Shown: in pieces, positions 1 through 32,434 of the stretch
Layout of the letters: each line of letters starts with the position of its first letter
Numbering within the stretch: the first letter of the stretch is position 1
Virus record (IMG/VR): IMGVR_UViG_3300024502_000032
Coordinates: 1-32,434 of that record
Direction: 5' to 3' (one strand)
Length of the DNA stretch: 32,434 nucleotides
From: a virus
Taxonomy: Duplodnaviria; Caudoviricetes
Program-made: the position numbers and the translations under genes
Notes under the pieces: model-generated
What the model saw: only the letters and a program-made list of their open reading frames with translations
What the model was told of the DNA's origin: nothing
Database searches by the model: none

Positions 1-150
1 ATACTTAGAATTAACTTCTGTAGATATTTCTGAAAGTACAGCAATATCTTGACTTATCGTACTTATATCATTTTTAGATATTACAAATGCTTCTAATTTA
101 CTTTTAGCATTTTTAATCTCGGTACTATTTGTATATCTTTCTAATGACAT
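1..150 (-). CDS. 5' part of a hypothetical protein (MSLERYTNSTEIKNAKSKLEAF...), runs off the window; probably part of the structural operon
   Basis: ATG at 150-148, frame open to position 1, TATAAGTA motif variant just upstream, co-oriented with the structural genes. Confidence 0.7.
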   Translation of the reverse strand, partial: MSLERYTNSTEIKNAKSKLEAFVISKNDISTISQDIAVLSEISTEVNSKY

Positions 151-164
151 ATTATATATAAGTA

Positions 165-2153
165 TTATCTAAAGTTATCAATTCTTAATTCATTAGGTGG
201 TAGTACATCAGATGTATTTCCATTCTCACCTGAAGTAGTTCCTGTCTGTCCAATACCTGTTGATGGTGTTTCAGGAGTTGTAGGTATATCTTTATTATAA
301 GAACCACCACAAGAACAATTTTCAGATAACTGTGTAGATACTATATTACTTGAATATGGTTTTTTTATGTTAAAACATATAGGATTATTAATTTCTCTAC
401 CTATATTATTTGTTATTTTATTTCCATAACAATCTTCATAAATAAATCCTGAATCATCTGTTATATAACCATCATAGCATTCACAATCATCTATACTTGG
501 TTCTGAAGTTGGTATAGGTGTAGGGGTTGGTGTTGGTGTTATTGGTGGCGTAGTAGTAGGAGATGGTGAACATTGAGAACACGAAGAAAAACCTAATAAT
601 ACTTTGACATTTGATTCTTCAGATGAATTACCAGGTGCTACTGTATAACATATACCATTACTAGCTTTTATAACCTCTCCACCATTATATGTACCTGTAT
701 ATGGAATTCTTTTTCCTGATAAAATAGTTGTTCCACAAGCATATAAATTATATGATAGATTAGAATTTACAACTACAGTAGGAGTTGGAGCAGGTGGTGG
801 TGTTGTTGGATTTGCTATATCTGAATTAGAACAATTCAACTTTCCAACAACTATTTGTATACTTCCATTATATCTAGTAGGTTCTGACTCTAAAGGAGGA
901 GCTCCTGTATATGTATATAATAATCCACTTATTGGGTCTATATATCTTTGACCAACACCTAATGATGGTGCTATAGTAGTATATGCATATCCTGAATTAT
1001 CGCATCCTGCTAGTTCATAGTATTTTATAGTTGGGGGGGATATAATAACAGTTTCAGTTGGTGCTGGAGTAGGTGTTGGTGTAGGAGTTAGAGTTGGTCT
1101 TGCAGTAATAGGAGGTGTAGTAGTCGGTGGAGTTGTTGTAGGAGTTGGTGTAGGAGTTGAACAATCAGGACATTCCCCATCCTTACCATCTTTACCATCT
1201 TTTCCATCTTTACCATCTTTTCCTGAAGAACCTGCTGCTCCTGCTGGGCCTGCTGCTCCTGCTGCACCTGCTGCACCTGCTGCTCCTGCTGCACCTTGAA
1301 TAACATCAGGTAATTTAGGTATTTGAATTCTATCTAATGCACTTAAATCTATTTCTAATTCAGGAGTTTTACATCCTGTTTCAACTTCAAATCTTTCTAT
1401 CCATTCAGATGTTCTATCTACACAAGAATCAATTACTTCAAAAGAACTAAATTCGGATGGTTCAATAACAAAAACATTCTGTATATACTTACTTCTCTCA
1501 ACAAGCATTACTTGTAATGTTTTTCTATTGGGTATTGGACACACACAATTACCTTTAGTAACAAAATACACTTGTTGGTCACACACTGAACTTACGGATA
1601 CACCATCAGCTATCCTAAAAAATGTTCCTATAGGATATATAGTTTCAGGATTTCCAAAATCAGAATCTACAAAATATGAAAAATTTGAATCTATATAAGA
1701 ATTTAATTCACTATCTAATATAACTCTCTTCTCTGGGAGTATTCTATAATAGTTTGATATTAATTCTAATGAATTATCTTGTAATTTTTTATGATTAATA
1801 TTTATTATATTAGTTCCAAAATTATTTTTTTCTACGAATATTTTATCTATATAGTATAACTCTTCCTCTGTATACTTGTCTCCTGTATTATCATACTGTA
1901 ATAATAAGTTTGATGCATTATTTTGATTTGTATTATTTATATTTTTTCTATACTCTAAAGTATTATTATATAATTTTTCTTTATTATTAAATATATTTTT
2001 TAAGTATATATATTTTAAGTCAAAATCAAACATTGGAAGTATAGGCATAGGTCTATACCTTGTATCTATTTGTAAATCAGCTGAATTATTTTTTGGCTCA
2101 TCTACACCACAATCTAAACAATAATCTAATACTTCCAAGTTATTTTTATCCAT
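165..2153 (-). CDS. Putative virion structural/fibre protein with collagen-like Gly-X-Y repeats, Pro/Thr linkers and Cys-rich modules
   Basis: (GAA)n/(GKD)n triplets, TPTPTP tracts, repeated Cys-containing modules; located in baseplate cluster. Confidence 0.65.
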   Translation of the reverse strand: MDKNNLEVLDYCLDCGVDEPKNNSADLQIDTRYRPMPILPMFDFDLKYIYLKNIFNNKEKLYNNTLEYRKNINNTNQNNASNLLLQYDNTGDKYTEEELYYIDKIFVEKNNFGTNIININHKKLQDNSLELISNYYRILPEKRVILDSELNSYIDSNFSYFVDSDFGNPETIYPIGTFFRIADGVSVSSVCDQQVYFVTKGNCVCPIPNRKTLQVMLVERSKYIQNVFVIEPSEFSSFEVIDSCVDRTSEWIERFEVETGCKTPELEIDLSALDRIQIPKLPDVIQGAAGAAGAAGAAGAAGPAGAAGSSGKDGKDGKDGKDGKDGECPDCSTPTPTPTTTPPTTTPPITARPTLTPTPTPTPAPTETVIISPPTIKYYELAGCDNSGYAYTTIAPSLGVGQRYIDPISGLLYTYTGAPPLESEPTRYNGSIQIVVGKLNCSNSDIANPTTPPPAPTPTVVVNSNLSYNLYACGTTILSGKRIPYTGTYNGGEVIKASNGICYTVAPGNSSEESNVKVLLGFSSCSQCSPSPTTTPPITPTPTPTPIPTSEPSIDDCECYDGYITDDSGFIYEDCYGNKITNNIGREINNPICFNIKKPYSSNIVSTQLSENCSCGGSYNKDIPTTPETPSTGIGQTGTTSGENGNTSDVLPPNELRIDNFR
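1177..1297 (-). repeat. Coding tandem 9-bp repeats encoding collagen-like GAA and GKD triplets
   Basis: cctgctgca/cctgctgct and tttaccatc/ttttccatc units seen in the sequence. Confidence 0.9.
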
Positions 2154-2154
2154 C

Positions 2155-3282
2155 TTATCTAACTACTTTAAAATAGAATCCATCATCAATTATATGTTCT
2201 GTAAATCCACCATCTTTCAATACTTTAAATACTATTTTATAAAATCTTTCAGGAAGTAAACTCTCCATATTTATATTAAAATAATTTCCTTGAGAATCAA
2301 TACTTAGTTTAGTTGACCCAGTATCGAAAGGTATTATATAATCATCTGTAACACTATCTTGTATTGCATAGTAAGATGATGTTGGTAATCTCTTAAAATT
2401 TAAATAATTGTTTGTTGTTGTATAATCTAATGTTGGATATCTATCTCTGCTTACAATCCTAAATTTGTACTTAGAATTTGTTTTATAATTCTTTTTTATA
2501 TTACTAACCATAACTTCAAAATTATCTGAAACTTCACTTATACTTCCACTTTGAGAAATATTGCTGTCATCCCAAGTTATTTCTAATTTTGGTATGTATA
2601 TAGTATGGGTATCCGTACTAAAAAATCTTATAGTTCCTCTAAAGTCATTACTAAATTCATCTTCCGAAGTTCTTTTAATCATAAATCCATTATTCGGAAT
2701 ACTACCACTCAACCATCTATGAACTATATTAGTAACATTTATACGTATATCGGGAGTTTTAGCATAATTAAAATTTTTGGAAGCAAAGTATGATGAACCT
2801 GTATACCAAGTTCCTCCACCTACAGTATTTGAAAAAGAGCCTGTTGTACCCTGTGAAAATGTATTATTTATCCAAGTAAGACCATTTCCATCATAATAAC
2901 CATTTCTATAAGTCCAACTTGCACCTGTAGTAATTTCAGGATAATCATTATAATGACCTAATCCATTTTCCCAAGATTGTGATACGGCAAATATATGAAT
3001 ATCATAATTTATTGGTAAATCAGATGCGTCTGTTGCTTTTAGTGATAATTGATATTTAGCTCTTCTTGAAACTATGTTTGAAGATATTAAACTACTAAGA
3101 TGACTTATATCAAACTTTAGTAGTATTCTTGAATTATATGTACCATCGTAGTAAAATCCATTTTCATCAGGAACACTTTCGACATATTTTATCAATTCTA
3201 AGACTTGGTCAATACCTGCATTTCTACGAGGATTCTTTTCGTATAATGTTGTGTCTCTTGTTGCGTATATTGCGTGATACAT
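2155..3282 (-). CDS. Virion structural protein, probable DNRLRE-like beta-sandwich domain
   Basis: Motifs DTTLYE, SRILLKFD, W..G, NVTNIVHRW, NNGFMIK, PKLEITWDD; adjacent to the baseplate wedge gene. Confidence 0.55.
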   Translation of the reverse strand: MYHAIYATRDTTLYEKNPRRNAGIDQVLELIKYVESVPDENGFYYDGTYNSRILLKFDISHLSSLISSNIVSRRAKYQLSLKATDASDLPINYDIHIFAVSQSWENGLGHYNDYPEITTGASWTYRNGYYDGNGLTWINNTFSQGTTGSFSNTVGGGTWYTGSSYFASKNFNYAKTPDIRINVTNIVHRWLSGSIPNNGFMIKRTSEDEFSNDFRGTIRFFSTDTHTIYIPKLEITWDDSNISQSGSISEVSDNFEVMVSNIKKNYKTNSKYKFRIVSRDRYPTLDYTTTNNYLNFKRLPTSSYYAIQDSVTDDYIIPFDTGSTKLSIDSQGNYFNINMESLLPERFYKIVFKVLKDGGFTEHIIDDGFYFKVVR

Positions 3283-3284
3283 AT

Positions 3285-5174
3285 TTAATAATTTACTACC
3301 CTACCTCTAATATCTTTATTAGGATATTTTACTTCAAAAATGCTTTGGTCTATCGATGTATATATTATATTTCTTTTAGTTGCAGAATCTATATCATATA
3401 CATTTCCTGAATATCCTAAACTGACATCATATAAATTAATAATGCTTAAATTTGCAACAGATATTACTCCTTCAACTTGTGAAATTTCTTTCATTACACT
3501 ATTTTTGAATATAGGTTTGCCTATACCCATCTTTTCAATATCAAAATAATCTTTTAGACTTTTCATACATCTGAGTAATACTTCATTACTATTGTAAACT
3601 TCATCAACAATTATTTCAAAATCAACTCCTATATTAATTATGAAAGCATCACGTATACTAACGGAGTCTGTCATAATTCTATACTCTTTTAAATAATTCA
3701 ATAAATTAAATTTAACAGCATCATTTAGTACAGTTAAATTTTTGTTTTCGTCATATCCTAAACAATATAAGTTAATTCCAAAATAATTAACATTCTGAAA
3801 ATCTGTTGAATTATCTAAATACTGGTCATCTAATTCTACACATACTTTTGCTATAGCACCATACTTTACAGGCATAGAATAAACTCTAACAATATAATCA
3901 TCTTTTGTAACAGCTCTATTTTGTGATGCAAAGTTAGCTAATGCTTCTCTTCTAACGTCTTCCACACCTCTCCTAGATAGTCCACCACTAGCAGGTTTTG
4001 GATTATTGACAGCAACACTATCTAAAACAGTACTATAAATTTGGGAATCTAAATTAGATTGTGGCGTTGTTATGTTAGATTGTATTATACTAGATATGCT
4101 ATTAGCTCCAACATTATCTTCAACACCACCACCAACTGTATATCTAACAGTTAGTGTAGTGTTTGCTGGTGCTTTTCCATATGTTTTTGTATACAAAAAA
4201 TTCTTAGGGTCTATACTTAAATCAACTGCTCTTTCAAAATAGTCTAATCCAAAACCAACATTAAATGGATTTGGTATTATTTCTTCATCATATTCTGAAC
4301 TCACTCCTGAGCCAAATTGTATTTCAAACCTATTGGTTTCCCTCAATCTTGTTACAAATCTCCTTTCAGTTTGTTTGAACTGTATAAGATATGGAGCAGT
4401 AGACCTAAATTTTGCGAGATGTGAATCGTTATATGGTAAATTTGGAACTGATATTGGTATTAAATCTTGTGCTAAATATGGAGTTTCATACCATCTATTA
4501 TTATCTGAGTCATATATATCTACTATTTCTAATATATCTAATTGAGGTAAGACAATCTTATCATAAGGTTTAGGAGAGCTGAAATCATAATTTGCAGTTA
4601 AAATTTCTCCTGATACTGCTTTTACATTCTTTCTTAACAAGAAATATTCTACTTCACCTGTATTATCTAATGAGTAAACTGTGATTTCTGTAGGGTCAAA
4701 TGATGAACTGTATGAAAAATCTACACTATCTATAGTTCTGAAAGTTTTATTTGTTTCGGAACTTACTATCATATTTGAATCTATCTGCAAACAATATCTA
4801 AAGTCAGGTACAATAGATGTACCATTATTTACAGATGGAACTAACTGAAATACATCTAAATCTACAGATGCTGGTGTTCTAAACTTAGGTTTATACCCTA
4901 ATGAATGAGCTATGTTAAATAAGTTCTGATTTTCTTCTACAGTTAATAATAAAGATTCTCTTAGTTGTATATCAGTATAAAATGATAATATATCTCCTGT
5001 TGCTGCCGCTAATTCCATGAACATCATACCTGGCGATGATTCATTGAAATCATTATATGTATCAGGAAAATAGTTTTTAGTATAATCTATAAGTTGTTTC
5101 CTAATCTCAGAAAAATCTTTATTTAGATATTTTATATCTTTCCGTATATTATTATTAATTAATCTCGAACTCAT
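3285..5174 (-). CDS. Baseplate wedge subunit (T4 gp6 / Baseplate_J-like)
   Basis: KDFSEIRKQLIDY..FPDTYNDFNESSPGMMFMELAA..GDILSFYTD, IQFGSG, Y.VGGG..NVGAN, ASGG, QNRAVTKDDY motifs. Confidence 0.85.
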   Translation of the reverse strand: MSSRLINNNIRKDIKYLNKDFSEIRKQLIDYTKNYFPDTYNDFNESSPGMMFMELAAATGDILSFYTDIQLRESLLLTVEENQNLFNIAHSLGYKPKFRTPASVDLDVFQLVPSVNNGTSIVPDFRYCLQIDSNMIVSSETNKTFRTIDSVDFSYSSSFDPTEITVYSLDNTGEVEYFLLRKNVKAVSGEILTANYDFSSPKPYDKIVLPQLDILEIVDIYDSDNNRWYETPYLAQDLIPISVPNLPYNDSHLAKFRSTAPYLIQFKQTERRFVTRLRETNRFEIQFGSGVSSEYDEEIIPNPFNVGFGLDYFERAVDLSIDPKNFLYTKTYGKAPANTTLTVRYTVGGGVEDNVGANSISSIIQSNITTPQSNLDSQIYSTVLDSVAVNNPKPASGGLSRRGVEDVRREALANFASQNRAVTKDDYIVRVYSMPVKYGAIAKVCVELDDQYLDNSTDFQNVNYFGINLYCLGYDENKNLTVLNDAVKFNLLNYLKEYRIMTDSVSIRDAFIINIGVDFEIIVDEVYNSNEVLLRCMKSLKDYFDIEKMGIGKPIFKNSVMKEISQVEGVISVANLSIINLYDVSLGYSGNVYDIDSATKRNIIYTSIDQSIFEVKYPNKDIRGRVVNY

Positions 5175-5177
5175 ATA

Positions 5178-5693
5178 TTATTCTATTTCAAAGTTTACCA
5201 CACCAGAATCAATAAAAAGTGTTATTGTTCTGTTAGCACCAATATTTGTTACTCTAAAAGATATTTTGATTTGCACATTATGTTCAGAATAACTATCAGG
5301 AAATGCAATATCACTTTCAGAAACAACTTGTACAGAATCTAACAATATGTATGGAAGCCAATAATTAATATCAGTAATAACAGAAAGTCTTAAAGTTTCT
5401 CTACTATCATCTGAATTTTGTTCAAATAAAAATTCAGGTATTAATGACCCAAAATTAGGTTGCATTAATCTTTCACCTTTCCTAGTTAATAGTAAATTGA
5501 CTAAGTTAGTTATAGCCTGTTCTTCTGTAGAGTAAGATGACCTAAACGTTTTTACGTCACCTTTCCTATTTATCTCTTTTGGATATTTAATATCTACCAA
5601 TACAGCATCCCCATTAAAAGGTAGTAAAACTCCAACAGCTCTATCATTATAGAAGTTAGGTTCGTATGCTCTAAAAGATATTGGTATTGCCAT
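5178..5693 (-). CDS. Baseplate wedge / tail-sheath initiator (gp25-like, GPW_gp25)
   Basis: NLVNLLLTRKGERLMQPNFGS..FLFEQ and WLPYI motifs; upstream of gp6-like gene. Confidence 0.85.
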   Translation of the reverse strand: MAIPISFRAYEPNFYNDRAVGVLLPFNGDAVLVDIKYPKEINRKGDVKTFRSSYSTEEQAITNLVNLLLTRKGERLMQPNFGSLIPEFLFEQNSDDSRETLRLSVITDINYWLPYILLDSVQVVSESDIAFPDSYSEHNVQIKISFRVTNIGANRTITLFIDSGVVNFEIE

Positions 5694-5696
5694 TTA

Positions 5697-6083
5697 TTAT
5701 TTTTTATCCATTTTTTTAATTAATGCTGAATAATCTTTTGTTAAAGCTTTATACACTGCTTCCGTTTTCGGATTTGTTTCTAGTTTAGATAATACTCTAG
5801 AATCTAATATAGACTTTTCAGTTTCTACGTCTTCAGGATATTCCATATCTTCCGTAATCATTTCCATAATACCACTAAATTTTTTTCTAAAGTCTCTTTT
5901 CTCTATATCTAAATTAGATTCTTTAGGTTTTACTTGTGGTTTACTATAAGATACATTACTTGCAGTTCTAGATATACTTTTAGATTTAGATTCATTTAAC
6001 CTAGATTCTAACCTATCAAAGTAGTAATCTAACTCTTCTCTTATAATTTTTCTTAATTTTGATTCTATTGAATTTTTTTCCAT
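5697..6083 (-). CDS. Hypothetical phage protein
   Basis: 128-aa ORF in operon, preceded by TATTTATA motif; LRKIIREE/LNE and ALTKDYSAL segments. Confidence 0.7.
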   Translation of the reverse strand: MEKNSIESKLRKIIREELDYYFDRLESRLNESKSKSISRTASNVSYSKPQVKPKESNLDIEKRDFRKKFSGIMEMITEDMEYPEDVETEKSILDSRVLSKLETNPKTEAVYKALTKDYSALIKKMDKK

Positions 6084-6109
6084 ATAACAGTTTTATATAA
6101 ATAGATTAT

Positions 6110-7984
6110 TTAATTAAATTTAACTTCATTAGTTAGTTTTTTTATTGATATATTATATAATATATCATCTCCCGAACATTTTTTACTTAATATTATGTCA
6201 GATAAACATTTTATATCAGCTAATGTATCAGGAGTCAGTAATGATTCATTATTAACTAAATAATTATTACCTATTACTTTATCTAATACGTACCAACCTT
6301 TACAAGAATCGTCATTACCTATGAGTAACAACAAAGTATATACAACTTTAGAGCTAATTCCTGTAGTAGATGTGAATTTAGTTGCTGTTAATTCATATAA
6401 ATATCCATTACAAGTATCTTTGGAATCTATTAATTTAACATTTAAATCTTTACTATTTAAATTGTCTTGTGAATTTTCGTTAGATTCTTGCGATTTTTGC
6501 TTTGTTGTTATACCATCTCCATCGCATTTTATCTGCTTTCCGTTAGTATCAACAATTATTCCACATCCTGATAAAGGCAATCCACAATCTACATCTATAA
6601 AACTAGGTAAATCTTTTTCAGGGTCATAATTTAATTCTATATTTTTAGAATTTACATCATTTAATAATTTTATAGAATCTTTTCTTGTTTGTATATCATA
6701 CGAATCTTGCCCTGAAACAAATCCATCTAACGGTATTGATGGTATATTTGGATTAGCATTTGATTTAGGATTTCCCCCACCTGAGCCTAATAGTCTCCTT
6801 GATATAGCATATGGAATTATATTATTGATTCCAAAATCATGACTATCCAATCTAGGTTCTGGAGGTGCTATAAACATATTTGGAGGCAATAGTTCAAACC
6901 TTAAAGATAGTAAGTGTGTTCTCAAAACTTCAAGTAAATTAGTTGCAGGGCCTGTAGGGCCAAAAGGAGTAGCAAATACAGCTATTGCTGAAGTTAAATC
7001 CTTTAACTCTTTTGCCAATTCTTGAACTCTATTGACTAATTCATCGAAATCTACATCATGCTCATCAGTAGTTATATAAAACTTTCTTGCTTCTAATATA
7101 ACTTTATCTTTTGCTATTAAAAATATATTATCTTTTTTTGCATTCAATACAATTCTAGACGTATCTATTAGTATCTGAGGTTTATCAAAATTAGGTATTC
7201 CTTTTGTTTCAAATCTTCTTGCCCTACCTAATCTAACTTTAGTATATTTTTGAGATATTCCACCAAAAATTCCAGTAAAGTTATTAGATAAGTTTTCTAC
7301 TCTGTATTTTTGACTTTTTGTATTTTTGCTCTGACTTAAATTACCATCTATTTCAACAATATCTTCATTTACAGGTCTTTTCTTGGGTGGGTCAGATGGT
7401 TCTAAAGTCATAGAGAATGTTGGGTCTCCTATCTTAGTATCCTTATGATGTTGTGGTTTCTTGTAGTACTGAGAATCATTAGATGTACCAATTCCTAATC
7501 TTATTGACGAACCTCCTCTATTCTGAATTATTAAATCTCCTTCATATGGCTGTAATGGTGCTAACGGTCTACAGGGGAATGGAAATGTCTTACCAGGTGG
7601 AAATGGGTTATCACGCATCAATGTATCACTACCATTCTTATTTGAAGTTCTCTGCGTTAGTGTATGTAATTGGTTTATTACTGAATCATCTGTTGAATTT
7701 AATGGGTATGGTAAATAATAGTATGTTATATTTTTAGACTTAGGAGCTACCTCATCCTTTGATGGTGCTCTTAGTAGTACTACTAACTCACCATTAAGGG
7801 GAGTGAATATATAGTTTAAAGTAATAGGTCTTGCATAAACATCTTTTAAATTTTCAACATCTGTATTAGGTATTAATCTAACTTTAATACTTCCTAAAGG
7901 CATTATATCACCTTCAGAATTTTTTGGATTATCATTATAAGTTAACTTACCTGTCTGAATTACTTCACCTAGTACTATTGACAT
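6110..7984 (-). CDS. Putative baseplate hub/spike (gp5-like) protein
   Basis: N-terminal GSIKVR..P..GELV OB-like segment, PYEGDLIIQNRGGSSIRLG, QILIDTSRIVLNAK beta-helix-like region, GPTGP; position next to gp25-like gene. Confidence 0.55.
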   Translation of the reverse strand: MSIVLGEVIQTGKLTYNDNPKNSEGDIMPLGSIKVRLIPNTDVENLKDVYARPITLNYIFTPLNGELVVLLRAPSKDEVAPKSKNITYYYLPYPLNSTDDSVINQLHTLTQRTSNKNGSDTLMRDNPFPPGKTFPFPCRPLAPLQPYEGDLIIQNRGGSSIRLGIGTSNDSQYYKKPQHHKDTKIGDPTFSMTLEPSDPPKKRPVNEDIVEIDGNLSQSKNTKSQKYRVENLSNNFTGIFGGISQKYTKVRLGRARRFETKGIPNFDKPQILIDTSRIVLNAKKDNIFLIAKDKVILEARKFYITTDEHDVDFDELVNRVQELAKELKDLTSAIAVFATPFGPTGPATNLLEVLRTHLLSLRFELLPPNMFIAPPEPRLDSHDFGINNIIPYAISRRLLGSGGGNPKSNANPNIPSIPLDGFVSGQDSYDIQTRKDSIKLLNDVNSKNIELNYDPEKDLPSFIDVDCGLPLSGCGIIVDTNGKQIKCDGDGITTKQKSQESNENSQDNLNSKDLNVKLIDSKDTCNGYLYELTATKFTSTTGISSKVVYTLLLLIGNDDSCKGWYVLDKVIGNNYLVNNESLLTPDTLADIKCLSDIILSKKCSGDDILYNISIKKLTNEVKFN

Positions 7985-7990
7985 CTATGC

Positions 7991-8341
7991 TTATTTTAGT
8001 AAATTATTAGGATGGTAATCTACCAGTAATTGTTTTTTCTCTTCTTCCGACAAAATATACATTTCTGTTGTACTTGAAGATTTTTGAGAAGTTGCTATAG
8101 ACCTTTGCACTATTCCAGCCATTTTAACCAAATGGTCATCATTTTTTATTGATAAATCTAAATAATCTCTTAATATTGGGCCAATGGTTGAAGCATCTTC
8201 GGCACTATTTATCATACCTTCTATATTCTCAACCAATCTTGATATCATTTGGTCTTTCTCCTTTGTAGTTATATAAATGTCTTTCATTAAATCAGAAAAA
8301 GACATTTTATCAAATACTATAGAATCATCATAATTAGCCAT
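7991..8341 (-). CDS. Hypothetical helical phage protein
   Basis: 116-aa ORF with upstream TATTTATA motif. Confidence 0.7.
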   Translation of the reverse strand: MANYDDSIVFDKMSFSDLMKDIYITTKEKDQMISRLVENIEGMINSAEDASTIGPILRDYLDLSIKNDDHLVKMAGIVQRSIATSQKSSSTTEMYILSEEEKKQLLVDYHPNNLLK

Positions 8342-8369
8342 ATCTTTTATCTATAAATACTGTATAATA

Positions 8370-9047
8370 TTATTTTTTAAAATATTCATTCATAGAATTT
8401 AAAAAATACTTTTTCATTATGTTTATAACTTTTGTTATTTTTTGGGTTTTTATACCTGTTCTTTCTCTAATAATAAAATATATTGCTTTTTTATTGAATA
8501 CATCTATAATACTCCTCATCTTAAATAACTCTAATATAGAGTCTGCAATAGCTATTTCATCACTATTTTTGAATATGCTATATAATCTAACATTCATATC
8601 ATCTACCCACTTATCTACAAATAGATGTAGGTCTTCTCTATAATCATTTTGATATACTTCATAAACTACATCTCTCTCCTCATCGACCTCTTCCAAGTCA
8701 ACCATTTGCTTTCTTTTGCTATAGTTTTTAGTATTTAAAGCAATGAGATAGTTTCTTCCTGCAACTGTATAATAGGAATATGCCTTACCTGCTGATTGTG
8801 AATAATTTGGTAATTTTTCAGTTAGAAATGAGACAACATCATGTTTTAAATCCTCAAATTCTAAATTTATGTAAGGACACTTATAAGTATTTATTAAATT
8901 TTCAGCTAACTTATCTAATGATGGATATATATCTTTAGTGTATATATGATGTTTCTCTTTTACACTATTTGATAGATTATATTTTATTATAGCACTATCA
9001 ACATCTAAAGTAAAGTATTCTTTATTCGGATTCTTCTTCTTCGGCAT
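8370..9047 (-). CDS. Phage sigma-factor-like protein (gp55/sigma70 region 2-like), candidate late transcription factor
   Basis: YFT..V..AI..YN, EDLKHDVVSFL.EKL..Y...GKAYSYYT....NYLI resembles sigma region 2; C-terminal HTH-like segment (IRERTGIKTQKITKV). Confidence 0.6.
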   Translation of the reverse strand: MPKKKNPNKEYFTLDVDSAIIKYNLSNSVKEKHHIYTKDIYPSLDKLAENLINTYKCPYINLEFEDLKHDVVSFLTEKLPNYSQSAGKAYSYYTVAGRNYLIALNTKNYSKRKQMVDLEEVDEERDVVYEVYQNDYREDLHLFVDKWVDDMNVRLYSIFKNSDEIAIADSILELFKMRSIIDVFNKKAIYFIIRERTGIKTQKITKVINIMKKYFLNSMNEYFKK

Positions 9048-9351
9048 CGGATTCTATATTTTTCAAAAAATCGTTAACAATTTTGAAAGAATCCTCAATA
9101 ATGCTTTTTAAAGTATCAAAAACAAAACCAACTTCATCATCAGACTCAAAAGAACCTCTCCTATCTATTTCTTTTATATGAGAATAATCAATGTGAAGTC
9201 TTGTGTTTAAATTACTGATAAATGTTAATAACTTTTCGTTATCATTTTCTAGTTCATCTAAATTATTCTCCAAATATGTTATTTTTTTGGAGTTTATATA
9301 AACTAAATATAATAAAATTATATTTGATATTGATAAAAATGCTATAATCAT
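9022..9351 (-). CDS. Small protein with N-terminal transmembrane anchor and coiled coil
   Basis: Hydrophobic N-terminus, heptad-rich middle, GSFESDDEVG motif. Confidence 0.65.
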   Translation of the reverse strand: MIIAFLSISNIILLYLVYINSKKITYLENNLDELENDNEKLLTFISNLNTRLHIDYSHIKEIDRRGSFESDDEVGFVFDTLKSIIEDSFKIVNDFLKNIESDAEEEESE

Positions 9352-9356
9352 AACTA

Positions 9357-10082
9357 TTATTTTTTAGAATTTTCAAACATTTTCTTAAAATCATCTAAAG
9401 CACTATTGGATTCTTTATTTATATTATCATTTTGTACATTTTTTCTATTTTTCCAAATTGAATACTCATACTTAGAAGCCATTAAATCAGCCATATGTAT
9501 GATATGCTGTAAGTTTGTTCTCAATGATGAACTTTCACTTCTAGATATAAAGTAAGGTTTATTACCTTCCTCATACAAACCATCATGTATTTTGATTGCT
9601 AGATACTCTTCCCAAGAAACTACAACATTGAATTTCTGTAATGTATATAGACTTAAATCAGGTACTAGTGTAAATGGGATATTATCATTTGTTTTGTAAA
9701 TTTTTCCCATATTTTTTCTATGCCACTCACTATCATTTGGAAGATATTTCTCTCTCCCTTCTCCAACAAATCCTAATTTACCTAAGTCATGATTCATAGC
9801 TACAAAAACTAAATTTGATTTAGTAAATCCTGATAAATCTTGATTTGTCTGTTTATAAAATTCATATAATTTCAAAGAGAAATCAATGACTCTTAGAACG
9901 TGGTCAATATAACCTCCTGTGAATGCATTATGATAGTATTCTACAGAACTTGCTGGTGCTAATACTAATCTATTACCAAAAGAATCATACATTGCCTTTA
10001 GAGGTTCAGCTCTATCGCTCAAGTATGTATCAATGTAATTTAGAAATTCTGAATACTGTGATTCAAGTTTTTTTACTTCCAT
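9357..10082 (-). CDS. HD-domain phosphohydrolase (YhaM/Cbf1-like)
   Basis: APAS..YHNAF.GG..DH, HDLGK, IHDG and IHMAD motifs. Confidence 0.8.
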   Translation of the reverse strand: MEVKKLESQYSEFLNYIDTYLSDRAEPLKAMYDSFGNRLVLAPASSVEYYHNAFTGGYIDHVLRVIDFSLKLYEFYKQTNQDLSGFTKSNLVFVAMNHDLGKLGFVGEGREKYLPNDSEWHRKNMGKIYKTNDNIPFTLVPDLSLYTLQKFNVVVSWEEYLAIKIHDGLYEEGNKPYFISRSESSSLRTNLQHIIHMADLMASKYEYSIWKNRKNVQNDNINKESNSALDDFKKMFENSKK

Positions 10083-10094
10083 AACTTTTGTTTT

Positions 10095-10370
10095 TTATTG
10101 TTTTGTCTGTTTATACCAAGCTTTAATCTCATCATCAGTCATATCTGCAAACTCCTCAGGAGTTAATAACGCATATTTCTGATTATTGTTTTCTACACTA
10201 TCAGATATTTTTGATTCAAATACAGGTTCTACAACTAATTCTTCAACATTTTCCTTAGTCAAAACTTTATTTCCATTGTCTACTATTTTGAAAATTGGTT
10301 TTGGTTTTGTAACAACAGATACTTTATAATTTGTAATATTAGAACTATCATCGGTAAAGTCATCTTGCAC
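10095..10370 (-). CDS. Hypothetical protein
   Basis: 91-aa ORF (GTG start) co-oriented with neighbours. Confidence 0.55.
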   Translation of the reverse strand: MQDDFTDDSSNITNYKVSVVTKPKPIFKIVDNGNKVLTKENVEELVVEPVFESKISDSVENNNQKYALLTPEEFADMTDDEIKAWYKQTKQ

Positions 10371-10408
10371 AATATAATTATTTGGTTTATTATTCGCTTT
10401 TGACTTTA

Positions 10409-11416
10409 CTATTTGCTTATCTTTGAATTTACTTTCTTTTTTTTTTCTTTTAAATTGTCGTTAATATCTTTTTTAGTATTTCTTTTTAAGTTTTTTCTAT
10501 TTTTTTTACTAGATACCACTTCTTCATAGGCTTCTGTAATGTCTGTTTCTTCATCTTTTAAAATATCCAAAACATCTGAATTATTTTTTATAAAATCTTC
10601 TTTCTTGTTTGATTTAGATAAGTTATTAACTAAATAACTAACAGTTATAACTAGTGTTATTGCTAAAGGGTCAAATACGAAGATAATCATTAGTATAAAA
10701 TAATTCATAAGATTATCCATTGGTACACTTGTAACTTTGCTTAGATATATGATTGGGCCTAACTCAGCTGCTGCATCATTGTTAGTTTCCATACCCAATA
10801 TCTCAATTTTATAATTATCTATTTCTGTAGATATACTTTCTATTTTATTTGACAAGTTGTCTCTTCTTTCTGTAGCATCATCTAACTGGGATTCTAATGA
10901 TTTTCTAGTTTCTGAGGATGATGATACTATCTTCTCCCCAGATTTTTTATCTATATATGAAACCATAGTTCCATTAGATAAGCCATTTCTAAGTTCTGTA
11001 ATATCTTTAATAACAGATTCTTTCTCTACTTCTAATGATTTTAACCTCGTTGTAAGATTATCTGATTTTGCTCTTACTATATTTATTTTACTTTCTACAA
11101 TATTATTTTTATTAGAAGTTATTTGATATGCATTAGATAAAAATCCGTAAATTCCTGCTGAGGTTATAAGCATCAAGACTACTATAGCAATAGATAAATA
11201 AATCCTTAAAGATGTAGGTAGTATATCTTTATTTTGATGTAATGAATATGCTGCAATTAGTTTAGAACCCTCCAAAACGGAAGCCATAATAATAACAGAT
11301 ATTCCAGCACCTGCAAAAACTTTGCTCAATCCGTAAACAGAAAAAAAAGCAGCTGATGCTGATAGCAATAAAGCAGATAGTGTAACTAAAAATAATACGA
11401 ATTTTTCTTTTAGCAT
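10409..11416 (-). CDS. Multi-pass membrane protein with central coiled coil
   Basis: Three N-terminal hydrophobic helices (SAAFFSVYGL, LE.SKL, TSAGIYGFLS), coiled coil, further TM segment IIFVFDPLAI. Confidence 0.75.
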   Translation of the reverse strand: MLKEKFVLFLVTLSALLLSASAAFFSVYGLSKVFAGAGISVIIMASVLEGSKLIAAYSLHQNKDILPTSLRIYLSIAIVVLMLITSAGIYGFLSNAYQITSNKNNIVESKINIVRAKSDNLTTRLKSLEVEKESVIKDITELRNGLSNGTMVSYIDKKSGEKIVSSSSETRKSLESQLDDATERRDNLSNKIESISTEIDNYKIEILGMETNNDAAAELGPIIYLSKVTSVPMDNLMNYFILMIIFVFDPLAITLVITVSYLVNNLSKSNKKEDFIKNNSDVLDILKDEETDITEAYEEVVSSKKNRKNLKRNTKKDINDNLKEKKKKVNSKISK

Positions 11417-11589
11417 AATGATATATAATGAAGTGATTTATCTAAATCTTTTTGTAGAATATCTAATAATTCTAATAATTTAGATTCAGACATTTGTTTT
11501 AATAGAATTCCTCTTTTAATATTATTAATCATATCTTTAGATTCTAATAAAACTGCTTCTGCATTTCCTTTATAAGTATCTTTTATCAT
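11410..11589 (-). CDS. Small hypothetical protein, 59 aa, not in the ORF track (MIKDTYKGNAEAVLLESKDMINNIKRG...HYISLC)
   Basis: ATG at 11589-11587, stop overlaps start of next gene, TATAAATT motif variant upstream. Confidence 0.6.
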   Translation of the reverse strand: MIKDTYKGNAEAVLLESKDMINNIKRGILLKQMSESKLLELLDILQKDLDKSLHYISLC

Positions 11590-11599
11590 AAATTTTATT

Positions 11600-11790
11600 T
11601 TATAAATTAAAGTAAATAATGTTATATTAATATAATATTACTATAATAATATATAATTATAATAATATAATATACTATATAATATACTATATTATATTTT
11701 ATATATATAATTATATTAAAATACTATATATTTAATATTATATATTTAATACTATATATTTAATATTATATAATATATATTATATATTGT
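11600..11790. repeat. Extreme AT-rich low-complexity tract with TATA/TAATA direct repeats at the divergence point; possible origin or unwinding element
   Basis: Almost no G/C over about 190 bp; ATACTATATATTTAATATTATATA occurs twice (11721, 11749); gene orientation flips here. Confidence 0.6.
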
Positions 11791-11852
11791 GAAGTTACTT
11801 AAATTATTTTTAATTTGGTTCAATTATACAAACTTTAACAAAACTTTAACAT

Positions 11853-12128
11853 ATGAGAGTTGTATTTCAAAATCCTATATCTAAATTATACGAAGTAGGT
11901 ATTATAGTAAAAAAATATACTATAAACAAAAGACAAAAATTTGATGTTATCTCAGAAAAAGGTGTTTTACATGTTGCACTATCTACTAACATTTCTAAAA
12001 CTGGACATATAAATGAGAATCTAACACAAAAGTTTGCAAATGATGTTCAAACAAATCTGACTAAGCAAAATCAAGCAAACTATTTAGATTCAGAGTATAT
12101 GCCAAGTATATTGAAAATTAATATATGA
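11853..12128 (+). CDS. Hypothetical protein
   Basis: 91-aa ORF, first gene of plus-strand run. Confidence 0.65.
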   Translation: MRVVFQNPISKLYEVGIIVKKYTINKRQKFDVISEKGVLHVALSTNISKTGHINENLTQKFANDVQTNLTKQNQANYLDSEYMPSILKINI

Positions 12129-12640
12129 GTGAAAATATAGAAAAATTTGATAATATATTAGAATATTATCAGCAACTAACTAATGAATCCAAAATATACT
12201 TCACTAACACTTTATTTAATTTAGGTTTTGAAAAAGTAAGTAAAGTTTTATATGATTCTTTATTTTCAGATGAAGATATTTTAGATTCTAAACTTGACTA
12301 TAATTCAGAAAAAAATTTAGAATTATTGAACGGTGATGATTATGAAAATTATGATGATTATATAGAATATTCTTCGGAAGATGCTGATAGTATACTAGAT
12401 TTAAAACGCATAGATGATTATTCTAATAGTGATTTATATGTTGTTGTTGATATAGATTCTAATATAATTCATATGTATTCAAATAATTTGGAAGATATTG
12501 AATACTACAAGTATGAAAATATATACTTAAAAGGAATGTTTTTTGTATGTGACAAAAATAAACCAAATACAAAAAATTATAAATACTATGAATGTGTTAA
12601 TGTAATTGGACAATTAGAACAAGATATATGCTATAATTAG
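12125..12640 (+). CDS. Acidic hypothetical protein
   Basis: 171-aa D/E/Y-rich ORF, ATGA overlap with previous gene. Confidence 0.65.
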   Translation: MSENIEKFDNILEYYQQLTNESKIYFTNTLFNLGFEKVSKVLYDSLFSDEDILDSKLDYNSEKNLELLNGDDYENYDDYIEYSSEDADSILDLKRIDDYSNSDLYVVVDIDSNIIHMYSNNLEDIEYYKYENIYLKGMFFVCDKNKPNTKNYKYYECVNVIGQLEQDICYN

Positions 12641-12720
12641 ATATTTAGATATATTTATATAAAATAAGATAGCTGAGCATTTTAATAACCGCCATCTTAG
12701 GAGGCACAAATCAAAAAAAA

Positions 12721-13143
12721 ATGATAAGAAATGTAGTTGAAATTCCATTTAATTCAATGGATGTTTTTCTTAAAAATTATTTCGATACGAAGGTAGATTA
12801 CACCTCAGTAAGCGATAGCAAAATTAACTACCCATTAGACATTATTCAATCAGATAGTGGGTTATTAATTCAAATAGCCTGTGTTGGGGCAGATTTAGAA
12901 GATATATCAATAACGACTGCTCTTGATACGCTAAGAATTAAATATGATAAACCAAAATTAGATGATGGCTATAATTATGTTTTTAAATCAATAGCTCAAA
13001 GGTCATTTGACTTAGGATATAAAGTATCTGCTAAATATGATTTAAACAGAATTGAAGCTAAGTTGTCAAAAGGATTACTATCTATTAGTATACCTTATGA
13101 AGAAAACCAGCAACCTAAATCAATTAAAATAATTTCAGAATAA
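12721..13143 (+). CDS. Small heat-shock protein (Hsp20/alpha-crystallin family)
   Basis: YPLDI, IQIACVG...EDISI, IAQRSF, AKLSKGLLSISIP motifs. Confidence 0.85.
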   Translation: MIRNVVEIPFNSMDVFLKNYFDTKVDYTSVSDSKINYPLDIIQSDSGLLIQIACVGADLEDISITTALDTLRIKYDKPKLDDGYNYVFKSIAQRSFDLGYKVSAKYDLNRIEAKLSKGLLSISIPYEENQQPKSIKIISE

Positions 13144-13165
13144 ACTAAAAGCTCAGCTATCTATT

Positions 13166-15202
13166 ATGGAAACTAATACATTTATATTAAAAAATATACA
13201 AAAAGCAATACTTTCAGAAAAATTAAGTAGAACATCTAAGATTGTAAAATTAGTAGAGATATCTAAAAATCCTAATAATAATATTAGTCCTAGACAAAAG
13301 TTTTGGATTAATACTTTACTAAGACTTGTAGCAGATGAATCTTATTATAAAGATATAAAAATAACTAATGTAAAATGGGATGACGTTTTTAAATTATACA
13401 ATGACGAATACACCCCACAAGAAGCAGCAGCTATGTTAATACAGATGGATGAATCTATAATATCTAAATACAATAATAGATTAAACGAAGAAAATTATAA
13501 TGTATCTAAACCTATTGATATATCTTTTGACCTAAAAAAATTAAATACCAAAGAATATACTGATTTTGAATTTTCTGATTTAATAGATTCTATAAACAGT
13601 ACTAGAGGTCTTAGTAAAAATATAGAAAAAAGGTCAGATGGTACATATGGATTCGTGGATTTAGTGCATAAGAATAGTAAGGATGAAAGTTTAAGAATAC
13701 CTTTAATATTGCTAACACCTGATGCTTCTAAAAGATTGAGTAAAGATGGTAGTAATTTTGTAGCATCAAAATGGGATAAACTAATATCTTCTAATGTATT
13801 TAATACTAAAAAAGATGCTGAAGATGCTCGTTCTAAAGCAATATTAAAAAGAAAAGATATTGCTCCATATATTCATAATGATACTATTAAAAGTATTTCT
13901 GTATATGATGAGAATGGAAATTTAATGAACGGAGAAATACTTGATGCAAGTGGAACTCCATACAATTTAGATAGACTAAGGTCTTTAATTACTAAAAGAC
14001 CTGATACATTACTAAGTTTTAATGAAAAATCAGAACATTCTACAGGGGGGACTGAAAAGGTGTTTAATTTAGGTCTACCTGCTTTAACAGGTTTGATTGT
14101 TGATGAAAATGATTCTAAAAAACCTTTCCATATAGTAAATACATGTCCAAGGGCAGGAAGTTGCAAAGCCCACTGTTTTGCAATGAAAGGAGGTTATGTT
14201 CAATTTGAATCACCTGCACTAAAGATGGTTCAAAAACTTAATTTTCTAATTAATGACCCTAAAGGATTCCAAGATAGATTAGTTGATGAAATAAAATCTG
14301 AGTATAACAAAATGAAATCTGATTTCAAGGATTCTACATGGCATCTTTTAGTTAGATTTCATGATTCTGGAGATTTTTTTAGTGATGACTATTCAAATTT
14401 AGCTTTAAATGTTTGTAGAATTTTTAGGGAAGGTGTTTATAAAGAAAATCCTGTATTATTTTATGCTTATACAAAGCAATTAGATGCTAAAAATAAATTA
14501 GAAAGAGAACCCAATTTTGTTATAAATTTTTCACTAGGTTCTAAAGAAAGCTCTAAAATTGATACTAAAACTACTAAATTAGCAGCTGTAGTAGATGACT
14601 TACAACTAAACAAAATTACTCCTGATTTAAAAAATAAAATTGTATCATTTTTAAAGAATAATTCAAAAACAAGTAAATATGATATTTATGATTATTTAAA
14701 AAATGTTGCTAAGTTACCAAATAACGATAGAAATTTTAAGGTTACAACATTACTTAATATGATTAAAAACAAAGATGCTAAGAATTTAAGAAAATTGTAT
14801 GAAAGAGAAGTTATAAATGTAAAAGATACTGCTTGGCTAAAATATGTTAAAAGAGTTAAGACAGGAAATTTAATTAAGAAGTATGAAATGAAAGATGGTA
14901 AAAAAGTTAAGGATGCCCAAGGCAACTATATATCAAATATGGTAGATGAGTATAAATGGGAATTTATTTCAGATAGAGCTTGGAAACTTTTTCAAGATAG
15001 ATTATATAATACATACAAAGATAAGTTTGGAATAACTAGAGATAGCATTATAAAGTACTCTGATTGGGTTGAGTTACCTAGAAGCGAATGGTCAGGGAAA
15101 GAGAATATAGGTGCTTGGAATGTTGTTATCTTGCCAGGTATCGATGGTGACCTAGCTGCATCGAGAAGTGATGTACACATATCATTTTTATTAGTACATT
15201 AG
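13166..15202 (+). CDS. Large protein with a gp88-like (radical-SAM-type CX3CX3C) domain
   Basis: TCPRAGSCKAHCFAMKG, RFHDSGDFFS, FYAYTK, NFVINFS motifs. Confidence 0.65.
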   Translation: METNTFILKNIQKAILSEKLSRTSKIVKLVEISKNPNNNISPRQKFWINTLLRLVADESYYKDIKITNVKWDDVFKLYNDEYTPQEAAAMLIQMDESIISKYNNRLNEENYNVSKPIDISFDLKKLNTKEYTDFEFSDLIDSINSTRGLSKNIEKRSDGTYGFVDLVHKNSKDESLRIPLILLTPDASKRLSKDGSNFVASKWDKLISSNVFNTKKDAEDARSKAILKRKDIAPYIHNDTIKSISVYDENGNLMNGEILDASGTPYNLDRLRSLITKRPDTLLSFNEKSEHSTGGTEKVFNLGLPALTGLIVDENDSKKPFHIVNTCPRAGSCKAHCFAMKGGYVQFESPALKMVQKLNFLINDPKGFQDRLVDEIKSEYNKMKSDFKDSTWHLLVRFHDSGDFFSDDYSNLALNVCRIFREGVYKENPVLFYAYTKQLDAKNKLEREPNFVINFSLGSKESSKIDTKTTKLAAVVDDLQLNKITPDLKNKIVSFLKNNSKTSKYDIYDYLKNVAKLPNNDRNFKVTTLLNMIKNKDAKNLRKLYEREVINVKDTAWLKYVKRVKTGNLIKKYEMKDGKKVKDAQGNYISNMVDEYKWEFISDRAWKLFQDRLYNTYKDKFGITRDSIIKYSDWVELPRSEWSGKENIGAWNVVILPGIDGDLAASRSDVHISFLLVH

Positions 15203-15204
15203 AA

Positions 15205-15687
15205 ATGAAATTAGTTAAATTAGTTGAAGAATTATTAGCGAAAACTGCACATTATAAAGACTTAGCAGTAGACTATTTAACTAATAAATATGGTATACAT
15301 AAAAATATTGTATATCATGGAAGTCCTAACATTACATATCTAAAAAATATAAATGATATAGATACTCTTAAAAACACAGTCAATGCTAAAAGTAAATATC
15401 TTTTTGTAAATTATAAACCATCAGTAGCCTTAAACTATGCACAAAATTATAATGGATATTCAGATAAATCAGGTGTAGCAGTTTTTAAATTAACTGGTAA
15501 AGCTTATACTATTAAAAAAAATGATATTCAAATAGCATTTAAAAGTATTGATAATTTTGAACTATTCCTAGATACTAAAAAAAAATTAGGATTTGATTAT
15601 GTTATAATACCTCAAGATGGTAATAATATTGCTATATTAAACATAAATTCTTTATCTTTATTAGATACATATAAAATAATTAATTAA
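15205..15687 (+). CDS. Putative ADP-ribosyltransferase-fold protein
   Basis: VYHGS, LFV....VALNYA and GFDYVI motifs typical of phage ART-like domains. Confidence 0.45.
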   Translation: MKLVKLVEELLAKTAHYKDLAVDYLTNKYGIHKNIVYHGSPNITYLKNINDIDTLKNTVNAKSKYLFVNYKPSVALNYAQNYNGYSDKSGVAVFKLTGKAYTIKKNDIQIAFKSIDNFELFLDTKKKLGFDYVIIPQDGNNIAILNINSLSLLDTYKIIN

Positions 15688-15707
15688 CATACCACTATAG
15701 TACTATA

Positions 15708-16601
15708 CTAAACCAAACTCTTTAACATAGCTAACATCTTAGGATGTGGGTAAATATCAGATTTATCTTTTCTAACATTGGTATGAGTTAGTAAACCTCT
15801 AATTTTACCTTCCACAGCATCATTAAAAAAATCAAATGCTATAGCAGGGTCAAATTTTTTAAGATATTCCAATATACCTTTAGAAATATCTATGTTATCT
15901 CTTTCTTTTATATATAATATAAGTTTTCTACAAGATTCTATTTGAGCATCAGAATAACTATGATAATATCTAGTACCTCTAAACTTATAACCTAAGTCAG
16001 TTACATATTTTGAATTTACTTCATTACCATACACAGTATAATACTTTTCACCAATTTTATTCAAGTATCCGTAGTTACAAATTTCAATACCTACAGAGTG
16101 ACTTTGCATATATCTATCAGCATTTCCTAAATGAAATGCCCAATACCCTTCAGGAAATGCTTGTAATATTTCACCATCATATTTAGTATCACCTGACAAC
16201 GATGTACCTCCTATTAAGAACTCTGTTGCTATCCTACCTCTAGTATCTCTGCTCCAAATATCAATAGTACTATAAGGATTTTCAGAACCTGCTGTATGGT
16301 GTAAGAATATATATTTTTTATCAGTAACTTGATTTACGTATTGTTCTTTAGGTAACCAAAATTTTAGTATGTTCAATGATGTATCTCTACTTTCTTGTAA
16401 ATCTGTGCTATAATCATCTTCCAACAATTTTTTAAATATTTCAGGAGTTACAACTCCATTAGGATGTAAACCTAACTTAACTTGATAGTTTTTTACAGCA
16501 GCCTCAGTCATTCTGCCGAATATGCCATCAACAGGATTCAATTCTAATGCTATTTGAATTTTTCTTACTTCGTCTCCTTTTGAACCAAATCTATAGTACA
16601 T
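15708..16601 (-). CDS. Endolysin: peptidoglycan-binding domain plus N-acetylmuramoyl-L-alanine amidase (Amidase_2)
   Basis: GSKGDEV..IQ..L...VDGIFG..TEAAVKNYQ; IFLHHTAG, SVGIEIC, THTNVRKDKSD. Confidence 0.85.
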   Translation of the reverse strand: MYYRFGSKGDEVRKIQIALELNPVDGIFGRMTEAAVKNYQVKLGLHPNGVVTPEIFKKLLEDDYSTDLQESRDTSLNILKFWLPKEQYVNQVTDKKYIFLHHTAGSENPYSTIDIWSRDTRGRIATEFLIGGTSLSGDTKYDGEILQAFPEGYWAFHLGNADRYMQSHSVGIEICNYGYLNKIGEKYYTVYGNEVNSKYVTDLGYKFRGTRYYHSYSDAQIESCRKLILYIKERDNIDISKGILEYLKKFDPAIAFDFFNDAVEGKIRGLLTHTNVRKDKSDIYPHPKMLAMLKSLV

Positions 16602-16625
16602 AATTATTATTGTTTATTATAAATA

Positions 16626-17435
16626 TCAAAACTTTGAAATAAAATCATTGCTAAAATTATTAATCTTATCTAGCACGATATTATCAGCATCACTTGATGG
16701 ATTTCTTAAATCTATGTTTCTAAAATCAACACCATAAATATTTGGTATGCTATTAGCTATATCAAAGAGTTCTGGTGTTAATATAGATGAGTATGCATCT
16801 GAATATGCATCTATCATAAAATCTAGTTTAGAAGAATCACCTTGATACACTATAGAACTCATTAAACTAATTTGTGATTTTATTACACTTGCTAAAGATT
16901 GCATAAATGATGCAGCTGTAGCACCACCATCTAAACTTTTGAACATAAATCCTGACCATGGTGTGACTAGGAATGGAGGTGTTTTACTTATTCTTATTCC
17001 GATTACAGTTGTTTTTTGAAGATACATTGATAGGGATACTGCATCTACCCAAACCCGTGCTCCGTATCCGAAGTTTGGAAAGAAGAAGGCATCAGTCCAA
17101 ATACCTGGGAAGATGGTAATAATCGTAGCTAACGGACTATCAATAATCCTAGCAATCCAATAATACGTATGGTCAATAGCTAATTGACTAGATAATAAAC
17201 CACTATTAGCATTGAAATTAAATCTATTTTGACTACAATATATCATCGATGCAGCTTCAAAGAATCTAGGTATGTCAGGTCTTGCAACCATTCTACCTCC
17301 AGATGATATATCAAAATGTAATTTATATAAATTCTCAGTATACCTTCCGTGTCTACCGACTTTAATTAAATCTGCAAATTTATATGTAGTAGGAGTATAT
17401 TCTGCTATTAATTGTGCTTTAAAAAGATTCCACAT
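16626..17435 (-). CDS. Hypothetical protein
   Basis: 269-aa ORF in minus-strand run. Confidence 0.65.
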   Translation of the reverse strand: MWNLFKAQLIAEYTPTTYKFADLIKVGRHGRYTENLYKLHFDISSGGRMVARPDIPRFFEAASMIYCSQNRFNFNANSGLLSSQLAIDHTYYWIARIIDSPLATIITIFPGIWTDAFFFPNFGYGARVWVDAVSLSMYLQKTTVIGIRISKTPPFLVTPWSGFMFKSLDGGATAASFMQSLASVIKSQISLMSSIVYQGDSSKLDFMIDAYSDAYSSILTPELFDIANSIPNIYGVDFRNIDLRNPSSDADNIVLDKINNFSNDFISKF

Positions 17436-17440
17436 TACTG

Positions 17441-17887
17441 TTAAAATCTATTATAGTATTCTATAATTTTTTGTAAAATTAACTCTTTAGTATCATTATT
17501 AGAATTTTTAAACTTATATAAGAATGTTTCTTTTAAGATTTTATTTTCAGACATAGTCATTATTTTGTTAGTAGTCCTGAAATTATCTTTATTCATAATA
17601 GTTTTAGCTGTAGCACCTTTAACATTCTTACTTCTACTATGAGCTATAAAAGGAACATTCAATTTAGTTTTTTTATCTTTTACAACTATTTCATAATACT
17701 TTTTTAAGAAATCTACAAAAATAGATTTTTTATCTCCTAGTTTATCAAAAAATTCTATTATATCCTCTTCAGATATTCCTCTATCTTTAGCTTGGTCAAA
17801 AAAATGTTTTTCAATATCTATTTCAATAGGTTCTAAATCGTCATTAGCTTTTTTAAGTATTATTTTTTTGTCTAAATTCTCTGCCAT
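17441..17887 (-). CDS. Hypothetical protein
   Basis: 148-aa ORF with HFFDQAKDRGIS motif. Confidence 0.65.
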   Translation of the reverse strand: MAENLDKKIILKKANDDLEPIEIDIEKHFFDQAKDRGISEEDIIEFFDKLGDKKSIFVDFLKKYYEIVVKDKKTKLNVPFIAHSRSKNVKGATAKTIMNKDNFRTTNKIMTMSENKILKETFLYKFKNSNNDTKELILQKIIEYYNRF

Positions 17888-17899
17888 TTTTTTATTATT

Positions 17900-18607
17900 T
17901 TATGATAAGGATGTATACTTGAAATTTTTGATTATCATCTCCCCAACTTTTATTTTATGTATTAAATGAACATCATACAAACTATTGTTTATAACAACAT
18001 TCATCTTATGATTAGCAAATTTAGAAACTACTGCATAGTCATCTATAGTTCTAATAAGATTATCATTTATATAAAAACTAATACTTTCAGGAAGCCATAT
18101 TACAGAATATTTATGAAATTCATATCTTAAATCTAAATTAGAAAAACTATTAGGTTTTTTTGGAAAGTCAAGCTTAACTCCGTTTTCTCTAATATGTACA
18201 TTAGTTTCTATTCTATTATTTTGTCTTTTGAAAAACTTAGTCCACTTAGATAGTTCATAACTTCCAAATTTATCAGAGTATGCTTCGAATACATCTATTT
18301 CGGGAGGCCAGTCTGACCAAGACCACATCCAAAATGCTGCCCAACTATAAGGTAAGTCAGGAAGCATTACTTCTAAGTCAAATCTACCATAGTCAAATTT
18401 ATGTGTACAAGAAATTAATCCTATGCCCATTTTAGATTCTACGTCAATACTTTCAAAATATTTTGGAGAATATTTTGATAATAATGATATTTCATTTTCA
18501 TTTTTTGACACCACTGCTGACTTATCATACCAAACATATGATTTTTCTGGATGTATGTTACCCCATCTTTCTTCGGTAATCCAATCGTATCCACAAAATT
18601 TAATCAT
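17900..18607 (-). CDS. Glycoside hydrolase family 16 protein
   Basis: FDYGRF, WAAFWM, catalytic EIDVFE (E-x-D-x-x-E), FHKYSVIWLPESISFYIND. Confidence 0.8.
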   Translation of the reverse strand: MIKFCGYDWITEERWGNIHPEKSYVWYDKSAVVSKNENEISLLSKYSPKYFESIDVESKMGIGLISCTHKFDYGRFDLEVMLPDLPYSWAAFWMWSWSDWPPEIDVFEAYSDKFGSYELSKWTKFFKRQNNRIETNVHIRENGVKLDFPKKPNSFSNLDLRYEFHKYSVIWLPESISFYINDNLIRTIDDYAVVSKFANHKMNVVINNSLYDVHLIHKIKVGEMIIKNFKYTSLS

Positions 18608-18618
18608 ATATAATGTAT

Positions 18619-19197
18619 TTACTTCTTGCCAAAAATTCTTGATAAAATACTTTTTTTATTTTTTGTATCAGGAGTATTAGTTTTTACTCCATAATATAAA
18701 TCATCTAGCTCTTTGTTTTTCTGCTTCTGTATAGCTAGTTCTTCAGGAGTTAAATCATCTTTCCTATATGAGTCATAGCTTGGCAATGTGCTTTTTTCAG
18801 GATTAGTTGGTCTCCTTATATCGAAATCTATTTTTAATTGACTTTTAGGATTTAAAGCTGATGGTTCTGTTACATATACAGTAAATATTAAATATTCAGG
18901 TTGTATTTTTCCATTTTTTTTAAGATTTACAAATCTCTTTGCATAAGCTGAAGGTCTGATGCGTATAGAATTTCCTTTCGCATAAATTTCACTTTTATTA
19001 ATATCATAATTTCTCTTTTCAGCATATTTGATAAGAGATTCTATTACACTATCTATATCTTTATGAAATAGTTTTACACCTTTTTTAGATACAGCAATCT
19101 CACTTATATTAGTCTCAACTAATGGTATAATACCAGCTAATTGTTGCATCCTTGCAACTTCATTTAAGGTTACTTGTAATTTTTGTATTTTTTTCAT
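18619..19197 (-). CDS. Hypothetical protein with MKKIQKLQVTLNEVARMQQLAGI leader
   Basis: N-terminal 23 aa nearly identical to the neighbouring gene. Confidence 0.7.
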   Translation of the reverse strand: MKKIQKLQVTLNEVARMQQLAGIIPLVETNISEIAVSKKGVKLFHKDIDSVIESLIKYAEKRNYDINKSEIYAKGNSIRIRPSAYAKRFVNLKKNGKIQPEYLIFTVYVTEPSALNPKSQLKIDFDIRRPTNPEKSTLPSYDSYRKDDLTPEELAIQKQKNKELDDLYYGVKTNTPDTKNKKSILSRIFGKK

Positions 19198-19221
19198 TTA
19201 CAGTAATTATATGGATTATGC

Positions 19222-20088
19222 TTAATTTGACCAATTTGACTTATCGAATGGGTCTATATTTTTAGACAGTAGACTTTTAGCAGTTGATAGGCTTACATCT
19301 CTTTTATTTAAACCCATATCTTTTAAATCTTCCATAAAATAATCTTGAATGCTACTATTATCTAATCCTTTATAGTCAAATCCATTTAATATTTTATTGG
19401 TTTTTTTATCAACAATAAAATGAGTATATTTTTTATTTACTTTAACTTCGTCAATCTTAGCACCTAACTCTGATTTTAGTTTATTTAGTAATGACTTTAT
19501 TTCACTATCTATGCCACTAACACTCTCTCCATTACTATTACTAGGCATTCTGTCTGTACCATTCAATTTACATTTAGAAATATATTCTGAAAATGAATCG
19601 GAGGTAGATTCTTCTATTTTGGAGGATAGTCCAAAAAACTTCTTTCTCATGTACATTCTATATGATGCAAAAGTTTCTTTTAGTTTATATTTTTTCTCAG
19701 CAGTGTTATTATAAACATCAGTTGAGTAAAATGAAAGGTCTATATAAACATCTTTACTTGCTGTAGCATCTTTAATTAAATATGGATTAACTATATTAAC
19801 TTTACAATCCTTTATGCCTTTAGGACTCGTGAATACTAAATCAGTAAAATAAATACTAATTGATTCTGCTATCTTATATGCTATGTCCTGATATTTCTTT
19901 GGTATTTCAAAAATTGATTCGGATTTAGATTGTCCTACCATATAATCTTTTCCACCTCTATCACGAGCTTTTATAGCAGCTCTATTTCTCAAACCTGCAC
20001 TTAACTCATTTATAGGTTGAATACCTGCTAATTGTTGCATTCTCTTAACCTCATTTAATGTTACTTGTAATTTTTGTACTTTTTTCAT
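19222..20088 (-). CDS. Hypothetical protein with MKKVQKLQVTLNEVKRMQQLAGI leader
   Basis: Shares leader with 18619..19197. Confidence 0.7.
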   Translation of the reverse strand: MKKVQKLQVTLNEVKRMQQLAGIQPINELSAGLRNRAAIKARDRGGKDYMVGQSKSESIFEIPKKYQDIAYKIAESISIYFTDLVFTSPKGIKDCKVNIVNPYLIKDATASKDVYIDLSFYSTDVYNNTAEKKYKLKETFASYRMYMRKKFFGLSSKIEESTSDSFSEYISKCKLNGTDRMPSNSNGESVSGIDSEIKSLLNKLKSELGAKIDEVKVNKKYTHFIVDKKTNKILNGFDYKGLDNSSIQDYFMEDLKDMGLNKRDVSLSTAKSLLSKNIDPFDKSNWSN

Positions 20089-20230
20089 TTTTATTAATTA
20101 ATTTTCCAAAATAATTGTTTAGTTACTTTTCTACCTCCTAATCGGTCAGTCCAATCCATTTATTTTTAGGTAGTTCTAATTCTAAAAGAATTTGCATTAA
20201 TTTTATATCTTTTATTTTAATATAAATAGT

Positions 20231-20710
20231 TTACTTATTATAAATAATGTTATCAAATTCTGAATTTGTTGGTCTTTCATAGCTATTTATGAAGTTATCT
20301 ACAACATGTGTTGGAATACTCTTTCCTGTCTCCATTTCTCTTTTTTTAAGTCTACGTAATAATTCAGGTTTTGGGACATTAAACACTACAGCATTCTTTG
20401 TATATATGTCAGGTACTTTTTTTAATATGAATGACCTTGAACGTTTATTCATATTAGTCATATCTACTATTATATCTTTATTAGATTTCAGTGATTTTGC
20501 TATATGACTATTAAGTTCTATATTTACTTTATTTTGTAATTCTGTATTTGAGAAAGATTCTGCATATGATAAGTTGTAATCTTTTCTTAGTTTGTCTAGT
20601 ATATCATCTCTAGATATTACTGTGGCATCTCCCGAATTTTTTGATACCCATGTGCTTTTACCTGATGCGGGTGGGCCAACTAAAAATGTTATGGTAGGTC
20701 TTAAATCCAT
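20231..20710 (-). CDS. P-loop kinase (AAA_33 / polynucleotide-kinase-like)
   Basis: Walker A GPPASGKST, ISRDD, IIVDMTN, RR..R lid, IP..V. Confidence 0.85.
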   Translation of the reverse strand: MDLRPTITFLVGPPASGKSTWVSKNSGDATVISRDDILDKLRKDYNLSYAESFSNTELQNKVNIELNSHIAKSLKSNKDIIVDMTNMNKRSRSFILKKVPDIYTKNAVVFNVPKPELLRRLKKREMETGKSIPTHVVDNFINSYERPTNSEFDNIIYNK

Positions 20711-20716
20711 ATTCTA

Positions 20717-21355
20717 TTAACTATAATAATTTTTAAATACATCGGTTGTCAATCCATAATCTATGATGGCTAACTGCTCTTTTCCATTTACTTTGATTAA
20801 TCCGTATGAATCTATCTTTCGCATATCACCTGATGGTATATCAAAATTTGCTACATAGTCATAAACTCCTCCTGTAAATTCTCCACTCATAACTCTATCA
20901 ACCAAGAAATCATCAACTTTATATCGTAAACCTCTTCTAATATGATATGAATCAACTGAAATTAATACATCACTAAAATCTTCAAAGTCAATTCCTGTAA
21001 TACGTTTAAAATCAGATTTTTTAACTTTTTTGGCTAAAGCCATTTCTAACCAAAGAAAATCTTCGTGATAGTCATAAACAGGAGCTACAATATCAGTTAG
21101 CATATAATCATTGCTATAATCAATTTCTATTTCATTCTGTGCTAATCCTTTCTTATTTTTTGCAAGTTTTAATACTTTTTCATTGTCTATATAATACACA
21201 ATCCTAGATGAGCCTTGTGCTATTTTTTTTAGATGTTCATCGCAGTACTTTTTCCTACTTGCAAATGATTTTAACGTTTTGAAAAATTTCATATCAAAAG
21301 ATTGCGGATAATCCTCTGATACTATGTTTTCTAAAATATTAGTTAATTTAATCAT
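20717..21355 (-). CDS. Protein-kinase-like fold protein
   Basis: GSSRIVY loop, VLKLA lysine, QNEIE helix, D....SYG loop, IIDYGL. Confidence 0.6.
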   Translation of the reverse strand: MIKLTNILENIVSEDYPQSFDMKFFKTLKSFASRKKYCDEHLKKIAQGSSRIVYYIDNEKVLKLAKNKKGLAQNEIEIDYSNDYMLTDIVAPVYDYHEDFLWLEMALAKKVKKSDFKRITGIDFEDFSDVLISVDSYHIRRGLRYKVDDFLVDRVMSGEFTGGVYDYVANFDIPSGDMRKIDSYGLIKVNGKEQLAIIDYGLTTDVFKNYYS

Positions 21356-21358
21356 ATA

Positions 21359-21724
21359 TTAAATATTCAGTTTTTCAGAATCTTTTGCAATTATAGCATT
21401 GCTTACAATGCTGTATAATTCTTTATACACTTTAACTTTATCTTCTCTAGGAATTTCATTTAAATACTCAGGATACTTATTTGCTGACAATATTCTACGA
21501 ATCCACTTTTTTAAAGGTTTTTCAAACTCACCTGTATAACCATCGTTATCTAAAACTATATCAGCATAAGCATCATCTGATAGACTATCTAGGTTTGTCT
21601 GCTTCTGGTCTATATCATCACCTACTAAATAGGTTTCTAAATAATTAGTAACATCAAACCAATCTTGTCTAATGTCAATCTTCTCTAGTATTATTTGTTT
21701 TGCTATACTATGTAATTTAATCAT
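21359..21724 (-). CDS. Hypothetical protein (MIKL.. leader)
   Basis: 121-aa ORF overlapping upstream gene. Confidence 0.65.
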   Translation of the reverse strand: MIKLHSIAKQIILEKIDIRQDWFDVTNYLETYLVGDDIDQKQTNLDSLSDDAYADIVLDNDGYTGEFEKPLKKWIRRILSANKYPEYLNEIPREDKVKVYKELYSIVSNAIIAKDSEKLNI

Positions 21725-21977
21725 TTTCTAATCCTTTGAAGTAATCATTTACGGTAGTTATATAGTCAGCTGCCAAAGTTATTTTTGATTGTACCCAAGA
21801 TGGTAAATCAGTAACATTGTGTAATTTACTATAAATTTCATAAGAATTTTGAACTACACTTTTGATTTGTGATTTAGCCATCTCAGACTCATAGTCATCT
21901 TCCAAAAAACTTGACACATCTTCAGTATCCGTATAAAAATTTCTTAGGTTTGATAGAATATATTCTTCTAGTTTCAT
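21717..21977 (-). CDS. Small hypothetical phage protein
   Basis: EMAKSQI....LPSWVQSKITLAADYI motif; TATAAGTA motif upstream. Confidence 0.65.
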   Translation of the reverse strand: MKLEEYILSNLRNFYTDTEDVSSFLEDDYESEMAKSQIKSVVQNSYEIYSKLHNVTDLPSWVQSKITLAADYITTVNDYFKGLEND

Positions 21978-22023
21978 AATTTGTTTTTATTATAAGTATA
22001 AAATTTTGGGAGATGAACCACTA

Positions 22024-22590
22024 TTATTTACCTAAATTTAATCCTTTTTTAGGTGTTTTTAATAACATTATCAAATTATATATAATAGCAAGTACTGCTA
22101 TACATACAGATATATATTGACCAATATTACCTCCATAAGAACTATCTAAGGTATCTGCTGCAAAATCTTCTAAATATTGTGTTAGTACATATCTTAATAT
22201 ATTAACTAATTTAGTATTACGAAGTCCTAGTAAGAATGCAACCTTTACAATAATTTTTGATATTAACTTACCTTCATATAATAACTCTGACTCATTAATA
22301 TCAATATCAATATCTTTTAGTAAGCTATTAGATATTTGTTCTATTTTATTAAAATTAAGGTCTATATCAGATGATTCTTCATTTATAGACACTACATTAG
22401 ATAATTTAGAAGCTAATTTGTTAAGTATAGATGGCTCATCAGTAAGTAATTCTTGAGTTAATGCAATAAACTTTTTATCTTTTAATAGTTTATCAGATAA
22501 GTCATTTATAGAATTTTTTAAATTAGAATCTAATTTAATATTTTCATTTAATAATATTTTATTTTTAGCTAGTTTTGATAATTTAATCAT
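22024..22590 (-). CDS. Hypothetical protein with C-terminal hydrophobic segment; likely start at MIKLSKL (22590)
   Basis: ATG at 22590 matches the shared MIKL leader and avoids overlap with the SET gene. Confidence 0.6.
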   Translation of the reverse strand: MIKLSKLAKNKILLNENIKLDSNLKNSINDLSDKLLKDKKFIALTQELLTDEPSILNKLASKLSNVVSINEESSDIDLNFNKIEQISNSLLKDIDIDINESELLYEGKLISKIIVKVAFLLGLRNTKLVNILRYVLTQYLEDFAADTLDSSYGGNIGQYISVCIAVLAIIYNLIMLLKTPKKGLNLGK

Positions 22591-22610
22591 ACAGGTATTT
22601 TTAGTTAATG

Positions 22611-23015
22611 TTACCAATCAATTTCAGAATCACTATAAGTTGATACAATTTCTACATCTTCATCTATATCACAAATAGCGTAGAATTCATCCGTATCTAA
22701 ATTGTGATATACATTTGGATTATTAGAATGATTTACATAGTATGCTAAATTTATGTTATTGGGTGTTCTTGACAAATAAATCCCACCATCAGTAACGTTG
22801 ACTATAGTTCTTAAATAGGATTCAGTAGATTTAGGAATACCTTTGAGGTCATCCCAAGATATATACATTGTATCAGAAGTTACATCTGAAAATAGTTTCT
22901 CATCTTTTTTTATTTTGCAAATACTAAATACTCCAACTCCATTGCATACCTTAGATGGTTTTAATTTTAATTTTGTATTATTTAGTATATTATATATAAT
23001 ATCAATTTTTTCCAT
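22611..23015 (-). CDS. SET-domain protein (putative lysine methyltransferase)
   Basis: S...GVGVFS...IKKDE, YVNHS..PNV, DI....EI..TY signature motifs. Confidence 0.8.
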   Translation of the reverse strand: MEKIDIIYNILNNTKLKLKPSKVCNGVGVFSICKIKKDEKLFSDVTSDTMYISWDDLKGIPKSTESYLRTIVNVTDGGIYLSRTPNNINLAYYVNHSNNPNVYHNLDTDEFYAICDIDEDVEIVSTYSDSEIDW

Positions 23016-23637
23016 CTTTTGAAAAATTTGTTATGTAGTTGTAATCAGTTTCATACCCACTTAGGTTCTCGACAGAGTAGATGTTCATATCTATCTTGTA
23101 ACCAGGATTTTTATCTATCCTGTTATAAGTCCAAGCAGTATCCATCCATATAATTCTATTATTAGGATATATAAAATAGTTACCATTATCCATCTTAAAA
23201 AAATGACCACATTTATGTTCAGGAGTTTCTGAAAAATTAGTATCAATAACATTTCTGTTTTCGTGTGACCAATCAAGTGTAAACATATATGTTCCTGAAC
23301 GTTTAACTCCACTTATCGATATTAAATCAGCTCTTAGACCTGCTAATCTTTCTCTAACATTTACATCTATGTATGATGAAAAACAATCCCAATACATATG
23401 TTCGGATAAAGGTAATACTTCTGATTCTTTTTTCCACACAAACGAATGAATAGGTCTACGAGTCCAATTTACTCCATTATCTAAAAATGCTTCAAATAAA
23501 GGAACTCTCTTCTGAATGGATGCAACTGAGTGAACATCTGCTAGAGTATATTCATCAAATCCTGATTCGTGATTATATAAAAACTGATTTCTTATTAAAC
23601 AAGTAACAGTTGGTATATTTGCATTTAGATAAGCCAT
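23002..23637 (-). CDS. Conserved-looking phage hypothetical protein
   Basis: LNANIP, WDCFS, YMFTLDW, EHKCGH, PNNRI motifs. Confidence 0.7.
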   Translation of the reverse strand: MAYLNANIPTVTCLIRNQFLYNHESGFDEYTLADVHSVASIQKRVPLFEAFLDNGVNWTRRPIHSFVWKKESEVLPLSEHMYWDCFSSYIDVNVRERLAGLRADLISISGVKRSGTYMFTLDWSHENRNVIDTNFSETPEHKCGHFFKMDNGNYFIYPNNRIIWMDTAWTYNRIDKNPGYKIDMNIYSVENLSGYETDYNYITNFSKDGKN

Positions 23638-23650
23638 TATGTTTTTTCAA

Positions 23651-24013
23651 TTAGTGTAATATGTAAGCTTCTATATGTTTATCACCCATTCTAAGTTTTC
23701 TTGATGCCCTTGAGTAACCATCTATAACTTGATTTTTATAAATTACGATAGGCAGGTTTAGGTTCTTTTCCCCAACTTTTTTAGGATTATACCTTTCTTC
23801 ATTAGATTCGTAGTAATCCTTAAAATCATCATCTTTTAGCAAGTCAGATATATTAATGGTTTCTAATTTCCAACCATCATTAGGTAAAACATATTTTCTT
23901 AAAAAATAATCTGGAATATCTGATTTTTTAGGTGTAATACTCCTAATATGATTTGCTACATCTTTACCTGAGTATGTAGTTGTTTCTTTTAGTATTTCTA
24001 TTAATTTTATCAT
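23651..24013 (-). CDS. ParB/sulfiredoxin-like domain protein
   Basis: LPIVI....VIDGYSR motif (PI.V...IDG.HR-like). Confidence 0.55.
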   Translation of the reverse strand: MIKLIEILKETTTYSGKDVANHIRSITPKKSDIPDYFLRKYVLPNDGWKLETINISDLLKDDDFKDYYESNEERYNPKKVGEKNLNLPIVIYKNQVIDGYSRASRKLRMGDKHIEAYILH

Positions 24014-24477
24014 ATGATATTAAAAGAATTACCTTGTAATATGTTCTTATCAGTAATTCTAGAATATTTGTTTATAGTCATAGCAATGTCTATAAACATT
24101 TTTACAGCTTTATTATCTACACCAACAAATTCATAACTTGCATCTTTCCAATTGTATGGGTCTAACTTAAAATAATCTTTTTCAAAATCGTAGATTAATG
24201 CTCTTACAGGTGCTACATCTGGATGTTTACATTTCATTGATATGACTATATTCTTTTTTGGGTCTAGATATATAGAACCTATTTTGTGAGGTACAATCTC
24301 ATTATTTAATATATTCTTTACTTTACTAGGTCTTAGTAGATTTGTCTTTATATTGAAATATATGTTTATGTCTTCTCCCAAAAATTTTGATAATCTAGTA
24401 TCCACTTCATCTTTAGTTAATAATTTAGATTCTAGTAAACTTTTTACTTTTTGTAATTCTTTAGTAATTATTTTCAT
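24010..24477 (-). CDS. Hypothetical protein
   Basis: 155-aa ORF. Confidence 0.6.
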   Translation of the reverse strand: MKIITKELQKVKSLLESKLLTKDEVDTRLSKFLGEDINIYFNIKTNLLRPSKVKNILNNEIVPHKIGSIYLDPKKNIVISMKCKHPDVAPVRALIYDFEKDYFKLDPYNWKDASYEFVGVDNKAVKMFIDIAMTINKYSRITDKNILQGNSFNII

Positions 24478-24494
24478 ATTTCAGTATTATAATA

Positions 24495-25262
24495 TTAGCT
24501 ATCACCTAAAGACCTGCCAATCTTTTTCAACCTACTTCTAAAAGAAGATATAGATTGTCTAACGCCTGATTTAGCTGTCAATGTTGGTTTTGTTTTTTCT
24601 TTCGGTTCTGTTAATTTTTTAGCACTTGCAGATAGCCTAAACTTAGATTTATCTTTTACTGCGCTTTCCGAGGTAAATGTCTTTTTTTCTTTTAATTCTT
24701 TTGCTGCTTTTATTTTTCTTTGTTCAGTTACTTTTTTCAATTCTTGTCTTTGTTTTTCTTTAAGAGCCTCTTCACGTTTCTTTTCAAAAACAGACTTAGA
24801 ATTTTCTTTAACTGACTGTGGTGTAATAAACAATAGAGTTCTTACAAATGTACCATCAGGGCCTCCACCGTTATACTTAGGAATTGATAATGTAAAGTTT
24901 TTATCTTGTATTATATTAATGTTACGCATTCTGCTTAACATGAAAGTTCTCCAACCGTGCTTTGCAAAACCTTTCCTTGATACAGATGGTGGTTCAACAT
25001 GAATTCTAATTAATAGATTTCCTCGTTTTGATATGCCTATTGCAACTGGTTTTCCTTTAACTCTTTTACCAGGTTTAACAGGCTCTCTTCTATATGGAGT
25101 ATCAGTAGGATTTCTACCTGTTCTAGGAGGTATTGTTTGATGTTTTTTTGGGCCTGAATACAAGAATTCAATGATATTCAAGTTCTGAATAGCATCTATA
25201 ATAGGCAAAGCCTGTTTAGTCTTCAGTAATAGTGGGTCTAATCCTTGTTTTCTAATTGCCAT
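24495..25262 (-). CDS. WYL-domain protein with basic C-terminal tail
   Basis: AI.....IEFLY, R...PVAIG...GN.LIR, GWRTFMLSRM. Confidence 0.65.
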   Translation of the reverse strand: MAIRKQGLDPLLLKTKQALPIIDAIQNLNIIEFLYSGPKKHQTIPPRTGRNPTDTPYRREPVKPGKRVKGKPVAIGISKRGNLLIRIHVEPPSVSRKGFAKHGWRTFMLSRMRNINIIQDKNFTLSIPKYNGGGPDGTFVRTLLFITPQSVKENSKSVFEKKREEALKEKQRQELKKVTEQRKIKAAKELKEKKTFTSESAVKDKSKFRLSASAKKLTEPKEKTKPTLTAKSGVRQSISSFRSRLKKIGRSLGDS

Positions 25263-25395
25263 ATATACTAGTATATTTCTCTATATAAATAGATATAGTA
25301 TAAACAATATCTTCAATAAAAAGGTTATTTTGAATAAAAGTAAAATATTTTGATTTTTTTTTTGATAAAAATGATGTTTATTAAAAATAAATTAC

Positions 25396-25403
25396 TATAT
25401 TTG
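25396..25403 (+). promoter_or_regulatory. Bacteroidota-type -7 promoter element driving the CRISPR locus
   Basis: TATATTTG matches TAnnTTTG; followed by CTGAAA as at 28537; -33 element is weak. Confidence 0.55.
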
Positions 25404-25408
25404 CTGAA

Positions 25409-25421
25409 AGTTCTTTGAAAA
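25409..25421 (+). promoter_or_regulatory. boxA-like antitermination site
   Basis: AGTTCTTTGAAAA between the promoter and the first ncRNA/array. Confidence 0.5.
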
Positions 25422-25432
25422 ACTAAAGATAA

Positions 25433-25508
25433 GTGCGGTTATGGAGGATAATCGCACGTTAAGTTAAACGGTGTATGTTGTAATGACATTAGCCGAAACC
25501 CTTGAAGG
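25433..25508 (+). ncRNA. 76-nt structured scaffold/leader RNA, copy 1 (tracr/omega-RNA-like)
   Basis: Identical to 27465-27540; hairpins GTGCGGTTAT/ATAATCGCAC, CGTT/AACG, CGGT..ATGTTG/TGACAT..GCCG; abuts first repeat. Confidence 0.65.
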
Positions 25509-25909
25509 GTCAGAGTACGTCTTTGGATTGTGGAGGGTATCTCACTGTTTGAAATTACCTTCAAGGGCTTTAATTTCCATTTCCGTCAGAGTACGTCTTT
25601 GGGTTGGGGAGGGTATCTCACATATCCATTGGTTGATTCAAATGGAAAACGTACAGTCAGAGTACGTCTTTGGGTTGGGGAGGGTATCTCACCTCCATAC
25701 ATTTAAAACCAAGGGGAACGTAAACAATTGTCAGAGTACGTCTTTGGGTTGGGGAGGGTATCTCACTAAAGCTGAAAATAAAGAAGCAGCAATAATAACA
25801 CGTCAGAGTACGTCTTTGGGTTGGGGAGGGTATCTCACAGAGATTAAGACTGAGTTGTGGTGATTTACTTATGTCATAGTACATCTTTGGGTTTGGGAAT
25901 GTATCTCAC
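25509..25909 (+). CRISPR. CRISPR array 1: 6 repeats of 37 bp (GTCAGAGTACGTCTTTGGGTTGGGGAGGGTATCTCAC), 5 spacers of 39, 34, 37, 35 and 34 nt
   Basis: Repeats start at 25509 (2 mismatches), 25585, 25656, 25730, 25802 and 25873 (5 mismatches, terminal). Confidence 0.95.
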
Positions 25910-25949
25910 TCCCAAAAAAAACAAAGTTATAACAAATAAAACAAAAGTT

Positions 25950-27458
25950 ATGGAAAATGTTTTAAAAGCATATAGGTTTGAATTACAACCTTCAAAAGAA
26001 CAATGTATTGAATTCGATAAACAGATAGCATCTTGTAGACATACTTGGAATGCTATGTTAGCACTAGATACTAACAAACACAGAAATTACTATATTAGTA
26101 ATCCTGATAAACTACAGGATTATATAAATAACCTAACTAAGGTTGAAGAGTTGAAGAATAGCTACGCTAAGTATCTAGTAGACAATCCGAATCCCACTTT
26201 TGAACAAAAATTGGATTTTTTTATTCCTGTTGTTGAAACCAAATTAAATTGTGGTGAATTCATAACATATGTAACAGAATATTTACAAGAGCGTATAAAA
26301 TCTAATACTGAAAGTCTTTCTAAAATAGAATCTATTGATGATAATTCTAAAATTTTGGCGAAGAAGCTAACAACTAAAATAGAATCAGACAATAAAAACT
26401 TATTAGATATTACTACAGTTAATAAAAAATATTCAAAATTAACATTGGGAAAATTTTTAACAATACTCAGGTCATATGAAAATTATGAATGGATGTCAAC
26501 TTGTCCAAGACTTTCCCAAACTGCTGTTGTTATAAATTACTACGAATCTTGGAATAAGTATTTTAAATATTTAACCAAACTAAAAAAAGGTGATATAAAC
26601 CATAGGGTTGGTAAACCTAAATTTAGAAAATATAAAGATGTTTCATCATTTATAACATCTTATGGTGACAATATTACATTAGAAAATTTAGATGATAATA
26701 AATCATTACTACATATTACAGGTTGTGACCCTATACGATTAATTAGGCATAGAGAACCTAAAGGTATTCTAAGGTCAGGGACTATAGTCAGGGAGTATGC
26801 AGGTAAGTATTATGTAAGTTTACTATATAGTATTGATGATTACCAACCTATTTCTAAAAAAACTGAAAAAGAAATAGCTATAGATTTAGGTGTTAAAACT
26901 TTAGTTGTTCAAAACGATGGACATACCTATGAAAATAAATCTAAACAAGTATCAGCAGATAAGAAATTAGCTAAGATTCAAAGAGAACTAGCTTTGAAAA
27001 CAAAAGGTAGTAAATCAAGAAGGAAAGTGATAGCTAAACTTCGTAAAGCTCATCGTAAAATAAAGAATATTAGAACTGACTACTTACACAAAGTTTCTAG
27101 GGAACTTGTTAATAATTATGATGTAATTTATACAGAAAACTTGAAGAATAAGGAAATGATAGAAAAAGGTACAAAGAGTCTATCTAAATCTCTACAAGAA
27201 AGTTCATTTGGTAAATTTGTCACTATGTTAGAATATAAAAGTAGAGAAGATGATAAGAGATTGATTAAGGTTGATACTTATTTTCCCTCATCTCAACTAT
27301 GTTCAAATTGTGGACATAAAAATACAGAATTAACTTTAAATGATAGAGAATGGGATTGTCCAGTATGCAATGAACATCACGATAGAGATTTGAATGCTGC
27401 TAAAAATATATTCAAAGAAGGTGTAAGAATAAAGAACTCAAAAGAGAGTTCTAAATAA
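25950..27458 (+). CDS. tnpB: CRISPR-associated TnpB/Cas12f-like RuvC nuclease, about 502 aa
   Basis: KAYRFELQPSKEQ/RHTWN N-terminus, GKPKFRK, RuvC-I AIDLG (D312), RuvC-II TENL (E396), CSNC..CPVC zinc ribbon, RuvC-III DRDLNAAKNI (D480); ATG at 25950 lies outside the array. Confidence 0.9.
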   Translation: MENVLKAYRFELQPSKEQCIEFDKQIASCRHTWNAMLALDTNKHRNYYISNPDKLQDYINNLTKVEELKNSYAKYLVDNPNPTFEQKLDFFIPVVETKLNCGEFITYVTEYLQERIKSNTESLSKIESIDDNSKILAKKLTTKIESDNKNLLDITTVNKKYSKLTLGKFLTILRSYENYEWMSTCPRLSQTAVVINYYESWNKYFKYLTKLKKGDINHRVGKPKFRKYKDVSSFITSYGDNITLENLDDNKSLLHITGCDPIRLIRHREPKGILRSGTIVREYAGKYYVSLLYSIDDYQPISKKTEKEIAIDLGVKTLVVQNDGHTYENKSKQVSADKKLAKIQRELALKTKGSKSRRKVIAKLRKAHRKIKNIRTDYLHKVSRELVNNYDVIYTENLKNKEMIEKGTKSLSKSLQESSFGKFVTMLEYKSREDDKRLIKVDTYFPSSQLCSNCGHKNTELTLNDREWDCPVCNEHHDRDLNAAKNIFKEGVRIKNSKESSK

Positions 27459-27464
27459 AAATCT

Positions 27465-27540
27465 GTGCGGTTATGGAGGATAATCGCACGTTAAGTTAAA
27501 CGGTGTATGTTGTAATGACATTAGCCGAAACCCTTGAAGG
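27465..27540 (+). ncRNA. 76-nt structured scaffold/leader RNA, copy 2
   Basis: Exact copy of 25433-25508, starts 6 nt after the nuclease stop codon, abuts array 2. Confidence 0.65.
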
Positions 27541-27951
27541 GTCAGAGTACGTCTTTGGGTTGGGGAGGGTATCTCACTGCACAAAAGTAATGATTTTTCT
27601 ACATCGACACCTCAAGTCAGAGTATGTCTTTGGGTTGGGGAGGGTATCTCACGAGGAGGCTAAAACACTACAGAATTATTATCTGAAGTGTCAGAGTACG
27701 TCTTTGGGTTGGGGAGGGTATCTCACTTTGATTAAAGCGGTCTATAGCAGGTCTGACTTCCAAATGGTCAGAGTACGTCTTTGGGTTGGGGAGGGTATCT
27801 CACGCCAACATCGGTAGTAAAAAAGTGACAAAGTCGGTAGTGTCAGAGTACGTCTTTGGGTTGGGGAGGGTATATCACTAATTATGGCTAATTTGCCATA
27901 ATTAAAACTGAGGTATTAGAGTATATCTTTAGATTTTAGAGTATTATTTAA
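27541..27951 (+). CRISPR. CRISPR array 2: 5 intact 37-bp repeats plus a decayed terminal repeat; spacers 38, 37, 40, 38 and about 36 nt
   Basis: Repeats start at 27541, 27616 (1 mismatch), 27690, 27767, 27842 (1 mismatch); relic at about 27915-27951. Confidence 0.93.
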
Positions 27952-28032
27952 AGTATTGATTTAAATTTGGGAAGATTATTTAAAGTAAAGGGTTCGAATT
28001 CGATTCCTTTACAACTATTTATTATAGAACAT

Positions 28033-28104
28033 AGCGAGATAGTGTAATGGTTAACACATAGGATTCATGCTCCTATACTATCAGTTCGACTCTGATTCTC
28101 GCCA
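28033..28104 (+). tRNA. tRNA with CAT anticodon (Met, or Ile2 if modified); CCA not encoded
   Basis: Cloverleaf: AGCGAGA/TCTCGCC, GTGT/ACAC, TAGGA-TTCATGC-TCCTA, ATCAG-TTCGACT-CTGAT. Confidence 0.85.
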
Positions 28105-28180
28105 CTATTTTACACATTATAAACAAATCACTTTACATAATAGTATCAAATCACTTTACATATTATTAACTAAGGTATAT

Positions 28181-28471
28181 ATGAAAAAATATACATATTC
28201 TGTAAATCAATTCAGATGGGTTATGAATAATAATGCATTTTATGCTTCAGCAACTGATTTGACGTGTATATTGAATGATGGTTCAATCCATCCTCATCCA
28301 TTTCCGAATAATAAGTCTCAATTTTTTATACAAAATGAAAAGACAGGTGGCTTTAGAAGATTCAGATTCATCACAGAGAAAATATATGCTATTGACTATA
28401 GTAATGAGAGATATTTGACTGAACTAATATTTGAGTCTGAAGATAATATTAAATGTCATGTACGACAATAA
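28181..28471 (+). CDS. Hypothetical protein (96 aa, MKKYTYSVNQF...)
   Basis: Start moved to ATG 28181 because the upstream part of the ORF overlaps the tRNA. Confidence 0.65.
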   Translation: MKKYTYSVNQFRWVMNNNAFYASATDLTCILNDGSIHPHPFPNNKSQFFIQNEKTGGFRRFRFITEKIYAIDYSNERYLTELIFESEDNIKCHVRQ

Positions 28472-28513
28472 TCTCAGTGAATATATTTAACATAATATTA
28501 ACTATACCATCTA

Positions 28514-28544
28514 TTGACATAGAATAGTCTTTATAATATCTTTG
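28514..28544 (+). promoter_or_regulatory. Bacteroidota-type -33/-7 promoter
   Basis: TTG-N20-TATCTTTG upstream of ORF 28561. Confidence 0.6.
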
Positions 28545-28560
28545 CTGAAAATTAAAAGTT

Positions 28561-29118
28561 ATGAAATATTTGAAAGTTACAATTAAACATGAAACTGCAT
28601 CCTATAGAGTAGAGGATGCAAGGGATACTGGAATCTCAATTCACGAGGCATTCTCATTAATCTCAGATGAGCCTGTGGACTATACTACGGTTACTGAAAC
28701 TGTAGGTTCTAGGGTTATACTAGATTCTATGGATATATCCAATGAAGATTGGACTGAATTCGTAAACGAGAATAACAGGCTTAGAGAGTCTATGATTAGT
28801 TTTGCAGGTAAGTATATGGTAGACATTAATATTATGCCTCATATTACTCCCAAGTTCAAATTAGTAGATTCTAAACTTAAACATTCTGTGCACACTACGG
28901 ATGTTATATTACCTGAAGGTGTTTATTACGTAGCATATTACAATGGGATTAGTAAAAGACATTATACTATGTCTAAATCTCACGTAGTTAGTGTATCTTG
29001 GGAATACAAGAGAGTTAAGGCAGGGACATTGTGGACTATCATAGATGGGCAATGTTTTGATGCTCCTATACCTTTGAATGAAGATATTGTTAATTTTTTG
29101 AATGGTGTGTTAGACTAA
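28561..29118 (+). CDS. Hypothetical protein
   Basis: 185-aa ORF with its own promoter and terminator. Confidence 0.7.
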   Translation: MKYLKVTIKHETASYRVEDARDTGISIHEAFSLISDEPVDYTTVTETVGSRVILDSMDISNEDWTEFVNENNRLRESMISFAGKYMVDINIMPHITPKFKLVDSKLKHSVHTTDVILPEGVYYVAYYNGISKRHYTMSKSHVVSVSWEYKRVKAGTLWTIIDGQCFDAPIPLNEDIVNFLNGVLD

Positions 29119-29141
29119 TTTTTATCTTATGATTGTTAGAT

Positions 29142-29181
29142 TTTGGGGAAGATGGTTAGGTTCGTCTCCCCAAATTTTTTT
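29142..29181 (+). terminator. Intrinsic terminator between convergent genes
   Basis: TTTGGGG(A)AGATG...CGTCTCCCCAAA stem followed by T7. Confidence 0.65.
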
Positions 29182-29656
29182 AGTCTAAACCTTTTTCAAT
29201 ATGTATTTCTACAAAACCACTTTTAGTATGAGTATCATCAATTTCGAATTTAGAAAAATATGGATGATTTCTAAAGAATCTTACATATACTTTCTCTCTT
29301 AGTCTATCTCCTTCAAATGCTAGTATATTTAGCTTATCCATATCATTTATAAAGTCTATCATACAATCAGCTACAGTTTTTAGTACACTATTCATAAAGT
29401 CTATATCTTTCTTTACTCTATCTTTAGTTGACCCACCTTTAACGGCAAATGCAACGTCATAGTAATGCTTTCTCCAAAGATTGGGTGTTATATAACATTC
29501 GTAGTTTATATCATCTATAGAGAAGCTATAGAGGTATTCAGTGTATTTAAATCCTGAGTATTCTTTAGATATCTTGCGAACTTTAAATGAATATGATTTA
29601 GATTCGGTTTGTAAATCTTTCGATATGATTGTACTTAGAATTTCTTTTAATTTCAT
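29180..29656 (-). CDS. Hypothetical protein (MKLKEIL leader)
   Basis: 158-aa ORF. Confidence 0.7.
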   Translation of the reverse strand: MKLKEILSTIISKDLQTESKSYSFKVRKISKEYSGFKYTEYLYSFSIDDINYECYITPNLWRKHYYDVAFAVKGGSTKDRVKKDIDFMNSVLKTVADCMIDFINDMDKLNILAFEGDRLREKVYVRFFRNHPYFSKFEIDDTHTKSGFVEIHIEKGLD

Positions 29657-29659
29657 AAA

Positions 29660-29679
29660 TATATTTATATATAAATATA
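29660..29679. promoter_or_regulatory. Palindromic double TATTTATA motif serving two divergent genes
   Basis: TATATTTATATATAAATATA is a perfect 20-bp palindrome in a 33-bp intergenic gap. Confidence 0.55.
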
Positions 29680-29689
29680 AAATTGCTAA

Positions 29690-30526
29690 ATGAAACTAAT
29701 AAAAATTTTGCGAGAAGTCAATAAGAAGCTTCTAAAAGAAAACTCCCAGATAAGAGAATATATTACATCAGATATGATTTCTATTCGTGATTATTTTACT
29801 ACTACTAAAGAAGATAGAATTGAATATCTTCCCGAAGAGTATTACTATATGTTTGATGATTTTGTTACAGAAACTGATGCTGACTTTGAGTATCCTAAAG
29901 TATATGATGATGAAAGTGGCGAAGAGGAGACTATGTTTGAAGAATCTTATGAACTTGTCGGGTGGTTGAAAAAAAATAACAATAAAATATATAAAGAATT
30001 TGGTAATTATCTTTATAATAAGATAGAATATAATGAACTACCAATACCTCAAGCTTATTATCCTGCTTGGACATATTTCGATTCAGAAGTTGATTTAGTT
30101 AAAAATCAATGGTTAATACATTTCACTAAAGATGCTAAAGGTATAGAGGCTAGTGGATTCAAGTATGGAGTTGATGATATGACTAGAGTAGGTTTAACAC
30201 TGCATCTTGGTGATTTTGAAAAAAAATATGGTGGATATAACTTTGCATTTAGATTAGATAGATTTGAAAGGTCTAAAAGAAAATGGTCAGATGAGTACAA
30301 ATATGGTAGTGAAGCAGTAATATTCAGGGCATCGGGGATTGAAGCCTGGCATAGAGGTGACCAAGAGTATCAAGTACTATTCTATGGAAATACAGCAAGA
30401 AATATAGTAGCTATCTTAGAAGGTGAGAACAAGAGGTGGGGCATTTATAGTAAATCAGGGAAATTATTATTTGAAGATGATAATTTAACTAGAGTTGTTA
30501 CATGGTTTACTAAAAACTATACTTAA
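29690..30526 (+). CDS. Hypothetical protein (MKLIKILRE leader), possibly a degenerate ART-like C-terminal domain
   Basis: 278-aa ORF; WLIHFT...GF, YNFAF, QYQVLF. Confidence 0.65.
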   Translation: MKLIKILREVNKKLLKENSQIREYITSDMISIRDYFTTTKEDRIEYLPEEYYYMFDDFVTETDADFEYPKVYDDESGEEETMFEESYELVGWLKKNNNKIYKEFGNYLYNKIEYNELPIPQAYYPAWTYFDSEVDLVKNQWLIHFTKDAKGIEASGFKYGVDDMTRVGLTLHLGDFEKKYGGYNFAFRLDRFERSKRKWSDEYKYGSEAVIFRASGIEAWHRGDQEYQVLFYGNTARNIVAILEGENKRWGIYSKSGKLLFEDDNLTRVVTWFTKNYT

Positions 30527-30586
30527 TATAGAAAACAGTTACCTAATTCATAAAAATAAGTATTAACAAAGTATTAACAATTTATT

Positions 30587-30618
30587 TTTGGATATATAAA
30601 TACTTTAGTATACTTTTG
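30587..30618 (+). promoter_or_regulatory. Bacteroidota-type -33/-7 promoter
   Basis: TTTG-N20-TACTTTTG upstream of ORF 30674. Confidence 0.65.
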
Positions 30619-30673
30619 ATAAAGTTATTGTAATAACCGTTAACATTATTATTTCACAAATAAATCTAAAGTT

Positions 30674-30859
30674 ATGAGCAAATTTATTATCTTAGATTGG
30701 ATGGGAAACCATAAGTTTAAAGACAAGATTTTCGATTCTTTTGAGGAGGGGTGGGATTTCCTATACATTACTTTTCCTGAAGATGATTCATACTTCGATG
30801 ATTTCTATGTCACCGAGGTTACTGAAGATATTGCAAAAAAATATTCTATAATCCTATAA
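30674..30859 (+). CDS. Small hypothetical protein
   Basis: 61-aa ORF downstream of promoter. Confidence 0.6.
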   Translation: MSKFIILDWMGNHKFKDKIFDSFEEGWDFLYITFPEDDSYFDDFYVTEVTEDIAKKYSIIL

Positions 30860-30868
30860 TTTTTAGTT

Positions 30869-31156
30869 ATGTTAGATATTGTATCTGTAAAAGAATTCCT
30901 CCTTGAGGAAGGATTTGAAATACACACATATGATAGTGGATTCTATGAAATTCATGCTATTAAGAAATTTACTGATAATGAATTAATCAATGAATTAACT
31001 TATAGGTTTAATTATAATGTTAGTACATTTGAATGTGCAGTACAGTCTAGTGAATCTGTATACTATGATAGATATCCTTTATTCGATAATTGGATATGGA
31101 CTATGGAAGAATTACGTATTGTATATAATATAGTACTTAGAAGATTTACGGTATGA
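30869..31156 (+). CDS. Hypothetical protein
   Basis: 95-aa ORF, ATGA overlap with next gene. Confidence 0.6.
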   Translation: MLDIVSVKEFLLEEGFEIHTYDSGFYEIHAIKKFTDNELINELTYRFNYNVSTFECAVQSSESVYYDRYPLFDNWIWTMEELRIVYNIVLRRFTV

Positions 31157-31530
31157 ACTATAATAATGATTTTAAATATGATTTAGAGTTTGGACAAATA
31201 GGTGAGGAATTACTTGCAAATATCTTTAGCAATAAGAAACTAGAAGTTAAACGTGATAGTTGGATATATAAGAGTGGAAATATAGCTATAGAGTATGAAA
31301 GTAGGGGTAATCCATCAGGAATTCTAAAGAGTTTAGCTGACTATTGGGTATTTATATTTTCAGGTAAGTTTAATGATGAAATAATTCTTGTAATAGAAAT
31401 AAACAGACTAAAGAATATATTTCTGAAGTATTATAAGATGGGTAATGTAAAAGCTATGGGTGATAGTAACACATCATTAGCAGTTCTTATACCTGTATCG
31501 GAGATAACAAACTACAACAATTATTTATAA
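31153..31530 (+). CDS. Phage protein with PD-(D/E)XK-like motif
   Basis: DL..GQ.GE, LEVKRD, GNIAIEYE, S.ADYW motifs. Confidence 0.55.
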   Translation: MNYNNDFKYDLEFGQIGEELLANIFSNKKLEVKRDSWIYKSGNIAIEYESRGNPSGILKSLADYWVFIFSGKFNDEIILVIEINRLKNIFLKYYKMGNVKAMGDSNTSLAVLIPVSEITNYNNYL

Positions 31531-31671
31531 TCCTTTCGATTTATATTAGTTGGTAAAAGATATTTGCAGACCTCGGATTCAAATGGCCATATTTAATCTT
31601 TGATTAAACATTTCTTTAACATTTGAATGCGTCAGAGGATGAGTTGGCAGCCTGGAATTAGACAGGCAAAT

Positions 31672-31809
31672 AGCAAGGTGGCGGAAGGTAGACGCAATGT
31701 GAAATGAAAGTGGTTATTGCAAAGTTAAGGGAACATGTAATGGACGCTGAAAAACATTTAAAAATATTACCTTAATAATATTTGCAGGTATCAAATCCTG
31801 CCCTTGCAT
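31672..31809 (+). ncRNA. tRNA-Leu-like element A with expanded anticodon region
   Basis: GCAAGG/CCTTGC acceptor, TGGCGGAAGGTAGACGC D-arm, GCAGG-TATCAAAT-CCTGC T-arm, about 87-nt central region. Confidence 0.6.
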
Positions 31810-31838
31810 TTTTTTTAAAACATTTAAAAACAACGACA

Positions 31839-32147
31839 ATGATAAACAGACTTGATGAAAAAACTGCTGAAAAATATGGATTAAATTTTGATGAATTAAT
31901 AGATGATTTTTTTGAGGATTCTTATAAATCAAATATAAGCAATGGTAGTTATTATATACAATCTATTGTTAAAATTAATAAAGAATCTTATCCAGATGTT
32001 AATAAAGAACTATACGGATTTTGGGAAAGTAATGAATATATTTATGATGATTCAATTGGTTTTGATAAAGAAGAAATTCATACCTTATATAGAGTTGTTC
32101 AAAGTGAAAAACTAGTTATTACAAAATATTGGGAAAAGGTAAAATAA
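31839..32147 (+). CDS. Hypothetical protein (102 aa, MINRLDEK...)
   Basis: Start moved to ATG 31839 to avoid overlap with the tRNA-like element. Confidence 0.65.
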   Translation: MINRLDEKTAEKYGLNFDELIDDFFEDSYKSNISNGSYYIQSIVKINKESYPDVNKELYGFWESNEYIYDDSIGFDKEEIHTLYRVVQSEKLVITKYWEKVK

Positions 32148-32152
32148 AAAAT

Positions 32153-32292
32153 AACAAGGTGGCGGAATTGGTAGACGCTATTCAATCATCGTTGAAGAGG
32201 CAGAACAAAAACGTGATATTCGTGGTGTACGATAGAGCCACAAAAACAAAGTAGTTCATAAGTCCATACAGGTTCAAATCCTGTCCTTGCTA
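32153..32292 (+). ncRNA. tRNA-Leu-like element B with expanded anticodon region
   Basis: AACAAGG/CCTTGCT acceptor, TGGCGGAATTGGTAGACGC D-arm, ACAGG-TTCAAAT-CCTGT T-arm, discriminator A, about 89-nt central region. Confidence 0.65.
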
Positions 32293-32309
32293 CAAAACAA
32301 AAAACTATT

Positions 32310-32434
32310 ATGAAAAAAGAATTTGATAAAAAGTGTATTACAGAAACACTTGAAGAAGCTGCTGAAAAAGAATATCCTACAATTCACGAGCAGTCTCAAT
32401 ATGATGCTTTTATTCAAGGTGCAAAATGGCAACA
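32310..32434 (+). CDS. 5' part of a small phage protein (ETLEEAAE...FIQGAKWQ), truncated by window end
   Basis: ATG 32310, open frame to end of window. Confidence 0.7.
   Translation, partial: MKKEFDKKCITETLEEAAEKEYPTIHEQSQYDAFIQGAKWQ

Follow-up and report, generated by a model that had tools for sequence, protein, structure and literature searches.

The freshwater phage sequence analysed here (the window, 32,434 nt in all, from a virus record that also encodes baseplate, endolysin and Hsp20 genes) carries a tnpB-family gene between two cassettes, each consisting of a scaffold followed by a CRISPR array, with all elements on the plus strand. Both arrays are headed by the same 113-nt unit (25433-25545 and 27465-27577), made of a 76-nt scaffold and a 37-nt repeat. 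The initial annotation had described a 113-bp direct repeat with an identical 76-nt part, the second copy of which begins 6 nt after the stop codon, and comparison of the two units bore this out: 111/113 positions are identical and, as the exact run spans 94 nt (25433-25526), the 76-nt scaffold is 100% identical between copies, the only differences being repeat positions 19 and 23 of copy 1. The tnpB stop codon ends at 27458 and scaffold copy 2 begins at 27465.

In cassette 1, scaffold copy 1 (25433..25508) comprises a first hairpin with the pseudoknot loop GGAGG (25443-25447), a second hairpin and the anti-repeat ACCCTT (25498-25503), and is followed by array 1 (25509..25909), with 6 repeats of 37 nt, the first carrying 2 changes and the last 5, and 5 spacers of 34-39 nt. 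The gene (25950..27458, 502 aa, product P0001) comes next. Cassette 2 starts with scaffold copy 2 (27465..27540; loop at 27475-27479, anti-repeat at 27530-27535), at the ancestral omega-RNA position 3' of the gene, and continues with array 2 (27541..27878), which has 5 repeats and 4 spacers of 37-40 nt, giving nine spacers of 34-40 nt in the two arrays together. Behind it lies a trailer (27879..27945) composed of a palindromic old spacer, also present in the related locus L006, and a decayed repeat-like stretch. A tRNA-Met gene (28033-28105) is found 155 nt behind array 2, as it is also behind array 2 in locus L008. The last tnpB codons, before scaffold 2, contain a hairpin (27433-27452) that scores as a minus-strand terminator and may mark a processing site for cassette 2.

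The completeness of a 41-kb record with the same sequence is estimated at ~25%, and neither cas1 nor a Y1 tnpA gene (PF01797) was found in it; type III genes were likewise absent from the phage record examined. The locus is absent from the syntenic site of the sister phage G306 (86% in a marker protein). Neither the tnpA gene nor the varying insertion sites of a mobile IS200/IS605 element were observed: the flanks are the same in L005-L009, five metagenome loci with an intact gene (95-96% TnpB protein identity) that represent three further strain types.

A motif scan detected a Bacteroidota-type -7 promoter element of putative function (TATATTTG, 25396..25403, plus strand) ahead of scaffold 1, which is also present in L005, L007 and L009; with the consensus and register given in the available text of PMC6847099, transcription is predicted to start near 25408, ~25 nt upstream of scaffold 1. 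A sigma-70 promoter scan stayed at background level. Parts of the stretch were present in 20 runs of 16 studies, nearly all freshwater. In cassette 1, RNA-library contigs from three studies run from about scaffold position 15 through repeat 1, spacer 1 and repeat 2 to spacer 2. Unlike DNA contigs, they do not reach into the upstream flank, which hints weakly at a transcript that starts near the scaffold. Such contigs are uninformative on RNA ends, strand or level, and their depth (~120-550 for the cassette head and 2-27 for the gene) is one figure per contig and not a measure of expression. Spacer 6 had no RNA contig among the matches listed, though DNA contigs cover it, and because spacers 3-4 are poorly covered in DNA runs too, coverage holes were not used as evidence.

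The nuclease and its omega-RNA-like scaffold

P0001 scores above cut-off for Pfam PF12323, PF01385 and PF07282 (HTH, OrfB and TNB zinc finger) and for NF040570 (243 bits; cut-off 100), and reaches 270 bits with NF038281, below its cut-off of 425. The RuvC residues D312, E396 and D480 are intact and a CCCC zinc finger is present; domains and residues together place the protein in the IS200/IS605 TnpB family. An alignment-based model has the TnpB fold (pLDDT 84 overall), with an all-helical REC insertion of ~115 residues (about 41-160, codons at 26070..26429; pLDDT 42-80) that, by alignment and model, is missing from the nearest TnpBs. A single-sequence structure prediction was discarded (pLDDT 40). 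Among solved structures, ISDra2 TnpB was the best natural match both by sequence (157 bits, versus 99 for Cas12n and 90 for LaTranC) and by fold. Relatives outside its own 49-member cluster share ~32-48% identity over part of the length, and in a quick-method protein tree of 61 rows P0001 forms a long branch without a reliable sister, outside the clade used for the RNA model described below.

The best PADLOC profiles for P0001 were Cas12u4 (190 bits) and Cas12f (188 bits), and Cas12n (V-U4) and Cas12f proteins share with it a similar size and a tracr-like RNA at the gene 3' end. Nevertheless, the solved Cas12n lies far below TnpB by sequence and fold, and P0001 lacks the unstructured C-terminal tail encoding the tracrRNA that the sources, in their available parts, give as a Cas12n feature: in the model it ends 22 residues past D480 in a confident helix, and the scaffold begins after the stop codon.

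The scaffold had been annotated as relatively GC-rich and folding into hairpins, in agreement with its GC content (43%, versus 28% for the window) and with the predicted fold of the 113-mer (-39.8 kcal/mol, z -4.94; 0/200 shuffles equally stable). Two alternative pairings of its 3' end had also been proposed, a local ACCCT/AGGGT hairpin and a 9-bp register with the repeat. Both exist as sequence, but the local hairpin has a probability of at most 0.01 in the 113-mer fold, where pairing of ACCCTT with the GAGGGT of the repeat dominates (0.94-0.99), so the suggested switch was not sustained. The 9-bp register also had to be shortened: its outer bases serve a pseudoknot in homologous TnpB RNAs, and the scaffold-repeat contacts are thus likely a 6-bp stem, which as a separable duplex amounts to -8.9 kcal/mol, plus a pseudoknot of 4-5 bp. 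Whole-array folds paired the anti-repeat with the last intact repeat, which we treated as an artefact of long-range folding.

To compare the unit with TnpB omega-RNAs by a covariance model, as the initial annotation had proposed, 80 viral loci of nearby TnpBs were retrieved, of which one had any array-like repeat and from which 46 distinct right ends could be delimited. Because the ends were delimited by a tail pattern, the tail letters of the TnpB RNAs are in part a product of this choice, whereas the loop letters were free. Model R1 was built from 20 right ends of array-less phage TnpBs, with the window excluded, and its structure covaries (0/500 shuffles as high). In the window the two units rank 1 and 2 of 17 matches, both full length and ending at the repeat's last base (27462-27577, 23.9 bits, E 0.006; 25430-25545, 21.1 bits, E 0.021), the next match reaching 15.1 bits. 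R1 also finds all 8 complete copies in L005-L009 before anything else in 53 kb. The E-values of the model are modest throughout (0.006-0.045) and rough. Rfam returned no scaffold model between 25000 and 28600, giving a tRNA and one chance match only.

According to the available text of PMC10097598, the first loop of the ISDra2 RNA forms a pseudoknot with the bases at -3 to -5 upstream of the guide, and the window unit uses the same register. The -5 pair is A-U in 45/46 distinct TnpB right ends (the exception, L014, was mis-called by the loop finder) and the -6 pair is pyrimidine-purine in 46/46. In the window these positions are G-C and G-U, with both strands changed at each, which means that the pseudoknot was kept by two compensatory changes. 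Together with the top R1 matches, this argues that the 113-nt unit is an omega-RNA homologue and not a plain leader. Judged by covariance and pairing, scaffold plus repeat 1 is a full-length TnpB omega-RNA homologue that has hairpins 1 and 2, a last stem of 6 bp and the pseudoknot in compensated form, and the 76-nt scaffold represents its 5' two-thirds; one copy lies at the gene 3' end, and the terminal stem and pseudoknot strand directly precede the guide. The annotated idea of an omega-RNA fused to a CRISPR repeat is upheld by this homology, and scaffold, repeat 1 and spacer 1 together have the build of a natural single guide. Overall, the initial interpretation was partly supported; the pseudoknot went unnoticed in it, as did the host-type start of the repeat (its 5' half) and the earlier publication of omega-RNA splitting.

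Two side observations concern these RNAs. A 10-base stretch of spacer 1 (25558-25567) is the reverse complement of the 3' end of the scaffold (25499-25508), covering the anti-repeat, and this complementarity rearranges the predicted fold of unit 1 plus spacer 1; since spacer 1 fully matches its target, the complementarity is probably due to chance. The loci L014-L093 belong to large freshwater phages with many plain IS605 TnpBs and a conserved, covarying right-end RNA, for which there was no Rfam match at the homologous site of the window. G306-like phages may be the source pool.

Repeat format, strain types and spacer turnover

In the first repeat of array 2 (27541..27577, plus strand), positions 1-7 are host-CRISPR-like, positions 25-30 (GAGGGT) close the last stem, positions 32-35 (TCTC) are the pseudoknot strand, and AC stands directly 5' of the guide. 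Positions 25-35 agree with TnpB ends at 7.1/11 positions and with host repeats at 4.1/11, whereas positions 1-7 agree with TnpB ends at 2.0/7; positions 8-24 show background identity to the host repeat family (5.4/17). The search for this family was post hoc, with the first 7 bases prescribed (start GTCAGAG, 37 nt, AC end), and took the form of a repeat-pattern scan covering 26/64 parts of a bacterial genome collection. The scan returned 127 loci, 84 with repeated units and 72 distinct units, mostly from Bacteroidota, and 44 of the 72 distinct repeats have a common start, length and one 3' end. Gene-by-gene annotation of two family loci identified them as type III and revealed Cas1 and PrimPol type B in both and Cas2 in one, and a third has a type III RAMP and Cas1. 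The available text of PMC8211822 describes the Cas1-PrimPol-Cas2 module (CAPP_B) as almost confined to Bacteroidetes type III operons.

The phage repeat matches the family in start, length, end, spacer lengths and polarity, for a pattern defined post hoc: bacterial family spacers peak at 35-37 nt, and 25/27 phage spacers measure 33-40 nt. Bacteroidota CAPP_B loci share with the phage the 37-nt GTCAGAG...AC repeat, spacers of 33-40 nt and decay at the same end, but differ from it in the repeat middle and 3' handle and in their type III genes. The family is rare (2/301 sampled genomes of the phylum, both previously known), and a reverse-end control pattern, with 0/301, is uninformative beside that figure. 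From these comparisons the repeat looks like a chimera, with a TnpB-like 3' end and with a 5' end, length and spacer sizes like those of the Bacteroidota type III family, and the arrays are likely filled by the spacer-capture enzymes of the host.

A host-like repeat start, length and spacer size, in arrays with no evident PAM, would also be expected of viral mini-arrays served by a host type III effector, with the scaffold as a leader relic and the TnpB as a bystander. However, type III crRNAs retain the repeat 3' end as a handle, and it is this part of the phage repeat that is TnpB-like rather than host-like. The compensated pseudoknot and the gene, intact and 95-96% identical in all strains, likewise speak against this explanation, and the matched spacers read in both orientations relative to the target open frames (judged by eye). 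Viral mini-arrays are known, yet the available text of PMC11656645 describes their repeats as identical to the host's, whereas the best identity of the phage repeat to the 72 distinct candidates, which may not include the host's, is 22/37. We regard this explanation as most improbable.

A viral scan for arrays with the same start and end gave 40 loci, and a TnpB relative was present only in the window's own record. The one other repeat type inspected, L244 2107-3180, was rejected, being a phage leucine-rich-repeat gene with a 69-nt period; its repeat unit recurs in about ten other viral contigs and mimics an array in pattern scans.

The four strain types, the window included, have a common layout and different recent spacers. 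They contain 27 distinct spacers with no cross-matches, the oldest trailer spacers excepted, so that in all four a TnpB-derived effector is stably tied to arrays with spacer turnover. Both scaffold copies are present in L005, L006 and L009, and L007 and L008 have one each because the contigs end. Between strains the scaffold differs by a wobble, by changes in loops or linkers and by a single stem mismatch, most of them common to both copies of a strain. The arrays are short and decay at the trailer end, where old spacers are common to strains and one is even common to array 1 and array 2; this sharing implies that new spacers enter beside the scaffold. On sequence grounds, the system is alive. 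A spacer of L007 that seemed to find a target in L006 and L009 was discarded as a common trailer spacer.

The oldest trailer spacers are strongly palindromic (window 27879-27914; L006 2290-2470; L008 2293-2340; L009 4201-4340; L007 2399-2435) and may have been kept as terminator-like or protective hairpins. In L005, array 2 begins with the same 14 bases as spacer 1 of array 1 (4129-4142), and L006, whose array 1 is identical to that of L005, has a different first spacer in array 2; the shared bases reflect either an assembly artefact at the contig end or an exchange between cassettes. Short spacers occur in L008 (2059-2113, 18 nt) and L007 (2187-2214, 28 nt), the former following a first repeat with three changes, perhaps through faulty acquisition or deletion.

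Spacer targets

Non-array contigs from the same samples match spacer 1 (40/40), spacer 2 (1 difference), spacer 7 (4 differences) and spacer 8 (3 differences), and spacer 9 has a non-repeat 5' flank in one run, so that 5/9 spacers were matched; spacers 3-6 had no non-array match among the matches listed. The four visible 5' flanks end in ACC, GAA, GAC and TTT and have no motif in common, and no PAM is therefore evident in this small sample. The target contigs, up to 14.8 kb long, are also present in RNA libraries. In four DNA runs their depth was close to that of the phage contigs (7.3 and 9.5 vs 8.8; 5.3 and 9.4 vs 9.7; 13, 14.6 and 14.8 vs 14.9; 12.2 vs 11.1), contig depth being a crude measure, and they occur also in runs whose array differs.

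Spacer GC is 35.9%, compared with 27.8% for the phage (0/5000 resamplings). Protospacer searches with all 27 spacers in the window, L235, G306 and L005-L009 gave nothing above shuffled controls. Cultured phages and plasmids gave no spacer targets, with tnpB-region or chance-level matches only among the matches listed, and viral contigs contained neither a target for spacer 1 nor a match for a target flank. A spacer 2 match in L234, a bare 20-mer with unlike flanks, was rejected as chance.

The target is read as a linked element of host-like composition, e.g. a satellite or a rival phage. Self-targeting in the unsequenced part of the phage also fits the equal depth, and more generally the main source of the spacers might be the genome of the phage itself or the host chromosome, with binding or regulation instead of defence as the role of the system, or most spacers might be harmless passengers taken up without a PAM. 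Target contigs that track phage depth in four DNA runs and occur where the array differs, together with the perfect match of spacer 1, would be in keeping with such an origin. The spacer GC content, far from that of the phage, the 0/27 spacers with a protospacer in 43 kb of known own sequence or in the 79-kb sister record, and the intact RuvC residues all speak against it, and we find it hardly probable.

Proposed mode of action and relation to known systems

A nuclease gene between two cassettes of omega-RNA scaffold and array, with strain-specific spacers, suggests a transposon-to-CRISPR transition, and the locus probably represents a living stage on the way from a jumping gene to a CRISPR immune system. 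We propose that a phage IS605-type TnpB was immobilised, that its omega-RNA was duplicated and that the 3' 37 nt of this RNA became a CRISPR repeat, giving a mixed mode with a fused guide for the newest spacer; we assign this whole proposal a probability of about 0.5. In this view the original right end would survive as cassette 2, from which cassette 1 would have been copied, the copy having a promoter of its own. Type III spacer acquisition ignores PAMs, and the repeat 5' end, the 37-nt length and the AC end would open the array to PAM-independent spacer addition by a host Cas1-PrimPol-Cas2 module; the host type III Cas1-Cas2 would likely insert each new spacer immediately after a scaffold that is complete and in one piece. 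In each cassette the most recent spacer would then yield a fused single guide as the main product, as in TnpB, and older repeat-spacer units would be used less efficiently, when the scaffold re-pairs with their GAGGGT stem and TCTC strand. Such re-pairing, in trans or by looping out, would be the first step of a tracrRNA/crRNA split. The nuclease is predicted to cut a co-occurring rival, an element of ~36% GC that would travel with the phage as a satellite or a competing phage.

The evidence on the use of older units points both ways. Positions 25-37 are unchanged in 26/27 non-terminal repeats, and repeat changes fall outside rather than inside the core in a proportion of 12 vs 2, a bias that is not significant (binomial p 0.08) and could reflect recent copying. 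These kept cores and the RNA contigs running past spacer 1 favour such use, and the short duplex, the universal fusion and the duplication disfavour it; we consider it plausible, as is action of the scaffold in trans. A stricter arrangement would leave a single armed slot per cassette, in which the scaffold-fused spacer alone is loaded, older spacers are an archive and the scaffold was duplicated to arm a second guide. Every scaffold is indeed fused to a first repeat, with none standing alone; a scaffold acting in trans would be needed only once, but two copies have been retained that mostly change in step; the duplex available in trans is short; duplication is what a one-guide-per-scaffold system would need; and the arrays are short and decay at the trailer. 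On the other hand, stem and pseudoknot strands persist in 26/27 downstream repeats (not significant), RNA-library contigs run on through repeat 2 and spacer 2, and the available accounts of TranC systems report functional split guides of such origin; we consider this stricter arrangement less likely than the mixed mode.

At the opposite extreme, a full TranC-type split would have the scaffold cut off repeat 1 and serving all units equally as an ordinary tracrRNA. Tracr-like and crRNA-like halves are both present and able to pair, every repeat carries the 3' half of the scaffold, all scaffold-repeat contacts fall in the last 13 nt of the repeat, present in each unit, and a scaffold cut two bases into the repeat could close the small ACCCT/AGGGT hairpin. 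Even so, the fused fold dominates (0.94-0.99), the anti-repeat is no longer than the ancestral stem, and neither a stand-alone scaffold nor a separate tracr locus was found among the loci examined, the scaffold always being fused to repeat 1. We judge a complete split very unlikely.

Mixed use of fused and re-paired guides, the preferred reading, falls within a concept that is already published. According to the available text of PMC10097598, the TnpB structure prompted the proposal that an omega-RNA can split into tracrRNA and crRNA, and such splitting has been reported for the TranC transposon-CRISPR intermediates (Jin et al., Cell 2025, as relayed in the available parts of 10.64898/2026.03.27.714800, PMC13565253 and PMC13639567). 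As described there, TranC systems also combine a TnpB-like effector beside a short, cas-less array with a guide derived from the transposon right-end RNA, and include phage members, e.g. CauTranC9, with a 38-bp repeat. P0001 differs from them in being closer to ISDra2 TnpB (157 bits) than to LaTranC (90 bits; PDB 9jfo/9jfq), and the phage scaffold, relative to those descriptions, remains joined to repeat 1 and is present in two copies, with arrays flanking the gene on both sides. A catalogue of TnpB-array branches lists about 40 more, with arrays almost always downstream in the available text of PMC10691335, compared with which the upstream array of the phage is atypical; one supplement file of that paper contained no match to the phage repeat.

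The likeness to ISDra2 TnpB (PDB 8h1j, 8bf8) goes beyond the best natural match: the scaffold measures 113 vs 116 nt, the RNA lies behind the gene, and the first loop forms a pseudoknot with the last bases before the guide, as far as the available text of PMC10097598 describes it. The phage system differs in its ~115-residue REC insertion, the lack of tnpA, the same genomic site in all strains, a CRISPR spacer as the guide, and a host-type repeat start in place of the terminal hairpin loop. Cas12r-CRISPR of Thermus Lalka phages, in the available text of 10.64898/2026.04.20.719267, is likewise a phage TnpB-derived type V system without adaptation genes, for which host adaptation was proposed from repeat likeness and which targets other mobile elements, but it works with a crRNA alone, borrows from type I-E and uses an ARG PAM. 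The phage locus instead keeps a full scaffold, conserved and compensated before each array and, in cassette 1, covered by RNA-library contigs, and has a type III-like format with no evident PAM.

The phage locus is thus an independent TranC-like lineage within a general concept already published with TranC and Cas12r, and is distinguished by its twin cassettes, a pseudoknot preserved by compensatory change, a repeat in type III format and the absence of an evident PAM. In titles and abstract beginnings of the literature, we found neither twin scaffold-array cassettes flanking a TnpB nor a type III-format chimeric repeat. The most specific form of the proposal, tentative and in our view unlikely to hold in every part, would be a 502-aa TnpB with little or no PAM need, fed through the chimeric repeat by a PAM-blind host type III module, with a magazine-like array whose newest spacer sits in an unsplit omega-RNA and a cassette doubled to provide two guides against a travelling, satellite-like element.

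At base resolution, the repeat has the old right end with its pseudoknot at the 3' end and the host type III format at the 5' end, with the scaffold still attached. One locus would thereby allow both fused versus split guides and host-driven acquisition to be tested, and if PAM-blind acquisition has selected for a relaxed PAM, the protein would be a candidate for a compact editor.
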